From Acidobacteriota bacterium (GTDB lineage Bacteria > Acidobacteriota > Blastocatellia > Pyrinomonadales > Pyrinomonadaceae): a stretch of 64,000 nucleotides of DNA. Where the stretch lies: assembly GCA_016715115.1 (NCBI GenBank), contig JADKBM010000013.1:423475-487474 (forward strand), read 5' to 3'. The notes under the pieces were generated by a model. It made no database searches. It was not told the origin of the DNA and saw nothing but the letters and a program-made list of their open reading frames with translations. Positions 1 through 64,000 of this stretch are shown here, in pieces. The translations under genes were made by a program, and so were the position numbers. Within the stretch, counting starts at the first letter, position 1. Each line of letters begins with the position of its first letter.

Positions 1-816
1 GACGCTCGCAATGCCGCCCGCGCCGTAAACAAAGCCGCCGTTGGAGAAAGCGCTAACGAAACTTACCTGCTGAGGGTAAACGGCACCGAGGCTCCAGGTG
101 TTGCCTGCCACGTCATAGATCTCAAGCGCGTCGGTGGAAGCCGTTGCCGGACCGGTTCCGGCGAACTTATAGATCATTCCGCCTACGTAAACCGCCGCGG
201 AGTTCCAGGTGCCGACCGTGAATGGCGCCATCGTCGTATAAGTGTTCAGCGAAGGATCATATCTGAACATCGTCGTTTGCGGAGTGCCGGTGCCGGTTAG
301 CGCTCCACCGAGTATATAAATGAACGTTCCGTCCGAAACGGCCGTTGGGAATTCCAAGGCCGCCGGCAACGGCGCGATACTGGTCCAGGTCGTGCCGTCA
401 AATCTGCGGGCGTCGGCGATGATCGCTGTGCTGACGCCCCCGAACGTATAGAGAAAGCCGCCCTGCGACACCGTGGGTTGGTCGAGGATCGGCACTGGAT
501 AGTTTGTGGCTGCGGTCCAGCCGCAGACCTCGCCGGGAACGTTCGGATTGCTGACGATGGCATCAGTCGGGACCGCAATCGACTTCACAGCCTCCGGAAT
601 TCCGGTCCGCAGAGCTTCGCTCAGACTTGATGCCTCTGAATAGGGTTCGGAGGTCTTTTCTTGGGCCATCGAAACCATCAAGGGTCTTGACATCAATGAC
701 ACCGCAAACAAAGCAAATAGACCCAACACAAGTGCGACTTGGTTTCGTCCGCTCATTTGCTTAAATGCGGTTCGCCATCGTATGAATGGAGAATCTAAAT
801 TCTTGCGCCTCATCAT
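1..816 (-). CDS. Secreted Kelch/beta-propeller repeat protein (partial; C-terminus lies beyond the window start)
   Basis: Absent from the ORF track because there is no stop inside the window. Manual minus-strand translation from the ATG at 816 (GGAGG 7 nt upstream; alternative ATG at 756) gives MMRRKNLDSPFIRWRTAFKQMSGRNQVALVLGLFALFAVSLM... Blade-like motifs FLYTFGG, FIYILGG, MIYKFAG and GFVYGAGG then recur about every 45-50 aa. The N-terminus is hydrophobic and signal-like. Confidence 0.6.
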   Translation of the reverse strand, partial: MMRRKNLDSPFIRWRTAFKQMSGRNQVALVLGLFALFAVSLMSRPLMVSMAQEKTSEPYSEASSLSEALRTGIPEAVKSIAVPTDAIVSNPNVPGEVCGWTAATNYPVPILDQPTVSQGGFLYTFGGVSTAIIADARRFDGTTWTSIAPLPAALEFPTAVSDGTFIYILGGALTGTGTPQTTMFRYDPSLNTYTTMAPFTVGTWNSAAVYVGGMIYKFAGTGPATASTDALEIYDVAGNTWSLGAVYPQQVSFVSAFSNGGFVYGAGGIASV

Positions 817-1235
817 TTTGTAGCCTCCAAATTTTCTGTTTTCGAACGCATACACCGTCAAACACGGCATAGCCGCCGATTGGCGGGGAGACGAAGCCGG
901 AGCGGTTTTCACGCACAACGCGCTTCGCACTCCAAACCAACATTGTGAAAGACACTATAAGTTCACAATAGACCCTTTATTATCGACTCGCAATGCATTC
1001 TCGACCTGCGTGCCGACTAAAATGACGTTTGTGGCTTCGGCAGCGAAATAGATACCGCTTTTGGGGTTGGAGGTGAAGATTGCGGCAAGAAAAACCCGGG
1101 AACGAACGCTACACAGGGAGGATCCGATTTCGGGCGTGTACGGGAAGCAGTTCCGCTTATTGGTGCGGAAAGAAGTCGTGGTTCTGCGGGTGGGGGTCGT
1201 TCTTCGACGCTTGATTTCGAGCGTGAAGACGCGAA

Positions 1236-1263
1236 CAGGCCGCTTGCTTCCGCAAGCAGCCTG
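1236..1263 (-). terminator. Hairpin downstream of the BON gene (weak terminator candidate)
   Basis: caggccgcttgc-ttcc-gcaagcagcctg is an 11-bp stem with one mismatch, 23 nt after the stop. The T-run on the minus strand is poor. Confidence 0.35.
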
Positions 1264-1286
1264 TATTCGTTTTCCTTGAATTCGGG

Positions 1287-1841
1287 TTAGCGATACTCCA
1301 TCGTTCCGATGACGAGATTGTTCGTGATGCTGAAGACGCCGGGAATCGTGCTCGCGAGGATGTACGCGAGCTGCGAATCGCCCTTTCCCGAGACAAAACC
1401 TTCAAGCGTCAGGTGACCGTTCTTGACGATGATGCGCATCGACGGCCTCGGTTCGAGCAGGTATCGATACAGACTCGCGCCGTCGCGGTTGAATGTTCTG
1501 AGCGTCTGTCTGCGAATCGCGTCGTCGAATCTCGAAAGCGGCAGAACCTCAATGTTGTTGACGACCTTCCGAACTCCCTCGATTCGTTTGACGGCCGATT
1601 CGGCATCTTTGCGGTTGCGAATCTCCGCGACCTTGCCGCTCAGGATCACCGTTCCGTCTTCGAACGTGAACGCGATGTTGTCGAACACTCCGTAGTAGGG
1701 AAGAGCCAGAATCTTCTTGAAGATCTTCCTTTCGACGGTTTGCGTCGACTTGATCGCCGACGTATCCTGCGCGTATGCCGCGACCGAAGCGAATGATAAG
1801 ATCACGAAACTGAAAACTGCAAACCGTTTGATAAATCTCAT
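1287..1841 (-). CDS. BON domain-containing periplasmic protein (two BON-like modules, OsmY-like)
   Basis: 184-aa ORF with signal peptide MRFIKRFAVFSFVILSFASVAAYAQ. Two modules match the BON pattern: GTVILSGKV...IEGVRKVVNNIEV and GHLTLEGFV...IPGVFSITNNLVI. GAGGAGG lies upstream of the ATG. Confidence 0.8.
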   Translation of the reverse strand: MRFIKRFAVFSFVILSFASVAAYAQDTSAIKSTQTVERKIFKKILALPYYGVFDNIAFTFEDGTVILSGKVAEIRNRKDAESAVKRIEGVRKVVNNIEVLPLSRFDDAIRRQTLRTFNRDGASLYRYLLEPRPSMRIIVKNGHLTLEGFVSGKGDSQLAYILASTIPGVFSITNNLVIGTMEYR

Positions 1842-2274
1842 TTCTCTTTCCTCCTCGGTCAGATAGGACCGTCACTGATATTGATGATTCGGAAGGGAAA
1901 AAAGATGCAAGGCGTTCCGTGGGGCGACTTGCGCTACGCCGGTTGACAGACCCGGATTACCCTATAACGGCGCCTCAATCGGCGATACAAGGCGTGCGAA
2001 AGAAAGCTGTTGCTACGCTTTGGATTTGAGGGGACTCTTCCGCGCAGTTGCTTCTGCGAAACGAAATGTTTTTCAGCCACAAATGACGGGACACCAAACA
2101 GTATTTCGTTTTTAGCTGTGTTTTGTTTTTCCCCGTGTACCTTCGTGGATTCAAGAGACGCCGAGCGTGATTCCGAATTTCGCCCCAGCGCACGCGCTGA
2201 CAATCGCATACCTGACTCCCGTAATGCCCCTTTTTCGAGAGAGGTAAACTCCAATGAATCCGGTGTTATATTTT

Positions 2275-2314
2275 CCTTCGTGCATCTTCGTGCGCTTCGT
2301 GGTTTCAACAAACG
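2275..2314. repeat. CTTCGTG-type short periodic element (about 10-nt period)
   Basis: ccttcgtgcatcttcgtgcgcttcgtggtttcaac. The 14-mer CTTCGTGGTTTCAA (2295-2308) recurs at 32856-32869. A partial copy sits at 2138-2150, and related CACGAA arms at 55908-56030. Confidence 0.6.
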
Positions 2315-2417
2315 CCGGTCAATTTCCGCGCGGAGATCGCAAAGAACGCAGCGTCGGTCCGCAAGGTCGTCGAGAATCCGCGGTCAGACCGCGGTTTTAC
2401 GGATTTCTTTCGATTCT

Positions 2418-2873
2418 TCATTTCAGGTTGATCTGTCGCAAGGCTTCGTAGAGCACGATCGCGACGCTGTTCGCGAGATTCAGGCTCCGGACGTTCGGAT
2501 TCGGCATCGGTATCGTCAGGCAGCGGTCGGCATTCGCGGCCAGAACTTCGTCCGGCAGCCCGCGGGTTTCACGGCCGAATACGAGACAGTCTCCGTCTTC
2601 AAATCGCCAGTCGGTGTAACTCAGGCTGGACTTCGTCGTGAAGTACAAAAATCGCGAATTCGGCAGAGCCCGATAAAGCCGGTCGAGATCGATGTGACGA
2701 TGAAGCTCAACGTCGTTCCAGTAATCGAGGCCGGCACGCCTGAGCGTTCGGTCGTCCATCCGAAAACCCGTGACGCCGACGATATGGAGCGCAGAATAGG
2801 TCGCCGCGCACAACCGCGCGATGTTGCCGGTATTCGGCGGGATCTCAGGTTCGACAAGTGCAATACTCAACAT
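2418..2873 (-). CDS. trmL: tRNA (cytidine/uridine-2'-O-)-methyltransferase TrmL (SpoU/TrmH family)
   Basis: The internal ATG at 2873 gives MLSIALVEPEIPPNTGNIARLCAAT...HIVG...LVFGRETRGLP...IPM...RSLNLANSVAIVLYEALRQ, a typical TrmL layout. The longer ORF to 2933 adds 20 non-conserved residues. Confidence 0.8.
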   Translation of the reverse strand: MLSIALVEPEIPPNTGNIARLCAATYSALHIVGVTGFRMDDRTLRRAGLDYWNDVELHRHIDLDRLYRALPNSRFLYFTTKSSLSYTDWRFEDGDCLVFGRETRGLPDEVLAANADRCLTIPMPNPNVRSLNLANSVAIVLYEALRQINLK

Positions 2874-3015
2874 CTCAGCTTCCCGAATTCCGATTCGATC
2901 GATGGCCGAGGAGCATCCGGCCCAGAGGAGCATCCGGCAAGATCAAGGTTCCGGTCTTGAGAACGTCAGAAACGAAGCACGGACATCAAAGACCAAAGAT
3001 CCAAGACCAAGAAAA

Positions 3016-4584
3016 CTAAGAGTACGTCGCCAGAAACTTCGGTTTCCGCCGCGCCGTCGTGAGCTGCTCGTAGCCGTACGCGATCTCGATCAGCAACGGC
3101 TCCGAAAAGGCGCGTCCGAAAAAGGAGATCCCGATCGGAAGCTCGGCGATGAAGCCGGCCGGGACGGTGATGTTCGGGTAGCCCGAAACCGCCGCCAGCG
3201 ACGAACTGCCGACATAACTCGTCGGCGAATCGCCGTTGACGAGATCGATCAGCCACGGCGGGGAATTCGACGGCGCGACAATCGCGTGCAGTTTCTCTTT
3301 GTCCATCACGGCGTCAATTCCCTGATCCTGCGTCAAAACCTTGCTCTGAAGCAGCGCCAGACGATACGCGCGCGTTTCGAGATCGCCTTTTTCTTCAGCC
3401 TTCAACATAATGTCCTGTCCGAAATACGGCATTTCCTTCGCGGCGTTCGACTCGTTGAATTTGATCAGATCGGCGAGCGATCTATGGGTGCCGCCGCGTG
3501 CCGCGAGATACTTGTTGAGGTCGGCCTTGAATTCGTACAGCAACACCTCATACTCGGCGTCGCCGAATTTCTCGAGCGTTGGGATCATTATGTCCACAAC
3601 CTCGGCGCCGCCGTCTTTGAGCGCCTGCAGCTGCGTTTCCATCAGCTTGTCGAGGCGCGGATTGGTGCCGAAATACTGGCGCATCACGCCGATCTTCTTG
3701 CCCTTGAGTCCATCTTTCTTCAGGAACTGAGTGTAGTCTTTCGAGCCCTTCGAAGCCTGCGACGTGATCGAATCGTTCGGATCGGTTCCGACGATCGCGC
3801 TCAAAACCGCCGCCGCGTCGGCGACGGTCCGGCACATCGGACCGGCCGTGTCCTGGCTGTGCGCGATCGGAATGATCCCGGAGCGCGAGACGAGTCCGAG
3901 TGTCGGCTTGATGCCGACGATGCCGTTGATCGACGCCGGGCAAACGATCGAGCCGTCAGTCTCGGTTCCGATCGCGATCGCCGCCAGGTTCGCCGCGATC
4001 GCCGCGCCCGACCCCGAAGACGATCCGCACGGCGTGCGGTCGAGAACATATGGATTTCGCGTCTGTCCGCCGCGTCCCGACCATCCGCTCGAAGACTGAC
4101 CCGAGCGGAAATTCGCCCATTCGCTCAAATTCGTTTTGCCGAGTATGACCGCTCCGGCCTCGCGCAGTTTGCGGGCGATGAAGGCATCTTCCTTCGGGGC
4201 AGGAGCGTCGAGCAACGCGAGCGAACCGGCTGTCGTTTTCATTCGGTCGGCGGTGTCGATGTTGTCCTTGATGACGACGGGAATCCCGTGAAGCGGCCCG
4301 CGAACCTTTCCGGATTTGCGTTCGGCGTCCATCTGCGCGGCGATCGCCGGCGCGTCCGGATTCATTTCGATCATCGAATTGGTCTTCTTGTCGATCTCCG
4401 CGATCCGCGCCGAATAGCCGCGCACGAGATCGGCCGACGAAAACCGTCCGGCGCCCATCCCTTGCTGCAGTGCGGCGACCGTCGTTTCTTCAAACTCGAC
4501 GACCGCTGCGGCCGAAGCCTTTCTTCCAATCATCAACCCGGCCGCGCCGATGGCGCCGAGACTTACGAATTCTCTGCGTTTCAT
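3016..4584 (-). CDS. Amidase (amidase-signature family) with Tat-type signal
   Basis: 522 aa. The N-terminus MKRREFVSLGAIGAAGLMIGRKASAA looks like a Tat signal. AS-family core is present: GGSSSGSGAAIAANL...GTETDGSIVCPAS. Its ATG overlaps the stop of the upstream gene (ATGA at 4581-4584). Confidence 0.85.
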   Translation of the reverse strand: MKRREFVSLGAIGAAGLMIGRKASAAAVVEFEETTVAALQQGMGAGRFSSADLVRGYSARIAEIDKKTNSMIEMNPDAPAIAAQMDAERKSGKVRGPLHGIPVVIKDNIDTADRMKTTAGSLALLDAPAPKEDAFIARKLREAGAVILGKTNLSEWANFRSGQSSSGWSGRGGQTRNPYVLDRTPCGSSSGSGAAIAANLAAIAIGTETDGSIVCPASINGIVGIKPTLGLVSRSGIIPIAHSQDTAGPMCRTVADAAAVLSAIVGTDPNDSITSQASKGSKDYTQFLKKDGLKGKKIGVMRQYFGTNPRLDKLMETQLQALKDGGAEVVDIMIPTLEKFGDAEYEVLLYEFKADLNKYLAARGGTHRSLADLIKFNESNAAKEMPYFGQDIMLKAEEKGDLETRAYRLALLQSKVLTQDQGIDAVMDKEKLHAIVAPSNSPPWLIDLVNGDSPTSYVGSSSLAAVSGYPNITVPAGFIAELPIGISFFGRAFSEPLLIEIAYGYEQLTTARRKPKFLATYS

Positions 4585-6542
4585 TTCTCTCCTTTCGCCT
4601 TCTTCAAATTCTGTTTCGCTTCCTCAAAATCTGGTTTCAATTGAATCGCCTTTTCAAATTGCGGAATCGCTTGGGCCGTTTCCTTCTTTTCGACCAGAAT
4701 CTTGCCCAAGAAATTGTAAAGCTCCGGCTTTTCGGGTGTTTGCCGGATCAGTTCGCCAACCTGAGCCTGCGATTCATCGTAACGCTTCAGCTCAAAGAGC
4801 GCGAGCGCGAGTTTGAGCCGCGCGTCGAAGTTGTCCGGCGCCAGGAACAACAGACGGCTCAGCGCATCGACCGCCTTTGCGAGATTGTCTTTTCTTGCAT
4901 ACGCCGACGCAAGGTCGTCGAGCGTCGTGATAAAGATCGAGGGTGCCGGGCTTCCCGGAAGGTCGGCGGCGCGCCTCAGGCTGTCCTCCGCCTCTTCCGG
5001 CTTGCCCTGAAGTATCTGGGCGAGCGCCATATTCGAATAGGCCAGCGCGTAATCGGGCCGAATCGCGAGGCATTCTTTGAATTTCTGCTCGGCCTCGGCG
5101 AACTGTTTTCGCTTCGTTAGCAGAATGCCGTAGGTATTGTAGGCTTCAAAATAACCGAGATTGTCTGCGAGCGACTGCTTGCAGAAGGATTCGGCCTCGT
5201 CGAGCCGGTCCTCCAACGTCAGATGATGACAGAGATTATGGGATATCAGGAAGTTCCGCTGCGTCACCGCAAGCGTCCGTTTGTAAAGGATCTCATTGTC
5301 CTTCCAATAAGAAGCCTGAACGTATCCGGCAAAGGTCAGGCCGGCGATGAACAAACCGAACAAGGCGAAATAGATCGATTTCCCGATTCCCAACGCTTTG
5401 AAGACGTCGGCCGCGCCCCAGACGAGAATGATGAAAAGTCCGAAATATGGGACGTACGTGTAGCGGTCGGCCATCGGCTGCGCGCCGACCTGGACCAGTC
5501 CGATTACCGGCACGAGTGTTCCCAAGAACCAAAGCCAGCCCATCAAAAGATACTTTCTCCGGCCGATCTGCCAGATGGACAATGCGGTCATCGCCGCGAC
5601 AAAAAGCGTTCCGACGGCGATCTGCCAGACGGGAAAGTCGCGGTCGTACGGATACCAAACGCCGAGTTTCGCCGGATAGAAAAGCATTCCGGTGTACTTG
5701 GCATATGACAGGACGGCGTTAAGCGCACGCGTCGTCATCGGCAGATGCTCGAACGATTCCATCGCTCCGCCGGCCCGCTGCGCGATGAACGTGATGTACG
5801 ACGAAGCGGCCGACAGCGCGAAAAGCGGGATCTTTTCGGCGACGAGGGCGGGGAGGTCGCGAAATGACCGGAGCCGTTCGAGCGACCAGTAGTCCATCAG
5901 CAAGAGCACGCACGGCAGCGTCACAAGCATCGGTTTCGCCATCAGTCCGAGCGCGAGGAGGGCGAAGACGAGCAAGTAGGACAGCCAGAGTCGACGTAGA
6001 CGCGAGGCGACGCCCTCGCTTTCGTCCGTGTTCGCGCGCCGGGCAAAACCGATATATGCGAGCATCGTCAGCAGCCAGAAAAACGTCGAAAGAACATCTT
6101 TGCGTTCGGATACCCAGGCGACCGATTCGACGTGTGCCGGATGGACCGCGAACAGCGCCGCGACGATCACGCTCTTCCAGAAGGATCCCGTCATTCTCTG
6201 AAAAACGGTGAACGCGAGGATCGTGTTGAGAATATGAAAAACGACGTTCGTCGCGTGGTGTCCGCCGGGATTCTGGCCAAAGAACTCGACGTCGATCATA
6301 TGCGAGATCCACGACAGCGGGTGCCAGTTCGCCGCGTGAAACTGCGTGAACGCCCATTGGACGGACTGTTTGTTGACGCCGCTCGAAACGATCTGATTGC
6401 CGAAAACGTACAGATTGTCGTCGAGATTGATGAAGTTGAATCCGATCGTCTGGTAATAAATGACCATCACCAGTGCGGTCAGCGCCGCGTAAACGACCGT
6501 CTGCTGGTTCTCCTGAAAAAATCCCGGTTTCTTGTCTGACAC
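4581..6542 (-). CDS. Polytopic GT-C-like membrane protein with C-terminal TPR repeats (TMTC/PMT-like, DUF1736-type)
   Basis: 653 aa, GTG start. There are about 10 predicted TM helices, an acidic first-loop motif NLDDNLYVF, and about 6 TPR-like repeats in the last 250 aa (for example AYNTYGILLTKRKQFAEAEQKFKECLAIRPDY). Confidence 0.75.
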   Translation of the reverse strand: MSDKKPGFFQENQQTVVYAALTALVMVIYYQTIGFNFINLDDNLYVFGNQIVSSGVNKQSVQWAFTQFHAANWHPLSWISHMIDVEFFGQNPGGHHATNVVFHILNTILAFTVFQRMTGSFWKSVIVAALFAVHPAHVESVAWVSERKDVLSTFFWLLTMLAYIGFARRANTDESEGVASRLRRLWLSYLLVFALLALGLMAKPMLVTLPCVLLLMDYWSLERLRSFRDLPALVAEKIPLFALSAASSYITFIAQRAGGAMESFEHLPMTTRALNAVLSYAKYTGMLFYPAKLGVWYPYDRDFPVWQIAVGTLFVAAMTALSIWQIGRRKYLLMGWLWFLGTLVPVIGLVQVGAQPMADRYTYVPYFGLFIILVWGAADVFKALGIGKSIYFALFGLFIAGLTFAGYVQASYWKDNEILYKRTLAVTQRNFLISHNLCHHLTLEDRLDEAESFCKQSLADNLGYFEAYNTYGILLTKRKQFAEAEQKFKECLAIRPDYALAYSNMALAQILQGKPEEAEDSLRRAADLPGSPAPSIFITTLDDLASAYARKDNLAKAVDALSRLLFLAPDNFDARLKLALALFELKRYDESQAQVGELIRQTPEKPELYNFLGKILVEKKETAQAIPQFEKAIQLKPDFEEAKQNLKKAKGEK

Positions 6543-6551
6543 GATGTTTCC

Positions 6552-7343
6552 CTAAGATGATTTTTCGATTTCGCGGTAGTAGTCCGGCAGAAGGCACTGT
6601 CCGGGCTTGCGAAAAAGCTTTGATTTGACCAGTTTCCAGCGATGCAACCGGAATTCGATGGAGGTCGAGAGCACGCCGAAGCCGTAGCGGACCGAGCGCC
6701 GGAAATTGATCGACGATGCCTCATCGAAGTAACGTGTCGGGCAGCTGATCTCGCCGACCCGATAACCGAAGTAGATCGCCTCGGCGATCATCTGGTTGTC
6801 GAAAACAAAGTCGTCGGAGTTTTCGTCGAGCGGCAACCCCTCGATGACCTCACGGCGGAACGCACGGAATCCGGTGTGATATTCGCTTAGTTTTTGGTTT
6901 ATCAGTATGTTCTGAAAAAGCGTCAGAAAACGATTCGCGAAGTACTTGTAAACGGGCATTCCGCCGGCGATCGCGCTGTTTCCGAGAATCCGCGAGCCCA
7001 TCACCACATCATACTCGCCGTACGCGATCATCCCGGCCATCGGAACGATCAGGTTCGGCGAATACTGGTAATCCGGATGAACCATAACGACGATGTCGGC
7101 GCCGTTTCGAAGCGCTTCGCGGTAGCACGTCTTCTGATTGCGTCCGTAACCGAAGTTATTGTCGTGCCGAAAGATCTTGAGGTCGAGCCGGTTGGCGACC
7201 TCGATCGTCTCGTCGGAACTCGCGTCGTCGACGAGCAGGATCTCGTCGACGATGTCGCGCGGAATCTCTCCGACGGTCTTCTCGAGCGTCTGCGCCGCGT
7301 TGTAGGCGGGCATTACGACAATTATCTTCTTTCCGTTTAGCAT
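6552..7343 (-). CDS. Family 2 glycosyltransferase (polyprenol-phosphate sugar synthase-like)
   Basis: 263 aa. IIVVMPAYNAAQTLEKTV...LLVDDASSDET...HPDYQY is a classic GT2 N-terminal fold with DxD-like motifs. Confidence 0.85.
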   Translation of the reverse strand: MLNGKKIIVVMPAYNAAQTLEKTVGEIPRDIVDEILLVDDASSDETIEVANRLDLKIFRHDNNFGYGRNQKTCYREALRNGADIVVMVHPDYQYSPNLIVPMAGMIAYGEYDVVMGSRILGNSAIAGGMPVYKYFANRFLTLFQNILINQKLSEYHTGFRAFRREVIEGLPLDENSDDFVFDNQMIAEAIYFGYRVGEISCPTRYFDEASSINFRRSVRYGFGVLSTSIEFRLHRWKLVKSKLFRKPGQCLLPDYYREIEKSS

Positions 7344-7544
7344 CAGATCTATTTGGCTTTAGGAAGCGCCATCAACCGGTCATAATTTGGCGCGCGGCGG
7401 AATCCGAATCAATTGGCGACTGGAACAAAGCCATCTCCGCGGCAAACTGTAGAATCCGTCGCCAAACGCTGAAAGCCATCCTTCTCGCCTTCGGTAAGAC
7501 CAATTTACAGCAACGGGGTTTGCTTATCAACGGCCGCATTCGGC

Positions 7545-8564
7545 TCAGGCGGCTTTTCGCGCGCAGACCACCAGCGTGCCGCCGCGGCCCGAAACGGTCG
7601 AGACCGCAAGCAGCGGAAGCGCCGCCGCTGCGAAAAACGTTCCGAGCGCGAAATCCCTCGCGCGAACGAGTTTTCCGATCTCCCGGGCGTGGCCGGTCAA
7701 GGTTCGGAAAAAGACGTTCTTTTCAACAAAAAGCGTGTTGAGCGCGCTCTGCGACCAACCGAGTAGGTCGTATTCAAACTCCTGGTCGCGGCGCCACTCC
7801 ACCGCGAAGCCAGTTTGATCGAGAAGCTTCAACAGCGAGCGCGGGCCGAAATGGAAAAGATGGTTCGGAACGTCGAGATGGAGCCAGTTCCGTCCGGACC
7901 AACTCGCCTGCATCCCTTCGGCGTTCGGAACGGCGACGATCAACGTGCCGCCCGGTTTGAGCAATGCATCGACCGCCGCGAGCGTCCGGCGCGGGTCGTG
8001 GAAATGTTCGAGCGAATGCCACATCGTGACGGCGTCGAACGATTCCGGGCCGAACGCCGAGCGCGCCGAGCCGAGATCGCTGAAGACATCGATGCCCGAA
8101 CCTTCGAATCGAGACGCGTCGAGTTCGGTTCCGGCAATTTGCCAACCGCGTTCTTGCGCGGCCCTCAAAAAGGTTCCGTCGCCGCAGCCGACATCGAGCA
8201 GGCGTCCCGAAGTTTCGCCGCGGGCGGCCCTTTCGAGCCAGCGCAGGCGGCGCCGGGCGCAGAAATCGTTCGTGAAGCCGTGACGTCCGCCGTAGTATTC
8301 GGCGTAGAATTCGGAAACGTCCGTGATTCGCGGCGACGTTTGGCCGAGCCCGCAATCTTCGCAACCGAGAATTGAAAAGATGCGGCTCGAAAGGTGGTGG
8401 TTCAGGTTGGCGAACCTGACCTTGAGTCCGCTGCCGCAAACGTGGCACACTTCGGCCGGTTCCTGATCTCCGTCGAAAGCCGGACTGCCGCCGACGGACT
8501 CACCTCGAACCCCCTCCGAATTGTTGGCAGGCAGATCGGCCACTTTCTTTCTGTTGACGGGCAT
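7545..8564 (-). CDS. Class I SAM-dependent methyltransferase with N-terminal Cys4 zinc-ribbon-like segment
   Basis: 339 aa. Cys pairs CHVCGS...CEDCG are followed by SAM motif I LLDVGCGDGTFL and post-I/II motifs. Confidence 0.8.
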   Translation of the reverse strand: MPVNRKKVADLPANNSEGVRGESVGGSPAFDGDQEPAEVCHVCGSGLKVRFANLNHHLSSRIFSILGCEDCGLGQTSPRITDVSEFYAEYYGGRHGFTNDFCARRRLRWLERAARGETSGRLLDVGCGDGTFLRAAQERGWQIAGTELDASRFEGSGIDVFSDLGSARSAFGPESFDAVTMWHSLEHFHDPRRTLAAVDALLKPGGTLIVAVPNAEGMQASWSGRNWLHLDVPNHLFHFGPRSLLKLLDQTGFAVEWRRDQEFEYDLLGWSQSALNTLFVEKNVFFRTLTGHAREIGKLVRARDFALGTFFAAAALPLLAVSTVSGRGGTLVVCARKAA

Positions 8565-8597
8565 TTTTGCTTGAGATTCGGCGGCGATCGATCCGCG

Positions 8598-8918
8598 TCA
8601 GCCTCCGAGACGGATCTCAATATCGTCGACCCGTCCCTCCATTCGAAGAACGTTCCCGGCCAGCGTATTCATCCCGCGGTTTAAGGCGATAAATTCCTTT
8701 AAGATCTTTTCCTGGCCGAACTTGACCTCGGCGACGTCCCGCTCCAGACCGCTGACTCGAAATTTCAAATCGGCGACATCCGACTTGAGATCGGCGACAT
8801 CCGACTTGAGTTCGTCAACGGAGGTCGAGAGTTCGCTGAGCCATTTTTCGTTTCGCTGGGTTACGGTGATGACCATTTCCAATTTGTTGAGGATCTGCGT
8901 TTGAGTGTTTTCAGTCAT
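8598..8918 (-). CDS. Small coiled-coil protein with heptad peptide repeats, function unknown
   Basis: 106 aa, AGGAGGA RBS. Contains ELKSDVADLKSDVADLKFRVSGLERDVAEVKF. A perfect 21-nt tandem duplication lies inside the gene. Confidence 0.55.
   Translation of the reverse strand: MTENTQTQILNKLEMVITVTQRNEKWLSELSTSVDELKSDVADLKSDVADLKFRVSGLERDVAEVKFGQEKILKEFIALNRGMNTLAGNVLRMEGRVDDIEIRLGG
8769..8810. repeat. Perfect 21-nt tandem duplication inside the coiled-coil CDS
   Basis: atcggcgacatccgacttgag occurs twice (8769-8789 and 8790-8810), encoding LKSDVAD twice. Confidence 0.9.
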
Positions 8919-9232
8919 TGGTTTCCTCCTGAGTGTGTTTTTTGAGTAGCAATAAAATACTCCAGCCGGAGCGTGATTTCAAACGCCGAAAACGGAATGA
9001 AAGCGGCCGGTCACAAATGGCGAAAAAGGGCGGCTGAGCTTGGATCTTCGACCCGTTGAAGGCTCGGCCGGACTCGTTTTGTTCCGAGTGCGACTGGCGG
9101 AAACGCTCCGGCTCACAACAAAAAACCGGGCGATCAATTTGAATTTGATCCCCCGATTCACCCCGAAAAACGCGAAAGCTATCATAGGCGGGCTTTCACA
9201 TACTGCTCGTGCTCTGCCGGAATAATCTATGT

Positions 9233-10516
9233 TCATTGCTTCTTGAGCTTCATCAAACTACCCTGGCCGCTGATCTGCGAAGAAGTTGAGCGGGCGACCT
9301 GTTCGGCCTTTTTGAAGGCGCGCAGAAAGTTCTCGCCGAGGACCTTTCGCACTTCCTGTTCGGTATAGCCGCGCCGGAGCATTTCATAGGTGATGAGCAC
9401 GAGGTCTTCCATTCCCTCCATTCCTTTTGGGAGCAGAGGGACGCCGTCAAAGTCGGACCCAAGCCCGACGATGTCGATCCCGCCGACCTTCTTCATATGA
9501 TCGATGTGATCGACGATCCGGGTATAGCTCGGCACAGGGATCGGGTTTTCTGCGAGTAATTTGCGTTCAGCGGCGTTGAAACCGGCGCGATCGTCCTTGA
9601 ATTGCTCGCGGAGCGCGTCGATCTGCGTTTTCAATTTCGCGGTTCGATCGTTTTCGGCCTTGTTGTAGTCGTCATCGAGAAACGCGGGGTAGAAATTGAT
9701 CATCATCACGCCGCCGTTTTTCGCAACGCGCTTCAAGACGTCGTCGGATATGTTGCGCGTGTGATTCGCGACGCCGCGCGCCGACGAATGCGAGGCGATT
9801 ATCGGAGCCGACGTGACGTCGAGAACGTCGTTCATCACTTTTTCGGAAACGTGCGAAATGTCGACCAGCATTCCCAAACGGTTCATTTCATTGACGACTT
9901 CTTTTCCGAACGGCGCGAGCCCGTTGTTCTTGACCTCGCCGCGATGCGCGTCGGCCCAATCGTGCGAGACGTTGTGCGTGAGCGTCATATATCGGATGCC
10001 AAGCCGGTAGAAATTCCGCAGCGCGAAGAGCGAATTCTCGATCGCGTAGCCGCCCTCGATGCCCATCAGCGCGCAGACCCTTTCGAGCTTTTTCGCGCGC
10101 CGGATCTCGTCGGCGGTCGTGCATGGCATCAGAGTTCCCGGGTGTTTCTCGACCTCGCGGTTGGTAGCGTCGATGAGATCCATCGCGCGCCGCATCGCGC
10201 CGCCGGTTTTCAGAGTTTCGCCCGAGACATAGATCGAGAAAAACGAGCCGGTGATTCCGGAAAGCCGGAAACGGTTAAGATCCGTATGGAAGGGGTCGCC
10301 GTCGAGATGAAATTTCCCGATCGAATTCGTCGATAAATCGAAGTCCTCATCGACCATCGGCGACGTGATGTCGTTGTGGCCGTCGACGATGATCGCCTTT
10401 TTGTGGATCTTCAGCGCCTGCGCCCACAGTTTCGCATCGGCGCCGGCCGGCATCGTCTGCGAAAACGCGGAAAGGGAAAAGGAGAGCAAAAGAATCGCGG
10501 CAGTTAGTTTTTTCAT
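9233..10516 (-). CDS. Membrane dipeptidase (peptidase family M19), secreted
   Basis: 427 aa. Signal peptide, then IIVDGHNDI...HVSH...ISHV...ASHSS...GLGSDFDG, characteristic of renal-dipeptidase-type M19 enzymes. Confidence 0.85.
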   Translation of the reverse strand: MKKLTAAILLLSFSLSAFSQTMPAGADAKLWAQALKIHKKAIIVDGHNDITSPMVDEDFDLSTNSIGKFHLDGDPFHTDLNRFRLSGITGSFFSIYVSGETLKTGGAMRRAMDLIDATNREVEKHPGTLMPCTTADEIRRAKKLERVCALMGIEGGYAIENSLFALRNFYRLGIRYMTLTHNVSHDWADAHRGEVKNNGLAPFGKEVVNEMNRLGMLVDISHVSEKVMNDVLDVTSAPIIASHSSARGVANHTRNISDDVLKRVAKNGGVMMINFYPAFLDDDYNKAENDRTAKLKTQIDALREQFKDDRAGFNAAERKLLAENPIPVPSYTRIVDHIDHMKKVGGIDIVGLGSDFDGVPLLPKGMEGMEDLVLITYEMLRRGYTEQEVRKVLGENFLRAFKKAEQVARSTSSQISGQGSLMKLKKQ

Positions 10517-10554
10517 AAATTAGAGCATCGGACAATTTAGATTCAAGAGGAACT

Positions 10555-10692
10555 CGGATTTCGAATCGCAACTGCCGCGGCTGCCCGCCCGCTCACGCAG
10601 GCGGTACCCGACTCGCCGCAGATCACGAATCGCAAGTGCCCAATCACGAATCGCAAATGCCAAATCGCAAATGCCAAATCGCAAATCGCAAA
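10555..10692. repeat. Heptamer array (GCAAATC family, about 10 units at 10621-10692) plus 21-nt GC-rich core
   Basis: The units read gatcacg aatcgca agtgccc aatcacg aatcgca aatgcca aatcgca aatgcca aatcgca aatcgca aatca, and the last unit forms the S9 peptidase stop. The core cccgcccgctcacgcaggcgg (10584-10604) is the exact reverse complement of 37648-37668. Confidence 0.85.
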
Positions 10693-13110
10693 TCAGCGCG
10701 GCTTCGCGTTCTTGACCCACTTGTCGAACCATTCGACCTGCTCGGCGAGAACGGTTTCGATCGATTCACGGGCGCTGTAACCGTGGGACTCGAGCGGCAG
10801 CATCACGAGCCGTGCCGTGCCGCCGTTGCCCTGGATCGCGGCAAAGAGGCGTTCGGACTGGATCGGGAAGGTGCCCTGATTGTTGTCGGCCTCGCCGTGG
10901 ATCATCAACACAGGCTCATTGATCTTGTTGGCGAAAAAGAACGGCGAAACATTCTGGTAGAGTTCCTTCGCTTCCCAGAACGAGCGTCGTTCCGACTGAA
11001 AGCCGAACGGCGTCAAGGTGCGGTTGTAGGCCCCCGAACGAGCGATTCCGGCGCGGAAAATGTCCGAATGCGCGAGCAGGTTCGCGGTCATAAAGGCCCC
11101 GTAGCTGTGGCCGCCGACACCGACGCGGTCACGGTCGGTGACGCCCATCTCGACCGCCTTGTCGACCGCGGCCTGAGCTGCATCGACAACCTGCTTGATG
11201 AAGGTATCATTGACCGTCAAAGGATCGCCGACGATCGGCATCGTCGCGTCGTCGAGCACGGCATAGCCCTGGAGCAGGAAAAAGAGGTGTGAATAACTTC
11301 CGATCTGCGTGAACCGATTCGTCGAACCCGCGACTTGTCCGGCGGTCGAAGCATCGGTGAATTCGAGCGGATACGCCCAGACGACGGTCGGAAGCCGCGT
11401 CCCTTGTTTGTAATTCGGCGGCAAATAGAGCGTGAACGAGAGATCGACGCCGTCGGCGCGCTTGTATTTTACGAGCTGTTTCGTGATCCCGCGCAGTTGC
11501 GGCGCCGGATCCTTGAATTCGGTAAACTGACGATCGTAAACCGCGAGACATTCTGTCTTCGGCGGACAAACCTGGCGGAGACGAAGATTCGGCGGCTCGG
11601 TCGTCGATTCACGACGCGTGATGAACTGCGTCCCGTTGTCGTTCTGGAGAGCAACAAACGTTTCATAAGACGTCGTGTCCGAACGGAAGACCTCTTCGAA
11701 CTTCAGCGTCTGCAGATTCATCCGGCGCAGAAACGGCCGATCGCCTTCGGGCGAAGCGCCGGCGCCGGTCAGGAAGATATCGTCCCCGTCCTGATGCATA
11801 ACCGCGAAACCGTTCGCGAGACGTTTCGTCAGCGGTTGGCCGATGTCGCCGTAGCGATCGTTGACGCTGAGGTCGGAGATGAGCCGCGGCGTGCCCGGAT
11901 TACGGTAATCGACCGCGAAAACGCGTCGGCGCTGGGAGTCTCGATTGTAGTCGTAGAAGAACATCAGCCCGTCGCGCTCGCCGAAAACGCGGCCCATAAG
12001 ACGCTGTTCGATTTTGAACATCTCGGCCGGCGCACCATTGAACGGGGCGTCGATGCGAACCAGACGGTCGCGCTGCGCGACCTTTTTGCGCGGGTCGCCG
12101 TCGTCGAGCGCTTCGGCCCAAACGAGCGACGCGCCCTCGGTCGGAATCCATCCGTAGCTGCGCGGTCCGACGGGAACGCCCTGCGCGGGCAGGTTGTCCT
12201 GGAGCGGGATGCTCGCCACCTTGTAAACCGACTTGCCGTTCAGATCCCAGACTTCGACTTCCTTCGGAAAGCGGTTGAACGGGAAAAGATAAGAGAACGG
12301 TCGCTTGATGCGCGACGTCAGGATGTATTTTCCGTCCGGCGAAACGTCGCCGTTATCGAAGATTCCCGGCGCTCCGATGTTCTTGATCTTGCCGTCGAGG
12401 CTTACGACGGCAATCTGCGACGTCGCGTAATACTCGAACAGTTTTTCATCGTTGGGCGATTTGAGAAGATCCTGAAACGTCTGGACGACGCCTGTCTTTC
12501 CGGCCGTTTCCTGCATATTCGGAGACGTCGGAACGAGGTTCTGATACGCCGGCGCCGGACCCCGGTTCGCCGGAACAAGGCTGACGATCAGATGCTTCTG
12601 GTCGGGCATCCAGTCAAACTCGCCAAAAGCGGTGTTGACCTGCACGCCGTCGATCTTGCGGGCCTTGGCGGTCGCGGTTTCGACGATCCAGAGTTCGATT
12701 CCGGTCGGGGTGATATTGCCGACCGCGATGAATTTGCCGTCGCCGCTCCACGTCGGCGAAATGATCTTCGCTCCGGCGGGCAAGGCGACCGCGGTTTCCT
12801 TGCCGTCGGCGATGCTCTTGAGCGTCAGTTTGACGAAATACGGCTGTCGATGCTGCGAATTGCTGTTCGGATTGATACGCAAACCGGCGATCCGGAGCAT
12901 CGGTTCCGCAAGTTCGGCGATCGGCGGATAGCGCAACGGTTCGAGCAACGCGACGCGGTCCTTTGCGGGGCTGACCGAGGTCGAAGGGATCGCCGGTGCA
13001 TTGAGAACGTCGAGGATCTCCTTCGGCGGTTTCTTGTATTGCGCGTCGGCGGTTACCGCGATCGCGAGAATGGCCAGCACCAAAGCGGCCAGGTAATTCA
13101 TCTTTTTCAT
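10693..13110 (-). CDS. S9 family serine peptidase (prolyl oligopeptidase / dipeptidyl aminopeptidase type), secreted
   Basis: 805 aa. Signal peptide, N-terminal propeller-like region, and a C-terminal alpha/beta hydrolase with nucleophile elbow GGHSYGAFM and HGEADNN...H. Confidence 0.85.
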   Translation of the reverse strand: MKKMNYLAALVLAILAIAVTADAQYKKPPKEILDVLNAPAIPSTSVSPAKDRVALLEPLRYPPIAELAEPMLRIAGLRINPNSNSQHRQPYFVKLTLKSIADGKETAVALPAGAKIISPTWSGDGKFIAVGNITPTGIELWIVETATAKARKIDGVQVNTAFGEFDWMPDQKHLIVSLVPANRGPAPAYQNLVPTSPNMQETAGKTGVVQTFQDLLKSPNDEKLFEYYATSQIAVVSLDGKIKNIGAPGIFDNGDVSPDGKYILTSRIKRPFSYLFPFNRFPKEVEVWDLNGKSVYKVASIPLQDNLPAQGVPVGPRSYGWIPTEGASLVWAEALDDGDPRKKVAQRDRLVRIDAPFNGAPAEMFKIEQRLMGRVFGERDGLMFFYDYNRDSQRRRVFAVDYRNPGTPRLISDLSVNDRYGDIGQPLTKRLANGFAVMHQDGDDIFLTGAGASPEGDRPFLRRMNLQTLKFEEVFRSDTTSYETFVALQNDNGTQFITRRESTTEPPNLRLRQVCPPKTECLAVYDRQFTEFKDPAPQLRGITKQLVKYKRADGVDLSFTLYLPPNYKQGTRLPTVVWAYPLEFTDASTAGQVAGSTNRFTQIGSYSHLFFLLQGYAVLDDATMPIVGDPLTVNDTFIKQVVDAAQAAVDKAVEMGVTDRDRVGVGGHSYGAFMTANLLAHSDIFRAGIARSGAYNRTLTPFGFQSERRSFWEAKELYQNVSPFFFANKINEPVLMIHGEADNNQGTFPIQSERLFAAIQGNGGTARLVMLPLESHGYSARESIETVLAEQVEWFDKWVKNAKPR

Positions 13111-13124
13111 TTCAAACTCCTGGG

Positions 13125-13514
13125 TTAATCGATTCTGAAAGTTATCTTGAAGACTGCGGATTCGCGGCGCCGGGCGTAGGCGCGCGGCATCAGAACCCGG
13201 ACAACATAAGTTCCGCTTCTTTCAAGCGCGGTCGAGAATTCGGTTTCGCCGTTCGTCAGATTCTCGCCGGACGGATTGCGAACGATAAACTCGAGGCCCT
13301 CGTGCGAGGTCGTAAGTTCCACGAACAAAGTCTGGCCGCCCTTCGCCGGGATCAGATAGTCCCTGTATTTATAGCCCTTTACGACTCCGGCGTAGGTTCC
13401 GCCCGAAGTTCCGGGGTTGAACCTGACGCGGACTTTCGTCTGTGCCGCGGCGCTCTGTCCGGCGGCGAGAACGGCGATCGAAGCAACGATGACAACAAAG
13501 GTCTTTTTCAACAT
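13125..13514 (-). CDS. Small secreted protein, function unknown
   Basis: The internal ATG at 13514 gives MLKKTFVVIVASIAVLAAGQSAAAQ (signal peptide) plus a beta-rich domain of about 100 aa. The longer ORF to 13697 would overlap the upstream gene. Confidence 0.55.
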   Translation of the reverse strand: MLKKTFVVIVASIAVLAAGQSAAAQTKVRVRFNPGTSGGTYAGVVKGYKYRDYLIPAKGGQTLFVELTTSHEGLEFIVRNPSGENLTNGETEFSTALERSGTYVVRVLMPRAYARRRESAVFKITFRID

Positions 13515-13525
13515 TGGCTTTTCAG

Positions 13526-14521
13526 TTACTGCGCCGCACCAAGTCCGTCGATGACCCGTTCGGCGACTGCCGGGATGATGTTCCTTTCGCCGGCGAATTT
13601 CTCGGTGAAGACGACGAGGACGAACTTCCGTCCGTCCGGCAATTCGATGTAAGCCGCATCGTGCCGGGTTTGCGATGTCCAGCCCGCCTTCGACCACAAC
13701 TTCGCGCCGGTCAAGTTCTTGTTTATCAACGCGATACCGGTAAATCCGTGCGCCTGGTCGTCATTGTCTTTTGTCGCCGCGAAAGGATCCCGCTTCATCA
13801 GATCGACCATTAAACTGGTCGATTCCGCGCCGCCCATCCTTCCGAGCACGATCTCGGCCAAAAGGCGCGCCGTCGCGTTCGTCGTCAGCTTGTTGCGGTT
13901 CACGCCCTGATCGCCGCGAAACTGCTGTTCGATGCCGTAGGCGTCCTCGCAGAAGGTTTTCTGATTTACGTTTATGTTTTGGTAGCCGAGCGCGCTGAAG
14001 TACCGATTGACGACGTTGCGCTTGTATGACCAGGCGGCGAATTGCTTTTGGGGAAGCTGCGGACCGCTCGAAACGCCGCTCAGGACGTCGAGAATGTACT
14101 GCGTCGCTTCGTTCGACGAATCGACGATCATATCCTTCAATCCGCGGTCGAGTTCGCCCGACGGTTTGACGCGCTTGTCAGCAAGCCACTGTTCGAGCGC
14201 CGCCATATAGAACATTTTCACGACGCTCGCCGGATAGATCTTTTCCTCGCCGCGAAAACTTGCCGTCGGAAAACTCTTGGGATTCCGCATATCGATCAGC
14301 GTCGCGGCGATATGCTCGGCCTTGAAGCCTTTGTCCGCAAACTTCGCGATCGTCTCATTGATGGCCGTGTCGAGCACCTTCTGCAATTCGGGCGAAGCCT
14401 TTGACTCAAGTGCCCGGTACGCCTTGGGTAATGTGAATTCCTTGCTTCCCTGCGCCGGAGCGGGAACCGGAGCGAACAAAAAGCCGGTAACGAAAACAAC
14501 CAGTGCAGCCGCAAACTTCAT
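13526..14521 (-). CDS. Serine hydrolase, class A beta-lactamase-related
   Basis: 331 aa. Signal peptide, an SxxK motif (PASVVK), an SxN-like DSSNEA, and a late KAGWT (KTG-like) motif. Confidence 0.7.
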   Translation of the reverse strand: MKFAAALVVFVTGFLFAPVPAPAQGSKEFTLPKAYRALESKASPELQKVLDTAINETIAKFADKGFKAEHIAATLIDMRNPKSFPTASFRGEEKIYPASVVKMFYMAALEQWLADKRVKPSGELDRGLKDMIVDSSNEATQYILDVLSGVSSGPQLPQKQFAAWSYKRNVVNRYFSALGYQNINVNQKTFCEDAYGIEQQFRGDQGVNRNKLTTNATARLLAEIVLGRMGGAESTSLMVDLMKRDPFAATKDNDDQAHGFTGIALINKNLTGAKLWSKAGWTSQTRHDAAYIELPDGRKFVLVVFTEKFAGERNIIPAVAERVIDGLGAAQ

Positions 14522-14622
14522 AGTGAAATCCTCGAAAGTTCTTTACGAAAGGTGGTTTTCAGAGTATAAACGAAAAGCAGTCCGGGCGGAAAATGGAACT
14601 TTGGAATTTGAACTTTGATCTT

Positions 14623-14753
14623 TGACTGGAGCGCAAGCGTCCCGCTTGCAACGGCGCCACGCGCCGAGAGGCTATGACATTTCGTCGCTTCGATTTCCAA
14701 CGACCCCTTCGCGCTCCGCGCTCATTGCAAGCGGGACGCTTGCGCTCCAGTCA
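14623..14753. repeat. Perfect 29-bp inverted repeat flanking a 73-nt spacer, in a divergent promoter region
   Basis: tgactggagcgcaagcgtcccgcttgcaa (14623-14651) and ttgcaagcgggacgcttgcgctccagtca (14725-14753). Each arm also holds an internal hairpin GCAAGCG-TCC-CGCTTGC. Confidence 0.9.
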
Positions 14754-14769
14754 GAGCCAACCCCTTTTT

Positions 14770-16053
14770 ATGACAGAAGAAAAACTCGTCCGCGGAATCA
14801 GTCGCTGGGATTTGCTGGCCATCGCGATCAACACCATCATCGGCGCCGGGATCTTCGGTTTGCCGTCGAAGGTCGCGGCGCTGATCGGGAATTACGGGCT
14901 GATCGCGCTGATCCTCTGCGCCGCCATCATCGCGCTCATCGTGCTCTGTTTCGCCGAAGTTTCGAGCCGCTTCGAAGCGACCGGCGGGATGTATCTTTAC
15001 GCCCGCGAGGCATTCGGGCCGGTCGTCGGGTTCGAGGTCGGTTGGCTTTACTGGATCGTGCGCCTGACGACGGCCGCCGCGAATTGCAACCTGCTCGTCA
15101 GCTATCTCGGATTTTTCGATCCGCGCCTCAACGACGGGGCGACGCGCGCGGTCGTCATCTCGCTGATCTTCATCGTCATCGCGACCGTCAACTTCCTCGG
15201 CATCAAGCAAACGACGATTCTGACCAACATCTTCACCGCCGGCAAGATCCTTCCGTTGCTTGTCTTCGTCGGTGTCGGAATGTTCTTCATCCAGCCGGCG
15301 AATTTCGCGCTGCCGCAAGCCGTCGAGCCGGGAAATTTCGGCGCCGCGATCCTGATCCTCGTTTATGCGTTTTCAGGCTTTGAGGCGACGACGATCCTCG
15401 CCGGCGAATCGCGCGAGCCGCGCAAGAATCTGCCGTGGGCGTTGCTCGTTTCGCTCGGACTGGTCGCGCTGCTGTATGTGCTCATCCAGATCGTATCGGT
15501 CGGCAACCTGCCCGAACTGGCAAAGTCCGAACGACCGCTGGCCGACGCCGCGGTCAATTTCCTTGGATACTGGGGCGCTTCATTCATCACCGTCGGCGCG
15601 GTGATCTCGATCCTCGGAAATCTCAATATCGGATTCCTTGCCGCGTCGCGCATACCGTTTGCGATCGCCGAACAGGGAGAATTGCCGCCGGTTCTCGCGA
15701 AAACGCACAGCCGTTTCAAGACGCCATCGGTCGCGATCATCCTGACGACAGCGGTGATTCTCGTTCTGACGGTTTGGAGTTCGTTCCTGACGGCACTGAC
15801 GATCGCGACGATCACGCGCCTCATCGTTTACGCCACGACCTGCGCCGCGCTGCCGGTCTTCCGATTCCGAAAGGACGCACCCCCGGCGCAATTTTCGGCG
15901 CCGTTCGGGATCGCAGTTTCGGTTCTCTCGCTCGGGTTGATCGCATGGCTTTTGTCCAATGTTGATTTTGCGAAAGATGGGCTTGCCGCATTGGTTGCGA
16001 TCGCCGTTGGCATCGTGGTCTATTTTGTTCGGCGGTTGTTTGCCCGGACCTAG
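14770..16053 (+). CDS. APC superfamily amino acid/polyamine permease
   Basis: The ATG at 14770 gives MTEEKLVRGISRWDLLAIAINTIIGAGIFGLPS, followed by about 12 TM helices. The ORF-track start at 14674 lies inside an inverted-repeat element. Confidence 0.85.
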   Translation: MTEEKLVRGISRWDLLAIAINTIIGAGIFGLPSKVAALIGNYGLIALILCAAIIALIVLCFAEVSSRFEATGGMYLYAREAFGPVVGFEVGWLYWIVRLTTAAANCNLLVSYLGFFDPRLNDGATRAVVISLIFIVIATVNFLGIKQTTILTNIFTAGKILPLLVFVGVGMFFIQPANFALPQAVEPGNFGAAILILVYAFSGFEATTILAGESREPRKNLPWALLVSLGLVALLYVLIQIVSVGNLPELAKSERPLADAAVNFLGYWGASFITVGAVISILGNLNIGFLAASRIPFAIAEQGELPPVLAKTHSRFKTPSVAIILTTAVILVLTVWSSFLTALTIATITRLIVYATTCAALPVFRFRKDAPPAQFSAPFGIAVSVLSLGLIAWLLSNVDFAKDGLAALVAIAVGIVVYFVRRLFART

Positions 16054-16166
16054 GGTGTCCCTTTCAAAAACAAAAATACTCTTGAAACTTGTGGCGCGAG
16101 AACCTAAAATCGAAGACGGTCGCTCGTGTTTCGCACCTTTGACCGATCTTACCCGAAAATTCTCCG

Positions 16167-17912
16167 ATGCTCCGATTTTTCGAATCCGACAACGAACGAG
16201 GCTGCGCCATTGAACTGGTTTGCGCCGGTATACTGCTGTTTTCGGCATTTATGATCGTCTCGCCGGCGACGTTTCTTGGAATTCCCAACGCATACGATCT
16301 GCATCAGCACCTTCAATTCGCGGCGACCTATTTTGAGTCGATGAAGGCGGGCAATATCTTGCCAGGATGGAGCGCCTTTGAGAACCACGGTTACGGGGGC
16401 ATCGGAATTCGAATCTATCCTCCGTTCGCACACTACACTCTCGCGTTGACTCATTTTGCGACCGGCGACTGGTATACGACCGTTTGGACGAATTTGCTTT
16501 TCTGGACCTTCGTCGGTGGGATCGGCATTTACAGGTTCGCCCGCGAGTGGCTTCTGCCGTTGAGGTCATTGATTGTTGGCCTGATCTACATCGCTGCACC
16601 GTTTCGCCTCGGACAGATCTACCAGTCGTTCTTCTATTCCGAATACATCGCCGGTGCGATTCTCCCGTTTTGCTTCCTTTACCTGACGCGAGTTGTGCGC
16701 GGAAAGCGCCTCGGGGACTCGTTGCTCCTCGGCTTTCTGCTTTCGGTCCTGATCCTGACCCATATTCCGATGTCGCTGATCGGACTCGTCTCGATGGGAA
16801 TCTACGCGGCTATCCTGATCGATTGGCACAACATTTCGAAGGTCTTGCCAAAATTGCTGATTAGTGGAATCTCAGCGCTGGCCGCTACGGCGTTCTACTG
16901 GATACGGCTTGTCACCGAATCCGGACTTGTCAACCATTCGGATCCGAAGTACACGCTTGGAGACTATGATTACAGGCTTTACTTCTTTCCTCAGATCTAC
17001 AACACGATGAATGCGTATTTCATCAAACAGATGTGGATCAAGGATGTGACAACACTGATCACGTTCGTTTTGGTCGTTCCGTTTGCTTTCTACGTTCTTC
17101 GACTTGCTCTTCGCCGCGCGCGCGACGTTGATCTTCGCGGATTTCTGGCCATACTTGCCTCCACGCTTTTCGCGATGTTTATGGCAAGCATAATGTCCGC
17201 CGGAATCTGGGGCCGTATCGCATTGATTCAGAAACTGCAGTTCCCGTTCCGCTGGCTGACAATCGTCGCGATTTTCGGCTCATTGGCTGTTGTCATCGTT
17301 GTTGATCAGCTCGAGTTCCGTTCGAAGATCGCTTCGCGATTTGCAGCTTACGCGCTAATCCTCGTTGCGTTCGGCGTCTTTCTTTTCGAATTGACCCAGA
17401 TCGTTTTGCCGTCCGAAGCGTTGGATCGGCGGGTTTTCGCCGAAAAAACCGTCGATCTGAACGATCGCGAAAGCTATGATTGTTGGTGGCCGATATGGTC
17501 AAGGGCGGATGCGTTCAAGAATCACGAGCGCGTGAACGCCGGAGGTCGCGCGTACGAAGTCAAGACTTGGAGCGCGGAACGTCGCGAATTTGTGATCGAC
17601 GCGGGTCCGGCGACCAAAGTCCGCGTCGCGACGTTTTTTTACCCGTTTTGGAGTGTCAGAGTCAATGGCGATCCGATCGATGCCGAACCGGCCGTAGATG
17701 GCGCTCTGCAGTTCGACGTGCCGGAAACAGCCGTAGCGATTTTGATCGAGTTTCGTGAACCGCGATTGATTGGCGCGGCGCGGATGGTTTCGGCGATGGC
17801 TTGGTTGGGATTCGCCGGCACCCTCGTTTTTTTGACGGCCGGGCGACGTCGCGGAAAGCGCACGCTTAAGTATCAGAAAACGCAAGAACGTCGCGAAAGC
17901 GCAGAGAACTAA
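16167..17912 (+). CDS. Polytopic membrane protein, GT-C-type glycosyltransferase-like (COG5617 / PTPS-related-like pattern)
   Basis: 581 aa with more than 10 TM helices. The first-loop motif YDLHQHLQFAATYFESMKAGNILPGWS...GYGGIGIRIYPPFAHY resembles the D..H...P.W...G.G...YpP pattern of that family. There is a soluble C-terminal domain. Confidence 0.6.
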   Translation: MLRFFESDNERGCAIELVCAGILLFSAFMIVSPATFLGIPNAYDLHQHLQFAATYFESMKAGNILPGWSAFENHGYGGIGIRIYPPFAHYTLALTHFATGDWYTTVWTNLLFWTFVGGIGIYRFAREWLLPLRSLIVGLIYIAAPFRLGQIYQSFFYSEYIAGAILPFCFLYLTRVVRGKRLGDSLLLGFLLSVLILTHIPMSLIGLVSMGIYAAILIDWHNISKVLPKLLISGISALAATAFYWIRLVTESGLVNHSDPKYTLGDYDYRLYFFPQIYNTMNAYFIKQMWIKDVTTLITFVLVVPFAFYVLRLALRRARDVDLRGFLAILASTLFAMFMASIMSAGIWGRIALIQKLQFPFRWLTIVAIFGSLAVVIVVDQLEFRSKIASRFAAYALILVAFGVFLFELTQIVLPSEALDRRVFAEKTVDLNDRESYDCWWPIWSRADAFKNHERVNAGGRAYEVKTWSAERREFVIDAGPATKVRVATFFYPFWSVRVNGDPIDAEPAVDGALQFDVPETAVAILIEFREPRLIGAARMVSAMAWLGFAGTLVFLTAGRRRGKRTLKYQKTQERRESAEN

Positions 17913-17974
17913 CCTCTCGGTTCAGACGGACTTGAGAGAAAAGGCGACGGCGAGTCGCCGCCGCGTTTCAGCCC

Positions 17975-18793
17975 CTACGGCTTCTTGACGGCGGGCGTCG
18001 GCGTCGGTTTCGGGTCCTTTACTTCCTCTTCGGTGTCGTCGAGAATCCTCACCTCGCTGCGGCCGACGCGATAGTTGGCATATTTGACGCGGACGCGCAT
18101 CTTGACGACCTGGCCGTTGTCGAAGACGAGTTCATCGTCGGCCATCGAGAAAGAAGGGAACCAGTACTTTCCGTCGACGCTCTCTCGCCAGGTTTCGATG
18201 ATCGGAAACCGCTGTTTGCCTTCGGGAACGGCCTTGCCCTTTGATTTGACGATCATCAGGTCCCGGTCATCGACCCAAATTCGTCCGGTGAACAGGCGCA
18301 GGTTCGATTTCTTCCAATCGGGAATGACTTTCGGCGTGACGTCGAAGACATACAGATCGAGTTCGTCGATCTTTTCCTTGCCGACGAACCTGAAGTTGTA
18401 TTCCCTGACGTTTTTCGGTTCGATCGCGAAGGGGTTGATGCCGCCGAGATCTTCAATATCTTCGGGGCTGATGCTGATCTCTTTGAGCGTCGAGATCGGC
18501 GCATAGATGATCCGTTCGAAACGCGAACCGTCGGTCGTGAATGTAATGAACGAGTTTCGGATGTAAGTCCCGGTGATCTGCCCGCCGAGTCCGATCGTCT
18601 GGATCTTCGCGTCGCGGTTGAAGGCATAGATGCCGAGCGCCTGGCGAAACTCGAACTCATTGTCGCTGAACTTCTTGACGATCCGGTCGATCTCGCTCTG
18701 GCTCAAAGTGGACGGGACGATGTTCGACGCCTGCGCCAGCGCCGAAATTGCGAAAATGCCCAAAACAAGCACGAATGTCGTAAGTTTTCTCAT
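17975..18793 (-). CDS. Secreted LolA-like / outer-membrane-lipoprotein-sorting-like protein
   Basis: 272 aa. Signal peptide, a beta-rich body and a Pro/Thr/Lys tail. The assignment rests on overall resemblance only. Confidence 0.5.
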   Translation of the reverse strand: MRKLTTFVLVLGIFAISALAQASNIVPSTLSQSEIDRIVKKFSDNEFEFRQALGIYAFNRDAKIQTIGLGGQITGTYIRNSFITFTTDGSRFERIIYAPISTLKEISISPEDIEDLGGINPFAIEPKNVREYNFRFVGKEKIDELDLYVFDVTPKVIPDWKKSNLRLFTGRIWVDDRDLMIVKSKGKAVPEGKQRFPIIETWRESVDGKYWFPSFSMADDELVFDNGQVVKMRVRVKYANYRVGRSEVRILDDTEEEVKDPKPTPTPAVKKP

Positions 18794-18868
18794 AAAAGTC
18801 GGTTCCTGATTTCAATCCATAGATGCGGCTAAAATCGAAAAAGATGTTATCAGTTATCTTTCGGATTG

Positions 18869-18897
18869 CAAAAAAAGAGGGCCCGAAAGCCCTCTTT
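18869..18897 (-). terminator. Rho-independent terminator of the repeat-protein gene
   Basis: The minus strand reads agagggctttcgggccctct followed by ttttttt. Confidence 0.7.
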
Positions 18898-18917
18898 CAC
18901 CAACACAAGGATCAATG

Positions 18918-20486
18918 CTACTGTCGGCGATATTCGATCTGTTCGCCGGTCCGGGTGTTCGTCATCCGGAATCCGTTGGCGATCTTTTTCACCGAAGCGG
19001 TCTCGCCGTTGACCGTGAACGTCGTTTTGTACATCGAGCCGTAGCTGATGTTGCCGTCCATATTCACCGTCACGTTCCCGTTCGACTGAACCGTCAGCGT
19101 GATGTTTCCGCCGTTCTGCGGGTTACGGCCGTAAAACGTGCCGACCGCCCAACTTGGAACGTCGCCCATCTGGTTGTTGTCCTGGTTTCCACCGCCGAAA
19201 TTGTTCGTGCGGAAGTAGTCGATGCGTTCATTGGTGTCGAGACGCGTCGTGCGGATCCCGTCATTGATACGCGTCACGCGGGCGATGATGCCGTTGTTGT
19301 TCAGCCGGTCGCCGTCCATCGAGGCGTATGCAACCTGCCCGTTGTCCATTGTGATCGTCACCTGACCGTTCGCCTCGACGCGCAGCGTCATCGTGCGGTT
19401 GGTTTGCGGATTCAGGCCGTACCACGTGCCGACCGCCCATCTCGGCGGATTTCCCGTGTTCCAGTTTCCGTCCCCGTTGCCATCATTGCGGCGCGAGTAG
19501 TCGATGCGCTCGCCGGTTCGGTTGTTTGTCGTCCTGATACCGTTCGAAATCCGTGTGACGTTCGCCGATTCATTGTTGACCGTGAAAGTGGTCCGGTACA
19601 TCGAGCCGTAGCTTACGCCACCATCCATATTGACGGTGACCTCGCCGCTTGACTGGATAATCAGCGTGATGCTGCCGCCGTTCTGCGGGTTCCGGCCGTA
19701 GAATGTGCCGACCGCCCACGACGGGATGTCGCCGCGCTTGTTGTCGTTGTTGTTCCAGTCGCCGCCGTCGTTGTTGCGGTAATAGTCGATGGTCTCACCG
19801 GTCGCGGTATTGGTCGTTCGGATGCCGTTGTTGAGCCTCGAAACGCGCGCCGTTGCGGTTCCCATATCGAGAAGCGTGCCGTTGAGCGTTCCGTACGATG
19901 CGGCGCCGCCGATCTCGGCTGTCACCGAGCCGTTGTCGATGATCGTGATCTGGATCCGGTCGCCATTCTGCGGATTTCTGCCGAAGAATGTTCCGACCGC
20001 CCAAGACGGAGCGTTTCCGCTGCCGGTGGTGTTCGTATTGAGGGCGGGAAGTTCGTACTTGCCCGCGAGTTCATTGATATCGCGACGCATATTCTTCCAT
20101 TGGTTCTCGAGCTTTCGAGCGAATGAAAGATTGTTCATCATTCCGTTCACGGCACGCGCTTCGTCCATAACGCTGCGAACATTGTTGCGGCTCGCCCACC
20201 AGTTGTCGTTGCGGTCAAATTCGCTTCGCAAGCGATCGAGCGCCGTTTCGAAGTTGGACACGATGCGATTGATGCGGTTTTCCTCGTTCGTGCCGTTGAT
20301 CGAGCTTTGATCGAGATACTTGTCAAAGTCACGACGGAAAGTGTTGCTGCTCCGCTCAAGTTTTGCGATCGTGTTGCCGACATCGCGCCTTGAATAGCGG
20401 CTTTGCTGCGCGGTCACAGCCGAAGCAAAGACGAACAGAGCAACCACGAAAAGCACTGTTGTTGTGTAAAGTTTGTTGAATCTCAT
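18918..20486 (-). CDS. Secreted protein with four tandem ~95-aa repeats, function unknown
   Basis: The ATG at 20486 (GGAGG upstream) gives MRFNKLYTTTVLFVVALFVFASAVTAQQ. A helical N-domain is followed by 4 repeats of the form PSWAVGTFYGRNPQNGG.ITL.(V/I)QS.G.VTVNMDG..SYGS...T......A.V.RI.NGIRTTN..TGE.IDY.R. Confidence 0.7.
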   Translation of the reverse strand: MRFNKLYTTTVLFVVALFVFASAVTAQQSRYSRRDVGNTIAKLERSSNTFRRDFDKYLDQSSINGTNEENRINRIVSNFETALDRLRSEFDRNDNWWASRNNVRSVMDEARAVNGMMNNLSFARKLENQWKNMRRDINELAGKYELPALNTNTTGSGNAPSWAVGTFFGRNPQNGDRIQITIIDNGSVTAEIGGAASYGTLNGTLLDMGTATARVSRLNNGIRTTNTATGETIDYYRNNDGGDWNNNDNKRGDIPSWAVGTFYGRNPQNGGSITLIIQSSGEVTVNMDGGVSYGSMYRTTFTVNNESANVTRISNGIRTTNNRTGERIDYSRRNDGNGDGNWNTGNPPRWAVGTWYGLNPQTNRTMTLRVEANGQVTITMDNGQVAYASMDGDRLNNNGIIARVTRINDGIRTTRLDTNERIDYFRTNNFGGGNQDNNQMGDVPSWAVGTFYGRNPQNGGNITLTVQSNGNVTVNMDGNISYGSMYKTTFTVNGETASVKKIANGFRMTNTRTGEQIEYRRQ

Positions 20487-20603
20487 ATTTCCTCCATTAA
20501 GTGGTCGAATCGGGGGCTGCCTAATCGCCTGAATTAAGATGTATAAACCAATGATACTGTTTGTCCGAGAAAAGTGGAATCGCCGAGCGCTACGGTTAAA
20601 CGC

Positions 20604-20642
20604 GAAAAAAGCCAAAAGGGCCGGTCGTGAAATGACCGGCCC
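20604..20642 (-). terminator. Rho-independent terminator of the MqnD-like gene
   Basis: The minus strand reads gggccggtcatttcacgaccggccc followed by ttttggctttttt. Confidence 0.7.
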
Positions 20643-20669
20643 TTTCCGCGGTTACCTTTTCTCTCTTTT

Positions 20670-21518
20670 TCAGTCGACGAATTGGACATCGACGCGATGG
20701 GGAATGATGCCTTTTTCGAATCCTTCCTGAAGCAGCAGTTTGACACCCTCACGGCCGCGGTCGCCGTAGTCGAGCGTCAGATCGTTGACCCACATCGCAA
20801 CGAAACGGTCGGCAAGTTCGGGCGGCATATCGCGCGCGAACTGCATCGCGTAAGAGAGCGCGTCCTCGCGATTCTCGAGCGAGTAGACGATGCTCCGGTG
20901 AAGATGCGTCGAAACCTGTTTCATCAGATCCTCGCCGAGGTCGCGGCGAATGACGTTTCCGCCCATCGGAAGCGGCAGTCCCGTCCGCTCATACCACCAT
21001 TCGCCAAGGTCCAGAATCTTGCTGAGGCCCATTTGCTTGTAAAAAAGCTGTCCTTCGTGAATGAGGAGGCCGGCATCGAATTTGCCGCGCTGAACTTCCT
21101 CAATGATCTCGTCAAACGGGACCACGCCGTATTCGAAATCCTGATTGTAGAGACGCAAAGCTAAAAAAGCGCTCGTCAGTTCGCCCGGAACTGCGATCTT
21201 CAGATTCGGAATGTCTTCGGGTTTGTACTGTTCCTTCGACACGAGGATCGGACCGTATTTGTCGCCGATACTCGCGCCGTGAGGCAGCAGCGCGTATTTG
21301 TCGGCAACGTAGGCGTAGGCGTGAAAACTCACCGCCGTGACGTCGAAGACGCCGTTTTTGGCGTCTTCGTTCAACGATTGAATGTCCTTCAACGTATGTT
21401 CAAACTTCAAGCCTTCGGTCTCGAGCTTATTCGTGGCAAGGCCGTAAAACATAAATGCGTCGTCCGAGTCGGGCGAATGGGCGACGGTGATCGTTCGTAC
21501 TTCTGGTTTCGCGTCCAT
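20670..21518 (-). CDS. MqnA/MqnD family menaquinone (futalosine pathway) protein, MqnD-like
   Basis: 282 aa. [18 protein letters not shown] resembles the SPCPNDTFIFYAL signature of 1,4-dihydroxy-6-naphthoate synthase. The fold looks periplasmic-binding-protein-like. Confidence 0.65.
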
Positions 21519-21526
21519 ATAACTTC

Positions 21527-22285
21527 TTATAGTCGTGTGTAGAAAATATTCGTTTGATACAAGAGACCTATTCTACCTTTTTCGGCGTATTTATCAAACA
21601 GGGTTTTGAGTTTGGCGGAAAGCTCGGAGGCGCGTGGATCGCTTTCCGGCGGCATATACGACGATGAGTGCATACGGCCTCTTAGTCCTTGAAAATCAAG
21701 GAGTTGCGCGTTCGGGAACGAAGCTTGCGCGAACGTCGCCCCGAACTCGTTTTGAAGCCTTCCGAGGTCGAAACGATCGTGGCGGACGGCATCGTAGTCG
21801 TTCGCGAACTCCTTCAGAAGCTCTTCGTATGCGACGAGAAACTCGTTTGCGTCTAGGAGGCGCTCGTTCCAGATCAGAGCGACGAATCCGCCGGGCACGA
21901 GAATTCGTCCAAACTCTTCGCTAGCCTTTCTCGCATCGAACCAGTGGTACGCCTGCGCGGCGATGACCAGATCGATCGAACCGCTCGGTAGATTCGTACG
22001 CTCGGCGGTGCCGTCGTGGCTTTCGAAGCCCGGAAATTCCCTTAGAAACTCCTCGGCGGCCTTTCGCATTTCGGCGTTCGGTTCGACGCCGACGACGCGA
22101 TTTCCTCTTTCGAGAAAAGGTTTCGCCGAGATCCCTGTGCCGGATCCGATGTCGGCAACGACGGAATCGGGCGTCCAATTCATCTCGCGCGCGAAAACGC
22201 CGAACATCTCGTTCGGATACGACGGTCGGTATTTGACGTAGTTTTCAACGCGGTCCGAAAACCGTCCGATCGTGTCACCCATCAT
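21527..22285 (-). CDS. Class I SAM-dependent methyltransferase
   Basis: The ATG at 22285 shares its A with the upstream TGA (TGATG). SAM motif [13 protein letters not shown] is present. Sequence runs [24 protein letters not shown]... Confidence 0.75.
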
Positions 22286-22935
22286 CAGTCTCCGGCGACG
22301 AACGCGGTCATCTTCCATTTGCCGCCTTTTTTAGCGAAACAGGCGCGGTAATCGATCGGGCTCCGAACGAACTCTGATTTGACGAAACCTTTCTTCCCGC
22401 CGAGCGTCCGGATCTCGATCCAATCGGATTTCGCGGTTCGATCCGCCTGCTCGACCGGTTCGACGACGTTGTACGACAGTTGCGCGATCACCGGGGCCTT
22501 GAGCGACGGCGCGGAGCGGAGATTGACGTTGTTGCCGAAGATCGCGAGGTAGAGGAACGAGTCGAGGTCGTCAGGAAACGAAGTGAAAAGGTACGGTGCG
22601 CAGAACAGGCTCCTGTCGTCCGCCATAAATTCTCCGCCGTTGGTGATGACCGGAAGAAACGTGGCCCAGAACTCGCTTTTCGCAGTGGAGATCTTCCAGT
22701 ATCGCTTGAAATCAGCGACTCCTTCGTCGCCTCCGAAACTGCTCACGATCTTCGGATCGAGGATACTCAAAATGAACTTAGTGTCACGTTTTTTGGTTGC
22801 CGCGATCAGTTTCGTGCGGAAAGCGACGAGCGACGCGTCCTTTCCGCCATCGTCCAAAGGCTTGACGAAGCGCTCCTGCGCCGATGCGCTGAAGAGCCCG
22901 ATGGAAACAAAAAGCAAAGCTGTCAGGATTTTCAT
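22285..22935 (-). CDS. Secreted protein with C-terminal bacterial SH3-like domain
   Basis: The ATG at 22935 gives MKILTALLFVSIGLFSASAQ. The segment NVNLRSAPSLKAPVIAQLSYNVVEPV...WIEIRTLGGKKGFVKSEFV is SH3b-like. Confidence 0.6.
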   Translation of the reverse strand: MKILTALLFVSIGLFSASAQERFVKPLDDGGKDASLVAFRTKLIAATKKRDTKFILSILDPKIVSSFGGDEGVADFKRYWKISTAKSEFWATFLPVITNGGEFMADDRSLFCAPYLFTSFPDDLDSFLYLAIFGNNVNLRSAPSLKAPVIAQLSYNVVEPVEQADRTAKSDWIEIRTLGGKKGFVKSEFVRSPIDYRACFAKKGGKWKMTAFVAGD

Positions 22936-22950
22936 TGCACTGTTCTCCTT

Positions 22951-23035
22951 GGAGATTTGTGATCTCTGATCTGGGTTTGCGGATCCTGCCTGCTTTTGAA
23001 GGATCCGCAATCCCAGATCACGAATCCGAAATCTC
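22951..23035. repeat. Imperfect palindrome built of GATTTNN-type heptamers
   Basis: The left arm is ggagatttgtgatctctgatctgggtttgcggatcc, the loop is tgcctgcttttgaa, and the right arm is ggatccgcaatcccagatcacgaatccgaaatctc. The right arm includes the ubiX stop and its last 5 codons. Confidence 0.8.
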
Positions 23036-23635
23036 TTCGCCGGTCCATTGCGATCGCCGCGAATGAGGAATATCGAACTGGTCGAGGATCCGGTAGCAAA
23101 GGTGATCGACGAGTTCGCCGATCGATTGCGGCCGGTGATAAAAACCGGGACTTGCCGGCAAGATCCGCGCGCCGGCACGGGACAGCCGGAGCATATTCTC
23201 GAGGTGAATCGCGTTCAGAGGCGTTTCCCGCGGGACGATGACCAGTTTTCGCCCTTCTTTCAAGCAGACATCAGCGGCGCGATGAATGAGATTCGTTCCG
23301 GCGCCGCTCGCGATCGCGCCGAGGGTTCCCATCGAACACGGAACGATGATCATTCCGGCCTGTTTGTTGGACCCTGAAGACGGTTTCGCGGCGAGATTGT
23401 CGAGTCGCCAGAGCCGGATCAGTTTTGAATCCTTCGGCAGCCCGAGCCAATCGTTGATCCGCGCCGTGTCCGCATCCTTGAGATTGACGCCGAGTTCGAC
23501 CTGCGCGACCGTCCAAACGACTCCCGACATAATCAGGTTGACCGTTTCCACGACCCCGCTTTCGGCCAGAAGCTGCAAAGTCCGGTAAGCGTAGATCGTG
23601 CCGGAAGCGCCGGTGATCGCGAGTGTTAGTTCCAT
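23018..23635 (-). CDS. ubiX: UbiX-family flavin prenyltransferase
   Basis: MELTLAITGASGTIYAYRTLQLL...IIVPCSMGTLGAIASG...L.HRAADVCLKEGRKLVIVPRETPL is the canonical UbiX/Pad1 pattern. The last 5 codons and the stop lie inside a heptamer palindrome. Confidence 0.85.
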   Translation of the reverse strand: MELTLAITGASGTIYAYRTLQLLAESGVVETVNLIMSGVVWTVAQVELGVNLKDADTARINDWLGLPKDSKLIRLWRLDNLAAKPSSGSNKQAGMIIVPCSMGTLGAIASGAGTNLIHRAADVCLKEGRKLVIVPRETPLNAIHLENMLRLSRAGARILPASPGFYHRPQSIGELVDHLCYRILDQFDIPHSRRSQWTGEEISDS

Positions 23636-23787
23636 AAGTCGATCTGGGAATCGGGATCTGCGAATTCGGATTCGCCGCAACGATCGGTATGAGCCGCGGT
23701 TGATCACGATTCCTTATTCATTTACGTAATGATACGCGGGTTTTGAGCCGGCGCGCAATCAACCTCGCGTATGCTACTATTTTACGA

Positions 23788-24534
23788 ATGAACAAGCAGG
23801 CAATCGACGAGATTCTCGGACTTCTCGAGCGCGGAACGCTCGACCGCGAGACGGCGGCGCAGCGGATCAAGGACCTTTCGTTTGAAGACATCGGCTACGC
23901 GCGGGTCGACCACGCAAGGGCGAGCCGTCAGGGATTTCCGGAAGTCATTTTTGGTCAGGGAAAGACGACGGCACAGATCGTCGGCATATTTGAGAAACTC
24001 GCGGCGCGTTCGCCGAACGTGCTGATCACGCGGACGAATGCCGAAGTTTTCGGCGAGATTCGAAACGTCTTCACCGATGCCGAATGGCACGAAGAGGCGC
24101 GGATCATCCGCGTATTTCGTGACAAAACCGAACTCGGATCAGGCGAGATCGCGATCGTCACGGCCGGCACGAGCGACATTCCGGTCGCCGAAGAAGCCGC
24201 TCTGACGGCCGAGACGATGGGCAACCGCGTGCGGCGCGTCTGGGACGCGGGCGTCGCCGGGATTCACCGGATTCTGTCCGAAAGGGAAATGCTGCAAGGC
24301 GCGCGCGTCGTTGTGGTCGCCGCCGGAATGGAAGGCGCGCTGCCATCGGTTGTCGGCGGGCTCGTCCGCGTTCCGGTGATCGCCGTCCCGACATCGATCG
24401 GTTACGGCGCCAGTTTCGGCGGCATCGCGGCGCTTCTCGGAATGCTTAATTCGTGCGCTTCGAACGTCACCGTCGTCAACATTGACAACGGCTTCGGCGC
24501 CGGGTTCGTGGCGAGTTTGATCAACCGGAAATAG
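23788..24534 (+). CDS. larB: Nickel-pincer cofactor biosynthesis protein LarB (PurE-like AIR carboxylase family)
   Basis: The ATG at 23788 gives [10 protein letters not shown]...[23 protein letters not shown]...[17 protein letters not shown]...[19 protein letters not shown]...[13 protein letters not shown]. Confidence 0.8.
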
Positions 24535-24536
24535 AG

Positions 24537-24665
24537 CAGCAGAGTGCAGAGTGCAGAGTGCAAAGTGCAGAGTGCAGAGAGCATAGTGCATAGTGCATAG
24601 TGCAGAGTGCAAGTGCTTACCCTTTGAACTCTGCACTATGCACTTTGCACTCTGCACTCTGCACT
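24537..24665. repeat. Heptamer palindrome (GCAGAGT / ACTCTGC) between convergent genes; likely bidirectional terminator hairpin
   Basis: About 11 GCAGAGT/GCATAGT/GCAAAGT units (24537-24616), the loop ttaccctttgaa, then 5 complementary units ctctgcactatgcactttgcactctgcactctgcact (24629-24665). Confidence 0.85.
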
Positions 24666-24670
24666 TGATT

Positions 24671-26104
24671 CTATTGATTCATAAGCGCGTATAAACGGTC
24701 CGCCCAATCGGACTTCGCGGCTCGAAGAAGTTCGTATTGAATGTACGCCGAATCGCGGTCACCGGCTTTGAGATACGCGCGGCCGAGGTTGTAGCGGGCT
24801 TTTTCGAAGTCGGGATTGAATCCGATCGCGCTGTTGAAGGCGTCGATGCTTTCAGCGGTCTTGCCCGACTCAAGGTAACATTCGCCAAGGTAGTTATAGG
24901 TTTTGGCGTCGGACTTGTAGGTCTTCAATTGTTCGAAGGCGCCGACCGCTTCGACGAATCGCTTCTGTTTTAAAAAGGCCAATCCGAGTTGCTCGTACGC
25001 CGCAGCGTGGTCGGGTTTGATCGCGACGGCGCGCCGGTAAGCGAGGATCTCCTCCTCGGGACGATTCAATTTTCCGAGGGTCAAACCATACGCGAATTGT
25101 GCGTCGGCGTTGTCCGCGTCGAGCCGTGTGGCCATACGGTAAGCGTCGGAAGCATCTTTGAATTCTTTCAGCGCGTAGCTCGAAGCGCCGATATTGACGT
25201 AAACCTCCGCCCATTCAGGCCGCAGTTTCGCGGCCTGTCGCGAGGCGCGCAGCGATTCGGCGTGACGACCGATCATTCCGTAGCAGAAACCGATCTGGTA
25301 CCAGGCCTCGGCGTAGTTCGGATCGGTTTCCGCAGCTTTTTCAAAAAGCGTTACGGCGCGCCCGTAATCGTCCCGCGACAGCTGCGCAAGTCCCTGTGAA
25401 TAAAGCCGTTCCGCGGAAGCGCGTTTCGATTTCTGAGTCTCGCTGTTAAGCGTCGCGAAGGTCTGGAGTTCACCGATCCTGAGTGCCGCGATGCGTTCGC
25501 TCGGGACGGCGAAGTTCAGGCTCTGGCCTTCGGCGGCCTGGAGCGTGGCGACGCCGATGACTTGTCCGAGCATATTGACCACCGGACTTCCCGACGATCC
25601 GGGCGAGATCGGCGCCGTGATCTGGATTATTCTCCCATAACCCGAAATTTCCCGGACGGCCGAGACGATGCCGTTTGAAACCGAACCTTCGAGTCCGAAC
25701 GGATTCCCGATAACGACGACCGACTCGCCCTCGAGCGGAACTTTTTGAACTATCGGAAGCGGGACCGCAAACTCTTTCGGCACTTCGACTTGAAGCAACG
25801 CAAGATCGCCTTCGCCGTCGACCGCAAGAACGCCCTTGACCGGATACTTGCGGCCGTTGAAGAGATGTATCTCGGCGCGCGCCGATTTTTCGATAACGTG
25901 TTTGTTGGTGATGACCTTGTCGCTCGCGACGAAGAAGCCCGAACCGCGCGAAACGATGTTGCCGCGGGTGTCGAACGTCTCGATCGCGACCGCTGAAGGT
26001 TTGATCCGTTTGACAAGCTCCGGAAGATAATCCTGCGCGAAAAGAGTCGTCGCCGAAAACAGCAACAACAAAGTGCACAGTGCTCTTAACAAACCGATTC
26101 TCAT
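24671..26104 (-). CDS. Trypsin-like (S1C) serine protease fused to C-terminal TPR repeats, secreted
   Basis: The catalytic triad context is present: VITNKHVI, GDLALLQV, ISPGSSGSPVVN. About 6 TPR repeats follow. The ATG at 26104 comes right after a TTG. Confidence 0.8.
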   Translation of the reverse strand: MRIGLLRALCTLLLLFSATTLFAQDYLPELVKRIKPSAVAIETFDTRGNIVSRGSGFFVASDKVITNKHVIEKSARAEIHLFNGRKYPVKGVLAVDGEGDLALLQVEVPKEFAVPLPIVQKVPLEGESVVVIGNPFGLEGSVSNGIVSAVREISGYGRIIQITAPISPGSSGSPVVNMLGQVIGVATLQAAEGQSLNFAVPSERIAALRIGELQTFATLNSETQKSKRASAERLYSQGLAQLSRDDYGRAVTLFEKAAETDPNYAEAWYQIGFCYGMIGRHAESLRASRQAAKLRPEWAEVYVNIGASSYALKEFKDASDAYRMATRLDADNADAQFAYGLTLGKLNRPEEEILAYRRAVAIKPDHAAAYEQLGLAFLKQKRFVEAVGAFEQLKTYKSDAKTYNYLGECYLESGKTAESIDAFNSAIGFNPDFEKARYNLGRAYLKAGDRDSAYIQYELLRAAKSDWADRLYALMNQ

Positions 26105-26152
26105 CAACGTTGCGTTTCCGCGCCCCGGGCCGGTTCCCGGATAGTCGAAAAA

Positions 26153-27883
26153 CTAGAATTTCGCGCCCAACCGGTCCGCGATCTCGTCGATCGAAACCTC
26201 GGTGATCGACTTTGAAGCGCGTTCGACCAGTTCGACGATCCCCTCGTCCGCGCGCTTGCCGATATTGACCCGGTAAGGAATCCCGATTAGATCGGCGTCC
26301 TTGAATTTCACGCCGGCGCGCTCGTCGCGGTCGTCGAGCAGAACAGCCAGCCCATCGCGTGAGATTTCACGATAGAGCCGTTTTCCGAGTTCCAAAAGCT
26401 TTTCATCGCGAACATTCGTGACCGTCAGAACGACATCGAACGGAGCCGTTGCCGGCGACCAGATTATACCATCGGCGTCGTGGCTCTGCTCAATAACCGA
26501 CGCCATAATGCGTTCGACACCGATACCGTAGCTGCCCATCACGAGCGGTACGGCCTTGCCGTTCTCGTCAAGAACGTTGGCGCCCATCGCGACCGAGTAT
26601 TTGGTCCCGAGTTTGAAGATATGGCCGATCTCGAGCGACTTTGCGACCTCGAGCATTCCGGTGCCGCATTCCGGACATCCTTCGCCCGAACTGACAAGAC
26701 GCAGGTCGGCCCATTCATCGACCGGAATGTCGCGCGCAACATCCACCCCCCGCAAGTGATGGTCGTCGCGATTCGCGCCGGTCGTCATATTCGTGCGGCC
26801 GCTGAGCGCCCGGTCGGCAATGATCGTCAGCTTCCGGCCGGCGGCTTTTTGCCGGGCATTGACGGCGCCGAGGCTTCCGGCGTGCGCGCCGAGAAGTCCG
26901 TAGATCTCATCATCTTCGGCCGGTCTGATCTCGTCGGCGCGGAGCGCGTCCTGAAGCTTCGTATCCTGCAGCTGATGGTCGCCGCGCAGGAGCGCGATCA
27001 CGAAACTCTCGGAACCGTTCGTTTTCGCTACGTAGATCAGCGATTTGACCTGCCGCTCGGCCGGGGCCCCGCCCGCGAAACTGGCGAGTTGATCGATCGT
27101 CCGCACGCCCGGGGTCGGAAATTCCTCCGGCGCATTCAAACCGGGTTCATCTTCGACGGCTGAAAGACGCGACGTCGCTTTTTCGACGTTCGCCGCATAG
27201 CCGCAACTGTCGCAAACGGCGATCAGGTCCTCGCCGGCGTCGGTTCGGACCATAAACTCGGTCGATGCCGAGCCGCCCATCGCGCCCGACGACGCTTCGA
27301 CCATCACGAACCGCAAACCGCAGCGCGAAAAGATCTTCTTGTATGCCTCGCGGTGTTTTTCGAACGATTCGTCGAGGCCTTCGGGTTTGAGGTCGAACGA
27401 ATACGAATCCTTCATCGTGAATTGGCGAACGCGAAGGAGTCCGGATTTCGGCCGCGCCTCGTCGCGGAATTTCGTCTGGATCTGATACCAGATCTGCGGC
27501 AGCTGCTTGTACGAGCGAAGTTCGTTGCGGGCAATGGCGGTGAAGACTTCCTCGTGAGTCATTCCAAGACAAAGATCCGCGCCCTTGCGGTCCTTGAGCC
27601 GGAACATATTGTCGCCCATCAACTGCCAACGGCCGGTTTCTTCCCAGATCTCGCGCGGATTCAGTGCCGGAAGCAGGAATTCCTGGGCGCCGATCGCGGC
27701 CATTTCCTCACGGACGATGGCGTTGATCTTGTTCAGCACGATCTGCGCCAGCGGCAGATACGAATAAATCCCGGCCGCCAACTGCCGGATCATTCCGGCC
27801 CTCAACAGCAAACGGTGCGACGCGCACTCAGCATCCGCCGGAGTTTCCTTCACGGTCGGAATAAAAAGATTTGACCAAAACAC
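26153..27883 (-). CDS. proS: Proline--tRNA ligase (bacterial type with editing insertion)
   Basis: 576 aa, GTG start. [46 protein letters not shown], class II motifs, and a C-terminal anticodon-binding domain. Confidence 0.9.
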
Positions 27884-27894
27884 TTTTTAATAGC

Positions 27895-28452
27895 GGATTT
27901 CTGATTTCGGATTTTGGATTGTCAGAAACCGACGCGTTCAATTGTATGCCCCGGCTTCACAATCAACAAGTATTTCGGCAAGCCAAGGTCCAAAATCCAG
28001 ATTTCAGATTCCAGATTCCAGATTCCAGAGATTCCAGAGATTCCAGATTCCAGATTTCAGATTCCAGAGATTCCAGATTCCAGATTCCAGAGATTCCAGA
28101 TTCCAGATTCCAGATTCCAGAAATTCCAGATTCCAGATTTCAGATTCCAGATTCCAGAAATTCCAGATTCCAGAGATTCCAGATTCCAGATTCCAGAGAT
28201 TCCAGAAATTCCAGATTTCAGATTCCAGATTTCAGATTCCAGAAATTCCAGATTCCAGAGATTCCAGAAATTCCAGATTCCAGATTCCAGAGATTCCAGA
28301 AATTCCAGATTCCAGATTCCAGAGATTCCAGATTCCAGAGATTCCAGATTCCAAGAATTCAACATCTTCCAGATTCAATGGAATTTGGAATTTGGAATTT
28401 GGAATCTGGAATATCTGAAATCCCAAATCCCAAATCCCAAATCCCAAATCCA
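27895..28452. repeat. Largest array: 46 tandem 7/9-nt units (AGATTCC / AGAGATTCC / AGAAATTCC) with nested inverted arms
   Basis: My parse of 28001-28355 gives 29 heptamers, 16 nonamers and 1 terminal 8-mer. Inverted short arm GGAATTT/GGAATCT at 28378-28413. (CCCAAAT)n at 28414-28451 pairs with GGATTTCTGATTTCGGATTTTGGATT at 27895-27920. Confidence 0.95.
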
Positions 28453-28453
28453 G

Positions 28454-29737
28454 CTAGTCTCGCCTTCCGTTCCCGTCGAGCGCCGTGTAGACATCGTCGG
28501 TGTAAAGTCCGAGCCATTTGTCGGCGTCGGGAGTTTTGAACAGATCGGAGTAGATCGTCGAATTGAAGTTCTCGAGCAGGAACTTGCCTCTAAAATTGTT
28601 GAGCCGGCGAATCAACTCGGTATGAAGAAGAAAGTCGTTGCGCGTCGTATCGAGCGCGACGATCGTTTTCAGTTTCGAGATCATATTCTCGAATTGCCGT
28701 GCTTCAAGTTCGCGGTTCTGGCGTTTAATGAACGCCAGGCTCGAAGCGTCGAGATCGATCGTGCCGGCATATTCGGCTGCGAGTTTTTGCCAGTCGCCGG
28801 ACGGGATCTGCGGTTCGAATCGGGCGAAATTATCGTCGAGATCACGAAGAATCGTCGCCTCGGTCGCCATTTTAGTTACCGCGATCGGCCCGATGTCGAT
28901 CGCTCTAGCAGTTTTCGGCTCTTCGGCTTCTTTGAGGACGACCTTGGTCCTGGCGATCGCGTCTTCGCGTCGCGAACGGATCGAATAGAACTGGTTTCGC
29001 CGATAGCCATTCAACGCCGGTCCGCGCCTTTCGGCCGGAGTGTTCAAGAGTTGCGCCGAGAAATCGTGTCCTCTCGTCAGATAACCGAGAAATGCGCCCG
29101 GATCATAGAGTCCAGGAAGCGCGTCGATAACTTCAGCGTCGGGCGAGAGAATGTAATGGATGCTGTTGCCGGTCAATGTCCGTTCGAGCTTGCGGCCGTC
29201 GCCGAAATCGATCGTCACTTTCGGGGCCGGACGAACCGATTTCCAGTGGAGAACGTAGTTTTCGCGAAGATAGCGTGAAATCGAAGAATTCGAATAAAGC
29301 AACGCGCGAAAGAATCTCGAATTCGCGCAGCTGAATTCCTCGTTGAGATTTCCCAGAAGTCTGAGCGACAGGATCGGCTTGTTCGTGCGTTTTGCCTCAG
29401 CGACCGCCTCGTTCAGGTCGGTATGCCAGAAAAGCCTCGACGCGTAAACATCCTTCTGCATCGCGACCGAATCGAGTGCGGACGTGATCAGCGGCCAGTC
29501 GCCATCGGGCTTGCTAGACTTCGTGAAGGTTGCGATCTCGGCGGAATAAGCATCGAAAAGGGCGTTCAAACCTTCAACTCCCATCGATCGCAATTCGCGG
29601 ATCGCCACGGCACGTTCGTTTTCGTTTTCGGAGACCGCGCCGCGGACAAGTTCGGCCCGCGTTTTTGAGAACGCCGAGACGGCCAAAACCTGAACGAGCG
29701 CGAAAACCAGCAAAAATCTGAGACCTTTATTCTTCAT
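28454..29737 (-). CDS. Secreted hypothetical protein with thioredoxin-fold-like segment lacking CxxC
   Basis: The ATG at 29737 (GAGGAG upstream) gives MKNKGLRFLLVFALVQVLAVSAFS. The segment WHTDLNEAVAEAKRTNKPILSLRLLGNL resembles DUF255/thioredoxin-like proteins. No firm family call. Confidence 0.6.
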   Translation of the reverse strand: MKNKGLRFLLVFALVQVLAVSAFSKTRAELVRGAVSENENERAVAIRELRSMGVEGLNALFDAYSAEIATFTKSSKPDGDWPLITSALDSVAMQKDVYASRLFWHTDLNEAVAEAKRTNKPILSLRLLGNLNEEFSCANSRFFRALLYSNSSISRYLRENYVLHWKSVRPAPKVTIDFGDGRKLERTLTGNSIHYILSPDAEVIDALPGLYDPGAFLGYLTRGHDFSAQLLNTPAERRGPALNGYRRNQFYSIRSRREDAIARTKVVLKEAEEPKTARAIDIGPIAVTKMATEATILRDLDDNFARFEPQIPSGDWQKLAAEYAGTIDLDASSLAFIKRQNRELEARQFENMISKLKTIVALDTTRNDFLLHTELIRRLNNFRGKFLLENFNSTIYSDLFKTPDADKWLGLYTDDVYTALDGNGRRD

Positions 29738-29825
29738 CGCAAAAAAACTCCTCACTTGCCAACTAAGAACGTTGCAAGCTTGGAGGTTTTGCGGATTCTG
29801 AACGTTGCCTCGAAGAAAAGTCGAA

Positions 29826-30482
29826 TTATAGTCCGAACGGAATGACGTAGAGCGCGATCGCGAGGAAATGAAGGAAACTCCCGGACATTACGAACAGGTG
29901 CCAGATCGCGTGATGATGGCGCAGACGCGTCCAGGAATAAAAGATGACGCCGATTGAATATGCCAACCCGCCGAGGACGATCAGGGCGATCGCCGGAAAT
30001 CCGAGTTTGGCGAACAGCGGTTCGACGGCGATGACGCCGATCCAGCCCATAATCAGATATGAGACGACCGAAGCCGATTTGAATCGCTTGGCCAAAAAGA
30101 CCTTGCCGAGGATCCCAAAGATCGCGAAGGCCCAGACGAACGCGAAAAGCCCGATCCCGATCCCCGAACGAAGGACGATCAGGGTGAACGGCGTATACGA
30201 TCCGGCGATCAGAAGATAGATGCAGCTATGATCGACGATCTGCAGGATTCGTTTTTCTTCAGGTGAGGTCGCGCTGTGATAGAGCGTCGAGGCGCCATAA
30301 AGGACAACGAGCGACAATCCGTAAACGATGCTGCTCAGAATGTACCAAAAGTCTCCGAAAACGACCGCGAGCGACACCAGCACGACCAGGCCGCAGAGGC
30401 TCAGCAACAATCCAACGCCGTGCGTGATCGTGTTCGCGAATTCTTCGACCGTAAGTTCCTTCAAGCGCGCTTTAACCATCAT
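29826..30482 (-). CDS. Hemolysin III / PAQR family channel protein
   Basis: 218 aa, 7 TM helices. Contains EEFANTITHGVG...HS...DHS.IYLLIAGSYTPF...HHAIWHLFV. Confidence 0.85.
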   Translation of the reverse strand: MMVKARLKELTVEEFANTITHGVGLLLSLCGLVVLVSLAVVFGDFWYILSSIVYGLSLVVLYGASTLYHSATSPEEKRILQIVDHSCIYLLIAGSYTPFTLIVLRSGIGIGLFAFVWAFAIFGILGKVFLAKRFKSASVVSYLIMGWIGVIAVEPLFAKLGFPAIALIVLGGLAYSIGVIFYSWTRLRHHHAIWHLFVMSGSFLHFLAIALYVIPFGL

Positions 30483-30568
30483 AATTCGTCCCTAACATCT
30501 ATGATACGCCCCGTGACGAAAAAGAATCGTAATGGTTTTGTAAGAGTTCCGCAACGGGAACATCCCGG

Positions 30569-31429
30569 TCAGATGCTGCCGATGAACTCGGCCACGTCGT
30601 TGAAGGATTCCGGATAGAGCTCGGCCGGGAAGCGGCGACGGATATCGTCATTCTCAAAAACGCGTCCGCCGAGAATGACAGGAATGTTCAGTTTCACCAC
30701 CTGTTCGCGAAACAGCTTGTAGTCGCGGGCGAGACGGTCAAGATCGCCGAGGTAAGAGACGGAGATGCAGATCGCTTCAGGCGAATGGAAGCTAACCTCT
30801 TCGGCGAGCGAATAAAGCGGAGTGTTCGCGCCGAAATTCAAGACTTCCCAACCGCGGCTTTCGATCGTGATTTGGCTGAGATGGGTCGGCAGTTCGTGAA
30901 AATCTCCCTCGAACGCGGCGCAAAACGCGAGTTCGCCGGAAATTTTCGGAACCGGAAGCGTGCTGCGCAATTTATTTACGGCAGAATGCGCGGCACGCGT
31001 CGCGAGGTGTTCCTGCGCGACCGAAAGCTCGCCCTTCACCCAAAGCTCGCCGATCTGGCGCATCGCCGGGCTGATCATATTGTCAAAGATATCCACCAGA
31101 GGTTCGCCTTTGAGGAACGATTTGATCATCAGGTTCGCCGCCTCTTCCTCGCTCCCGGAAATAAGTGATTGAAAGAGCGTTGACGGCGTGCCTGTTTTCC
31201 GGCGGCGTGTCTGGACCGAAAAGATCGACTCGTCGCCGTGCGTGTGTTTGAGTCCAAGCCCTTGGTCGCGTTGAAAGCGGGCGATCTCGCCGGCGCGAAA
31301 ACGACGGTGCCCGCCGTTTGTTCGCTCGGAACGGATCAGCCCCGCCTCTTCCCAACGCTTGACCGTCGCATCGCTGACGCGACAGAGCCGCGCCACTTCT
31401 TTAGTTGTAAGACATTTCAGATCCGACAT
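30569..31429 (-). CDS. MerR/excisionase-type HTH regulator with B12-binding-like domains (CarH/LitR-like)
   Basis: The N-terminus LTTKEVARLCRVSDATVKRWEEAGLI...GGHRRF is an HTH. The C-terminal Rossmann-like B12-binding module carries GDFHELP (DxHxxG with G replaced by P), SVSYL and ILGG. Confidence 0.75.
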   Translation of the reverse strand: MSDLKCLTTKEVARLCRVSDATVKRWEEAGLIRSERTNGGHRRFRAGEIARFQRDQGLGLKHTHGDESIFSVQTRRRKTGTPSTLFQSLISGSEEEAANLMIKSFLKGEPLVDIFDNMISPAMRQIGELWVKGELSVAQEHLATRAAHSAVNKLRSTLPVPKISGELAFCAAFEGDFHELPTHLSQITIESRGWEVLNFGANTPLYSLAEEVSFHSPEAICISVSYLGDLDRLARDYKLFREQVVKLNIPVILGGRVFENDDIRRRFPAELYPESFNDVAEFIGSI

Positions 31430-31613
31430 TTGATTTTCTATATTCCTTCGATGGGCCCGATGTTTGCCGAATATTCTGAATGAGTATCGGCGAACCGCAC
31501 AAAACGAACCTTAAAAAGGTTACCAAAAACGCTCAAACCGCACAACTGAACCCGCCATATTATTTGTATCCTAAGAAAAAAATAAAAAAAATCACCATTT
31601 CGTGATTTTGTGC

Positions 31614-31642
31614 TTGACAGATGTGAGCGGTTTGCATAATCT
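31614..31642 (+). promoter_or_regulatory. Sigma-70-like promoter for the fasciclin gene
   Basis: TTGACA (31614-31619), a 17-nt spacer, then TAATCT (31637-31642), about 65 nt upstream of the ATG at 31709. It lies in an AT-rich intergenic region. Confidence 0.5.
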
Positions 31643-31664
31643 AGAAATCGCTCAAACCGCTCAC
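31623..31664. promoter_or_regulatory. Perfect 12-bp inverted repeat operator candidate overlapping the promoter
   Basis: GTGAGCGGTTTG (31623-31634) and CAAACCGCTCAC (31653-31664) are separated by 18 nt. A third half-site, GCTCAAACCGC, is at 31531-31541. The CarH/LitR-like regulator is encoded divergently. Confidence 0.6.
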
Positions 31665-31708
31665 GAGTGTGTTGAGAGAAAAAATTCGAATAAGGGAAGG
31701 TTAATATA

Positions 31709-32221
31709 ATGAAAAACTTTGGAATCAAATTTATCGGAATCGCCGCGGCGGCGCTGTTGATGTTCTCGGCTCTTTCGGTTTCGGCCCAGCCGGCGAAGAA
31801 GATGGAAAAGAAGGACATTGTTGACACCGCGGTTGCGGCCGGTCAGTTCACGATCCTTGCCAAGGCGCTCGAAGCCGCGGGCTTGATCGAAGCTCTCAAA
31901 GGTGAAGGAAAATTCACGGTGTTCGCTCCGACCGACGAAGCTTTTGGCAAACTTCCGGCGGGAACCCTTGAAATGCTCCTGAAACCGGAGAACAAGGAAA
32001 AGCTCAAGGCAATTCTTCTTTACCACGTAGTTTCGGGCAAAGTTGGCGCCGCGGACGTCGTCAAGCTTAACGGACAGGACGTCAAAACGCTTCAGGGCGG
32101 AACCGTCAAGGTGAACACGACGAGCGGCGTTATGGTGAATTCTTCGACGGTCGTCAAGGCAGACGTTTGGGCGAAGAACGGTGTCATCCACGTGATCGAC
32201 ACGGTATTGCTCCCGAACTAG
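31709..32221 (+). CDS. Fasciclin (FAS1) domain protein, secreted
   Basis: 170 aa. Signal peptide, then [24 protein letters not shown]...[11 protein letters not shown]...LLYHVV...[13 protein letters not shown]. Confidence 0.85.
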
Positions 32222-32262
32222 TTTCCGGACTCGGGCAAACGGTTTCGGGCTGGTATTTTTTG

Positions 32263-32655
32263 ATGGCTTCTGAAATCAGGACTTCAGCAGATTACAGGAT
32301 AGAGTTCCGTGCGAATGAGAGCTACTTGTACGTCCGCGTCGAAGGTCTGAAGGACGGTGCCGAGATAAGCAAGAAGTACTGGAAGGAAATACTTGATGAA
32401 AGTCGCGAACGCAAATTGAATGGTCTTCTCGTGGAAGTGAAACTCACAGACACGATGAGCGCCGCGGAAGTTTACGAGATCGCGAAGTTCGTCGCGGAAA
32501 CAGCTCCTGATGGGACGAGGATTGCCTATGTGGATCGGCGCCACTATCATCAGGAGCTCAACCGATTCGGGAATTTGGTCGCCAACAACCGCGGGTTGAA
32601 TTCGCGAGTCTTCGATTCAGTCGACGAAGCCGAAATCTGGTTATTGGCAAATTAG
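32263..32655 (+). CDS. Hypothetical protein (STAS/SpoIIAA-like size and pattern, uncertain)
   Basis: The ATG at 32263 gives 130 aa. A strong hairpin plus T-run follows. No family recognised with confidence. Confidence 0.5.
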   Translation: MASEIRTSADYRIEFRANESYLYVRVEGLKDGAEISKKYWKEILDESRERKLNGLLVEVKLTDTMSAAEVYEIAKFVAETAPDGTRIAYVDRRHYHQELNRFGNLVANNRGLNSRVFDSVDEAEIWLLAN

Positions 32656-32741
32656 GTCAAGGATTCGAATCATTTGCCGGTTTTGCAGTCTCCTCAGCAG
32701 TAATCAACGAACAAGGGTAGGTATCAAACAAGGGAAGTGAG

Positions 32742-32780
32742 GATCGTCTCCGCGGCAAACGGAGGCGATCTTTTTTTATT
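32742..32780 (+). terminator. Rho-independent terminator after the 32263-32655 gene
   Basis: gatcgtctccgcggcaaacggaggcgatc followed by tttttttattt. Confidence 0.75.
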
Positions 32781-32814
32781 TCTTAGGTCCTTCAACGAGA
32801 CCGGTTTCGCGAGT

Positions 32815-32877
32815 CACGAAGTCCTTCCATCTGCATCTTTCTGCATCTCCGCTTGCTTCGTGGTTTCAAAAAAATCG
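32815..32877. repeat. CTTCGTG-type periodic element, second copy
   Basis: cacgaagtccttccatctgcatctttctgcatctccgcttgcttcgtggtttcaaaaaaatcg. It has terminal CACGAAG/CTTCGTG inverted ends and shares a 14-mer with 2295-2308. Confidence 0.55.
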
Positions 32878-33012
32878 AACCGCTCAGATTTTGACAGGCC
32901 GCACGGAATCCTCGACCGGAGTTCTGATGCGGAATCCAAGTTGAACGGCTTTGCGGTTTACCGCGAAACGATTACAATTCAACGATATCAATTCAAAGGA
33001 AACTCATAAACG

Positions 33013-33450
33013 ATGAAGATAGCGATCGGCTCTGACCACGCCGGATTCGATGAAAAGGAACTTGTGAAACGAACTCTCGACGAGATCGGAGTCGAATACG
33101 ATGATGTCGGCACATATTCGCGCGATTCGGTCGATTATCCAGATTTCGCCCGGAAGGTCGGCGAACTCGTCGGCTCCGGCGCCGTCGAACGCGGAATTCT
33201 GGTCTGCGGTTCGGGAATCGGAGTCGCCATTGCCGCCAACAAGGTCGACGGTGTTCGCGCCGCGCAAGCTTGGAACGAGGAAACGGCGAGGCTTTCGCGC
33301 CAGCACAACGATGCCAACGTTCTGACGATCGGCGCGCGTGTCATCCCGCAGGACGAGATCACGAAGATCGTCAAGGCGTGGTTCGAAGCCGACTTCGAAG
33401 GCGGACGACACGCGGGACGCGTCCGGAAGATCCACGATATGGAGAAATAG
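33013..33450 (+). CDS. rpiB: Ribose-5-phosphate isomerase B
   Basis: MKIAIGSDHAGFDEKE...GILVCGSGIGVAIAANKV.GVRAA...ARLSRQHNDANVL..GARV is the canonical RpiB/LacAB pattern. Confidence 0.9.
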   Translation: MKIAIGSDHAGFDEKELVKRTLDEIGVEYDDVGTYSRDSVDYPDFARKVGELVGSGAVERGILVCGSGIGVAIAANKVDGVRAAQAWNEETARLSRQHNDANVLTIGARVIPQDEITKIVKAWFEADFEGGRHAGRVRKIHDMEK

Positions 33451-33460
33451 CGCGGAAAAA

Positions 33461-35368
33461 ATGTTCATCGTTTTCTTTTCGCTTTTCTTCTTTGCTTCGT
33501 GGCTGCATTTTTTCGAGCGCGCCGGTCGCGTCGGACTCAGGCTTTCCTTCCTCAAAACACTTGTTTTCGGGCTCGCGTTCATAACGCTTGCGACGGAGTG
33601 CCTTTCGTTTTTTGGAATCCTGAACATCTACGCCGTGGCATCATTCTGGTTCGTCTCGGCGACGGTCGTAATTCTGCTGATCCGCCGGCACTTCGTCCAA
33701 TCCGTCCGTGCTTTCGGCGAATGCGTTTGGTCGGGGCTCCGCACGGCTTCGTTCTTTCCATCGGTCATCATCGGCCTGATTCTCCTCGTCACGCTGCTGA
33801 TCGCGCTGGCGTCACCGCCGAACACATACGATTCGCAAACGTACCACCTCGCCCGGGTCGCGCACTGGATCCAGAACGGATCGGTCGCGCATTACCCGAC
33901 CGTCATTCTCCGACAGCTTTACCAGCCGCCGCTGGCCGAATTCGCGATATTGCATCTCCAGATCCTGACCGGCGGCGACTTTTTCGCGAATTTGGTTCAG
34001 TGGTTCGCGCTCGTCGGATGCGCGGCCGCGGCGTCGCTGATCGTCGCCGAATTCGATTTGGGCGAAAAGCTTCAGGTGTTCGCGGCGGCGCTTGTGTTGA
34101 CGCTGCCGGGGGCGGTCGTCCAGGCGTCGAGCACGCAAAACGATCTTGTCGCTTCCGTCCTCGTACTTGCCTTCTTCCTCTTTTTTCTTCGCGCCGTTAG
34201 ATCGAGCGAGTTTTCCGGCGTTGGCTGGATCGGCGGCGCACTCGGATTGGCGCTGCTGACGAAAGGCACGATGTACCTTTATTGCTTTCCGATCGGCATC
34301 TTCTTTACAGTCGTCGAGTTTCTCTCGCTGGCAGACAGACAGGCCCGTTTTCAATTCCTACGCCGCATCGCAATTGTACTTTTGATCGCGGCCGCATTGA
34401 ACTTCGGACATTTCTCGCGCAATTTTGCGCTTTTCGGCTCGCCGGTGTCGTCGGGCGAGGACGATGTCCGCAACCGGAATCTGACAGTTCGAATGGTGCT
34501 CGCCAATGTCGCGCGAAACTTCGCCGTCAACCTCGGGACGAAGTCGCAAACACTTCGAAACGGGATCGAAAGCTCGATGCGGAAGGCCTTCGGCGCAGAA
34601 CTGAAGAATCCGGATTCGACCTGGCTCGACAATGAATTCAAGGTCGAATACTCGACTCACGAGGATCTCGCGGGGAACCTCTTGCATATTCTGCTCGTGA
34701 CCTTCGCGCTCGGACTTGCGCTGTTCGCGGCCCGGCGCGCACGCGACGATAACGCGATCTATATCGCAGGTCTCGTTTTCACGATCGGTTTCGGGGTACT
34801 GCTTTTCTCGGCGCTGCTCAAATGGCAGATCTGGGCGGCGCGTCTGCAACTGCCGCTTCTGATGCTCGGCTCGGTGCTCGTCGCCTACGCGGTCGGGAAA
34901 CTGGCGCCCCGCGCGGCGAACGCCTTGCTGGCGTTGACGTTCGCGGCGTCGATCCCGTTTCTGCTTTTCGCCGATCCCCGGCGGGTCTTCGCGAACGACG
35001 GCAGTTTCGTGTTCTTCAACGAATCGCGCCGGCATAAACTGTTCAAGAATCTGCCGGACGCCGAACCGTTGTATGTCGAAGCCGTCGACGTCATCAGAAA
35101 GCAGCCGAACGCGCCGGGAGCGGTCGGGCTTCATATCGAATACAATGACTTCGACTATCCGTTTTGGGGGTTATTGAAACGCGATCCGCGCGCACGTCCG
35201 CTGATCTTTCACGTCGGCGTGCCGAACGTCTCAAAGCGTCTCGCCGTTTCGCGTCCGATACCCGAGTTCGTGATCTCGACGCGGACGGAAACGACGATCG
35301 ACGGCGCCGAATATCGCGAGATCTGGAGAAAGGACGTCGTTCGTGTTTTGCAACGCGAAATACCGTAA
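33461..35368 (+). CDS. Polytopic membrane protein, GT-C-type (ArnT/PMT-like) glycosyltransferase candidate
   Basis: ATG at 33461. About 12 TM helices, loop motif PPNTYDSQTYHLARVAHWIQNGS, and a soluble C-terminal domain. The ORF-track start at 33338 overlaps rpiB. Confidence 0.65.
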   Translation: MFIVFFSLFFFASWLHFFERAGRVGLRLSFLKTLVFGLAFITLATECLSFFGILNIYAVASFWFVSATVVILLIRRHFVQSVRAFGECVWSGLRTASFFPSVIIGLILLVTLLIALASPPNTYDSQTYHLARVAHWIQNGSVAHYPTVILRQLYQPPLAEFAILHLQILTGGDFFANLVQWFALVGCAAAASLIVAEFDLGEKLQVFAAALVLTLPGAVVQASSTQNDLVASVLVLAFFLFFLRAVRSSEFSGVGWIGGALGLALLTKGTMYLYCFPIGIFFTVVEFLSLADRQARFQFLRRIAIVLLIAAALNFGHFSRNFALFGSPVSSGEDDVRNRNLTVRMVLANVARNFAVNLGTKSQTLRNGIESSMRKAFGAELKNPDSTWLDNEFKVEYSTHEDLAGNLLHILLVTFALGLALFAARRARDDNAIYIAGLVFTIGFGVLLFSALLKWQIWAARLQLPLLMLGSVLVAYAVGKLAPRAANALLALTFAASIPFLLFADPRRVFANDGSFVFFNESRRHKLFKNLPDAEPLYVEAVDVIRKQPNAPGAVGLHIEYNDFDYPFWGLLKRDPRARPLIFHVGVPNVSKRLAVSRPIPEFVISTRTETTIDGAEYREIWRKDVVRVLQREIP

Positions 35369-35541
35369 ACGCCGCGCCTTTTGGACGGCGATCCGCCGAT
35401 GATGCGGCGGGATCGGATGCCGGACCGTTGCAGATTTCCTGCCAAAAGCGGGCAAACGAAGATTTGTCTTGCCGGTTTTAACAAATCGCGAAATCAAAGT
35501 TAAACTTAAACTGAATCATTACAAAAGGCAGCGATATTAGT

Positions 35542-36798
35542 ATGAACAATTCATTCAATTCAAAACTCGCGGACGTTGATCCGCTGGTCGCGGGGGCGAT
35601 CGAAAATGAAACCAAACGGCAAGCGAACGGACTGGAGCTGATCGCATCCGAAAATTTCGTTTCCGAAGCGGTGCTCGAAGCGATGGGCTCGGTCTTTACG
35701 AACAAATACGCCGAAGGTTATCCCGGCAAGCGTTATTACGGCGGATGCGAGTTTTCGGACGTCGTCGAGCAACTTGCGATCGACCGCGCGAAAGAACTTT
35801 TCGGCGCGGAGCACGCCAACGTCCAGCCTCATTCAGGCGCGCAGGCAAATATGGCGGTCTTTCTGGCGTCGCTGAACCACGGCGATACGATCCTCGGAAT
35901 GAGCCTCGCGCACGGCGGCCATTTGACGCACGGCCACCCGATGAACTTCTCGGGCATCAACTTCAAGGTTGAAGCCTACGGCGTTTCCCGCGAGACGGAA
36001 ACGATCGACTACGACGAACTTCAGAAAAAAGCCGAGGAAACGAAGCCGAAGATGATCATTTGCGGTGCCTCCGCATATCCGCGAACGATCGACTTCGCGC
36101 GCATCGGTGAGATCGCGCGCTCGGTCGGCGCCGTCGTGATGGCCGATATCGCGCACATCGCCGGACTCGTCGCCGTCGGACTGCATCCGTCGCCGGTTCC
36201 GCATTGCGAATTCGTGACGACGACGACGCACAAGACGCTCCGCGGTCCGCGCGGCGGCTTGATCCTGTGCCGCGAAGAGTTTGCGAAAGCGATCGACAAG
36301 GCCGTTTTTCCGGGAGTTCAGGGCGGTCCGCTGATTCACATCATCTCGGCCAAAGCGGTCGCGTTCGGCGAAGCGCTGCGTAGCGATTTCAAGGGTTATC
36401 AGAAGCAGGTCATCGACAACGCTCAGGTGTTGGCAAGTGAACTTGGGTCCCAGGGATTGCGCATCGTCTCCGGCGGCACGGACAACCACCTGATGCTCGT
36501 CGATGTCTTTATGGATGGAAAGGGAATTACCGGCAAGGTCGCCGAGAAGGCGCTTGAGGCGGTTCACATCACCGTCAACAAGAACACGATACCGTTCGAC
36601 ACGAACTCGCCTTTCGTTGCGTCCGGAATTCGTCTGGGAACGCCGGCGCTGACGACCCGCGGAATGGGCGAGGCCGAAATGCGGCGAATCGCGAAACTTA
36701 TCGCGGACATCGTCCACGATCCGGAATCCGAAGCGGTCAGGGAAAAGGTCCGCCAAGACGTTCTCGATCTGACTCAGCATTTTCCTTTGTACGGTTAG
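35542..36798 (+). CDS. glyA: Serine hydroxymethyltransferase
   Basis: 418 aa. [22 protein letters not shown] and the PLP lysine context [14 protein letters not shown]. Confidence 0.95.
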
Positions 36799-36801
36799 GT
36801 T

Positions 36802-36920
36802 GTTGAGCTTGGATTTTTGTATTTGAGGTTGATTTTCGAGCTTTGAGCTTTGAGCTCCGGGCTCCGAGTTCGTTCCAAACTCAAAGATCAAAGCTCTAAC
36901 TTCCAAGCTCGAAGTTCGAC
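36802..36920. repeat. Heptamer palindrome (GAGCTTT / AAAGCTC family)
   Basis: gagctttgagctttgagctccgggctccgag...aaactcaaagatcaaagctctaacttccaagctcgaag. It starts 4 nt after the glyA stop and ends just upstream of the next gene. Confidence 0.8.
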
Positions 36921-36930
36921 CAACGAAAAT

Positions 36931-37602
36931 ATGAGTAATCTTTCAGATATCGGATTTCCGACGCCGGACGAAACTGCGATCAACGAGATGATCCTGCACG
37001 TCCTCGAGCTCGCCAAGCCGATCAAGGCGCCACAGGGCTTCTACCTTGTTTACTCCGACCCGTCCGGCGCGGAGATCTTTCTGCAGGGCAATTTTGATCA
37101 GGAACTCGTCGGATTCAATCCGCATTTTGCCGGGACGAGCCGCCTAAACGCAACTCTTGTCGGGAATATTGAACGCGATTCGTCGGATCTTGACGGCGGA
37201 TTTCGCGCGGTCGTTGACGGTTCGGACGTTGAATTCGTCTTCGACGTCCCGGACTTTCGTTTGGTTCCCGAAGGCGGGTTTCCGCGCGCTGCCGAGGTTC
37301 AGTTGACCGCTTTCGGGTCGAACGATTTCAAGATCGGCGATGAATCGGCGGAGTTTTCATTCGTTCCGGCGCCGATCGTCGATCCCGAGATTCCGCCGCG
37401 GCCGATCGCGACCATCAGCGGGGAACTGGTTGGATTTGAAAAACGGAAGAACGAATTGTCGGGCGAGGAGTTCTACTGGCTGAAGGTCACGACCGTCGGC
37501 GGCGATGTCGATGTTGTCGCGGACCCTAAATGGATCAGATCCGAACCGTCAAAGGGGAACACCGTGTCGGGGACGTTTTGGCTTTCCGGGAGAACGATTT
37601 GA
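36931..37602 (+). CDS. Hypothetical protein
   Basis: The ATG at 36931 follows the palindromic repeat. 223 aa with normal composition. No family recognised. Confidence 0.5.
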   Translation: MSNLSDIGFPTPDETAINEMILHVLELAKPIKAPQGFYLVYSDPSGAEIFLQGNFDQELVGFNPHFAGTSRLNATLVGNIERDSSDLDGGFRAVVDGSDVEFVFDVPDFRLVPEGGFPRAAEVQLTAFGSNDFKIGDESAEFSFVPAPIVDPEIPPRPIATISGELVGFEKRKNELSGEEFYWLKVTTVGGDVDVVADPKWIRSEPSKGNTVSGTFWLSGRTI

Positions 37603-37720
37603 ATTGGGATTTGGGAATTCGGATTTGTGATTTGCGGCAAGTCAGAACCGCCTGCGTGAGCGGGCGGGCAACCACTGCACTTTTGGCCCTGGAATTCGGA
37701 ATGCCCGGAATCCCGGATCC
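37603..37720. repeat. Heptamer arms (GGGATTT / GGAATTC types) around the 21-nt GC-rich core
   Basis: attgggatttgggaattcggatttgtgatttgcgg begins right after the TGA at 37600-37602. The core ccgcctgcgtgagcgggcggg is at 37648-37668. The distal arm is ggaattcggaatgcccggaatcccggatcc. Confidence 0.8.
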
Positions 37721-37729
37721 GTTATCAAG

Positions 37730-38335
37730 TCATTCGTTCCCGAACCATTCTTCGAGCGCCCGGCGGGCGTCTTCAGACTCGTATTCGATCGCTTTTAGCT
37801 CCAGCGCGACGCGAGCGATGTCTTCGTAAATCGGATCTTCAAGCGACGGAAGGACCTCTTCGACGGGCATCAGCGCGATCGTTTCCATCGCGATCGCCCT
37901 TATTGCGGGAGTCGTTGTTTGGCGGGCGATCTCACACATCTCGCCGACCGAGAAACGGTCGCCGAGGATGTCGGCAAGCTTGTCGATCTGCTTGTAATCG
38001 CGGCGTTCGAGCGCTCGCTGGGCGAGCTGAATGAAAACTTCGGCCGATTCGGTCTGCGTCTGCAGTACAGAGACGCACGTCTCCGCAAGCTGCGAGATCT
38101 CGTCAAGCCGCTCGCGGTCATCGTTCGTTTTCGAATCTTTCGCCTGTTCGTCGAGAACGGACAGAAGTCCGCTTAACTCCCAATCTGACTGCGGATCGTA
38201 TGAAAATTTCTGCGAGGGCGAGGTCGGAGACGTCCCGCGCTTCGCCTCCAAAGCGCCGACGATCATCTTTTTTGTCATCGGCCGCAAGCCTTCCCAAACA
38301 CTCTCAACCCGCGCACCGAAGTCTTTTATCATCAT
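37730..38335 (-). CDS. Hypothetical helical protein
   Basis: 201 aa, acidic and helical (HEAT-like C-terminal part). Last gene of a three-gene minus-strand set. Confidence 0.5.
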   Translation of the reverse strand: MMIKDFGARVESVWEGLRPMTKKMIVGALEAKRGTSPTSPSQKFSYDPQSDWELSGLLSVLDEQAKDSKTNDDRERLDEISQLAETCVSVLQTQTESAEVFIQLAQRALERRDYKQIDKLADILGDRFSVGEMCEIARQTTTPAIRAIAMETIALMPVEEVLPSLEDPIYEDIARVALELKAIEYESEDARRALEEWFGNE

Positions 38336-38391
38336 TTCAACAACCTAAGTGTGCCCGCGACGCCAGAGTCTGTCAAGCAATACCTCACGTA

Positions 38392-38730
38392 TCAGCTTCC
38401 GCGTGCGAACGTTGCTTTCATCCGGCGAGCGACTGAGTCCAGCGCGTCTTCCCGCGTTTCGTCGATTTCGACGTCGCTGAGGACCGTGACCAGCGCGTAC
38501 GGGGTTCCGCCCAACCGCCGAAGTTCCCAGGATTCGCTTCCGGGCTGCGATACCCTCGAGAACCAAAGCCCGTCGAAATCATCGGTTACCACCGAAACCG
38601 ATCCGAAAAGCGAATTCGATGTCTCGCCGAGTGCTTCGGAACTTGGCCGTGAAAGCAAAACACGGCGTAGTACCCAGCCGTGTTTTGCGTAAAGCTTCAG
38701 GATTTCCCGGACTTCATTCGGGTCGATCAT
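38392..38730 (-). CDS. Hypothetical protein
   Basis: 112 aa. Its ATG overlaps the stop of the upstream lipoprotein gene (ATGA at 38727-38730), implying translational coupling. Confidence 0.5.
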   Translation of the reverse strand: MIDPNEVREILKLYAKHGWVLRRVLLSRPSSEALGETSNSLFGSVSVVTDDFDGLWFSRVSQPGSESWELRRLGGTPYALVTVLSDVEIDETREDALDSVARRMKATFARGS

Positions 38731-39398
38731 TTCTCTTTAGCCGCTTTAGGGGCCCGTTTCGGATTCGTGAAGTTGGCGTTGGCGTTGGCGTTCGGTCCCG
38801 GAACCAGATTCGGATTGTTGGCATTCGCCGCTTCCTGTTCGATCACCGTTTGGCTCTTTCCGGGCGATTTCCACTTGCCGCCGAACGCGTCGCCGAAGGC
38901 CGCCTTCCAACTTCCGTCTTCGAGGACGAACGGCAAATCGTCCCATTGTTTGCGGGTCGAGTTCCAGACTTCGACGGCCGCGAAACCGCCTTTGATCCGT
39001 TCGTCGCGAAGTTCCGGCATCGTGTCGGCGAAGGTCGTTTCGGTGAAGCCGTTCTTGACCACTTCCTCAACCGTTTTCTTTTGCTGCCCGGCCGCCATTT
39101 CGGCGAGTCCGAGCGAGCCCTTTGAAAGCATCGCCTTGATCTTGGTCGGATCCTGACTCTTAACCGCGGCAAAAAGCATCCGGTACGCTTCGCTCGGCGA
39201 AGTCGCGTTTCCGACGGGATAATCGGTCATCGTCGGCGGCTTCGTTTCCGGCGTCGGGGTCGTGCCGCCGTTGATGTTCGGCTTGGTGTTGACGGTGTTC
39301 GCCGAGTTTGTCGGTTTCTTGGCACAGGCGAACGCAAAGACAACCGCCGACGCAACAAGCGCCAGCGCAACGATCTTCTGAAAATTTCCTAACTGCAT
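38727..39398 (-). CDS. Putative lipoprotein, function unknown
   Basis: The ATG at 39398 gives MQLGNFQKIVALALVASAVVFAFAC (lipobox-like FAFAC). A low-complexity linker is followed by a globular domain and an Asn/Ala/Pro-rich basic tail. Confidence 0.55.
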   Translation of the reverse strand: MQLGNFQKIVALALVASAVVFAFACAKKPTNSANTVNTKPNINGGTTPTPETKPPTMTDYPVGNATSPSEAYRMLFAAVKSQDPTKIKAMLSKGSLGLAEMAAGQQKKTVEEVVKNGFTETTFADTMPELRDERIKGGFAAVEVWNSTRKQWDDLPFVLEDGSWKAAFGDAFGGKWKSPGKSQTVIEQEAANANNPNLVPGPNANANANFTNPKRAPKAAKEK

Positions 39399-39548
39399 AT
39401 TCTGTAAGCTTCCTCTCAGGGTCAAGAAATTATGATAAAGCAAACCGACGAAGCCGACAATCGCCGATTCTGGATTCAGAACTTAGCCGGAGCTGCAATT
39501 TACTAAGGCCGCACGTTCGTTCTATGATAAACGTTCGAAACTTTCGAT

Positions 39549-40385
39549 ATGAAGACCTGTCCGAGCTGCAATTCTCAATACACCGACGACACCCTGCGTT
39601 TCTGTCTTCAGGACGGAACGCCGCTCGTGGAGCCCTCCGGAGCGCCCACGATCGCATTCAACGAACAGGAAACGTTTGTTTCGGCGCGGCCGACAAATCC
39701 GCCGATCGCGGGTTTTGAACGCCAGACCCAGCCGATGCTGGCACCGGCGCCGGCGCCGGCAAGGTCGAATCTTCTGATCGTCGCCGTGCTCATCCTGGCC
39801 GTCCTGCTGCTTGCCTTCGTCGGGGTCGGAGCCTGGATCATCTACACCGGCGGTTCGCCCTATTCGCGCACGAATCCGATGCTCGCTAATGCGAACACGG
39901 ACAAGCCCGTAACGTCGTCAAAACCGCGAACCGACACGGCCGTCAACAAGCCGGCCTCAAACGTGAAAGCCAATTCAAATGCGAACGCGGATTCGCAGCA
40001 GATCAAGACCGACGTCGCCGAACGTATTGAAGCTTGGCGGACCGGAATTGAAGCGGTCAATCTCGACCGCTTTATGGAAAACTATGCCGAATCGGTCGAT
40101 TACTATAATGGCCGCGGGACGACGCGCGCGGCCGTCCGGGACGACAAACAGCGGGCTTTCGTAAAATTCGATTCGATGAAGATGACGATCTCGAATATGA
40201 CGATCACGCCGGGTGCGGGCGGAACGCGCGCGGTCGCGGTCTTCGATAAGGAATGGATCTTCACGAACGCCGCCGGCGAACGCAACGCGGGCAAGGTCCG
40301 CCAGCAGTTGACGCTTGAGAAGATCAACGGAAAATGGCTCATCATCCTTGAAAAAGACTTGAAGATCATCCAGAGACCGTCCTGA
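39549..40385 (+). CDS. Zinc-ribbon / single-TM / SnoaL(NTF2)-like domain protein
   Basis: MKTCPSCNSQYTDDTLRFCLQDGTPL is a zinc ribbon. A TM helix (LLIVAVLILAVLLLAFVGVGAWII) and a C-terminal domain of about 120 aa with a DUF4440/SnoaL-like pattern follow. Confidence 0.6.
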   Translation: MKTCPSCNSQYTDDTLRFCLQDGTPLVEPSGAPTIAFNEQETFVSARPTNPPIAGFERQTQPMLAPAPAPARSNLLIVAVLILAVLLLAFVGVGAWIIYTGGSPYSRTNPMLANANTDKPVTSSKPRTDTAVNKPASNVKANSNANADSQQIKTDVAERIEAWRTGIEAVNLDRFMENYAESVDYYNGRGTTRAAVRDDKQRAFVKFDSMKMTISNMTITPGAGGTRAVAVFDKEWIFTNAAGERNAGKVRQQLTLEKINGKWLIILEKDLKIIQRPS

Positions 40386-41341
40386 TGAAAGCGCTTAGAT
40401 TTACCGATAACACATTGAAAATGGAGGACTTGGCTTTGCCCACCGCGATCGGCGAAGCGCTTGTGCGCGTCGTTCGCTCGGGAATTTGCAACACCGACCT
40501 TGAAATCGTTCGGGGCTATGCGGGTTTTTCGGGAACGATCGGACACGAGTTCGTCGGGATCGTCGAAGAATGCGCGGAAAATCCGGCGCTCGTCGGAAAA
40601 CGCGTTGTCGGCGAGATCAATGTCGGTTGCGGAATTTGCGGTCTTTGCCGGGCCGGCGACTCGCGGCATTGTCCGGCACGGACCGTTCTCGGGATCAAGG
40701 GCCGCGATGGCGCGCACGCCGGATTTCTGAATCTCCCGGCCCGCAATCTGCTTGAGGTTCCGGCCGGCGTCAGCGACGAACAGGCCATCTTCACCGAACC
40801 GCTTGCCGCCGCCTACGGAATCACCGAACAGGTCGAGATCGGAAAGGATACGCGTGTCGCCGTGATCGGCGACGGCAAACTCGGAATTCTATGCGCCCTG
40901 AGCCTCGCGCTCGAAAGCGATCGGGTCGTTTTGATCGGGAAGCACCGGGAAAAACTATCCGTTGCCCGGAAGCGTAATATCGAAACCGACTTCGCCGAGA
41001 GCGGCGCGAAGCGCGCCGGCGAGTTTGATGTCGTCGTCGAGGCGAGCGGCAGCGAGTCCGGCTTCGATCTGGCGGCGGAACTCGTTCGGCCACGCGGCAA
41101 GATAGTCCTGAAATCGACGTTCGCCGGAAAGACGAGTCTCGATCTCTGGCGCGTGGTCGTGGACGAGATCTCCGTCGTCGGCTCACGTTGCGGCCGTTTC
41201 GCTCCGGCGCTGCAGTTAATGGCCGGCGGCCGGATCAATGTTGAAGATATGATATCGGATGAGTTTCGCCTCGAAGACGGTGTCGAGGCGATGCGCCGCG
41301 CCGCCGAGAAAGGCGTTCTCAAGGTTATGCTCACGATGTAG
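40385..41341 (+). CDS. Zinc-dependent alcohol dehydrogenase family (MDR) oxidoreductase
   Basis: GICNTDLEIVRGY...GHEFVG and the structural-zinc Cys cluster CGICGLCRAGDSRHC. Rossmann motif VIGDGKLG. The start overlaps the upstream stop (TGATG). Confidence 0.85.
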   Translation: MKALRFTDNTLKMEDLALPTAIGEALVRVVRSGICNTDLEIVRGYAGFSGTIGHEFVGIVEECAENPALVGKRVVGEINVGCGICGLCRAGDSRHCPARTVLGIKGRDGAHAGFLNLPARNLLEVPAGVSDEQAIFTEPLAAAYGITEQVEIGKDTRVAVIGDGKLGILCALSLALESDRVVLIGKHREKLSVARKRNIETDFAESGAKRAGEFDVVVEASGSESGFDLAAELVRPRGKIVLKSTFAGKTSLDLWRVVVDEISVVGSRCGRFAPALQLMAGGRINVEDMISDEFRLEDGVEAMRRAAEKGVLKVMLTM

Positions 41342-41389
41342 TTCGGAGTGTTATAATCGGATCAACCGGCGTTTTTTGGAGGTCCCGTT

Positions 41390-42892
41390 ATGAGGTTTTG
41401 CGGAAAGACTTTTCTTGTTTTCGTGGCGGTCTCGGTGCTCGCGGTTTCAGCGATCGCGCAGACCGGGGTCGAGCGTTCGCGGGCGGCGGCGATCACGCCC
41501 GAAAAACTCTCGTCTTCGTTTGCCGAGGTTGCGAAATCCGTCGAATCCGCCGTTGTCAATATCGACACGCGCTCGAAAAGCTCGGAGATCGGGATCAAGG
41601 ACAATAGCGGCGGAAAGGCGGATGGGATCGACGAAATGCTGCGCCGCCAGGAGCGTCGGCAGTCGGTCGCGGTCGGCAGCGGCTTCATCTTCGACAAATC
41701 GGGCTTTATCGTCACGAACTCGCACGTCGTCGAAGACGCTGCAAGGATCTTCGTACAGCTTCCGGGCGGCGAGGAGTTCGTCGCAACACTCGTCGGGATC
41801 GATGAGGAAACGGATCTTGCGGTGCTCAAGATCGATGCCGGCCGCGAACTTCCGGTACTCAGATTCGCTGATTCCGAAACATCACGCGTCGGCGATTGGG
41901 TGCTTGCCTTCGGTTCGCCGTTCGGGCTCGCGAACACGGTCACGGCCGGCATAATCTCGCAGGTAAAACGCGAAACGCCGGGGACTCCGCTCCGGCCGTT
42001 CCAAAAATTCATACAGACGGACGCCGCCATAAATCGCGGAAACTCGGGCGGGCCGCTCGTCAATATGAACGGCGAGGTAATCGGAATCAATTCGCAGATC
42101 GCAACATCGACCGGCGACAGCAACGGAATCGGCTTTGCGCTTCCGTCCAACGAGGCGGCGCGGGTTTTGCGGCAGATCGTCGAGTACGGAAAGGTCCGAC
42201 GCGGGTATTTGGGCGTCAATATGGACTCGGTAAAAGCCGAGTTCGCAAAGGTTTACGGTTTGGACGAAGCGCGTGGAGCGGTGATCACGAACATTTCGGA
42301 CAAGCGAAGCGCGGCGGCTGTCGCCGGACTTCTTGCGGGCGACATCATTCTCGAGGTTGACGGCAAAAGGATCGCGGACGCACAGGATCTGATCGAAAAG
42401 GTCGCCGCGAGCGCGCCTGACCAAACCGTCGAGATGACGATCATTCGCGAGGCCGGAGCTAAGCTTGAACGGATGTCGCTTCCGGTGAAACTCGGTGAAC
42501 GTCCGACAGTTACGAAGCAACTGCCAAATAGCGAGCGTCGCGTCCTACCGGTCGATGGCCGGACGGAACCGTTGAACCCGTTCGGACTGACGATGTCCGA
42601 ACTGACGCCGACGATCGCCGCGGCATACAAGATCGAAGGGCAGAAGGGCGTTGTTGTCAAAACGATCAGCCCGACGAGTTTCATTGCCGATGTTCGCGCC
42701 GCGAACGGAGACGATGCGTTGCGTGAAGGAGACGTCATCGTTCGCGTCAACCGCGTTCCGGTCACTGATCTGAAGACGTTCAATGATGTCGCCGGCAAAT
42801 TGAAAAAGGGCGATGCCGTGGTCCTGAATGTGCTCAGCGTCAACGCCGCGCGCGTTTCGGTTCCGAAGATCGTTCAGTTTACGGTCCGCTGA
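41390..42892 (+). CDS. Do/DegP/HtrA family periplasmic serine protease with two PDZ domains
   Basis: 500 aa. GGAGG RBS, signal peptide, triad contexts IVTNSHVV, DLAVLKI and GNSGGPLVN, then two PDZ-like modules. Confidence 0.9.
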   Translation: MRFCGKTFLVFVAVSVLAVSAIAQTGVERSRAAAITPEKLSSSFAEVAKSVESAVVNIDTRSKSSEIGIKDNSGGKADGIDEMLRRQERRQSVAVGSGFIFDKSGFIVTNSHVVEDAARIFVQLPGGEEFVATLVGIDEETDLAVLKIDAGRELPVLRFADSETSRVGDWVLAFGSPFGLANTVTAGIISQVKRETPGTPLRPFQKFIQTDAAINRGNSGGPLVNMNGEVIGINSQIATSTGDSNGIGFALPSNEAARVLRQIVEYGKVRRGYLGVNMDSVKAEFAKVYGLDEARGAVITNISDKRSAAAVAGLLAGDIILEVDGKRIADAQDLIEKVAASAPDQTVEMTIIREAGAKLERMSLPVKLGERPTVTKQLPNSERRVLPVDGRTEPLNPFGLTMSELTPTIAAAYKIEGQKGVVVKTISPTSFIADVRAANGDDALREGDVIVRVNRVPVTDLKTFNDVAGKLKKGDAVVLNVLSVNAARVSVPKIVQFTVR

Positions 42893-42957
42893 TTTGTCGG
42901 GCGAATGTCATTTGACGATTAACAATTTAGAATCAACGATTTACAATTCACAAAGTT

Positions 42958-44487
42958 ATGTCCAAAACAAAAGAATCGAAAAAGAAAACTACCAAAACAC
43001 CGACCTACCACAACTACATCGCCGGCGAATGGGTGAAATCGTCGTCGGGCGAATGGTTTGAAAATTTGAATCCGGCCGATACGACCGATGTCGTCGGTCG
43101 TTTTCCGAAATCGAACGCGGAAGACGTAAACCGCGCCGTCGATGCCGCGAAATCGGCCGCCACGCGCTGGCGCCGGACTCCGGCCCCGAAACGCGCCGAG
43201 ATCCTTTTCCGGCTCGGCGAGATTCTGCGCGAGAACAAGGACGAATTCACGCGCCAGATGACGCGCGAGATGGGCAAGGTTTTGAAAGAAGCCGGCGGCG
43301 ATGTTCAGGAAGCGATCGACTGCACTTATTACACGGCCGGCGAAGGCCGCCGTCTTCACGGATTCACGACGCCGGCCGAAATGCCGAACAAATTCGCGAT
43401 GTGCGTCCGCCAGCCGGTCGGCGTCTGCGGTCTGATCACGCCCTTCAACTTCCCGATGGCGATCCCGTCGTGGAAACTGATCCCGGCGCTCGTGTGCGGC
43501 AACACGGTCGTCATCAAATCGGGCGAAGACGTGCCGCTTTCGACGATAAATCTCGTCAAGGCGTGCGAAGAGGCCGGAATTCCGAAAGGTGTCGTCAACG
43601 TCGTCAACGGTTTCGGCGATGCCGGCGCGGCGCTTGTGAGACATCACGACGTGCGCTTGATCTCGTTTACGGGTTCGACCGATACCGGCCGCATCATCGC
43701 CGAAAAATGCGCCGCCGACAACAAGATCGTCTCGCTCGAAATGGGCGGCAAGAACGCGATAATCGTGATGGACGACGCCGATATCGACAACGCGGTCGAC
43801 GGCTCGCTGTGGGGCGCGTTCGGAACCAGCGGCCAGCGTTGCACCGCTTCGTCGCGGCTCGTCGTGCACAAGAAAATCTACAAGAAATTCTGCGAAAAAC
43901 TCGTCGAACGCGTCAAGAAACTCAAGGTAGGCAACGGACTAGATCCGAAAACCGAGGTCGGACCTGTGATCAATCAAAAGCAGATGGAAAAGATCCTCGG
44001 CTACATCGAGATCGGCCAAAAGGAAGACAAGGCGACGCTCGCGGTCGGTGGAAGCCGTCTGACGAAGGGCGACTATAAGAACGGCTGGTTTATCGAGCCG
44101 ACGGTCTTCACGAACGTCGACCGCAATCATCGCGTCGGCCAGGAAGAGATCTTCGGGCCGGTGACGTCGGTCATTCCGTTCTCGACTCTCGAAGAGGCGA
44201 TCGACATCGTCAACGACGTCAAATACGGACTTTCGTCGGCGATCTACACGCAGGACGTCAACCAGGCGTTTTACGCGATGCAGGAACTCTACACGGGCAT
44301 TTGTTACGTCAACTCGGCGACCATCGGCGCGGAAGTCCACCTCCCGTTCGGCGGGACGAAGGGAACCGGCAACGGCCATCGCGAAGCGGGAACCCAGGTG
44401 CTCGACATTTTCAGCGAATGGAAGGCGCTGTACATCGATTACTCGGGCAAACTGCAGAAAGCGCAGATCGACGAGGTTGAGATCTGA
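42958..44487 (+). CDS. NAD(P)-dependent aldehyde dehydrogenase
   Basis: 509 aa. [11 protein letters not shown] and [12 protein letters not shown] catalytic motifs, plus EEIFGPV. Confidence 0.9.
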
Positions 44488-44496
44488 CGGACCGCG

Positions 44497-44592
44497 GGCA
44501 ACGGAGCGCGGGCATCCTGCCCGCCCGCGCAGCAAAAGCCGAGCTTGAATTAAAGGGAACGCGCGGGCAGAGATGCCCGCGCTCCGTTCGCC
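44497..44592. repeat. Inverted repeat element (about 28-nt arms) between the aldehyde dehydrogenase gene and ald
   Basis: ggcaacggagcgcgggcatcctgcccgc (44497-44524) and gcgggcagagatgcccgcgctccgttcgcc (44563-44592). The left arm holds an internal hairpin GCGGGCA-TCC-TGCCCGC. Confidence 0.85.
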
Positions 44593-44694
44593 AAAATATT
44601 CGCTGATGCCTTTTTCTTATTCCGCAAAACAACGTAAAATCGACCAACATAGGCATTACTTATCACAACATAACTCTGGAGAATTTTTTGCACA

Positions 44695-45810
44695 ATGAAA
44701 ATCGGATTACCTAAAGAGATCAAAGACAACGAGTATCGGGTTGGTTTGACCCCGGCGGGCGTGAATGCGCTGACGAATTCGGGGCATGAGGTTTTTGTCC
44801 AAAGAACGGCCGGACAGGGGTCGGGTTTTAGCGACGAGAATTACGTCAACGCCGGCGGGATCTTGCTCGATACAGCGGACGAAGTTTGGGCGACTGGCGA
44901 TATGATCGTCAAGGTCAAGGAACCGATCGCGCCGGAGTATCCGCGGATGCGCGAAGATCAGGTTCTGTTCACATATTTACACCTGGCGCCGGAATTCGAA
45001 CTCACGAAGCAGATGATGAACCGCAAGGTCACGGGGGTCGCGTACGAAACGATCACCGACAAACTGGGCCGTCTGCCGCTGCTGACGCCGATGTCGGAGG
45101 TGGCGGGCCGGATGTCGGTTCAGGTCGGCGCGACATACCTTGAAAAAATGAACGGCGGACGCGGAATTCTGCTTGGCGGCGTCCCGGGAGTGCCGGCGGC
45201 GAACGTTGTCATCATCGGCGGCGGCGTGGTCGGGACCGAGGCCGCGAAAATGGCCGTTGGACTTGGCGCGCACGTGACGATCATCGACATCAATCTCGAT
45301 CGCCTGCGTCAACTCGATGACATTTTTCTTTCGAAGGTTCAAACCCTTGCCTCGTCGCGTTATGCGATCCGCGAAGCGATCTCGCACGCCGATCTCGTCA
45401 TCGGCGGCGTTCTCGTCGTCGGCGCCGCGGCCCCGAAACTCGTCACGCGCGATATGCTGAAGGACATTCCGAACGGCGCTGTTTTGGTCGATGTCGCCGT
45501 CGATCAGGGCGGCTGTTTCGAAACGACGCACGCGACGACGCACTCGAATCCGACTTTTTACGAGGAAGGCGTGCTTCATTACTGCGTTGCGAATATGCCG
45601 GGCGCGGTTCCGCGAACCTCGACCTTTGCACTCACGAACGCGACGCTGCCGTACGCGCTCGCGCTCGCCAACAAAGGCTTCGCACAAGCAATCGCCGACG
45701 ATGCCGGACTCAAGGAAGGCGTCAACACCTTCGCCGGAAAATGTACATACGAAGCGGTCGCGACTTCGCAGAACATTGAATACACGCCGCTCGATGATCT
45801 GCTCGGATAG
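44695..45810 (+). CDS. ald: Alanine dehydrogenase
   Basis: [23 protein letters not shown]..., [17 protein letters not shown] and a length of 371 aa are typical Ald. Confidence 0.9.
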
Positions 45811-45869
45811 TTTTTGAGAGATTGCCGCTTTTTGAAGCGCCGATTTTTCGGGAGCGAAACGAATCACGA

Positions 45870-45908
45870 ATAAAAAACACCACGTGGGACGAAAGCCCTA
45901 CGTGGTGT
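45870..45908 (-). terminator. Rho-independent terminator on the minus strand, about 190 nt downstream of the REC gene
   Basis: The minus strand reads acaccacgtagggctttcgtcccacgtggtgt followed by tttttta. The plus-strand side lacks a T-run. Confidence 0.55.
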
Positions 45909-46101
45909 TTCCGCTCATCCCGGATTACGCGAAAGAGAATGCCGCCCGCGAATTCTCGCAAATGAACCGTCGCCGGGAGTTACGGTGCTGGCGGCAAACC
46001 TGGCGCGTGGTTTCGCGCAAAGATCGCTAAATCCGCAAAGAATTCAGCACTGCGACGAATTCGAAAACAAATTTGACTTCGCTTTTTCGACGGCATTGGA
46101 A

Positions 46102-46485
46102 TCAATCGATCTTCTCATTGCCGATCAGTCGCTCAAGTGTTCGCAGCAAGGTCTCTTGCAAATTCGTGTCTTTCGTCAGAAAAGCGTCGGAAAACCGGCC
46201 GTCATTCGCGTTTTCTTCGAGCCCACTGAGGATCACGCAAGGTAGCGGACGAGATTCCGGCCTCGCTTGGATCAAGCGGCATAACTCGTATCCGGACAGA
46301 TTCGGCATAATCGCATCCGCGACGACGGCATCGAAAACGTTCTTGTTAATGAGTTCCATCGCGACCAGGCCGTCTTCCGCCAGATCAACGGCGTAGCCCG
46401 CCTTTGTTAAAATGATCGCGATGAACCTGCGCATCGAAGAATCGTCTTCCGCAAGCAGAATGCGCTTTTTATTACTGGTCGCCAT
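46102..46485 (-). CDS. Stand-alone response regulator receiver (REC) protein
   Basis: The ATG at 46485 gives MATSNKKRILLAEDDSSMRRFIAIIL...DAVVADAIMPNLSG...K, the receiver-domain acidic pocket and Lys pattern. Confidence 0.8.
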   Translation of the reverse strand: MATSNKKRILLAEDDSSMRRFIAIILTKAGYAVDLAEDGLVAMELINKNVFDAVVADAIMPNLSGYELCRLIQARPESRPLPCVILSGLEENANDGRFSDAFLTKDTNLQETLLRTLERLIGNEKID

Positions 46486-46613
46486 AGACACACCGAGCCC
46501 CTCCAAACATTGGAAACAAATGTCTTTGGGGATAGACGAACGATCGTGAGGGTTGATTTAGCTTAAATAACTTGCCAAGCTTTTGTCAATCAACATAAAC
46601 TTGACGTTTCCTT

Positions 46614-48038
46614 ATGTACGAATTTGCCGTTACACCGGCCGTTACACAAGTCAGACGCGCCGGCGTGATCATTACGGATGTCGCTCCGGACTCTCTCGGC
46701 GTCGAGCTCGGACTTGAAAGCGGTGACCGCATCGTCAAGGTGAACGGGCGTTCGATCCGCGATTATCTCGATTTTCGATTCCAGACGTCTGGTGAGACCG
46801 AACTCGAATTCACCGTCAAGAAATCAAACGGCGAGACCTGGGAGATCGAACTCGATCGGGAAGAAGGTGAAGATTTCGGGCTCGGATTCGAACAGATCGT
46901 GCCGCGCCAATGCGCCAACGAATGTCTTTTCTGCTTCTGCAAGGGAAATCCCGAAGACGCGCGTCCGTCGCTTTTCGTGCGCGACGAAGATATCCGGCTC
47001 TCGTTTTTGTACGGGAATTACACGACGCTCTCGTCGATCACGCCCGACGAGATGAAGCGGATCGTCGAACAACGCCTGTCGCCGCAGTACGTTTCGGTCC
47101 ACGCGACGGATCTCAAGACGCGTGCCTATCTGCTTGGTGTCGATGAAAAACGGGCGGACATTTCCGACAAACTTCAGTTTCTTTTGGACAACGATATCGA
47201 GATCCACGCGCAGGTCGTACTCTGTCCGACGATCAATGACGGCGCACAGCTTGAGAAGACGCTGCGCGATCTGGCGGCGAGCTATCCGAAGGTTATCTCG
47301 ACGGCCGTCGTTCCGGTCGCGCTGACGCGCTACAACAAAGACGACCGACTGACGCGCGTGACGCCAGAATTCTGTCGCGCGACGATCAAGCAAGTCGAGA
47401 AGCTGCAGAAGGAATTTCGCAAAGAGCTGGGCGCAACGTTCGCTTTTCTCGGTGACGAGATCTACATTAAGGCGGGCGCACCGATCCCTTCGCGGCGGCA
47501 TTACGGAAACTATCCGCAGATCGAAGACGGCGTCGGGATGATCCGTTCGTTTCTGAACAGGTTCGAGAAGCTTGTCGGAACCTTGAATGGCGGCGGCGCA
47601 TTGACGAAACGCTCCAATCGAATCGACGCCCGGACCCATCTCGCCGCGTTCGTGCCGGAAAATCTAAAATCCAAAATCCAAAATCCAAAATCGAAAACCG
47701 GATCGATCCTGACCGGCGAAATGTTCGCGCCGATCCTCAGAACCGAAATCGAAAAGATCAATGCTTTGACGGGCGCGAGATTGAGCGTCCTTGCGGTTCC
47801 CAACACGTATTTCGGCGGTGATGTTTCGGTCTCGGGCCTGCTCACCGGACAGGATTATCTGGCCGTCAGGGGACAGGTCACGGGCGATTTTGTGATTATC
47901 CCGAAACATACGATCAAATCGGACGAACCGATTTTGCTCGACGGAATGACGTTCGACCAACTGAAGGAATCGTTCGAAGTTCCGATCTATGCCTTCGATC
48001 TTGAGGAACTCGCCGCCTTTGCGTTGAAGCTAAAGTAG
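46614..48038 (+). CDS. PDZ + radical-SAM-like + DUF512 protein (TIGR03279-type putative FeS enzyme)
   Basis: 474 aa. N-terminal PDZ (GLESGDRIVKVNG), a Cx3Cx2C motif (CANECLFC) and a DUF512-like C-terminus. It contains a 42-nt in-frame heptamer array (ENLKSKIQNPKSKT). Confidence 0.75.
   Translation: MYEFAVTPAVTQVRRAGVIITDVAPDSLGVELGLESGDRIVKVNGRSIRDYLDFRFQTSGETELEFTVKKSNGETWEIELDREEGEDFGLGFEQIVPRQCANECLFCFCKGNPEDARPSLFVRDEDIRLSFLYGNYTTLSSITPDEMKRIVEQRLSPQYVSVHATDLKTRAYLLGVDEKRADISDKLQFLLDNDIEIHAQVVLCPTINDGAQLEKTLRDLAASYPKVISTAVVPVALTRYNKDDRLTRVTPEFCRATIKQVEKLQKEFRKELGATFAFLGDEIYIKAGAPIPSRRHYGNYPQIEDGVGMIRSFLNRFEKLVGTLNGGGALTKRSNRIDARTHLAAFVPENLKSKIQNPKSKTGSILTGEMFAPILRTEIEKINALTGARLSVLAVPNTYFGGDVSVSGLLTGQDYLAVRGQVTGDFVIIPKHTIKSDEPILLDGMTFDQLKESFEVPIYAFDLEELAAFALKLK
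47659..47700. repeat. In-frame intragenic heptamer array (6 units, 42 nt) in the DUF512 gene
   Basis: aaaatct aaaatcc aaaatcc aaaatcc aaaatcg aaaaccg, translated as NLKSKIQNPKSKT. Confidence 0.85.
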
Positions 48039-48314
48039 ACTTTTCAGTCGCTTGCACGACGTGACCAACTGCGATCGCTGATTCTCGGCCTCGCTAAATC
48101 TCCCGCCACGAATTTCCGCGAGCAGTGCTGTCGCGCCTGTTTCGATCTCTTTCGCCGATTCTTTGTGGACCGGATCTTCGACGTCTTCGATCATACGTGC
48201 CGCGTGATGCGCAAGATCGCACCTTTGGGTGTTCCCCAGATCTTCGACCCGGTTGCTGTTAAGTTCGGTGATAAGTAGCGAGATCCGCGTGAACGGACTG
48301 AGTCCTTTTGCCAT
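48030..48314 (-). CDS. Small hypothetical protein
   Basis: ATG at 48314 with AAGGAG 9 nt upstream; 94 aa. Its 3' end overlaps the convergent DUF512 gene by 9 nt. Weak support. Confidence 0.4.
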   Translation of the reverse strand: MAKGLSPFTRISLLITELNSNRVEDLGNTQRCDLAHHAARMIEDVEDPVHKESAKEIETGATALLAEIRGGRFSEAENQRSQLVTSCKRLKSLL

Positions 48315-48442
48315 TCGAAAAACTCCTTTCGTTTTGTGGCCAAAAGTCACTCAATGCGGCGATCTCCGTTTGATATGAGAAAAGAAGCGAGCCAGTCTTC
48401 GTTCGAGTCTGAGCCTAGGTCAAGCGGCGGGCGTTGTCAAAT

Positions 48443-49444
48443 TCAGGTTCCCGTCGAACCGTCGACGCTGTGCTTCGAATCGTCGGAAATATCGATCTCG
48501 GTCCAGTTTAGGCGCTTGACGAACTTTCGTTTGCGGACGTCGCAATCGGTTTTCGTGCAGATCTCGCAGGACGATTCAACGCAGGGGTCGGTGTGAACAA
48601 ACATCTCGATGCTCTCGCCGAATTTGGTGTCAATCAGCCGTTCGAGATCGTCGACGTCTTCGTGCGCATCTCGTGTGGTCAGATACCACGGCACCGTCAG
48701 ATGGCAGTCGATGTGCAGCGTGTTGCCGTATTTGATGATGCGGAGATTATGGAGGTCGATCCAATTGTCGCGGCGCGATTCTTCGAGGGTCGCGACGACC
48801 CTTTTCAGAAGTTCTTCGTCGGCCTCGTCCATAATCCCCGCGATCGAACCGCGGAGAATCTTGTAACCGGTGTAGATGATCACGCCGCCGAAGATCAGCG
48901 CGACCACGCTGTCAAGCCAGGCGAGTTTCGTAAACAGGATCAGGATGAGTCCGATGATGATGCCGATCGTTGAGTATGTGTCGGACTGCAAATGCTTTCC
49001 GCTCGCGACGAGGGCCAGTGAATTGTTCTTTTTGCCTTTTCTGACGGCAATGGCACCGACACCGTAATTGACGAAGGCCGTAATCGTGACGAGGATGATT
49101 CCGTAATCGAGCGAACCGATCTCGTGCGGGTGCCAGAGGTTATTGATGGCTTCATAAATGATCACGAGACCGGCGACGGCGATCAGTGTTCCCTCGATCG
49201 CCGCCGAGACGAATTCGACCTTGCCGTGACCGTAGGGGTGATTCGCGTCGCGCGGCTGGGCCGAAAGATAAAGACTGTAAAGCCCGACGAAGCCGGCGGT
49301 GACGTTGATCGTGCTCTCAAGCGCGTCGGTCAGGATCGCTACCGAATTCGTCAGATACCACGCGATGAATTTGATAACGAACAGCGCAACCCCGACCGCG
49401 GCGACGATCTTTTGAAAATTGTAGTTTTCTCGTGAGACTTCCAA
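48443..49444 (-). CDS. Cation diffusion facilitator (CDF) family metal efflux transporter with Cys-rich C-terminal tail
   Basis: The core matches CDF: IKFIAWYLTNSVAILTDALESTINV...HPYGHGKVEF...LQSDTYST. The start is uncertain (TTG at 49444 proposed). The ORF-track start at 49741 runs through the heptamer array. Confidence 0.7.
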   Translation of the reverse strand: MEVSRENYNFQKIVAAVGVALFVIKFIAWYLTNSVAILTDALESTINVTAGFVGLYSLYLSAQPRDANHPYGHGKVEFVSAAIEGTLIAVAGLVIIYEAINNLWHPHEIGSLDYGIILVTITAFVNYGVGAIAVRKGKKNNSLALVASGKHLQSDTYSTIGIIIGLILILFTKLAWLDSVVALIFGGVIIYTGYKILRGSIAGIMDEADEELLKRVVATLEESRRDNWIDLHNLRIIKYGNTLHIDCHLTVPWYLTTRDAHEDVDDLERLIDTKFGESIEMFVHTDPCVESSCEICTKTDCDVRKRKFVKRLNWTEIDISDDSKHSVDGSTGT

Positions 49445-49475
49445 GCTAATTTGATTGTAGATCGTTGAGCGCGAA

Positions 49476-49686
49476 TTGTTAATTTCGGATTCAAGATTCA
49501 AGAAAGATTTCAGATTCCGGATTCCAGGTATCCGGATTCCAGCGTTTAGGATTCCAGATTCCAGGATTCCAGGATTCCAGGATTCCAGGATTCCAGATTC
49601 CAGATTCAAGATTTCAGATTCCAAGAATTCAAGATTCCAAGAATTCAAGAATGATTCAAGATTCCAGGATTCCAGGATTCCAAGAG
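49476..49686. repeat. Heptamer array (GGATTCC / AGATTCC / AGATTCA family)
   Basis: Runs such as ggattccaggattccaggattccaggattccagattccagattcaagatttcagattcc. It lies upstream of the CDF gene start. Confidence 0.9.
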
Positions 49687-49965
49687 CCTGTCGGAAAAAT
49701 CGATTCAGTGTGCGGAGCAAACGCACATACGATAGCACCACGCGAAGCGGAGCGGAACGTGGTGTCAGCCGCGATCACCTCCAGCGAGCGTGTGAAACAC
49801 GCGGAACTGTTGCAAAAACGAGAGTTACGCGTGTTACACACGCTTAGGACGTCGGTTAGACAAGCCACCACGTTCCGCTCCGCTTCACGTGGTGTTATCG
49901 CAAGTTCGCGTGCTTCGCACGCTTGAAGAAGTAATGCCCGTTCCCAAACGGCTTTCTCCGACAGG
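49687..49965. repeat. About 279-nt nested palindromic element (possible structured RNA or MITE-like element)
   Basis: The outer arms are cctgtcgga (49687-49695) and tccgacagg (49957-49965). The 34-nt arms are gatagcaccacgcgaagcggagcggaacgtggtg (49731-49764) and caccacgttccgctccgcttcacgtggtgttatc (49866-49899), with 2 mismatches. At least four GCGTG-type mini-hairpins are present: tgtgcggagcaaacgcaca, gcgtgtgaaacacgc, gcgtgttacacacgc and gcgtgcttcgcacgc. Confidence 0.8.
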
Positions 49966-50085
49966 TTCCCAAGATCCAGATTCAAGATCCAAGATTCCAA
50001 GGATTCCAAATCCAGATTCCAAATTCCAGATTCCAGATCCGAATTCAAGATTCCAGAATTTCAAGGGTTCCAGATTGGGATCCCG
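49966..50085. repeat. Degenerate heptamer array (AGATTCC / AGATCCA family)
   Basis: ttcccaagatccagattcaagatccaagattccaaggattccaaatccagattccaaattccagattccagatccgaattcaagattccag. Confidence 0.85.
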
Positions 50086-50104
50086 AATCGCGTTGCAATC
50101 GCGT

Positions 50105-50213
50105 CGAGTCGGTACCATCTGCGGTAGCGGATGGTTGGTTGCGGCACTCGCGGACCGCAGTATTGATACCAACCTATCTTCAACCATCCGCTACCGCAGA
50201 TGGTACCGACTCG
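50105..50213. repeat. Perfect 33-bp inverted repeat with 43-nt spacer
   Basis: cgagtcggtaccatctgcggtagcggatggttg (50105-50137) and caaccatccgctaccgcagatggtaccgactcg (50181-50213). The spacer holds a small hairpin, tgcgg...ccgca. Confidence 0.9.
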
Positions 50214-50249
50214 TCCCGACCCCGCATACAAAGAACCCGTGGGTTTTTC

Positions 50250-50392
50250 AAAGCTCCAGATTCAAGATTCCAGATTGAAGGATCTCGAGTCCGGGCGTTT
50301 TAGATTTCTTGAATCGTGGAATCTGGAATCTTGGAATCGAAAATCCCAAATCCCAAATCCCAAATCCCAAATCCCAAATCCCAAATCCCAAA
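50250..50392. repeat. Heptamer arrays ending in (CCCAAAT)x7, abutting the xdhC stop
   Basis: ccagattcaagattccagattgaag...ggaatctggaatcttggaatcg, then 7 CCC tracts at 50345-50389. The final aaatca supplies the TGA of xdhC (50393-50395). Confidence 0.9.
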
Positions 50393-51421
50393 TCAGCGGT
50401 TCTTGACCGCGATGATCTCGGCCGCGATCGATATGGCGATCTCTTCAGGCGTTCGGCTGTTGATCGGAAGCCCGATCGGCGTCCGGATCCGTTTTAGCCG
50501 TTCGCCTTCGAAACCCTCCTTTTTCAATGAGTTCAGCAGAACCTTCATCTTGGCCTTGCTTCCCAAAACCCCGAAGTATTTGAAGTTCTTGTCAACAAGG
50601 CGACGGATGACGATCTCGTCGAAGCGGTATCCGAGCGTCATTGCGACGACGTAATGGTCCTCGCCGGAGTCGATCATCTGGTCGATCGACTCGTATGAGT
50701 CAATGATCGTTTTGCGATCCGCGAAGACGTTCTTCTCGACCGTGTTGAGTTCGTTTCGGTCATCGAACAACTCGATGTGAAAATCGAGTTTCGCCATCAA
50801 CTCCGAAAGTGCAAGCGCGCAATGCCCGCCGCCGACGATGAAAAGTCTCGGCTTTCGACCGATCGTTTCTTCATAAACGAACTTCGAAGCTCCGCCCTTA
50901 GAAGTTCCGCCGTATGGAGTTCCGCCTTCAGGCGGCCCTTCCTCCGCCACCCAGAACCCGATTTCCGACGAACCGAAGTCATCGGAGATCGCCAGCCCGC
51001 GTTCAGTGATCTTGAACCGGATCACCCGCGATTCGCCGAGCGCGTCGCAAATCGCACGTACCGTCGGCAGATCACCCGCGTCGAGCGCGCAGACGATCAC
51101 CGTCTGGCTTCCCGAGCAGATCATCCCGCTCGCGTCCGGAACATTCGGCCGGTGAACAAGCGTTTGGATTTTGGATTTTGGATTTTGGACTTCGGATTCG
51201 TCGGTGCGATCGTTGCGCGCTTGATCGACGAGCGCAACCTCCATCACACCGCCGCCGATCGAGCCAATCATTTCGTCATCGGCGACAACCATTTTGAATC
51301 CCGCGCGGCCGGGCGAACTGCCTGAACTCTCGGCGACGACGATCAAGATCGCGCGTTCGCCCGAATCCAGACGTTCGCGGGCAAAGTTCCAGAGTTCCGA
51401 TTCAAACCTCATTCGATGCAT
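50393..51421 (-). CDS. xdhC: XdhC/CoxI family molybdenum-cofactor insertion accessory protein
   Basis: ATG at 51421 (or 51412). The N-domain reads AILIVVAESSGSSPGRAGFKMVV and the C-terminal Rossmann reads RLFIVGGGHCALALSELM. It carries in-frame repeat insertions (QNPKSKIQ; PPEGGTPYGGTSKGGASK). Confidence 0.8.
   Translation of the reverse strand: MHRMRFESELWNFARERLDSGERAILIVVAESSGSSPGRAGFKMVVADDEMIGSIGGGVMEVALVDQARNDRTDESEVQNPKSKIQTLVHRPNVPDASGMICSGSQTVIVCALDAGDLPTVRAICDALGESRVIRFKITERGLAISDDFGSSEIGFWVAEEGPPEGGTPYGGTSKGGASKFVYEETIGRKPRLFIVGGGHCALALSELMAKLDFHIELFDDRNELNTVEKNVFADRKTIIDSYESIDQMIDSGEDHYVVAMTLGYRFDEIVIRRLVDKNFKYFGVLGSKAKMKVLLNSLKKEGFEGERLKRIRTPIGLPINSRTPEEIAISIAAEIIAVKNR
50882..50937. 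repeat. Intragenic (xdhC) 15-nt x3 tandem repeat overlapping the 22-nt hairpin element
   Basis: The sense strand reads GGCGGAACTCCATAC GGCGGAACTTCTAAG GGCGGAGCTTCGAAG (GGTPY GGTSK GGASK). GGAGTTCCGCCTTCAGGCGGCC at 50916-50937 is identical to 52359-52380. Confidence 0.8.
51167..51208. repeat. In-frame intragenic heptamer array in xdhC
   Basis: ggatttt ggatttt ggatttt ggacttc ggattcg (tcggtgc), translated on the minus strand as ESEVQNPKSKIQ. Confidence 0.8.
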
Positions 51422-51531
51422 TTTACTTCGTTTTCTGTCTGATCGCGACGGGTACTCGGACGTTGCCCGAACTGCGGGCCAACGCCGGAGCGCGGGTTGA
51501 AGAAGGCCAGATTGTGCGTTAAGGAAGTGTC

Positions 51532-51708
51532 TTTCCCGCGAAATACGCCAAAGGCGCGAAAAATGGCATTCTTTCACCTTGTTCTTCGGAAAATTCGCGG
51601 GAAGTTCCTTCAACCCAGATTACTCATTAAACTCAATTTCCCGCGAAATACCCAAAAACAACATCAAAAATGGCATTTTTGCGGTTTTGGCGTGTTTCGC
51701 CGGAAAGA
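51532..51708. repeat. Two tandem copies of a TTTCCCGCGAAATAC hairpin element between xdhB and xdhC
   Basis: Copy 1 is tttcccgcgaaatacgccaaaggcgcgaaaaatggcattc...ggaaaattcgcgggaag. Copy 2 is tttcccgcgaaatacccaaaaacaacatcaaaaatggcattt...gcgtgtttcgccggaaag. Confidence 0.7.
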
Positions 51709-51763
51709 GATTTTCTATTACGTAATTTGGGTTCAAATGCGTAAATTCGGATTTGGCCGACCG

Positions 51764-53980
51764 TTACGATCCGTACAGATTCATCAGGATCTTTTCCGGA
51801 GTCAACGGCGCGTCGAATGGCGGCAAACTCTCTTGATTGAATGCTTTGACGGCTTCGCGGAGGGCGAAATAGGCGCCGATGCCGTACATCAGGGGCGGTT
51901 CGCCGACGGCCTTTGAATTGAAAACCGCGAGATTTTCCTTGAGATTATCCAGCGAGACCACCTCGATCGTTTTCGGAGCCGAGTAAACATCGGGAATCTT
52001 GTAGGTTGAGAGCGCGTTCGAACGCAAACGGCCGATTTCATCGTAAACGACCTCTTCCATCGTCATCCAGCCGATTCCCTGAACGATGCCGCCCTCGATC
52101 TGACCGAGGTCGACCGCCGGGTTCATCGATTGACCGAAGTCGTGGCAAACCTTGACGTAATCGAATTCGTAGGTTCCGCGAAGGCAATCGACCGTAACGC
52201 CGACGATCGCCGTTCCATAAACGTGATATGCGAACGGATGGCCTTTGGCAACCGACCAGTCGAAACCGATTCCCGGCGTCGCGTAATGTGCGTGCTCGCT
52301 GAGATTGACGCGTCGCAAATGCGCCTCGTTCACAAGTTCGACCCAGCTCGGAGCGCTTGGAGTTCCGCCTTCAGGCGGCCTTCCAACCATCGATGCCTCA
52401 ACTTCCTTTAGCCTTTCAAGAATCGTCCCGCAGGCGATCGCCGTCGCCTTGCCGTTCAGATCGGCCGCCGCCGAAGCCGCCGTCGGCGACGTGTTGGCGA
52501 TCCGCAAAGTATTGGTCGTGTGGACCTTGATAAATCCGATCGGGATGCCGAAGACGTTCGCCGCGACCTGTGCGATCTTGGTGTTCACGCCCTGTCCCAT
52601 TTCGACCGCGCCGGTCGAAACCGCGACCGTTCCGTCGGTGTAAACGTGGACCAGCGAACGCGCCTGGTTCATCGGCGTTTTAGTGAACGAGATCCCGAAA
52701 CAGACGGGCTGGATGGCGACGCCTTTTTTCAGATACTTGCTCGATGCATTGAATTCAAACGCATCGCGTTTGAGACGTTCGAATTCGTATTTCGCGTCGG
52801 CCTGCATCCAGCTTGTTTCGGCCTCGGATTCAGCGATCTGGCCGTACGGGAATTCGTCGCCGGTCTTTAGGAGATTGCGGCGTTGGACCTCGTCTTTCGC
52901 GACGCCGAGCTTCTCGGCAGCGTGCGCGATCGCCGATTCGATGACGAACATTCCCTGCGGTCCGCCGAATCCCCGAAAAGCCGTGTTCGGCGGCAGGTTC
53001 GTCTTGCAAGAATAGGCGACGGCCGAAACGTTCGGGATAAAATACGAGTTCGAGCAGTGGAAAAGCGTGCGTTCGAGAACCGGAAGCGAGAGGTCGCACG
53101 CCGCGCCTGCGTTTTGGAAGAAGGTCACGTCATACGCGACGATCTTCAGATCGGCATCGAGCCCGATTCTGTAATCGGCCGAGTACGGATGCCGTTTTCC
53201 GGTCATCCGCATATCATCCATCCTGTGCAGCGCGAATTTCACCGGACGCCTTGTGATCTGTGTGCCGACGGCGCAAATGGCCGCCCAAGCGTTTGCCTGA
53301 TCTTCCTTGCCCCCGAAGCCGCCGCCGAGTCTCGTCACGTCGACCTCGATCAGATTCATCGGCAGCGCCGTAACCCTCGCAACCGCGCGCTGGACCGCCG
53401 TCGGACCCTGTGTCGACGAATAAACGCGGATTCCGTCGCTCTCGGCCGGAATCGTAAAGGCGCCCTGAGTTTCGATGTACAGATGCTCCTGGCCGCCCGA
53501 ATGGGTGCGGCCTTCGAAAACGTGCGCGCAGCTCTTGAGTGCCGATTCGGCGTCGCCGAGTTTGAATCGTTTCGGCGGCGCGATCAGGCTGTTTCTTGCA
53601 AATGCCTCGCGTTCATCGGTGATCGCTTCGAGCGGTTCGATCTCGACCGAGATCAGTTTCGCCGCGGCACGCGCCTGCTCGTCCGTTTCGGCGAGCACGA
53701 TGGCGATCGGCATTCCGCAGAAATGAACTTCGTCTTCCGCAAGCAGGGGTTCGTCCGGCAAGATGCCGCCGATCTGATTCTCGCCGACAAGATCCTTTGC
53801 GGTGATAACCCGTGCGACGCCTTTTGCAGTTTCCGCTTTGCTCGTGTTGAGGGCCGTGATTCGACCGTGGGCAACCGGCGAGTCGAAAACGCACGCGAAA
53901 AGCGTCCCTTCGACGACCGGAATATCGTCGAGATAAACCGATTCGCCGCGTACATATGATTTTGAGTCAAGGTTTTTCAT
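51764..53980 (-). CDS. xdhB: Xanthine dehydrogenase / aldehyde oxidase molybdopterin-binding subunit
   Basis: 738 aa. GESVYLDDIP..., GGGFGGKE and conserved Mo-hydroxylase blocks. It carries an in-frame 22-nt element (RPPEGGTPS). Confidence 0.9.
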   Translation of the reverse strand: MKNLDSKSYVRGESVYLDDIPVVEGTLFACVFDSPVAHGRITALNTSKAETAKGVARVITAKDLVGENQIGGILPDEPLLAEDEVHFCGMPIAIVLAETDEQARAAAKLISVEIEPLEAITDEREAFARNSLIAPPKRFKLGDAESALKSCAHVFEGRTHSGGQEHLYIETQGAFTIPAESDGIRVYSSTQGPTAVQRAVARVTALPMNLIEVDVTRLGGGFGGKEDQANAWAAICAVGTQITRRPVKFALHRMDDMRMTGKRHPYSADYRIGLDADLKIVAYDVTFFQNAGAACDLSLPVLERTLFHCSNSYFIPNVSAVAYSCKTNLPPNTAFRGFGGPQGMFVIESAIAHAAEKLGVAKDEVQRRNLLKTGDEFPYGQIAESEAETSWMQADAKYEFERLKRDAFEFNASSKYLKKGVAIQPVCFGISFTKTPMNQARSLVHVYTDGTVAVSTGAVEMGQGVNTKIAQVAANVFGIPIGFIKVHTTNTLRIANTSPTAASAAADLNGKATAIACGTILERLKEVEASMVGRPPEGGTPSAPSWVELVNEAHLRRVNLSEHAHYATPGIGFDWSVAKGHPFAYHVYGTAIVGVTVDCLRGTYEFDYVKVCHDFGQSMNPAVDLGQIEGGIVQGIGWMTMEEVVYDEIGRLRSNALSTYKIPDVYSAPKTIEVVSLDNLKENLAVFNSKAVGEPPLMYGIGAYFALREAVKAFNQESLPPFDAPLTPEKILMNLYGS
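52359..52380. repeat. 22-nt hairpin element inside xdhB, identical to the copy in xdhC
   Basis: GGAGTTCCGCCTTCAGGCGGCC (stem CCGCC/GGCGG, loop TTCA) is translated in frame as PPEGGTP. Confidence 0.85.
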
Positions 53981-53992
53981 TACGAATTAGAT

Positions 53993-54470
53993 GGTAGACG
54001 GTAGACGGTAGACGGTAGAGGGTAGACGGTAGACGGTAGAGGGTAGACGGTAGACGGTAGACGGTAGAGGGTAGACGGTAGACGGTAGAGGGTAGACGGT
54101 AGAGGGTAGACGGTAGACGGTAGACGGTAGACGGTAGACCGCCAACCTCTCACTGCTCACCTCTCACCTCTCACCTCTCACTGCTCACCTCTCACTGCTC
54201 ACCTCTCACTGCTCACCTCTCACTGCTCACCTCTCACTGCTCACCTCTCACCGCTCACCTCTCATTGCTCACCTCTCACTCACTGCTCACCTCTCACCTC
54301 TCACCTCTCACCGACCACTGACCACCGACCACTGACCACCGACCACTGCTCACTGCTCACCGCTCACCGCTCACCGCTCACTGCTCACCGCTCACTGCTC
54401 ACCGCTCACCGCTCACTGCTCACCGCTCACCGCTCACCGCTCACCGCTCACCGCTCACCGCTCACTGCCA
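53993..54470. repeat. Composite heptamer arrays filling the xdhA-xdhB spacer
   Basis: 21 units of GGTAGAC/GGTAGAG (53993-54139). Then CTCTCAC/TGCTCAC units (about 54147-54310), CGACCACTGACCAC units (about 54311-54347) and GCTCACC/GCTCACT units (to about 54470) that include the xdhA stop and last codons. Confidence 0.95.
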
Positions 54471-55899
54471 CGAAGTGCGCCCGGAAAAGCTGGCGCGCCA
54501 ACAGACGTTTGTATTCGGCCGAACCGCGAACGTCGGAGATCGGCGCGATCTCCGTTTGCAGGATCGCCTCCGCTTCTTCGAGGATCGCATCGTTGATCGG
54601 TTTTCCGCTCAGGAACGCCGAGGTCTTTCTTAACAACAAAGGCGTCGGCGCGACCCCGCCGATCGAGACGCGCGCCGTTTCGACAACATCGCCCGAAAGC
54701 CTGAGCGCGATCGCCGTATTAACAGAAGCGATGTCAAGATAGGTTCGTTTCGAGACCTTTTCAAAATTGAAATGCGTGAAATCCTTGCGAATTGAGATCT
54801 TCGAAATGATCTCCGACTCAACCTTTGCGAGCTGCTTGTAACCCAAATACAAATCAGATAACGCAATGTTCCGAATTCCGAAATCCGAATTCCCAATTCC
54901 GAAATCGCGTAGTTCCAATTCGGCGTCGAGCGCCAGAAAAAAGACCGTCATATCGCCGATCGGCGAGGCATTTACAAAATTGCCGGCGAGCGTCGCCATA
55001 TTCCTGATCGGCGTCGACGAAACCAATTTCAAATACTTGTCAAGGTTCGGAAAAAGCCGATGGAAGACTTCAGACTCGAGCAAGTCGGTGACGACGACAG
55101 ACGGGCCGATCTCGACCGTTTCGTCGGTCTCGCGGATGAACCGAAGCGCAGGATCGTCAAACAAACTCGTCGCACCCGCGTGGACCATTTCGTCGTGCTT
55201 CTGAACGTAAAGGTCCGTGCCGCCGGCGACGAATCTTGGGGTGGTGATTTCGGATGATACGGATTTCAGACCTTCGGAGTCGGGATGTTCGCGCACCAAC
55301 AATTCGAGACGCCGCCCGATGGATTCGAAATATTTCGGAACCGCACCGGCGGCGATCGCCTTCTCGATTTGCGACTGTGACTTGTTGAGCATCGCATTGC
55401 CGAAATCCGAAATCCCAAATCCCAAATCCGAAATCCTCTCGCACGCCCGCTCGATCGACTTGTAACCCGTGCAGCGGCAAATGTTTCCGTCGATCGCCGC
55501 AACCACCGATTCTTTGGTTTTCTGACCGTCGCCGAGGCAAAAACCGGTCAGAGACATCACGAATCCAACCGTGCAGAATCCGCATTGAGTTCCGGATTCG
55601 TCGACCAACGCTGCCTGCGCGGGTGTCAGGCTTCCGTCGGCCGGGTTGATTCCTTCGACAGTCACGATATGCTTGCCGCGCGCATTCAAGAGCGGCATCA
55701 GGCACGATGTCATCGAACGATATCTGAGGTCTCCGTCCTTGAGTTCACCGACGAGGATCGTGCACGCCCCGCAATCCCCTTCGCGGCAGCCGATCTTCGT
55801 TCCCTTCAGATTCTTGTGATACCGAACAAAGTCGAGCACCGTCGTTCCGCCTGGGAGATCGGTTTCGACGGATTGATTGTTGAGAATAAATTCGATCAT
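54448..55899 (-). CDS. xdhA: Xanthine dehydrogenase small subunit (2x [2Fe-2S] + FAD-binding domains)
   Basis: The ATG at 55899 gives MIEFILNNQSV. Contains CREGDCGACT, CGFCTVGFVMS and CRCTGYKSI, then FAD_binding_5-like VAGGTDLYV. There are two in-frame heptamer insertions, and the last codons are repeat-encoded. Confidence 0.85.
   Translation of the reverse strand: MIEFILNNQSVETDLPGGTTVLDFVRYHKNLKGTKIGCREGDCGACTILVGELKDGDLRYRSMTSCLMPLLNARGKHIVTVEGINPADGSLTPAQAALVDESGTQCGFCTVGFVMSLTGFCLGDGQKTKESVVAAIDGNICRCTGYKSIERACERISDLGFGISDFGNAMLNKSQSQIEKAIAAGAVPKYFESIGRRLELLVREHPDSEGLKSVSSEITTPRFVAGGTDLYVQKHDEMVHAGATSLFDDPALRFIRETDETVEIGPSVVVTDLLESEVFHRLFPNLDKYLKLVSSTPIRNMATLAGNFVNASPIGDMTVFFLALDAELELRDFGIGNSDFGIRNIALSDLYLGYKQLAKVESEIISKISIRKDFTHFNFEKVSKRTYLDIASVNTAIALRLSGDVVETARVSIGGVAPTPLLLRKTSAFLSGKPINDAILEEAEAILQTEIAPISDVRGSAEYKRLLARQLFRAHFVAVSGER
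54871..54909. repeat. In-frame intragenic heptamer-type array in xdhA (FAD domain)
   Basis: ccgaattccgaaatccgaattcccaattccgaaatcgcg, translated on the minus strand as RDFGIGNSDFGIR. Confidence 0.75.
55401..55436. repeat. In-frame intragenic heptamer array in xdhA (linker after the 2Fe-2S domains)
   Basis: cgaaatc cgaaatc ccaaatc ccaaatc cgaaatc c, translated on the minus strand as SDLGFGISDFG. Confidence 0.8.
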
Positions 55900-55907
55900 T
55901 ATTCCAG

Positions 55908-56030
55908 CCACGAATCGCACCAATTTCACGAACGCAACCCTTTATGCGACGTTGTTGATCCAACCGCCAAAAGCGCGGCGCATCAGGTGCGTTCCTGAAA
56001 AAACAGTCGTGAAATTCGTGCGATTCGTGG
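55908..56030. repeat. 23-bp inverted repeat (1 mismatch) with 77-nt spacer, immediately upstream of xdhA
   Basis: ccacgaatcgcaccaatttcacg (55908-55930) and cgtgaaattcgtgcgattcgtgg (56008-56030). The stem extends via gaacgca/tgcgttc. Confidence 0.85.
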
Positions 56031-56040
56031 CAAAGCGCAA

Positions 56041-56547
56041 CTAGAATCGCCGAATCAAAACGACGCCGATCGTGATCATCGCCGCGCCGACGACACGCAA
56101 AACGCTCACCGGCCGTTCCGGAACTCCGAGCCAGCCGAAATGATCGATGACGAGCGTGACCAGCATTTGCCCGGCGATGATCAGCGAGAACGTCAGAGCG
56201 ACCCCGATCTTCGGAACCAGAACTACGGCCGAGGCGACGAAAAACGCTCCCAGGATTCCCCCGAGCCACGCGACCGCCGGCGCATTCTTCGCGTTCGCCA
56301 GATTCGAAAGCGGTATGCCGGTCGCCAGAATATACAGGAAGAGCGCCAATGTCCCGACCGCGAATGAAATGAACGCGGACAGGATCGGACTCTCGACGTG
56401 GCTGGCGAGTTTGTTGTTGATCGCCGCCTGCGTCGGCATCATCATTCCGGCGAGAATCGCGAGGATGATGAAGGAATAATTCTGAATAAAGCTGACCACT
56501 ATGATTTCGGAATTGTGAATTTGGATTTCGGCGATTCGAAATCCCAA
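56041..56547 (-). CDS. DMT superfamily transporter, DUF606/YdcZ-like
   Basis: ILAILAGMMMPTQAAINNKLA...WLGGILGAFFV...IIAGQMLVTLVIDHFGW is DUF606-like. The real start is probably downstream (for example GTG at 56499), because the first 15 codons are repeat sequence. Confidence 0.7.
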   Translation of the reverse strand: MGFRIAEIQIHNSEIIVVSFIQNYSFIILAILAGMMMPTQAAINNKLASHVESPILSAFISFAVGTLALFLYILATGIPLSNLANAKNAPAVAWLGGILGAFFVASAVVLVPKIGVALTFSLIIAGQMLVTLVIDHFGWLGVPERPVSVLRVVGAAMITIGVVLIRRF

Positions 56548-56622
56548 TTCTGGAATTCAGTTCTGCGATTCAGGACTCCGGCAGTTCGAAAATCCAAAAT
56601 CAGAAATCACATACCGAATTCC
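56502..56622. repeat. Heptamer palindrome (GATTTCG / CGAAATC family)
   Basis: The left arm is tgatttcggaattgtgaatttggatttcggcgattcgaa. The right arm is cgaaaatccaaaatcagaaatcacataccgaattcc, ending at the deaminase stop (56623). Confidence 0.8.
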
Positions 56623-57102
56623 CTAATACTCGATTTTGTCCGCCTTCTCGACCCAGTTCTTGAAGACCCGCAATCCTTCATCGCGCAAAAACGTCGCTGT
56701 CGGGATGCGGCGGGATTCGAGCGGCAGCGCGAGTTCCTCGTAGATCAGATCGTCGTCGAATCCGGCTTCCTTGGCGTCGCTGCGGGAACACGCGAAAAAG
56801 ACCTGTTTCGGACGCGCCCAGTAGATCGCGCCTAGGCACATCGGGCACGGTTCGCAACTCGCGTAGACAATGCAATCGTCCAGCTGAAACGTCTTCAGTT
56901 CGCGGCAGGCATTGCGAATCGCCACGACCTCGGCGTGGGCCGTCGGGTCGTTCGTCGACGTCACTTGATTGCAGCCTTCGCCAACGATCCGGCCGTCTTT
57001 GACGACCACCGCACCGAACGGACCTCCGTCGTTCGCGTCAATGCCGTTCTGTGCGAGTGCGATCGCGCGGCGCATAAATTGTTCGTGGACGTCGGTCATC
57101 AT
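56623..57102 (-). CDS. CMP/dCMP-type zinc deaminase, guanine deaminase (GuaD)-like
   Basis: HAEVVAIRNA...CEPCPMCLGAIYWAR plus a C-terminal FDDDLIYEEL tail typical of Bacillus-type guanine deaminases. A tRNA-adenosine deaminase cannot be excluded. Confidence 0.7.
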   Translation of the reverse strand: MMTDVHEQFMRRAIALAQNGIDANDGGPFGAVVVKDGRIVGEGCNQVTSTNDPTAHAEVVAIRNACRELKTFQLDDCIVYASCEPCPMCLGAIYWARPKQVFFACSRSDAKEAGFDDDLIYEELALPLESRRIPTATFLRDEGLRVFKNWVEKADKIEY

Positions 57103-57122
57103 CAAATGTGAATCAAAAGTCA

Positions 57123-57956
57123 TCAACCTTTTGGCTTGACCTTGATCTCAAACAGCTTCTTCCAGAGCTTGCCGGTGACAAAGATCCGGTCGGCCGCCGC
57201 ATCGTAGGCGATGCCGTTGAGCGTTCGTTCCGACTCTCCGGCGGCATCCTCGGGCGAGATCCCGTTCAGATCGATCCAGCCGAGAAGATTCCCGGTATTC
57301 GGGTCGATGCGCGCGATGTGGTTCGGCTTGCCGACGTCCTCCGAGTGCCAGACGTTCGCCCAGATCTCGCCTTTGACGTATTCGAGTTCGTTGAGTTTGT
57401 AGATCGGCCGGCCGTTCTCGTCCTTGACGACGACCGTCCTGATCGTCTCGAACGTCTCGGGATTCAAGATGCGAAGGACGTGCGTGCCGTCGCTCATTAT
57501 GAGATTCGTGCCATCGTGCGTCAATCCCCAGCCTTCGCCTGAGTATCGCATTTCCTTCTGGAGCTTGAAGTTCATGTCATACACGAAAACGGTTTTTTCG
57601 CGCCACGTCAGCTGATAGATACGATCGTTGAAGATCGTCAGGCCTTCGGCGAAGTACTCGCGCGGAACATCATATTTTTGAAGGACTTTGCCCGTTTCGA
57701 TCTCGACCTTCCGGAGCGAAGAATTATCGTATTCGCCGTCGCTCTCAAAAAAAACGCCGTTTTGGATGACGAGCCCCTGCGTGAATGATGTCGAGTCGTG
57801 CGGATAAGCCTTCACCGTCTCATAAGTATAGACCGGCACCGACGCTTTGGCGGTTTTCGTGCCGGTGTTCGACGCATTGACGTTAGGCTTGTTGACCGCC
57901 TTTTCGCCGCAGGCGTTAAGCAAGAAAAGAGTCGCGAGTAAAAATATAAGACGCAT
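57123..57956 (-). CDS. Glutaminyl-peptide cyclotransferase (beta-propeller, plant/bacterial type), lipoprotein
   Basis: The ATG at 57956 gives MRLIFLLATLFLLNAC. Contains YPHDSTSFTQGL...SLRKVEIETGKV...FAEGLT...YQLTW...GEGWGLTHDG...SDGT. Confidence 0.8.
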   Translation of the reverse strand: MRLIFLLATLFLLNACGEKAVNKPNVNASNTGTKTAKASVPVYTYETVKAYPHDSTSFTQGLVIQNGVFFESDGEYDNSSLRKVEIETGKVLQKYDVPREYFAEGLTIFNDRIYQLTWREKTVFVYDMNFKLQKEMRYSGEGWGLTHDGTNLIMSDGTHVLRILNPETFETIRTVVVKDENGRPIYKLNELEYVKGEIWANVWHSEDVGKPNHIARIDPNTGNLLGWIDLNGISPEDAAGESERTLNGIAYDAAADRIFVTGKLWKKLFEIKVKPKG

Positions 57957-58117
57957 AAGTCCGATTTGATGGTCCGGTTCGTCGATCCGTTCCCTGATGA
58001 ATTCTTTCGGCTTGACCCGACGATCTTCGCAAGCGCGAGTTTGCCGGAGTTGCCGCGCTTCGAGCAAATGGCCGAGACAGTTCGCTTCAGTGATTCGGTC
58101 TGCAGATCGAAACGGCA

Positions 58118-59449
58118 TCATTTTTTCAGCGCCCGATCGATCGCGTCGCGAAATCCGTCGACGTTCAGGAATCGCACGCGAACGCCGTTGACATAGATCG
58201 AAGGCGTTCCGGAGATTCCAAGTTCCTTGCCGTCGGCAACGTCTTTCTTGACATCCGCGGCGACCTTTTCGCTTTGAAAGTCTAGCTCAAATTTCTGGGG
58301 ATTCAAACCGGCGGCGACGGCGTACTTCTTGAGCGACGCGACATCGAGCGCGGTTTGATTGCGGTAAAGCAGTTCGGTGTATTCAAAGAATTTGCCTTGC
58401 GCGGCGGCGGCATTGGCGGCGAGCGCCGCATTGTATGCGTCCTTATGGATCGCCGTCAGCGGAAAATTGCGGACGACGAACCGAACCTGACCGCCATATT
58501 CCGACAAAACCTTTTGCAGCACCGGATGCTTCGCGGCACAGACCGAACATTGAAAGTCCGAGAACATCACGACCGTCACGGGCGCGGTCGCCGCACCTTT
58601 CGAAGGCTTTCCGTCGGTTGCGATCTGGAAAACAATCGGCGCGGGTTCCGAGTACAGAAACTGCGGCTTGTATTTCGCCGCCAATCGGCGCCGCAGCGCG
58701 GATTCGAGTTCTTCGCGCTCTTCATCGGAATAATCGCGAAGCTTGTCGGTGATCTCCTGCGCGATCAACTTGTGCGGTTCGATCGCAAGACTCTTGGCTT
58801 CGGCAGAAACGAGCGCCGAGAAGATCAATTTGTTCAGCTCGAATTTCACACGGTCGAAGACCTTCGCTTTCAATTCAAAGAGCGTCACTTTGTTCTTCGC
58901 TTCGAACATCGCGACCGTGATCGGCTTGCCGTTGACGGTTGCCAGAACGTCGGCCGGAGCAAGATTCGCGGCGTTGACGCTTTTGCCGGTGACCGTTTTG
59001 TACTTTGTCTTCAGTGCCGCGACAAAGGCGTTGAAGGCCTTCTGCTCGGGTTCGCTCCGCAAAAAGGTCACGATCTGATCGCGGACCTCGGCTATCGGCC
59101 GGTTGTCGAGCGCGAGACGGTTCGCGTTGTAAATGTCCTGGATCTCTTTGTCAGTCGGATCGGGAACCTTTGCCTTCACTTCGCGTTCGTAAAGCTGTTC
59201 GAAGGCGATCTTGCGCGCCGCCGATTCAAGTTCGGCGAGCGTGTCGATGATCTGGACCTCGAGTAGTTCCTTGCGGCGTTCGGCCATTGAAGCGGCGAGA
59301 TTCTCGTACTCCGTACGGACGGGCAGCGGAAGATCCTCAACGGAAATGCGTTGTCCGTTGGCGATTGCCAAGACCTGTCCGGACGTCTGTCCGAACGTTG
59401 CGGCGGCGAAGAAGGCCAAAATGATTGCGATAACTATTGATCTGAACAT
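58118..59449 (-). CDS. Secreted thioredoxin-fold DsbA-like oxidoreductase with N-terminal SurA-N/chaperone-like domain
   Basis: The ATG at 59449 gives MFRSIVIAIILAFFAAATFGQ. The C-terminal DsbA-like module reads VTVVMFSDFQCSVCAAKHP...GTPSIYVNG. Confidence 0.75.
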   Translation of the reverse strand: MFRSIVIAIILAFFAAATFGQTSGQVLAIANGQRISVEDLPLPVRTEYENLAASMAERRKELLEVQIIDTLAELESAARKIAFEQLYEREVKAKVPDPTDKEIQDIYNANRLALDNRPIAEVRDQIVTFLRSEPEQKAFNAFVAALKTKYKTVTGKSVNAANLAPADVLATVNGKPITVAMFEAKNKVTLFELKAKVFDRVKFELNKLIFSALVSAEAKSLAIEPHKLIAQEITDKLRDYSDEEREELESALRRRLAAKYKPQFLYSEPAPIVFQIATDGKPSKGAATAPVTVVMFSDFQCSVCAAKHPVLQKVLSEYGGQVRFVVRNFPLTAIHKDAYNAALAANAAAAQGKFFEYTELLYRNQTALDVASLKKYAVAAGLNPQKFELDFQSEKVAADVKKDVADGKELGISGTPSIYVNGVRVRFLNVDGFRDAIDRALKK

Positions 59450-59593
59450 GACGCGGGTTTGATTCGGCTTTTTCGAATAAAGATGTCGCTCGACAGAAGT
59501 TCTTAATTTATCGTAACGGCCGGGCGCGTGCAACGCGTCGGAGAATCGCCGTCGGTTGAGTTATGATTATTGTGAACCGTGGAGGGAGAAAGT

Positions 59594-59935
59594 ATGTCGG
59601 ATGTTAGATTCTCGGGTACCGTCGATCACCTGGCTCTGAAATGCGCCGACCTTGAGGAGGCGGTTGCGGAGTACAAACGGCTTGGGTTTTCGCTCGAGAC
59701 GATCTATGAAGATTGGGCGATGATGCGCGACGCTCGCGGTTTTGGCATCGCGCTGCTGCCGCCCGAGTCGAAGCATCCGCCGCACATCGGATTGCGCGTC
59801 GAATCGATGGAGGAACTTGAAAAAGCCGCCCGCGCCGAGGGCCGGCCGATCAAGCCGCACCGCGACGGAACCTCGTCGTTTTACACCAAAGGCGTCGACG
59901 GACAGATCATCGAATTGATCTGCTACCCGGAATGA
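59594..59935 (+). CDS. VOC (glyoxalase/bleomycin-resistance/dioxygenase) family protein
   Basis: ATG at 59594 preceded by GGAGGGAG. VDHLALKCADLEEAVAEYKRLGF...HIGLRV. Confidence 0.7.
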   Translation: MSDVRFSGTVDHLALKCADLEEAVAEYKRLGFSLETIYEDWAMMRDARGFGIALLPPESKHPPHIGLRVESMEELEKAARAEGRPIKPHRDGTSSFYTKGVDGQIIELICYPE

Positions 59936-60129
59936 TTTTGGATTTGCGATTTGCGATTTTGGATTCCAGATATTCCAGATATTCCAGATTCCAACATCGA
60001 AAATTCCAAATTCCAAATTCCAAATTCCAAATTCCAAATTCCAAAATCCAAAATCCAAAATCGCAAATCGCAAATCGCAAATCGCAAATCGCAAATCGCA
60101 AATCGCAAATCGCAAATTCCAAAATCGAA
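59936..60129. repeat. Composite heptamer array between the VOC gene stop and the glycosylase start
   Basis: gattttg gatttgc gatttgc gattttg, then gattcca/gatattcca units, then aaattcc x6, aaaatcc x2-3, aaatcgc x8, and finally aaaatcgaa-ATG. The 5' arm is the reverse complement of the 3' AAATCGC block. Confidence 0.95.
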
Positions 60130-60717
60130 ATGCTTGCCCGTCAATTCTATCTTCGTACCGACACGCTCGCGATCGCCAGGGATCTGATCGGTAAACTGCT
60201 CATCGTTCAGGATCCCGAACACGGACGCGTGTCCGGGATGATCGTCGAAACCGAGGCGTATCTCGGTGAGATCGACAGGGCGGCGCATTCCTACGGCGGG
60301 CGGCGAACGGCGCGAAACGAGATCACCTACGCGGCCGGCGGTCATACTTACGTCTTTTTCGTTTACGGAATGTACTTTCAGCTCAACATCGTCTGCGGTC
60401 CCGAAGACTCGCCGCATGTTTGTCTGATCCGCGCCGTCGAACCCGTCGAAAACATCGAACTGATGCGCGAACGGCGAAAGACCGTGCAGGATCTGAATTT
60501 GACTTCGGGACCCGGAAAATTATGCGTCGCCCTCGGTATCAACAAAAGCTTTAACGGCGCGGATCTGCTCGGAAATCGAATTTGGCTGGAAGATTTTCGT
60601 ACAGTCGGCGGGGAAGAGGTCGGAAGCGGGAAACGCGTCGGCATCGATTACGCCGGGGAATTCGCCGCCAAACCCTGGCGCTTCTGGTTGAAAGGGAACA
60701 AGTTCGTGTCGCGTTGA
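60130..60717 (+). CDS. DNA-3-methyladenine glycosylase (Mpg/AAG family)
   Basis: The ATG at 60130 gives MLARQFYLRTDTLAIARDLIGKLL...IVETEAYLG..DRAAHSYGGRRT.RNE.....GGH.YVYF.YGM. The ORF-track start at 59932 is pure repeat sequence. Confidence 0.85.
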   Translation: MLARQFYLRTDTLAIARDLIGKLLIVQDPEHGRVSGMIVETEAYLGEIDRAAHSYGGRRTARNEITYAAGGHTYVFFVYGMYFQLNIVCGPEDSPHVCLIRAVEPVENIELMRERRKTVQDLNLTSGPGKLCVALGINKSFNGADLLGNRIWLEDFRTVGGEEVGSGKRVGIDYAGEFAAKPWRFWLKGNKFVSR

Positions 60718-60744
60718 TCCGGAACGCGGGGAAGTCGTTTGGCG

Positions 60745-61110
60745 TCAGCATTCGAGGTACTGCCGCAGCATCGGCTTTAGGATTCGATAGTCGAGCGGCT
60801 TGTCGAGCAACTCATCGCAGCCGGCCTCGCTTGCTTCGCGTTTGAAATCGCTGCCGAAAGCGGTCACCGCGATGATCGGAACCCGGCTACCGAAGGTGAC
60901 CTCGCGGATCGCGCGCGTCGCAGTCAGTCCGTCGACCACCGGGAGCGAAATGTCCATCAGGATCAGATCCGGATGAAACCGGCGCACCTTGTCGACCGCC
61001 TCGATCCCGTCGGCGGCTTCGATGACGAAATATCCGCAGCTTTCAAGCAGAAAACGCAAAACATCGCGGCTGTCTTCGTAGTCCTCGACGATCAAGATCA
61101 GTTTTTCCAT
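60745..61110 (-). CDS. Stand-alone response regulator receiver (REC) protein
   Basis: The ATG at 61110 gives MEKLILIVEDYEDSRDVL...PDLILMDISLPVVDG...PIIAVTA...K. Confidence 0.8.
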   Translation of the reverse strand: MEKLILIVEDYEDSRDVLRFLLESCGYFVIEAADGIEAVDKVRRFHPDLILMDISLPVVDGLTATRAIREVTFGSRVPIIAVTAFGSDFKREASEAGCDELLDKPLDYRILKPMLRQYLEC

Positions 61111-61222
61111 ATCTGCACGCTTTCGATACACGGCGGAGCCCCGGAACTTTCACTGCAAAAATAGTGCCGCGTCGAGCGAAGCAGTTTGAACGATCAATTC
61201 GAATTCCTGTATCATCCGAATT

Positions 61223-62179
61223 ATGAAAACACTTTACCCGGAAATCGAACCATTTGATTCGGGAATGCTCAAAGTTTCCGAAATTCACACGATCTATTAC
61301 GAACGCAGCGGAAATCCGAACGGAATTCCCGTAGTCTTCCTGCACGGCGGTCCGGGCGGCGGTCTGCTTCCGATGTATCGGCAGTATTTCGATCCCGAAG
61401 CGTATCACGTGGTTCTCTTCGACCAACGCGGTTCGGGGCAATCGATCCCGCATACGGAATTGCGTGAAAACACGACGTGGGATCTGATCAAGGACATCGA
61501 GACGCTGCGGGAGATGTTCGGGATCGAGAAATGGCACGTTTTCGGCGGATCGTGGGGCAGCACGCTGAGCCTCGCTTACGCGGTTTCGCATCCGGACCGC
61601 TGTCTCGGACTGATCCTTCGCGGGATCTTCCTGACGCGGCGCAAGGAGTTGGAGTGGTTTTACCAGTACGGCGCGTCCGAGATCTTCCCGGATTATTGGG
61701 AGCGCTATCGAGACGAAATTCCCGAGGAAGAGCGCGGCGATTTTATTACGGCATACCACAAACGGCTAACTAGCAGCGACGAGAGCGTTCGACTCTCGGC
61801 GGCGCGCGCCTGGGCCGTATGGGAAGGCTCGACCTCGAAATTGTATCCGGACGCGAACCTGATGGACCATTGGGAAGGCGCGCACGAGGCGCTTTCGCTG
61901 GCGTGCATCGAATGCCATTATTTTACGAACGGCTCGTTCTTTCCGACCGAGAACTATCTGCTTGAGAACGTCGACAAGATCCGGCACATACCGACGGTCA
62001 TCGTCCAGGGCCGGTACGACGTGGTTTGCCCGATCACGAGCGCTTGGGAACTCCACAAAGCGTTTCCCGAAGCCGAGTTCAACGTCATTCCCGACGCCGG
62101 CCATTCCGTCAGCGAAAAGGGGATCATTTCGGCGCTGGTCGATGCGATGGACAGATTTCGCGATTCCGCAGCGCTTTGA
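61223..62179 (+). CDS. pip: Prolyl aminopeptidase (proline iminopeptidase, S33)
   Basis: 318 aa. LYPEIEPF..G.L.VS..H.IYYE.SGNP.G.PVVFLHGGPGGG, nucleophile elbow GGSWGSTL, and a C-terminal GHS. Confidence 0.9.
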   Translation: MKTLYPEIEPFDSGMLKVSEIHTIYYERSGNPNGIPVVFLHGGPGGGLLPMYRQYFDPEAYHVVLFDQRGSGQSIPHTELRENTTWDLIKDIETLREMFGIEKWHVFGGSWGSTLSLAYAVSHPDRCLGLILRGIFLTRRKELEWFYQYGASEIFPDYWERYRDEIPEEERGDFITAYHKRLTSSDESVRLSAARAWAVWEGSTSKLYPDANLMDHWEGAHEALSLACIECHYFTNGSFFPTENYLLENVDKIRHIPTVIVQGRYDVVCPITSAWELHKAFPEAEFNVIPDAGHSVSEKGIISALVDAMDRFRDSAAL

Positions 62180-62273
62180 GAATTGAAATGCGTGGCACGA
62201 ATCGGGAAATCGGAGTATCATTAGCGAATCACAGTTTCGACCGTTGAGAACGGCGTTAAAAAAAGAATCTATT

Positions 62274-62534
62274 ATGTTGGGACTTGGAACACCGGAAATT
62301 TTATTGATCGTATTGGGACTGTTCCTGCTTTTTGGAGCGAGCCGGTTGCCGCAGCTGGCAAAGTCGCTGGGACAGTCACGGAAAGCCTTTAAGGAAGGAA
62401 TGCGCGAGGCTGAAGAGGAATTCAGCGCCGAGAGCGAGAAGAAACTGGAAGCGCCGGCCGCTCCGCAGATCACCGCGATGAGCGATGAAGAACTGCAGGC
62501 CGAGATGCAGCGGCGAGCTGCCGCGAAGCAGTAG
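62274..62534 (+). CDS. tatA: Twin-arginine translocase subunit TatA/E
   Basis: The ATG at 62274 gives MLGLGTPEILLIVLGLFLLFGASRLPQLAKSLGQSRKAFKEG. This is a TM helix, an amphipathic helix and an acidic tail. Confidence 0.85.
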   Translation: MLGLGTPEILLIVLGLFLLFGASRLPQLAKSLGQSRKAFKEGMREAEEEFSAESEKKLEAPAAPQITAMSDEELQAEMQRRAAAKQ

Positions 62535-62598
62535 CGTTTTGAGTTACGCCGTCTGGCGGCGATGCTTCAGATTTGGCCCCCAACCGCGAAGTCGGATA

Positions 62599-63390
62599 TC
62601 AAGGCTTTTCGCCGACGGCCAGAACCGCTTTGACGGTGAAGCGAAACGTGATCGGACCGAGTTCGTCGTCGATCAATCGGGCGAGTCGCTTTCGGACTCG
62701 CCCTATTTCTTTTTTGGTCAGTCCTGAAAACCACATCGGCATCAAAAAATCGGCGACGAGGGGCGAATCGACGAACGTCGGACCGTTCTCGAATTCGAAA
62801 ATCTCGGTCGCGATGTGAGATTCGACCTTCTCAAGTCCGGCGTCGGCAAGGATCTCCTCGATCTCCGAAACCGACGCCAACTCCGAGATCAACCGCTCGG
62901 CAAGTCCCAGATCCTCGGAGTCGACATCCATCATCGCTTCCCAGAGAATGGAGAAAATTTCGCCAAAACTTCCCGCAGAGACGAGAAAAACTGCGACAGC
63001 GCCGCCGGTTTCGGCGTAGCGTGCCGCATCCGCGACAAACTCGCGAATATCCCCCGGCCGGACAAGACTGCCGTCCGCCAGAACCGCGTCAAAGCTGTCT
63101 TCGTCAAAGCCCTTATCCGAAAAATCGACCCTCGAACGCGTCGCGATCGCTTTGTCGCGCGCGATCTTGAACAGATGCTTGTTCTCACAGACCGCGCCGA
63201 TCCGCGCGTCGCGTCCGGCCTTCGTGCCGATCTCGAGCGCGTGGTTGCCTGTTCCGGCATTGATGTACAGAAGGCTGCGGTCGCCTTTGAACTTGAAGTG
63301 CTTGTCGGTGAGTTCCATAAACCGCAGCGTCCATTCGGTGTCCACATACAGATCCCTTAAGAATGCGAGTTCTTTCGCTGTCTTCGTCAT
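62599..63390 (-). CDS. Methyltransferase-like protein (degenerate class I SAM fold), function unknown
   Basis: ATG at 63390 (the ORF-track start at 63408 is TTG). LLYINAGTGNHALEIG resembles SAM motif I. The remainder is not recognised. Confidence 0.5.
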   Translation of the reverse strand: MTKTAKELAFLRDLYVDTEWTLRFMELTDKHFKFKGDRSLLYINAGTGNHALEIGTKAGRDARIGAVCENKHLFKIARDKAIATRSRVDFSDKGFDEDSFDAVLADGSLVRPGDIREFVADAARYAETGGAVAVFLVSAGSFGEIFSILWEAMMDVDSEDLGLAERLISELASVSEIEEILADAGLEKVESHIATEIFEFENGPTFVDSPLVADFLMPMWFSGLTKKEIGRVRKRLARLIDDELGPITFRFTVKAVLAVGEKP

Positions 63391-63477
63391 ATTTCTATTA
63401 AACTTCAAAGTTTGTCACCGAAGCAAAAGCGCCCGCTTTTTTGCATCGAGCGGTTTATGTTATGTTCTAAATCAAAT

Positions 63478-64000
63478 ATGACGACACACATCAAAGAGCT
63501 TTTCGATCTCACGGGCCGGACCGCGATCGTCACCGGCGGAAGCCGCGGCATCGGCAAGGAAATGGCCGAAGCTTTGGCCGAAGCCGGAGCGAAAGTAATG
63601 CTTTGCGCGCGGCGCGAGGAATGGCTCAAAGAAACCGTCGGCGAGTTTCGCGCAAAAGGGTTCGAGGCAGAAGGAATGGTTGCCGACGTGTCAGACGAGG
63701 AAGCCGTTGGCAGACTGGTCGCGGCGACGGTCGAAAGATTCGGCTCGGTCGACATCCTGATCAACAATGCCGGCATTTCGTGGGGCGCTATGCCGGAAGA
63801 TATGCCGCGCGATCAGTGGCAGAAAGTTCTCGACGTGAATCTTACCGGCTGTTTTCTGATGGCGCAGGCCGCCGGCCGGCAGATGCTGAAACAGGGAAAG
63901 GGGTCGATCGTCAACATTGCTTCGATCGCCGGGATGACCTCGTCGGCGAACGGCCCGTTCTACGCGGGTTACGTCGCCAGCAAGGCCGGACTGATCGGGC
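63478..64000 (+). CDS. Short-chain dehydrogenase/reductase (SDR), partial (3' end beyond window)
   Basis: Manual translation gives MTTHIKELFDLTGRTAIVTGGSRGIGKEMAEAL...ILINNAGIS...NIASIAG...YVASKAGLIG. TGxxxGxG, NNAG and YxxxK are all present. Not in the ORF track because there is no stop in the window. Confidence 0.85.
   Translation, partial: MTTHIKELFDLTGRTAIVTGGSRGIGKEMAEALAEAGAKVMLCARREEWLKETVGEFRAKGFEAEGMVADVSDEEAVGRLVAATVERFGSVDILINNAGISWGAMPEDMPRDQWQKVLDVNLTGCFLMAQAAGRQMLKQGKGSIVNIASIAGMTSSANGPFYAGYVASKAGLIG

Follow-up and report, generated by a model that had tools for sequence, protein, structure and literature searches.

Tandem heptanucleotide arrays in frame within the xanthine dehydrogenase genes of a Pyrinomonadaceae acidobacterium and its relatives

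In many bacteria, heptanucleotides are the most frequent type of long simple repeat, and slippage of the polymerase has been put forward as their source (Mrazek 2007, as cited in PMC4679880 and PMC4692102). Known heptamers include the STRR of Calothrix and Nostoc, GGGNATC in Xanthomonas and GGGGAYT in Nostoc (Rehm 2015, PMC4692102, and Mrazek 2007 cited there). The repeats described here resemble these Rehm-type heptamers in their genome-wide excess of period 7 over all other periods, in their mainly intergenic location, often as oppositely oriented pairs, in their length polymorphism between close relatives and in their units (GGGATTT here, GGGAATC and GGGGATT there). Rehm-type heptamers are reported to be under-represented in coding regions, whereas a subset of ours lies inside conserved enzymes, at sites fixed across the family. 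The TAACTGA heptamers of marine Beggiatoaceae and some cyanobacteria (MacGregor 2015, PMC4679880) also lie in part inside ORFs, in the stop-free orientation encoding the 7-aa periodic peptide LSVISYQ, and were read by their authors as tolerated insertions. Unlike ours, they consist of a single unit, sit mainly at the ends of proteins or within hypothetical ORFs and have no conserved internal sites; no unit turnover or concerted evolution was described for them. Our literature search found no report of such heptamer repeats in acidobacteria. New here is the presence of heptamer arrays at the same few sites family-wide, with a homogeneous unit proper to each species and a constant length.

Rickettsia palindromic elements (RPEs) and other intragenic MITEs lie in frame within metabolic genes that are unrelated to one another, at places that the protein fold can accommodate (reviewed in PMC10969869). 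A small hairpin element of xdhB and xdhC, and SEPPAVAGGL-type elements in relatives, resemble them. RPEs are about 150 bp, dispersed and palindromic, whereas our heptamer arrays are tandem, 21-40 nt long, built from many units and non-palindromic; our hairpin elements are about 27 nt. The small dispersed repeats (SDRs) of Nostoc, a subject of Elhai et al. in 2008, are reportedly hairpin-forming repeats of 21-27 nt embedded among tandem heptamers. On that description, the hairpins among heptamers in the spacer after xdhC look similar, which is a lead only, as phylum and sequences differ. In Haemophilus, Neisseria and Campylobacter, contingency loci are genes or promoters with simple repeats whose unit is 1-5 nt and occasionally 7 nt. 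The tracts of known switches are long and pure, isolates differ in carrying ON or OFF alleles, and the genes affected are mostly surface or restriction-modification genes. The xdh arrays share with these loci a non-triplet tandem repeat within a reading frame and slippage as the mutational process, but none of these three features of known switches holds for the xdh arrays.

The xdh operon and its in-gene arrays

The window analysed is a 64,000-nt stretch of a metagenome-assembled genome (MAG) of Pyrinomonadaceae (Acidobacteriota), from a soil or sludge acidobacterium. Its xdhA-xdhB-xdhC genes are an ordinary XdhABC-type xanthine dehydrogenase operon; this part of the original prediction was supported, and the ORFs that contain the arrays have complete sets of XdhA and XdhC Pfam domains.

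xdhA, 54448..55899, minus strand: 2Fe-2S, 2Fe-2S and FAD subunit of an XdhAB-type xanthine dehydrogenase, 483 aa
xdhB, 51764..53980, minus strand: molybdopterin subunit (Pfam), 738 aa
xdhC, 50393..51421, minus strand: molybdenum cofactor insertion chaperone, 342 aa (339 aa by the strain-locus start)

XdhA is identical to NCBI MBK8812398.1, contains the Fer2, Fer2_2, FAD_binding_5 and CO_deh_flav_C domains and matches R. capsulatus XdhA (1jro_A) at E 1e-55; its top NCBIfam match, xanthine_xdhA, reaches 353 bits, below the cut-off of 467 bits. XdhB keeps the equivalents of rat XDH E802, R880, F914, F1009 and E1261. XdhC contains XdhC_CoxI and XdhC_C, matches PDB entries 3on5 and 2we7, and scores 121.5 bits against NCBIfam xanthine_xdhC, below the cut-off of 161.6 bits. 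Its start is either MHRMRF at 51421 or the 51412 called in two strain loci.

Arrays were detected with TRF and a separate period scan, and their significance was estimated from 1000 codon shuffles. The predicted in-frame heptamer blocks, two in xdhA and one in xdhC, proved to be real.

A1, 55400..55436, minus strand: 5.3 units of GGATTTN, 93% matches, in frame, encoding SDLGFGISDF in the FeS-to-FAD interdomain linker of XdhA
A1b, 55230..55255, minus strand: site just before FVAGGTD in XdhA, without an array here, possibly a decayed one
A2, 54869..54909, minus strand: about 5 units of GGAATTC/GGATTTC, in frame, encoding RDFGIGNSDFGIR (54909-54871) in a beta-hairpin turn of the FAD domain
C1, 51163..51198, minus strand: 5.1 units of CCAAAAT, 89% matches, in frame, encoding EVQNPKSKIQ in XdhC

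No period-7 array arose in codon-shuffled xdhA, xdhC or the neighbouring DUF512 gene (0/1000), and no array of any other period from 4 to 10 was found in these genes. The scans gave A1 with RISDLGFGISDF; they called A2 at 54869-54903, reaching 54921 at period 21 (85%). The xdhC array had been placed at 51167-51208, a few bases away from its true position of 51163-51198, since ESEVQNPKSKIQ occupies 51199-51164. The array in the DUF512 gene, announced as exactly six units, measured 34-39 nt, or 4.9-5.6 units.

Ortholog alignments placed A1, A2 and C1 in gapped or hypervariable columns, in agreement with the lineage-specific insertions that had been proposed, and the three segments were absent from the aligned Bacteroidota orthologs. 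PDB alignments (including R. capsulatus XdhA) and AF2 models (pLDDT 79.9 for XdhA and 83.9 for XdhC) located all three in surface loops or linkers, also as predicted. The A1 columns are hypervariable in an alignment of 56 orthologs, and the loop begins directly after helix 146-158, with pLDDT below 50 from residue 162. A2 lies in the loop joining strands 327-332 and 342-346, and makes this hairpin turn 9 aa longer than in the shortest orthologs and 6 aa longer than in R. capsulatus XdhA. C1 occupies the loop from helix 59-71 to strand 83-90 and is 4 aa longer than in B. halodurans 3on5. At A1b, pLDDT is below 50 at residues 209-220.

Spacers and closely related strains

The window contains 28 period-7 arrays, against 0-5 for each of periods 5, 6, 8 and 9, while 161 related loci (1.48 Mb) contain 208, against 0-10 for other periods, an excess of more than 20-fold. 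The density of arrays per kb was 0.35 in xdhA, 0.47 in xdhC, 0 in xdhB, about 0.02 in other ORFs and at least 0.3 in non-coding DNA; because cross-species counts are phylogenetically non-independent, a few ancient events may account for the high values of xdhA and xdhC. The absence of arrays from xdhB extended to all 142 orthologs scanned.

Inverted repeat I3, 55907..56031, minus strand: 25 nt, 96% complementary, arms 75 nt apart, just upstream of the xdhA start
XdhA C-terminal tail AVSGER and stop codon, 54448..54468, minus strand: both lie in the first units of the GGTGAGC array of the following spacer
xdhA-xdhB spacer, 53988..54465, minus strand: CGTCTAC, 21.7 units; GGTGAGC/GGTGAGA/GGTCAGT, 46 units
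xdhB-xdhC spacer, 51422..51763, minus strand: hairpin-forming inverted repeats, not heptameric
Spacer 3' of xdhC, 49460..50394, minus strand: heptamer and octamer arrays alternating with two long hairpins

The xdhA-xdhB spacer, predicted to be 467 nt filled with repeats, is indeed made almost entirely of heptamers (53988-54139 and 54145-54465). The predicted 342 nt between xdhB and xdhC holds with the start at 51421 (351 nt with 51412); structured repeats are present there, as inverted repeats (I7, 51585-51606 / 51635-51656) rather than heptamers, and the sole Rfam match was a sub-threshold long-hairpin match at 51546-51692. The repeat-rich spacer of about 950 nt expected after xdhC was also found, with arrays at 50341-50394, 50258-50339, 49970-50057 and 49488-49685 (TRF) and long hairpins I1 (49707-49764 / 49866-49923) and I2 (50099-50137 / 50181-50219). 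Upstream of xdhA, 141 nt were measured with the annotated ATG at 55899, instead of 123 nt.

Comparison of 3-5 genomes of about 99% identity, all consensus assemblies in which low-frequency length variants within populations are not visible, showed that in-gene array lengths were identical in 4 XdhA and 5 XdhC sequences, all five XdhC variants having 339 aa. In two strain loci, at least seven intergenic arrays varied while the four in-gene arrays were unchanged, and all multi-base indels between strains fell in intergenic arrays. The xdhA-xdhB spacer is 467 nt here versus 316 nt (L081) and 310 nt (L082), and indels 3' of xdhC lie at 50390 and 49597-49668. Indels at 54443-54463 changed the XdhA tail, which reads VSGER, VSGEQ or VSGERAVSSER depending on the strain.

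Orthologs and the origin of the arrays

All 105 arrays found in orthologs (148 XdhA and 94 XdhC) were in frame, and none of six broken tblastn matches overlapped an array. In-gene sites were few, with three in XdhA, two in XdhC and one in the DUF512 gene, whose linker shows the same pattern; they correspond to surface loops, linkers or one hairpin. In the nearest species (L001, 76% XdhA protein identity), A2 and C1 have the same length and A1 has the homologous peptide LDLGIGISDC. A1b holds NPKSxIxNPK-type heptamer arrays in most relatives. The peptides at one site differ by species (FKIQSSK, WKMENGK, LRITNYE, VKSKKAK) and both orientations were seen. At XdhC site C2, arrays replace a structured beta-hairpin without changing its length. 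At the XdhC site, the only clean length changes seen were -21 nt in L015 and +21 nt in L053, or three units each, in line with the predicted three-unit rule wherever a change could be observed. In an independent protein-database sample, perfect 7-aa periodic segments occurred in 7/120 XdhA and 11/120 XdhC, and other periods were almost absent.

The identity between C1 units was 0.857 within species versus 0.646 for units at the same position between species, a difference that none of 5000 permutations reached. The C1 arrays thus evolve in concert, with homogeneous, species-specific units at constant length and register. Among 210 arrays of the related loci, 93 distinct canonical units were counted, a diversity which speaks for a general process acting at 7 nt and against a single mobile sequence. 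The AAAATCC/AAATCCC units make up 33 of the 210, a skew which hints at a sequence preference or a spread between sites beyond pure local slippage.

These observations are probably best explained by a lineage-wide 7-nt slippage whose arrays survive only in tolerant loops, where the reading frame fixes their length. At the DNA level, the lineage is strongly prone to form tandem repeats with a period of exactly 7 nt and to homogenise them. The nascent strand may misalign by one 7-nt register, by slippage or transient template switch, which would create arrays from quasi-periodic sequence and spread new variants through existing ones. In a coding array, a net gain or loss of one or two units would shift the frame and be removed by selection; because the stepwise shrinking possible between genes would be barred, such an array would be frame-locked and long-lived at constant length, with turnover of its units. 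A stop-free unit would be tolerated in any codon phase, provided that the loop accepts the residues, because all three frames give the same 7-residue periodic peptide. We infer that the arrays here are loop passengers that lengthen or rewrite loops seven residues at a time, not regulatory switches.

The original prediction had offered phase-variable loci, in which gain or loss of one heptamer toggles xdhA or xdhC as a heritable, reversible switch of purine catabolism. A heptamer is not a multiple of three, so that one unit shifts the frame; copy number does vary among 99%-identical strains, slippage of the terminal array alters the XdhA tail, and concerted evolution implies that misalignment still recurs in the genes. 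This reading is nevertheless quite unlikely and was unsupported by our data, as the arrays are short and impure compared with known switches (5 units, 85-93% matches), their length is invariant in the strain sequences while intergenic arrays vary and is kept in a species at 76% XdhA identity, all ortholog arrays are in frame, and xdh genes have housekeeping catabolic rather than surface or restriction functions. Homogenisation at constant length could still proceed by repeated -1/+1 unit slippage, with transient frameshifted (OFF) alleles amounting to slow phase variation, instead of length-neutral conversion. The other suggestion, of tolerated loops left by a mobile repeat, came closer, although for the heptamers a mobile insertion does not quite fit. 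An SDR-, MITE- or RPE-like repeat that landed in tolerant loops and is now decaying would be feasible, as RPEs show (PMC10969869), and would account for the AAAATCC / GGATTTN family found in xdhA, xdhC, the DUF512 gene and several intergenic arrays of the window and commonest across related loci, for the different repeat classes held by hot-spot sites in different lineages and for the genuine dispersed hairpin elements inserted in frame in xdhB and xdhC. We consider it unlikely given the 93 units, the lack of terminal inverted repeats and the C2 arrays that overwrite a structured hairpin; moreover, homologous arrays share register and length and differ in unit by species, which indicates turnover in place and not repeated landing.

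It is very unlikely that a selected peptide (e.g. NPKSKIQ), or an mRNA structure of opposed arrays, serves XDH assembly or expression. Arrays do persist at the same sites family-wide, the majority consensus of the 120 closest XdhA reads NPKSxIxNPK ahead of FVAGGTD, and A1 is partly complementary to A1b, with which it pairs in the MFE fold. However, the complementarity is 73% and the RNA fold z-score only -2.1, peptides at one site are wholly different among species and come from both orientations, the segments are loops of low model confidence that Bacteroidota orthologs lack, and repeat identity extends to synonymous positions, which indicates a DNA-level cause. An assembly or sequencing artefact might be suspected since the window is part of a MAG and assemblies are prone to errors in tandem repeats; it is effectively refuted by arrays that agree in every base between three to five independent assemblies of this species and by homologous arrays, always in frame, in dozens of unrelated assemblies built from short or long reads.

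Dispersed hairpin elements

A second, independent class of repeats consists of dispersed hairpin elements (GCCGCCTGAAGGCGGAAC, PPEGGTP) inserted in frame in xdhB and xdhC.

Hairpin copy in xdhB, 52355..52385, minus strand: core GCCGCCTGAAGGCGGAAC, in-frame insertion encoding GRPPEGGTPS
Hairpin copy in xdhC, 50882..50940, minus strand: with a 15-nt triplication, encoding GPPEGGTPYGGTSKGGASK in the disordered interdomain linker

The 18-mer of this hairpin has two exact copies in the window versus 0.19 expected, and its 14-mer core occurs 22 times in related loci versus 0.01 expected. The xdhB copy is an insertion relative to rat XDH and to most orthologs. The xdhC linker (pLDDT below 50 at residues 161-177) holds the same element in many relatives. 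The original prediction had not separated this hairpin element from the heptamers.

The xdh operon and its in-gene arrays

The genes and in-gene arrays concerned are given here; the arrays of xdhA and xdhC were located by TRF and by a period scan.

54448-55899, minus strand: xdhA, 483 aa (Fer2, Fer2_2, FAD_binding_5 and CO_deh_flav_C, Pfam)
51764-53980, minus strand: xdhB, 738 aa (hammerhead domain and two molybdopterin-binding domains, Pfam)
50393-51421, minus strand: xdhC, 342 aa (XdhC_CoxI and XdhC_C, Pfam)
55400-55436, minus strand: array A1 in xdhA, 5.3 units, 93% matches, encoding SDLGFGISDFG
54869-54903, reaching about 54909, minus strand: array A2 in xdhA, about 5 units, 85% matches, encoding RDFGIGNSDFGIR
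51163-51198, minus strand: array C1 in xdhC, 5.1 units, 89% matches, encoding EVQNPKSKIQ
46614-48038, plus strand: DUF512/radical-SAM gene, with an in-frame AAAATCC array at 47659-47692 encoding LKSKIQNPK

The Pfam domains showed a layout of the Rhodobacter capsulatus XdhABC type, in which XdhA carries the two 2Fe-2S and the FAD domains, XdhB carries the molybdopterin domains, and the XdhC chaperone is encoded next to them. XdhA (identical to NCBI MBK8812398.1, from a MAG contig) aligned end to end with R. capsulatus XdhA (1jro_A, E 1e-55), XdhB matched 1jro_B at 2e-157 and the rat, bovine and R. capsulatus xanthine dehydrogenases (XDH) at E about 1e-160, and the structural matches of XdhC were PDB 3on5 and 2we7. 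When the active site of XdhB was located by means of the motifs GGFGGKE, ER.LFH, AFRGFGGPQ, FGISFT and GEPPL, the equivalents of E802, R880, F914, F1009 and E1261 of rat XDH (1wyg), which we take to be the xanthine-specific active-site residues (bovine/rat numbering), were all found to be kept. The top NCBIfam matches of xdhA and xdhB were xanthine_xdhA and xanthine_xdhB, with scores below the equivalog cut-offs (353 versus 467 and 785.5 versus 849.5, respectively); xdhC scored 121.5 with xanthine_xdhC (cut-off 161.6), which ranked second to a model for an XdhC-family aldehyde oxidoreductase maturation factor (198.8, below its cut-off of 350). Architecture and active site give good support for a xanthine dehydrogenase, with the strictest family threshold not reached. 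A genome scan with XdhB assigned the window to the Pyrinomonadaceae (Acidobacteriota, Blastocatellia), the nearest species having 85% XdhB identity.

Tandem repeats with a unit that is not a multiple of three were found inside the coding sequences of xdhA and xdhC, of period 7 and in frame. The peptides at the three xdh blocks read as in the original prediction and all the blocks were present, that of xdhC lying a few bases away from its predicted position (ESEVQNPKSKIQ corresponds to 51199-51164); the DUF512 array, said to be of exactly 6 units, has about 5-5.6. The period scan detected no array of any other period from 4 to 10 in xdhA, xdhC or the DUF512 gene, and none of 1000 codon shuffles of these genes contained a period-7 array.

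When the XdhA (56), XdhC (65) and XdhB (79) orthologs of 80 genomic loci were aligned, the A1, A2 and C1 sites fell in gaps or hypervariable columns; the segments are, as had been supposed, lineage-specific rather than conserved family-wide. A1, A2, C1 and the site of a hairpin element in xdhB are gaps in many orthologs with the frame preserved, so that they represent added sequence. A1 lies in the hypervariable linker past the second Fe-S motif; A2 adds 9 residues to a turn of four residues in the shortest orthologs (VVFN-TNREI) and 6 residues relative to R. capsulatus XdhA; C1 comes after an XdhC helix, and the Bacteroidota orthologs are without this segment. In the AlphaFold models (mean pLDDT 79.9 for XdhA and 83.9 for XdhC), A1 is predicted to be unstructured, directly past helix 146-158 (pLDDT < 50 from residue 162), A2 to be the loop joining strands 327-332 and 342-346, and C1 to be a loop from helix 59-71 to strand 83-90. 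The R. capsulatus XdhA alignment and these predicted structures bear out the placement of the segments in surface loops or linkers.

Period specificity and stability of array length

The window contains 28 period-7 arrays, as compared with 0-5 at periods 5, 6, 8 and 9, and the 161 related loci (1.48 Mb) contain 208, as compared with 0-10 at periods 5, 6 and 8-11. In these related loci, periods 6 and 9 are rare relative to period 7 even though they are frame-neutral. When the array list was set against the long ORFs of the window, the period-7 arrays were intergenic or over gene ends, apart from four that lie within xdhA, xdhC and the DUF512 gene. The intergenic arrays extend to 22-46 units, versus 5.0-5.3 units (85-93% matches) in genes. 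The window thereby resembles STRR-like heptanucleotide-rich sequences in its period-7 excess, in the mostly intergenic position of its arrays and in a copy number that varies between relatives. Its largest array complex (27989-28451) consists of about 46 TCCAGAT units followed by TGGAATT x4.9 and AAATCCC x4.9, and occupies the entire spacer between two minus-strand genes.

The original prediction held that the gain or loss of one unit could make xdhA and xdhC contingency loci. Among sequences from different assemblies within 90%-identity clusters (four XdhA and five XdhC, about 99% identity), the array lengths were identical in 4/4 XdhA and 5/5 XdhC sequences. Only the C-terminus of XdhA differed in length: there the ORF enters an intergenic GGTGAGC array, whose first units (54443-54468) supply the stop codon of xdhA and the six codons before it, and the tails read VSGER, VSGEQ or VSGERAVSSER. 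This tail is the single place where heptamer slippage visibly alters a protein. We also aligned 21 kb from each of two strain-level loci (L081 and L082, 99.1-99.4% nucleotide identity) to the window, and the multi-base indels (60049-60062, 59966, 54443-54463, 54246-54354, 54027-54076, 50390 and 49597-49668) were all in intergenic heptamer arrays; no indel was found in the four in-gene arrays of these two strains. Since the strain indels are intergenic only, slippage is active in this lineage while the in-gene arrays are stable at the strain timescale. Substitutions were not enriched either, with 3/83 strain-level substitutions in the in-gene arrays (p = 0.33), and a substitution hot spot at these arrays was rejected.

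At greater distance, the nearest species (76% XdhA identity) has homologous arrays, with A2 and C1 of equal length and a recognisably homologous A1 peptide. Over 162 loci, 70 period-7 arrays in 148 XdhA and 35 in 94 XdhC orthologs were in frame in 105/105 cases, and 0/6 broken tblastn matches coincided with an array. The metagenome scan with XdhA yielded no strain-level relative (best 66%), so that the comparison for +/-7 nt variants rests on 3-5 MAGs. Short and impure tracts (5.0-5.3 units, 85-93%), constant lengths among strains and the in-frame state of every ortholog array speak against the contingency reading, and the comparative data from these MAGs and the orthologs weigh against xdhA and xdhC acting as such loci, though rare length variants may occur within populations.

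Fixed sites and concerted evolution

Three array sites were found in XdhA (A1, A1b just before FVAGGTD, and A2), two in XdhC (C1 and C2) and one, in a linker, in the DUF512 radical-SAM gene, while no heptamer array was found in 142 XdhB orthologs. Array density in xdhA and xdhC (0.35-0.47 per kb) is close to that of non-coding DNA and about 20x that of other ORFs. At A1b, NPKSxIxNPK is the sequence of the majority among the 120 closest homologs. The DUF512 site, between RTHxxAxxP and GTILTGEMFAPI, carries in more than 20 related species another heptamer peptide (NRQSSIVNRQS, NYKSEISNYKS, others) or the hairpin-element peptide PPATAGGSD. In an independent protein-database sample, perfect 7-residue periodic segments were present in 7/120 XdhA and 11/120 XdhC, with almost none at other periods.

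Twelve species were found to share at C1 an insert that is constant in length and register while its unit differs (AATTACG, AATGGAA, and AATTCAA or AAGGCAA); within any one species the repeats of the unit are almost perfect. Unit identity was 0.857 within species versus 0.646 at the same position between species, a difference reached in 0/5000 permutations; judged from these alignments, the pattern is one of concerted evolution at constant length. Only two clean length changes were found at C1, of -21 nt (locus L015) and +21 nt (locus L053), three units each. The three-unit rule of the original prediction thus held for length change, where the C1 steps are exactly 21 nt and net change is confined to a multiple of 3 nt, but not in the form that only arrays of about 3n units persist, since lengths run from 3 to 5.3 units. 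The C2 arrays take the place of a conserved beta-hairpin of XdhC, L-x-I-S-x-x-x-F-x-I, with its length unchanged, and are not insertions (QISNFKFQIS in some species, RITNYELRI or RIANCELRI in others).

Larger inserts, of 30-70 aa, were observed at C1 (L034), C2 (L007 and L030) and A2 (L029 and L045) of related loci, and appear to be several nested repeat elements (SPPYEGG and GTQAPSPA peptides, for example). A1 (55405-55430, GGATTTN orientation) and A1b (55230-55255), 150 nt downstream, are 73% complementary with a fold z-score of -2.1, too weak a signal to support RNA pairing between them. In the closest species A1b holds a complete NAAATCC array, and A1 and A1b would make up an inverted pair in the mRNA.

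Hairpin elements, proposed mechanism and spacers

A second class of repeats is formed by two hairpin elements, named by their cores GCCGCCTGAAGGCGG and CTGCGGTAGCGG. The 18-mer GCCGCCTGAAGGCGGAAC is found, without mismatch, twice in the 64 kb of the window and each time in coding sequence, and its palindromic 14-mer core has 22 exact copies in the related loci versus 0.01 expected. The CTGCGGTAGCGG family encodes SEPPAVAGGL, or HPLPQVVPT in the opposite orientation, and sits at the same hot-spot sites in relatives.

52355-52385 (18-mer 52362-52379): hairpin element in frame in xdhB, encoding GRPPEGGTPS
50882-50940 (18-mer 50919-50936): hairpin element in frame in xdhC, followed by a 15-nt triplication, encoding GPPEGGTPYGGTSKGGASK
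50115-50134 and 50184-50203: intergenic inverted pair of the CTGCGGTAGCGG family

The suggestion that the inserts are tolerated loops left by a mobile repeat fits the dispersed hairpin element of xdhB and xdhC; it does not quite fit the heptamers, for which 210 arrays gave 93 distinct canonical units (AAAATCC and AAATCCC being the commonest) and which at C2 replaced sequence at constant length. Judged as palindromic elements, the heptamer arrays have 93 different units and no palindrome, and no terminal inverted repeats were apparent in them, whereas the hairpin element has dispersed copies; a single mobile heptamer element was rejected on the number of units. A G-quadruplex explanation (after Rehm 2015) was also discarded, as most in-gene units (AATTACG, AATGGAA, TTCAAAA) are without G-tracts. 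Set beside the directly observed 7-nt specificity, intergenic instability, in-gene stability, loop sites, concerted evolution and +/-21 nt steps, a nascent strand misaligned by one 7-nt register would make arrays from quasi-periodic sequence and spread variants through them. A net change of one or two units in a gene would be a frameshift and be purged, so that an in-gene array would not erode stepwise and its units would turn over at fixed length. Because 3 and 7 have no common factor, translation of a stop-free heptamer array yields one periodic peptide of 7 residues whichever frame is read, and arrays would be easily accommodated at any codon phase of a tolerant loop. Homogenisation could be length-neutral (template switch or conversion) or pass through short-lived -1/+1 frameshifted alleles. 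By this latter route the arrays would be phase-variable in a slow and cryptic way, which is the surviving part of the contingency idea.

We tentatively propose, as somewhat short of an even chance, that a mutational process bound strictly to a 7-nt register acts in Pyrinomonadaceae both in and between genes and rewrites loops and the XdhC beta-hairpin seven residues at once by constant-length homogenisation. The reading frame would bar stepwise shrinkage and trap arrays over family-level timescales as fixed hot spots at which the amino acids of otherwise conserved enzymes change radically and in concert; were homogenisation to run via -1/+1 intermediates, these hot spots would also be slow cryptic phase-variation loci. 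Slippage was proposed for heptanucleotide repeats by Mrazek et al., as summarised in PMC4679880 and PMC4692102, which also describe a heptanucleotide excess in cyanobacteria (STRR), Xanthomonas, Burkholderia and Beggiatoaceae that is mainly intergenic and under-represented in coding sequence. TAACTGA repeats occur in a number of ORFs, for the most part those of hypothetical proteins or near the ends of the protein (MacGregor 2015, PMC4679880). The 7-nt process here resembles that of cyanobacteria and Xanthomonas but reaches into conserved enzymes. The hairpin elements behave as miniature counterparts of Rickettsia palindromic elements, in-frame insertions of which are found in metabolic genes (PMC10969869). 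Our literature search found no report of heptamer repeats in Acidobacteria or Blastocatellia, nor of fixed intragenic heptamer sites with unit turnover at constant length, and Lin & Kussell 2012 do not treat heptamers; we therefore count these arrays as a variant of a known repeat phenomenon. No new regulatory system is involved, and the contingency reading had promised something more striking.

A gene that contains a non-triplet repeat need not be switched by it, and the comparative data here speak against a switch. A strong heptamer-specific process is documented for a little-studied soil and wastewater phylum, and constant-length concerted evolution of non-triplet coding repeats is an unusual mode of protein evolution. 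These sites offer a natural experiment on the interplay of replication misalignment and reading-frame selection, of relevance to repeat dynamics and protein evolution.

The spacers of the operon, described in the original prediction as filled with structured repeats, largely fit that description. That between xdhA and xdhB (467 nt) is nearly pure heptamers; that between xdhB and xdhC (342 nt) is structured, with inverted repeats in place of heptamers; that past xdhC (roughly 950 nt) has arrays alternating with two long hairpins; and that upstream of xdhA is 141 nt from the annotated start, instead of 123 nt.

49707-49923: long hairpin between heptamer arrays of the spacer past xdhC, 58-nt arms, 84% complementarity
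50099-50219: second long hairpin between heptamer arrays of the same spacer, 39-nt arms, 95% complementarity, containing the CCATCTGCGGTAGCGGATGG element
55907-55931 and 56007-56031: inverted repeat between the DMT_YdcZ gene and the xdhA start, 25 nt, 96% complementary, 75 nt between the arms

The CCATCTGCGGTAGCGGATGG element was also observed as an in-frame insertion within genes of relatives. The 25-nt inverted repeat may act as a terminator or regulatory hairpin, or may be left over from a MITE. Rfam gave no known RNA family in the spacers; its only matches, all sub-threshold, were to miRNA precursors of plants and animals and were dismissed as artefacts of hairpin shape. In their alternation with heptamers, the hairpins past xdhC are reminiscent of the small dispersed repeats that Elhai reportedly described in Nostoc in 2008.

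Stop-free arrays create spurious ORFs and false N-terminal extensions and lower family-model scores, so that these genomes need careful annotation. Long spurious ORFs were observed at 27914-29278 and 59932-60717 (both plus strand), and the upstream part of 48443-49741 (minus strand) is a stop-free array that gives a false N-terminal extension of roughly 100 aa to a cation-efflux gene, the product of which is 333 aa in strain annotations.

Follow-up and report, generated by a model that had tools for sequence, protein, structure and literature searches.

A 22-nt sequence that occurs identically in the xdhC and xdhB genes of an Acidobacteriota MAG is very probably one arm of a REP/REPIN-type repeat, associated with RAYT transposases, that was inserted anciently into both genes and is translated in each. 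The sequence belongs to a dispersed family whose members form inverted doublets with co-varying stems and adjoin RAYT genes, and in the xdh genes it occupies orthologous sites in a related genome and is read in frame.

Two translated copies in xdhC and xdhB

The window, a 64-kb stretch of DNA analysed in full, carries both host genes on its reverse strand. The first, xdhC (50393–51421), encodes an XdhC/CoxI-family maturation factor matching Pfam XdhC_CoxI and XdhC_C (PF02625, residues 18–70; PF13478, residues 193–336). The second, xdhB (51764–53980), encodes the molybdopterin-binding subunit of xanthine dehydrogenase (TIGR02965, E=4.8e-236), and its product is 100% identical to a protein from an Acidobacteria MAG (P0001).

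The first-pass annotation had reported an identical 22-mer in the two genes, read as PPEGGTP in each and containing a CCGCC/GGCGG stem with a TTCA loop, together with a 15-nt, three-unit tandem repeat beside the xdhC copy. A search of the window and a view of the codons confirmed these features. The 22-mer (GGAGTTCCGCCTTCAGGCGGCC) lies at 50916–50937 and 52359–52380 and has no other match in the window even at three or fewer mismatches; two matches were reached in none of 100 dinucleotide-preserving shuffles. The identity of the pair runs one base further left, giving an exact 23-mer (TGGAGTTCCGCCTTCAGGCGGCC; n=2 in the window) at 50915–50937 and 52358–52380. Both copies use the codons CCG CCT GAA GGC GGA ACT CCA.

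The xdhC copy (50915–50937, forward strand), assigned as an exact repeat that matches the family consensus, consists of a GGAGTT tag, a CCGCC stem, a TTCA loop and a GGCGG stem. It lies antisense to the gene and specifies residues 163–169 of the 342-residue reading of XdhC, within the linker joining the N-terminal domain to the Rossmann domain, which is hypervariable in an alignment of homologues. The xdhB arm (52355–52387, forward strand), assigned from the exact 23-mer and an orthologous copy in L001, the closest related genome among the matches listed, is also antisense to its gene and specifies residues 535–541. In human xanthine oxidoreductase (2E1Q) an alignment gap falls at this site, which is therefore an indel-prone loop. 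With its flanks, the xdhB arm forms an imperfect extended hairpin (UUGGA...UCCAA; −18.2 kcal/mol); the single-arm xdh hairpins are modest, with a 5-bp stem and −18 to −19 kcal/mol (z about −2.3) in a 44-nt mRNA context.

The tandem repeat beside the xdhC arm (50882–50926, reverse strand; Tandem Repeats Finder, period 15, 3.0 copies, 80% matches) is made up of one unit from the arm's outer half (GGCGGAACTCCATAC) and two further units that have diverged from it. On the sense strand the units read GGC GGA ACT CCA TAC, GGC GGA ACT TCT AAG and GGC GGA GCT TCG AAG, and encode GGTPY GGTSK GGASK. L001 has a different layout, with an 18-nt unit present twice in xdhC and a 12-nt unit present twice in xdhB (GGAACTCCAAAC/GGAACTCAAAGC), and outer-arm tandem copies of a similar kind occur at two further loci (L071 and L063). 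The array in xdhC may have arisen after insertion, through replication slippage duplicating the arm's outer half.

A relaxed arm search of the window revealed one more member of the family, a decayed doublet (GTTTTGAGTTACGCCGTCTGGCGG-CGATGC-TTCAGATTTGGCCCCCAAC; 62536–62584, forward strand) in the spacer of two convergent genes. It aligns with an intact doublet (GTTAGGAGTTCCGCCTTCAGGCGG-CGGTG-CCTGAAGGCGGAACTCCAAAC) in the orthologous spacer of L001. The window thus holds three copies, of which only the xdh pair is intact.

A dispersed repeat family linked to RAYT genes

Copies beyond the two xdh sites, for which the first-pass annotation had proposed a genome-wide count, proved to be many in other genomes and to lie in both orientations. 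The pattern GAGTTNCGCCTTCAGGCG, scanned across 185,579 species genomes, gave at least 120 loci. By record titles, the matches listed include about 44 from Acidobacteriota, 34 from Verrucomicrobiota, 15 from Planctomycetota and 6 from Lentisphaerota, some on Mb-scale contigs; most of this evidence comes from MAGs, and some taxonomic labels (for example, Paceibacterota and Heliomicrobium) may reflect mis-binning. Several MAGs carry multiple loci, with at least nine in Blastocatellia F1F2.bin.491 (L009, L022, L030, L085, L110, L112, L117 and others). We found no description of this repeat family in the literature.

Each arm combines a (G/A)GAGTT tag with a GC-rich stem of 5 bp and a loop of 4 nt; its most frequent form is GAGTT-CCGCC-TTCA-GGCGG, usually preceded by GTTYG. 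Among the matches listed, an inverted partner lies within 110 nt for 66 of the 143 arms, across a spacer of 0–90 nt in doublets of 45–130 nt in total, and the other 77 are solo arms or single-hairpin forms. Partner stems vary yet pair (CCGCC/GGCGG, CCGCG/CGCGG, CCGGC/GCCGG, ACGCG/CGCGT and CCGCA/TGCGG). Among the 43 partner hairpins unlike the search pattern, to which no pairing filter applied, 31 form all five Watson–Crick pairs, whereas separate counts of stem pairs come from arms pre-selected for pairing. The outer flanks of doublets co-vary as well (TTTG/CAAA, CATG/CATG, GTTG/CAAC and TTTT/AAAA), and the XdhB loop site itself hosts, in different genomes, intact doublets with differing stems (CCGCC in L003; ACGCC in L005, forming a perfect palindrome of 24 bp; CAAAC in L143).

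The arms are depleted from long reading frames: ORFs of at least 150 codons hold 65% of arms as against 89% of random positions, and at annotated loci all copies other than those in xdh genes are intergenic. Other proteins that contain the arm in frame are MetH (L113), PyrD (L046), a Ser/Thr kinase (L028), a GDE_N protein (L035) and a DUF7133-HEAT protein (L093). The same DNA gives PPEGGTP when read one way and GVPPSGG when read the other (in single XdhB homologues and L093), and possibly other frames are used too. Judged from these sequences, the repeated unit is the DNA rather than the peptide.

The pairing of the stems also suits a functional RNA structure, as opposed to a selfish repeat, such as a terminator, an mRNA stabiliser or a translational pause, for which it would be kept in the xdh genes. 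Full doublets are very stable (−52.6 kcal/mol, z −9, for L038), flank combinations of the type GTTTG...CGAAC would allow G-U pairs, REPs are located close to gene 3′ ends, and the core differs from L001 at 1 of 21 nt per gene despite 72–82% identity of the genes (binomial estimate, P about 0.01–0.09 per gene). We nevertheless consider this explanation unlikely, because the xdh copies are single arms with a 5-bp stem only, the intergenic copy in the window has decayed relative to its orthologue, and the XdhC copies decay in many lineages. Furthermore, no Rfam 15 family matched the element at the gathering score in 18 full-doublet loci or at E≤10 in window positions 50300–54600, and we found no conserved neighbouring gene beside the arms. 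A structural role is in any case compatible with a REP origin, as REPs have known secondary roles of this sort.

The REP-type reading is supported by the genes next to the arms. ORFs adjoining arms match the NCBIfam model NF047646, 'REP-associated tyrosine transposase' (L058, E=1e-21; L092, E=5e-23; L108, E=3.5e-14); the IS200 model gave a weak score for L092 alone (E=0.004). In L058, inverted arms lie at distances of 57 and 38 nt from the two ends of the RAYT ORF, and two further RAYT loci found by protein homology alone (L131/L132 and L133–L136) have arm doublets on both sides. At five independent loci, then, arms flank genes of this RAYT group, a distinct subfamily. Residues P57, H59, H61 and Y115 (E. 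coli RayT numbering) do not vary when these proteins are aligned with E. coli RayT, leaving the HUH motif and the catalytic Tyr intact. The arm-linked RAYTs are only about 50% identical, whereas the arm is nearly identical across phyla, an unusual combination for REPs. Within the 64-kb window, a phmmer search with E. coli RayT as query found no RAYT-like ORF. Both points weigh against the REP-type reading, as do the small number of copies in the window (three) and the sequence of the tag.

By analogy with E. coli RayT and the TnpA of IS200/IS605 elements, the RAYT would recognise the hairpin and tag on single-stranded DNA and cut and join there, allowing the repeats to spread. Two ancient copies would then have landed where extra residues are probably tolerated, in XdhB on a surface loop and in XdhC within the linker between domains; each lies in a frame and orientation that is free of stops and yields a Pro/Gly-rich, presumably neutral peptide.

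Dispersed copies with inverted arms around a variable spacer and a similar total length could likewise be generated by a MITE that descends from a conventional DDE-type insertion sequence and has the arms as its terminal inverted repeats. This origin is very unlikely: the only element-linked gene that recurs near the arms is the HUH-Y1 RAYT, and no DDE transposase family does so; solo and single-hairpin forms are common; and no target-site duplications were noticed in the listed flanks. Moreover, the compensatory changes within the hairpin of every individual arm suggest that recognition acts on a single strand.

Age of the xdh copies

L001 carries an arm at the same position in both xdhB and xdhC, genes that are 82% and 72% identical in nucleotide sequence, respectively, to those in the window and only 56–63% identical at third codon positions. 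Both xdh insertions therefore predate that split. The arm core differs between the window and L001 at a single position of 21 in each gene, the loop of the xdhB copy being TTCG in L001. The identity of the two window copies probably reflects their shared retention of the family consensus, itself unchanged in other phyla. This comparison indicates that the xdh insertions are old rather than recent, and gene conversion between them is not needed to account for their identity. The proposal of the first-pass annotation, a small mobile element that tolerates translation and was recently inserted or gene-converted, thus divides: its first half agrees with the dispersed copies, inverted doublets, RAYT flanks and additional in-frame copies, whereas its second half conflicts with the orthologous copies in L001.

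The orthologues, which had been expected to lack the segment, gave a mixed answer, in that close ones carry it and distant ones lack it or have a decayed or different version. The peptide PPEGGT(P/Q)N is present in 7 of 120 XdhB homologues and 17 of 120 XdhC homologues, it has decayed in many XdhC lineages (for example, to KPLEGGTQN, KPSEDDTRN or KPSKDVTQS), and the insert is entirely missing from many XdhB and XdhC orthologues; no clean empty-site allele was found.

Orthologous occupancy also bears on a recent local event, in which gene conversion or template switching copied the 23-nt tract from one xdh gene to the other. Such copying would fit two copies that lie 1.4 kb apart, agree in orientation and frame, are identical over 23 nt and are the only intact ones in 64 kb, and, with one indel allowed, a further TTCC is common to both (GGCGGCC(C)TTCC). 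However, this extra TTCC in xdhB looks coincidental, because the L001 orthologue has CCCCGCCCCAACC there; both copies are matched by orthologous ones at the corresponding sites of L001, and the same 20-mer is unchanged in unrelated genomes and phyla. The shared sites appear largely to refute local copying, to which we attach very little weight. Least probable of all is an explanation at the peptide level, in which PPEGGTP serves as a Pro/Gly linker that is functional or convergently favoured and the nucleotide identity arises from codon bias. In its favour, the peptide does recur among homologues, and the window copies each occupy a loop or linker. Against it, intergenic spacers commonly contain the same DNA, which is also read oppositely; the codon choice CCG CCT GAA GGC GGR ACT is identical across six xdhC genes despite two- to fourfold degeneracy; free synonymous variation was not seen among PPEGGTP-bearing orthologues; and the peptide has decayed freely in many lineages of XdhC and is lacking from many orthologues.

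Ancient insertion of REP-type arms leaves room for a bolder and more doubtful scenario. The REPIN-RAYT system might be very ancient or spread horizontally, its arm remaining nearly constant in Acidobacteriota, Verrucomicrobiota and Planctomycetota while the RAYT diverges to about 50% identity. In-gene copies might be more than inert relics: the differing stems of the doublets at the XdhB loop site would mean that they are renewed or homogenised to the master of each genome by re-targeting or conversion, so that the system would go on rewriting the loops of housekeeping enzymes.

Implications and comparison with known systems

Read as the footprint of a REP/REPIN family, the match between xdhB and xdhC shows short genomic repeats supplying loop and linker sequence to conserved enzymes (XdhB, XdhC, MetH and PyrD), both in Pyrinomonadaceae-like members of the Acidobacteriota and in Verrucomicrobiota. 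The occurrence of one arm sequence across phyla bears on the strict vertical inheritance of REPIN-RAYT systems. For annotation, PPEGGT and GVPPSGG peptides can help to flag repeat-derived inserts and should not be taken for functional motifs.

REP/REPIN repeats and their RAYT (TnpA_REP) were reportedly described in E. coli and Pseudomonas by Nunvar in 2010, Bertels and Rainey in 2011 and Ton-Hoang in 2012. REPs are normally lineage-specific, at the level of species or genus, and the biology of REPIN-RAYT systems has been studied mostly in Proteobacteria. The family described here shares with them a short tagged hairpin, inverted doublets that are frequent and vary in spacer, sites that appear mostly extragenic and close to gene 3′ ends, arms around a single HUH-Y1 transposase gene (the REPtron layout) and long persistence at orthologous sites. 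It differs in having only a 5-bp stem per arm, in an arm that is nearly invariant across several phyla, and in its tag. The two described REP superfamilies are defined by the tags GTAG or CGTC, and degenerate tags such as GTGG occur in O. terrae (PMC3733652); the conserved (G/A)GAG(TT) tag is neither of the two, although it is one base from GTAG. The RAYTs combine NHYH with a Pro-rich N-terminus and in this resemble subclass 2.8 of the survey PMC6006769, observed there only in Cyanobacteria. Like the ends of IS200/IS605 elements (IS608 and ISDra2), the system pairs an HUH-Y1 enzyme with subterminal hairpins beside which lies a short guide or cleavage motif that would be recognised on single-stranded DNA; in contrast to those elements, the repeats are not autonomous and do not delimit a mobile unit containing the transposase gene, and the proteins score with NF047646.

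Palindromic repeats translated in frame within genes are said to have been described in Rickettsia by Ogata et al. in 2000, as Rickettsia palindromic elements (RPE). RPE-1 is about 100–150 bp long. In-frame intragenic REPs are also documented in Opitutus terrae and Rickettsia (PMC3733652). The copies studied here resemble the RPEs and the O. terrae REPs in being in-frame translated palindromes at residue-tolerant regions, accompanied by intergenic copies, but differ in sequence family and host phylum and occur as 23-nt solo arms or 45–130-nt doublets; because the host is an Acidobacteriota MAG, we do not claim membership of the RPE family. None of the strings PPEGG, PPSGG and GGAACTCC appears in the supplementary tables of PMC3733652, and this family therefore lies outside that catalogue. 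A translated repeat within a gene is a known kind of event, and what appears new is a repeat family common to several phyla.

Translated hairpin arms in xdhC and xdhB

The 22-mer GGAGTTCCGCCTTCAGGCGGCC, an arm of a hairpin element with a GAGTT tag, a 5-bp GC stem and a TTCA loop, occurs at 50916–50937 and 52359–52380. These are its only matches in the window with up to three mismatches allowed, and two matches appeared in none of 100 dinucleotide-preserving shuffles. One copy lies in the gene for an XdhC-family maturation factor (xdhC, 50393–51421, minus strand) and the other in that for the molybdopterin subunit XdhB (xdhB, 51764–53980, minus strand); the gene for the flavin/FeS subunit XdhA (54448–55929) is upstream of xdhB. 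Exact identity between the two copies extends over 23 nt, and both are read through the codons CCG CCT GAA GGC GGA ACT CCA as PPEGGTP. On the sense strand of xdhC, the arm is followed by three 15-nt units encoding GGTPY GGTSK GGASK (period 15, 3.0 copies and 80% matches by TRF). Sequence search, codon view and TRF thereby confirmed the shared 22-mer, its in-frame reading and the threefold repeat described in the first-pass annotation. The PPEGGTP segment of XdhB, a protein whose relatives belong to Pyrinomonadaceae, corresponds to a gap in the alignment with human xanthine oxidoreductase, with conserved stretches on either side, and that of XdhC lies between its two Pfam domains.

Among homologues, P(E/K)G(G/V)T is present in 7 of 120 XdhB and 17 of 120 XdhC proteins; its sites, in loops or linkers, are otherwise hypervariable, and the majority of homologues are without the motif. 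Variants include TPEGVTLN, and in three XdhB proteins the motif is preceded, at a distance of a few residues, by GVPPSGG or VTPSGV. In nucleotides, GVPPSGG proves to be the opposite-strand reading of the same sequence (GGAGTTCCGCCTTCAGGCGG), and TPEGVT is encoded by ACGCC-TGAA-GGCGT, in which a compensating change keeps the variant stem paired; these relations argue for a nucleic-acid element rather than a peptide motif. Four distant xdhC genes (L127–L130, among the loci L001–L144 fetched from other genomes for comparison) carry, at the equivalent place in the linker, CCG CCT GAA GGC GGR ACT, decayed arm versions occur in many other xdhC lineages, and neither insertion had a clean empty-site allele among the 240 homologues. 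At a single loop site of XdhB, recognizable by the common flank KDGA(Y/F), there are doublets (inverted, REPIN-like arm pairs) whose stems differ between genomes: CCGCC (L003, 11590–11700), ACGCC in a perfect 24-bp palindrome (L005, 5425–5500) and CAAAC (L143, about 2800–2900), with a decayed version in L144 (about 11600–11700). This loop may have been hit repeatedly, or resident copies may have been refreshed to match the repeat type that each genome now carries; the latter, taken together with the constancy of the arm across phyla, is a reading of low probability.

The closest relative at hand, the Pyrinomonadaceae MAG GCA_041752475.1 (L001), is 82% identical to the window at the nucleotide level in xdhB and 72% in xdhC, and 63% and 56% identical, respectively, at third codon positions. 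Its xdhB has an arm at the matching place (CCGCCCGAAGGCGGAACTCCAAAC) together with a 12-nt duplicate, GGAACTCAAAGC, and its xdhC likewise has an arm at the matching place (CCGCCTGAAGCCGGAACTCC) together with an 18-nt repeat; both insertions are thus older than the split. Of the earlier proposal of recent insertion or gene conversion by a small mobile element, the mobile-type, translation-tolerant element stands and the recency falls, as L001 has both arms at the same sites. The identity of the xdhB and xdhC copies is best explained by both still being at the family consensus. A private common origin, drawn from the TTCC that follows both window copies, was dropped because the L001 orthologue differs there. 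Between the window and L001, the arm core differs at 1 of 21 nt in each gene, rather less than expected from the flanks (binomial estimates of our own, about 0.09 in xdhB and 0.01 in xdhC); the shortfall could reflect constraint or conversion, the sample being too small to tell. Outer-arm tandem duplications are unlike between the window and L001, and outer-arm tandem copies are also found in L071 and L063. A third window copy, a decayed doublet at 62536–62584 between convergent genes, has an intact orthologue in L001, and relaxed searches found no window copies beyond it.

Repeats of other kinds also lie in and around the xdh genes. Heptamer tandem arrays, such as (TCCAGAT)x46, (AAATCCC)x7.7 and (ATTCCAA)x21, abound in the window (27996–28353, 49488–50057, 50341–50394, 53988–54465 and 59981–60131, among others), and (TAGACGG)x22 and (ACCGCTC)x46 occupy nearly the entire xdhA–xdhB spacer. 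REP arms of other genomes often adjoin heptamer arrays (L097, L024, L017 and L050). Inside xdhC, (TTTGGAT)x5 at 51163–51198 is translated as QNPKSKIQ, and in homologues this linker has further heptamer arrays that are translated (ISNFKFQI, ITNYELRI and SQIANRK), which indicates that the XdhC linker gathers several kinds of genomic repeat. The xdhB–xdhC spacer contains a palindrome, imperfect and about 195 nt long (51522–51716; 41-nt arms, 80% complementary), which is made of direct and inverted TTTCCCGCGAAATAC units, occurs once in the window and gave only weak, miRNA-like Rfam matches.

Architecture and distribution of the element

A scan of GAGTTNCGCCTTCAGGCG across 185,579 species, each represented by a single genome, returned at least 120 loci. 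By record title, those listed comprise about 44 from Acidobacteriota (including Blastocatellia, Pyrinomonadaceae and Chloracidobacterium), 34 from Verrucomicrobiota, 15 from Planctomycetota, 6 from Lentisphaerota and 3 from Desulfobacteraceae; some are on contigs of 4.6–5.4 Mb, and about eight listed matches are chance ones, which lie within coding sequence of proteobacteria or actinobacteria and are not accompanied by the flanks. In full, the element reads GTTYG-GAGTT-[C CGCC TTCA GGCG G]-spacer-[hairpin]-AACTC-CRAAC, and in its minimal form it is one perfect hairpin (L093 and L117). An inverted partner lies within 0–89 nt of 66 of the 143 arms in the loci listed, and the outer flanks co-vary. 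The stems of the partner hairpins vary yet pair (CCGCG/CGCGG, CCGGC/GCCGG, ACGCG/CGCGT and CCGCA/TGCGG): with no pairing filter applied, 31 of 43 partner hairpins unlike the search pattern have five of five Watson–Crick pairs. Separate pair counts, in which the arms were pre-selected, agree with stem covariation. Doublets are very stable (L038, −52.6 kcal/mol, z −9), and the solo arms of the window fold modestly (about −18 kcal/mol, z −2.3).

Rfam has no family for the element across 18 doublet-bearing loci and the xdh region, where the matches were an unrelated fluoride riboswitch and the weak ones to the separate palindrome. The riboswitch (RF01734, 49.3 bits; L073, 5881–5941, a Pyrinomonadaceae MAG) lies directly downstream of a REP doublet (5816–5875). 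A full-text literature search with the element's sequence strings returned primer coincidences only, and the strings are absent from the supplementary tables of a REP survey (PMC3733652). There was no sign of a phage vector, the 20-mer GGAGTTCCGCCTTCAGGCGG being on only 6 of 2.9 million IMG/VR viral or proviral contigs (L137–L142).

Arms are rarer in long stop-to-stop ORFs (at least 150 codons) than random positions are (65% versus 89%), a measure too noisy in GC-rich genomes for genic or intergenic calls or for frame bias; we counted as genic only domain-supported cases. These are a DUF7133-HEAT protein of 1013 aa, between whose domains both arms lie in frame (L093), a Ser/Thr kinase (L028), a GDE_N protein (L035) and, in Acidobacteriota MAGs, methionine synthase (MetH, near residue 1070; L113, 4771–4860) and dihydroorotate dehydrogenase (PyrD, near residue 265; L046, 7253–7270). 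In annotated loci, the non-xdh copies are intergenic (L001 at 1519 and 6967; L129 at 18301 and 18378).

Association with a RAYT transposase

All-against-all ORF clustering of the 120 loci listed gave no general neighbour gene family of the arms; the clusters were generic kinases, response regulators and a three-locus cluster of RAYTs (REP-associated tyrosine transposases). A phmmer search with E. coli RayT (NC_000913.3) found ORFs in L092, L058 and L108, which match NCBIfam NF047646, 'REP-associated tyrosine transposase', at E = 5e-23 (above the curated cut-off), 1e-21 and 3.5e-14 (both just below it), respectively, and keep the HUH motif and the catalytic Tyr. In L058 (Ca. Udaeobacter), the RAYT gene is flanked by inverted arms; in L108 and in L092, the latter an Acidobacteriota chromosome, it has arms and doublets on either side. 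At E ≤ 1e-10, 1,749 homologues match the L058 protein, and some sources name these homologues REP-associated tyrosine transposase. In L131 (a 6.6-Mb genome) and L133, both fetched by protein identity alone, arm doublets flank the gene on both sides, an independent replication of the link between RAYT and arm. Verrucomicrobiota and Acidobacteriota RAYTs are just 52% identical, yet the arm is nearly unchanged.

Just upstream of xdhB, two Pyrinomonadaceae-like genomes have a RAYT-like gene of another kind (Pfam Y1_Tnp, 180 aa, with HUH and Tyr both intact; L127, 6760–7302, between xdhA and xdhB; L128, 5944–6486). The repeats on its flanks, GCGGCTATGCCGC, GGAAAGGCTGTGCCTTTCC and GAGGCTACGCCTC, form several hairpins and are unrelated to the arm, and we rejected this gene as the element's partner.

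Origin and comparison with known REP systems

Four rival readings each conflict with specific results: conversion that is recent and local, selection on the peptide, an RNA structure with a purely regulatory role, and a MITE of the DDE type. We consider it highly probable that the arms belong to a family of REP/REPIN-type repeats served by a RAYT subfamily of its own. Two ancient insertions are fixed, in frame, at sites in XdhB and XdhC that probably tolerate extra residues, and the 15-nt array in xdhC would have arisen by slippage of the outer half of the arm. By analogy with E. coli RayT and IS200/IS605, the RAYT would move the repeats. The element-linked RAYTs have NHYH and a Pro-rich N terminus, as does RAYT subclass 2.8 (PMC6006769). 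In-frame REPs of other families, in Opitutus terrae and Rickettsia (RPE-4/6), are translated inside genes (PMC3733652), the same phenomenon as the arm here. In contrast to the described REP superfamilies, which have the tags GTAG and CGTC, this element has the tag (G/A)GAG, and it joins the known REP/REPIN–RAYT type as a further family.

Follow-up and report, generated by a model that had tools for sequence, protein, structure and literature searches.

The stretch of DNA analysed here (the window, 64,000 nt) comes from an Acidobacteriota bacterium of the family Pyrinomonadaceae (GCA_016715115.1, contig JADKBM010000013.1, positions 423,475 to 487,474). On its minus strand, genes for an Fe-S/FAD subunit, a Moco subunit and an XdhC-like protein follow one another, which matches the domain content and order of an xdhABC operon (Table 1). 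The first product contains the Pfam domains Fer2, Fer2_2, FAD_binding_5 and CO_deh_flav_C, and its closest solved structure is XdhA of Rhodobacter capsulatus (2w3r_A). The second contains Ald_Xan_dh_C, MoCoBD_1 and MoCoBD_2. The best NCBIfam matches were TIGR02963 (xanthine_xdhA, 353 bits) and TIGR02965 (xanthine_xdhB, 785.5 bits), which are under their curated equivalog cut-offs of 467 and 849.5 bits, respectively. As family assignments, the gene identities appear to hold; as both scores fall below the equivalog cut-offs, xanthine is a plausible substrate rather than a proven one. An exact-protein look-up of XdhB matched no record. The start of xdhA was set at the ATG (MIEFILNNQ, the same in L001, the closest relative found) rather than at the upstream GTG at 55929, using the alignment with L001 and tblastn matches that start at residue 11 of the long ORF. 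At the other end of the operon, the TGA stop of xdhC adjoins a (GATTTGG)n array at 50334-50397.

Table 1 Features of the xdhABC region in the window (positions count from the first letter of the window).
Feature	Position	Strand	Basis
xdhC-like gene, maturation factor, exact start uncertain	50393..51613	-	Pfam XdhC_CoxI, XdhC_C
In-frame heptamer run in xdhC	51159-51198	-	Period-7 survey, translation
xdhB-like gene, molybdopterin-binding subunit, 738 aa	51764..53980	-	Pfam, NCBIfam, start conserved in relatives
12-nt leader ATCTAATTCGTA ahead of the xdhB ATG, without an obvious Shine-Dalgarno sequence	53981..53992	-	Sequence
C-rich array, G-poor on the mRNA strand, 16 GTCTACC and 5 CTCTACC units	53993..54139	-	Unit parse; TRF
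Non-repeat linker, 7 nt, separating both arrays; CGCCAAC on the plus strand	54140..54146	-	Unit parse
Compound array, G-rich on the mRNA strand, about 46 units	54147..54466	-	TRF, unit parse, stop map
Repeat-encoded XdhA tail (A)VSGER and TGA stop	54448..54468	-	Sequence, translation, alignment with 53 relatives
xdhA-like gene, 2Fe-2S plus FAD subunit, 483 aa from ATG 55899	54448..55899	-	Pfam, NCBIfam, structure match
In-frame heptamer run in xdhA, encodes DFGIGNSDFGIRN, hypervariable FAD-domain loop	54869..54921	-	TRF, alignment
In-frame heptamer run in xdhA, encodes DLGFGISDFGN, Fe-S/FAD interdomain linker	55398..55438	-	TRF, alignment

Between the xdhA stop and the xdhB start lies a gap of 467 nt that consists almost only of period-7 tandem repeats, about 67 units in total. 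TRF reported two arrays of period 7, the first at 53988-54139 (21.7 copies, 92% matches, score 262) and the second at 54145-54465 (46.3 copies, 82% matches, score 341). Parsing the plus strand into units gave 21 in the first array (53993-54139; 16 GGTAGAC and 5 GGTAGAG), the same number as in a preliminary description of this DNA made from its letters. From 54147, the second array begins with 19 alternating CTCTCAC/TGCTCAC units, a 4-nt slip (TCAC), one TGCTCAC and three CTCTCAC units, all read on the plus strand. A block of five CGACCAC/TGACCAC units follows at 54312-54346, and TGCTCAC/CGCTCAC units fill the rest, up to about 54466. The preliminary description had the spacer made up of heptamers only, which was borne out with two exceptions: the 7-nt linker and the 12 nt TACGAATTAGAT (53981-53992) adjoining the xdhB ATG are its only non-repeat bases.

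On the mRNA strand, the G-rich compound array (GGTGAGC/AGTGAGC, GGTGGTC/AGTGGTC and GGTGAGA units) comes first and the C-rich array (GTCTACC, CTCTACC) second. The stop map places a TGA every 21 nt in all three sense frames of the G-rich arrays, in agreement with the earlier proposal that any reading frame entering the GGTGAGC units is stopped within 21 nt. Two of the three sense frames of the C-rich array are free of stop codons, and a search of both strands found no ORF of at least 60 aa within the spacer.

The XdhA C-terminus and the ancestral junction

The xdhA stop is the TGA at 54448-54450, and the final codons of the gene (GCA GTG AGC GGT GAG CGG TGA) are repeat units, so both sequence and translation agree with the initial observation that the C-terminus and stop of XdhA are repeat-encoded. 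We aligned the C-terminus with those of 53 relatives, including L001. The window protein ends in AHFV-AVSGER-stop and that of L001 in AHFL-AVSSER-stop, built from the same repeat units. All of the other aligned relatives (52/52) end in AHF[VYFI]E[LMVI]F, in which the terminal motif is ELF or, rarely, EMF, EVF or EIF, plus a variable tail of 2-10 residues. Because these 52 relatives all keep the ELF-type ending, which is absent from the window and L001, the native end of XdhA has been replaced, a possibility that had been raised for checking.

The same relatives also inform the original arrangement of the two genes. In ten relatives, from both the Pyrinomonadaceae and the Bacteroidota, the xdhA stop and the xdhB start overlap as ATGA (stop-to-ATG distance of -4), and in two more the distance is -1. 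The ATGA stop/start overlap is a classical arrangement for translational coupling. The alignments show the reconstructed ancestral junction as such an overlap, placed after a conserved ...AHF.ELF C-terminus. Considering that relatives in both phyla have the ATGA overlap there, the arrays overwrote the last XdhA residues and destroyed the ancestral coupling junction.

A scan with XdhB, using one genome per species, identified Pyrinomonadaceae MAGs (Acidobacteriota, Blastocatellia) as the closest relatives. L001 has an XdhB of 85% amino-acid identity, as compared to about 65-70% for Bacteroidota, and the gene order surrounding the operon is the same as in the window. In a second relative (L002, XdhB 80% identity), the contig opens inside an (AGTGAGC)n array, which is followed by 19 unique nt and a (GCAAATC)n array abutting the ATG. 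RGTGAGC units after xdhA are common to all three genomes, and L002 probably descends from the same array-bearing ancestor. Each genome has its own xdhB-proximal arm: GTCTACC in the window, ACTGNCC in L001 and GCAAATC in L002. The GGTAGAC/GTCTACC family does occur in L001, as an inverted pair upstream of xdhA that ends 11 nt before the xdhA ATG; arrays of this family thus sit at non-orthologous sites, before xdhA in L001 and before xdhB in the window. Metagenome data yielded nothing nearer: an exact search of metagenome contigs with 23 nt of the xdhB start gave 0 matches, and a protein-based metagenome scan gave nothing closer than L001 (best 77%).

Across the array-bearing clade, dN/dS is 0.11-0.19 for xdhA and xdhB at a dS of 0.8-1.0 (0.11 for xdhB between the window and L001), and therefore the operon stayed functional with the spacer present. 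By these codon comparisons, both genes have stayed under purifying selection with the arrays in place.

Period-7 arrays across the window and the lineage

The spacer repeats are real, as the preliminary description had it; what it missed is their context, a lineage-wide phenomenon that is represented in the window by about 20 heptamer arrays, this one included. The sample of the organism's own genome, this one 64-kb window, holds 20 period-7 segments covering 1249 nt, whereas no other period between 4 and 12 exceeds 50 nt. Among 161 related sequences totalling 1.55 Mb, 6167 nt have a period of 7, followed by period 8 (322 nt), period 4 (158 nt) and period 9 (135 nt). The arrays of the window sit at many unrelated intergenic sites. 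In the related sequences fetched around the operon, the arrays are diverse and present in many MAGs; among relatives, they are common in the closer Pyrinomonadaceae and scarce in the Bacteroidota.

Some arrays are translated. The in-frame runs of xdhA and xdhC (Table 1) lie in loops that are hypervariable among relatives, and the run at 54869..54921 is an insertion relative to many of them in the alignment. In three relatives (L019, L028 and L032), an entire inverted pair is translated inside the XdhA interdomain linker.

The arrays also affect the handling of these genomes: they inflate ORF predictions (for instance, the spurious ORF starts at 27914 and 59932), break short-read assemblies and create odd low-complexity inserts in annotated proteins.

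Where two arrays are adjacent, inverted complements are the commonest architecture (17/40 pairs). Our orientation survey relied on crude gene calls and many arrays lie in orthologous neighbourhoods, so its counts are not independent, and they are as follows: the G-rich arm comes first in 16/17 inverted pairs, on either strand (p = 2.7e-4); arrays that precede an ORF start by up to 40 nt favor C over G on the coding strand (24 C-rich vs 4 G-rich; p = 2e-4); and those located at a stop or beyond it have the opposite bias on that strand (G-rich in 24 cases vs 9; p = 0.014). The xdhA-xdhB spacer follows both polarity rules although its arms do not match. The preference agrees with the one reported for the heptamers of Xanthomonas and Nostoc (PMC4692102).

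RNA folding and alternative explanations

One alternative is that the spacer functions as an intercistronic RNA structure in which the G-rich arrays pair with (GUCUACC)n through G-U wobble, giving a long imperfect duplex. Such a duplex could keep 3' exonucleases off the xdhA mRNA, adjust initiation at xdhB or mask the C-rich, G-poor tract from Rho. The preliminary description had suggested this GGUGAGC/GUCUACC duplex and had named a predicted structure no better than that of shuffled controls as a result that would refute it. In the predicted minimum-energy fold of the 521-nt sense RNA (-196.2 kcal/mol), GUCUACC units do pair with G-rich units, in runs of six pairs with one mismatch per unit. 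The C-rich array contributes about 93 kcal/mol of stability when added to the G-rich one, and the antisense strand folds less well than the sense strand (-151 kcal/mol, z = +0.59, for the antisense). However, dinucleotide shuffles of the spacer RNA had a mean of -194.9 kcal/mol, with 39/100 as good as the native sequence (z = -0.19). As a second control that keeps the repetitiveness, we permuted the seven positions of GUCUACC identically in all units; the mean was -215.6 kcal/mol (sd 40.7), and 61% of these arrays folded as well as or better than the native one. A perfect inverted partner in place of the C-rich array would reach -436.5 kcal/mol. The centroid is very unlike the minimum-energy structure, the ensemble is register-slippery, and the C-rich array on its own (158 nt, 53986-54143; -12.4 kcal/mol) is predicted to be intrinsically unstructured.

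Comparison of the arms pointed the same way. Their unit consensuses are complementary at 4/7 positions at best, and a search for inverted DNA repeats within the spacer (seed 7) found none. Because the xdhB-proximal arm differs in all three closest genomes, no pairing is conserved. As the predicted fold is no better than that of shuffled sequences, the duplex between the arrays fails the criterion set in the preliminary description and is not supported as a specific feature. Likewise, with arms that are neither reverse complements nor better than shuffles, the spacer falls outside hairpin or REP-like elements. Rfam 15 gave no match in the whole window at the gathering threshold and none in 53900-54550 at E <= 1.

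Further evidence in favor of RNA structure comes from elsewhere, and the earlier suggestion was not baseless. In L001, the orthologous spacer is a true hairpin of inverted arrays (z = -5.5 to -6.0), and nine other relatives have strong predicted hairpins at the junction, with period-8 purine-rich and CT-rich arms; together, the junction hairpins of relatives, L001 included, range from z = -4 to -16. Within the window, a second array pair between convergent genes (24530-24672) folds at z = -10.9, and the prevalence of inverted pairs among adjacent arrays also fits a structural role. We considered whether the junction hairpins of L031, L036, L038 and others were themselves heptamers and rejected this, as they have a period of 8 with CACAGAGA-type units. 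A structural or regulatory role in the mRNA may still apply, mainly because relatives keep hairpins at the junction, but for this spacer we judge it unlikely.

It is distinctly improbable that the arrays mark a boundary between transcription units, with xdhA ending and xdhB starting from signals within or made of the repeats. Genes inserted between xdhA and xdhB in several relatives (L003, L005, L006 and L014) account for gaps of 380-3400 nt, and some lie on the opposite strand; therefore, xdhB cannot always depend on the xdhA promoter. In addition, Xanthomonas and Nostoc have a common strand preference in which G-rich heptamers tend to be downstream of genes on the coding strand (PMC4692102). 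Against a boundary, no sigma-70-like promoter was found in 53981-54447 by a scan that covered one promoter type, and no intrinsic (hairpin-plus-U) terminator was found there; two terminator matches of the scanned region lie inside coding sequences. Only 12 non-repeat nt precede the xdhB ATG. The large gaps of the other relatives had been candidates for repeat arrays as well, which we rejected, as they hold inserted ORFs of lower G+C. The xdhA-xdhB junction is generally permissive to insertion.

We would also give little weight to a process other than passive slippage, namely that the arrays are made by an active polar process or by a mobile element class peculiar to the lineage. This reading arises because of the strict period of 7 together with a limited unit repertoire at non-orthologous sites of different genomes, because whole G-arm/loop/C-arm units are inserted even within coding sequence, and because the G-rich strands run 5'->3' towards the center in nearly all of the inverted pairs, a geometry like that of two telomere-like tracts fused head to head. 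Such a process would rely on reiterative extension of 3' ends, at DNA breaks or at the tips of hairpins, or on an enzyme or binding protein dedicated to it. The polarity might otherwise be kept by selection, if C-rich, G-poor RNA that is left exposed would load Rho.

Phase variation, in which unit gain or loss would switch expression of xdhA or xdhB, is highly unlikely. The 7-nt unit is not a multiple of 3, and heptamer repeats are described as driving HMW1A phase variation in Haemophilus influenzae (PMC8262952). However, XdhA stops in the third unit however long the array is, and the arrays do not include the xdhB ATG, so no reading frame depends on copy number; the scan for sigma-70-like promoters found none in the spacer. 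The genes are also for housekeeping purine catabolism, and the arrays are spread across many gene classes, as they are in Xanthomonas and Nostoc, for which phase variation was judged unlikely (PMC4692102). We therefore rejected it. Hardly credible at all is an assembly artefact, in which the assembler would have made up or lengthened the repeats: long arrays of low complexity are prone to errors and short-read contigs of relatives break near the junction (that of L002 begins inside an array), but heptamer arrays also occupy this junction in the independent assemblies of L001 and L002, the arrays show internal variant structure and, in the window as in L001, the XdhA frame comes to a clean end within the array, although the exact copy number could be wrong.

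Interpretation and comparison with known heptamer repeats

Our preferred reading, to which we assign a probability of about 60%, is that the spacer is a compound heptanucleotide simple-sequence-repeat element that is tolerated and has no function specific to xanthine dehydrogenase. It has the features of heptameric simple sequence repeats, namely head-to-tail 7-nt copies, a period-7 excess and strand bias. The sequences show that an RGTGAGC-type array entered directly after the Val codon of AHFV, in the common ancestor of the window genome, L001 and probably L002. As the RGTGAGC unit carries TGA in every frame, XdhA has come to end six repeat-encoded residues later, with loss of the ELF motif. 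The arrays then grew to about 67 units, and the arm adjacent to xdhB turned over; the G-arm-first polarity and a C-rich arm beside the downstream start were kept, but complementarity was lost. Slipped-strand mispairing or unequal recombination may both create such arrays and change their length. The spacer would be carried passively on the xdhABC transcript, and xdhB would probably be translated by independent initiation, at an AUG 12 nt past the G-poor, unstructured (GUCUACC)n, instead of by coupling. The element would thus be tolerated rather than useful, and the new stop, the six-residue tail and the loss of translational coupling would be accidental consequences.

Three observations run against a merely tolerated element. 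First, the RGTGAGC unit has been kept over a dS of about 0.8-1.0, which hints at constraint, although the unit now encodes the tail and stop. Second, a limited unit repertoire is shared between genomes at non-orthologous sites, and plain slippage does not explain the strict period of 7 or the G-first polarity, both of which might stem from an active mechanism or from RNA-level selection. Third, given the highly significant hairpins of relatives at the junction, including L001, a structural role may exist there.

Three tandem heptanucleotides of Calothrix PCC 7601 are called STRR. Heptamer arrays have been studied in Xanthomonas (GGGAATC) and Nostoc (GGGGAYT), having been noted earlier in Calothrix (PMC4692102). 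In Nostoc PCC 7120, GGGGA(C/T)T arrays are genome-wide with an intergenic bias, and one of 26 units lies between pecE and pecF (PMC4692102). The arrays described here are similar to those of Nostoc and Calothrix in their strict 7-nt units and long tandem arrays, which are dispersed, biased to intergenic sites and also found inside operons. They differ in phylum (Acidobacteriota) and in having many units, most with only GG runs and therefore weak G-quadruplex potential; in the spacer, neither GGTGAGC nor GGTAGAC goes beyond GG or has the G3-4 runs of GGGAATC and GGGGATT, the G-quadruplex feature that can be read from sequence. They differ further in that an array here overwrote a conserved protein C-terminus and that whole inverted pairs are translated in proteins.

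The GGGAATC arrays of Xanthomonas are also intergenic and sometimes form inverted pairs able to fold into stem-loops, and several window units are similar to them (e.g., GGGATTT, GGAATCT). Unlike Xanthomonas, which has one dominant unit and a modal length of four copies, dozens of unit types are present here, in arrays of up to about 46 units. The Xanthomonas arrays are mostly transcribed, with no regulatory role found, and undergo extensive turnover of length and sequence between Xanthomonas campestris and X. axonopodis (PMC4692102). For the Xanthomonas and Nostoc heptamers no function was found, and polymerase slippage tied to the size of the active-site footprint was suggested (PMC4692102).

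The TAACTGA repeats of marine Beggiatoaceae, some Cyanobacteria and Bacteroidetes resemble the present arrays in lying a few nt before starts and in operons, in sometimes being inside ORFs and in having a unit that carries stop codons (PMC4679880). Binding of a translational regulator has been proposed, without proof, for the Beggiatoaceae arrays just upstream of starts (PMC4679880). In contrast to the paired architecture here, these repeats consist of a single heptamer, mostly in 2-6 copies, with no G-arm/C-arm pairs described. The junction hairpins of L001 and the nine other relatives are in turn reminiscent of REP/BIME elements. In enterobacteria, these are genome-wide intercistronic palindromes in operons that can form mRNA hairpins. 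Whereas REP/BIME are based on a single palindromic unit of about 35 nt, the arms here are tandem heptamer arrays, and those of the window are not complementary. Our literature search for heptamer or heptanucleotide repeats in Acidobacteria, Pyrinomonadaceae or Blastocatellia found nothing relevant.

For the xdh operon itself, the effect is modest: six repeat-encoded residues took the place of a conserved motif at the XdhA C-terminus, and an ancestral coupled junction became a 467-nt untranslated gap, with both genes still under purifying selection. The case illustrates the degree of disruption that is tolerated by an operon encoding a two-subunit enzyme. More broadly, the Pyrinomonadaceae (Blastocatellia) can be added to cyanobacteria, xanthomonads and Beggiatoaceae as a further lineage saturated with 7-nt arrays. 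Any theory of the origin of heptamer repeats must explain a period of 7 only, the G-rich arm coming first in pairs, C-rich arrays at starts (on the coding strand) and in-frame translation in loops. The restriction to period 7, the G-arm-first order and the recurrence of units at non-orthologous sites are worth following up at genome scale.

Complete array pairs inside xdhA and at a non-orthologous site

Three relatives (L019, L028 and L032) carry a complete inverted pair of heptamer arrays at the XdhA interdomain linker, in which a G-rich arm is followed by a loop of ~100 nt and then by a C-rich arm. These pairs are translated, yielding peptides such as VSGRWSAVSGQ ... RPLTTDHRP, and the presence of complete, translated pairs in this linker suggests that the paired-array unit inserts whole. 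In L001, the closest relative (a Pyrinomonadaceae MAG), an inverted pair (TAGACGG)n ... (GTCTACC)n lies between a ydcZ-like gene and xdhA (L001 4016-4362). Its unit is identical to that of the xdhB-proximal array of the window, and the two sites are non-orthologous; the matching interval 5' of xdhA in the window is only ~110 nt long.

In the alignment, XdhA loops of many relatives also contain recurring peptides (SEPPAVAGGL, EPSAVADGLS, SPHVSKGD, PPYEGG, GTQAPSPA, HPLTQVVPT). These resemble translated versions of further palindromic, REP-like elements that occur genome-wide, such as the palindrome at window 50108-50210. The loops holding the in-frame runs of xdhA and xdhC in the window are occupied in relatives by different inserts with a period of 7 aa.

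Heptamer arrays and in-frame heptamer runs in the window and in relatives (L-sequences in their own numbering)
Sequence	Positions	Feature	Location or effect
L019	4517-4681	complete inverted array pair	inside xdhA
L028	4279-4435	complete inverted array pair	inside xdhA
L032	4539-4713	complete inverted array pair	inside xdhA
Window	24537-24667	(GCAGAGT)n then complement (ACTCTGC)n	between convergent genes
Window	27994-28454	TCCAGAT array, ~46 copies	artificially lengthens ORF called at 27914
Window	51159-51198	in-frame run, encodes QNPKSKIQ-type peptide	within xdhC
Window	54869-54921	in-frame run, encodes DFGIGNSDFGIRN	within xdhA
Window	55398-55438	in-frame run, encodes DLGFGISDFGN	within xdhA
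Window	59937-60131	ATTCCAA array, ~21 copies	artificially lengthens ORF called at 59932

Arrays elsewhere in the window and their polarity

The pair between convergent genes folds into a near-perfect hairpin of ~60 bp (z = -10.9), which may serve as a bidirectional terminator. On the 3' side of xdhC, ~950 nt of non-coding DNA consist solely of repeats (49440-50397): the TGA stop adjoins (GATTTGG)n, several (GGAATCT)-type arrays come next, and a perfect 27-nt inverted repeat (50108-50134 / 50184-50210) folds into a hairpin (z = -10). Another palindrome is located at about 49745-49930. For the two lengthened ORFs, the true starts are probably immediately past the arrays.

Across 161 sequences (the window and L001-L160), the G-rich arm comes first, whichever the strand, in 16/17 inverted heptamer-array pairs, and among arrays immediately 5' of a start, 24 have a C-rich coding strand versus 4 with a G-rich one.

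The xdhA-xdhB junction in relatives

Many Pyrinomonadaceae have lower-G+C ORFs inserted at this junction; these are 120-450 aa long, and some are encoded on the opposite strand (L003, L005, L006, L010, L014, L016, L019, L028, L046, L057, L061 and others). In nine relatives (L031, L036, L038, L041, L044, L052, L058, L059, L063) the junction is ~40-110 nt long and carries strong hairpins, with z = -4 to -16, made from period-8 units (CACAGAGA, CACGGAGA). In these nine, the 5' arm of the hairpin codes for the XdhA tail that follows the conserved C-terminal ELF motif (e.g. ATENTETPE), and the 3' arm ends a short distance 5' of the xdhB ATG. The xdhA-xdhB junction in many Pyrinomonadaceae is a hotspot for both gene insertion and repeats.
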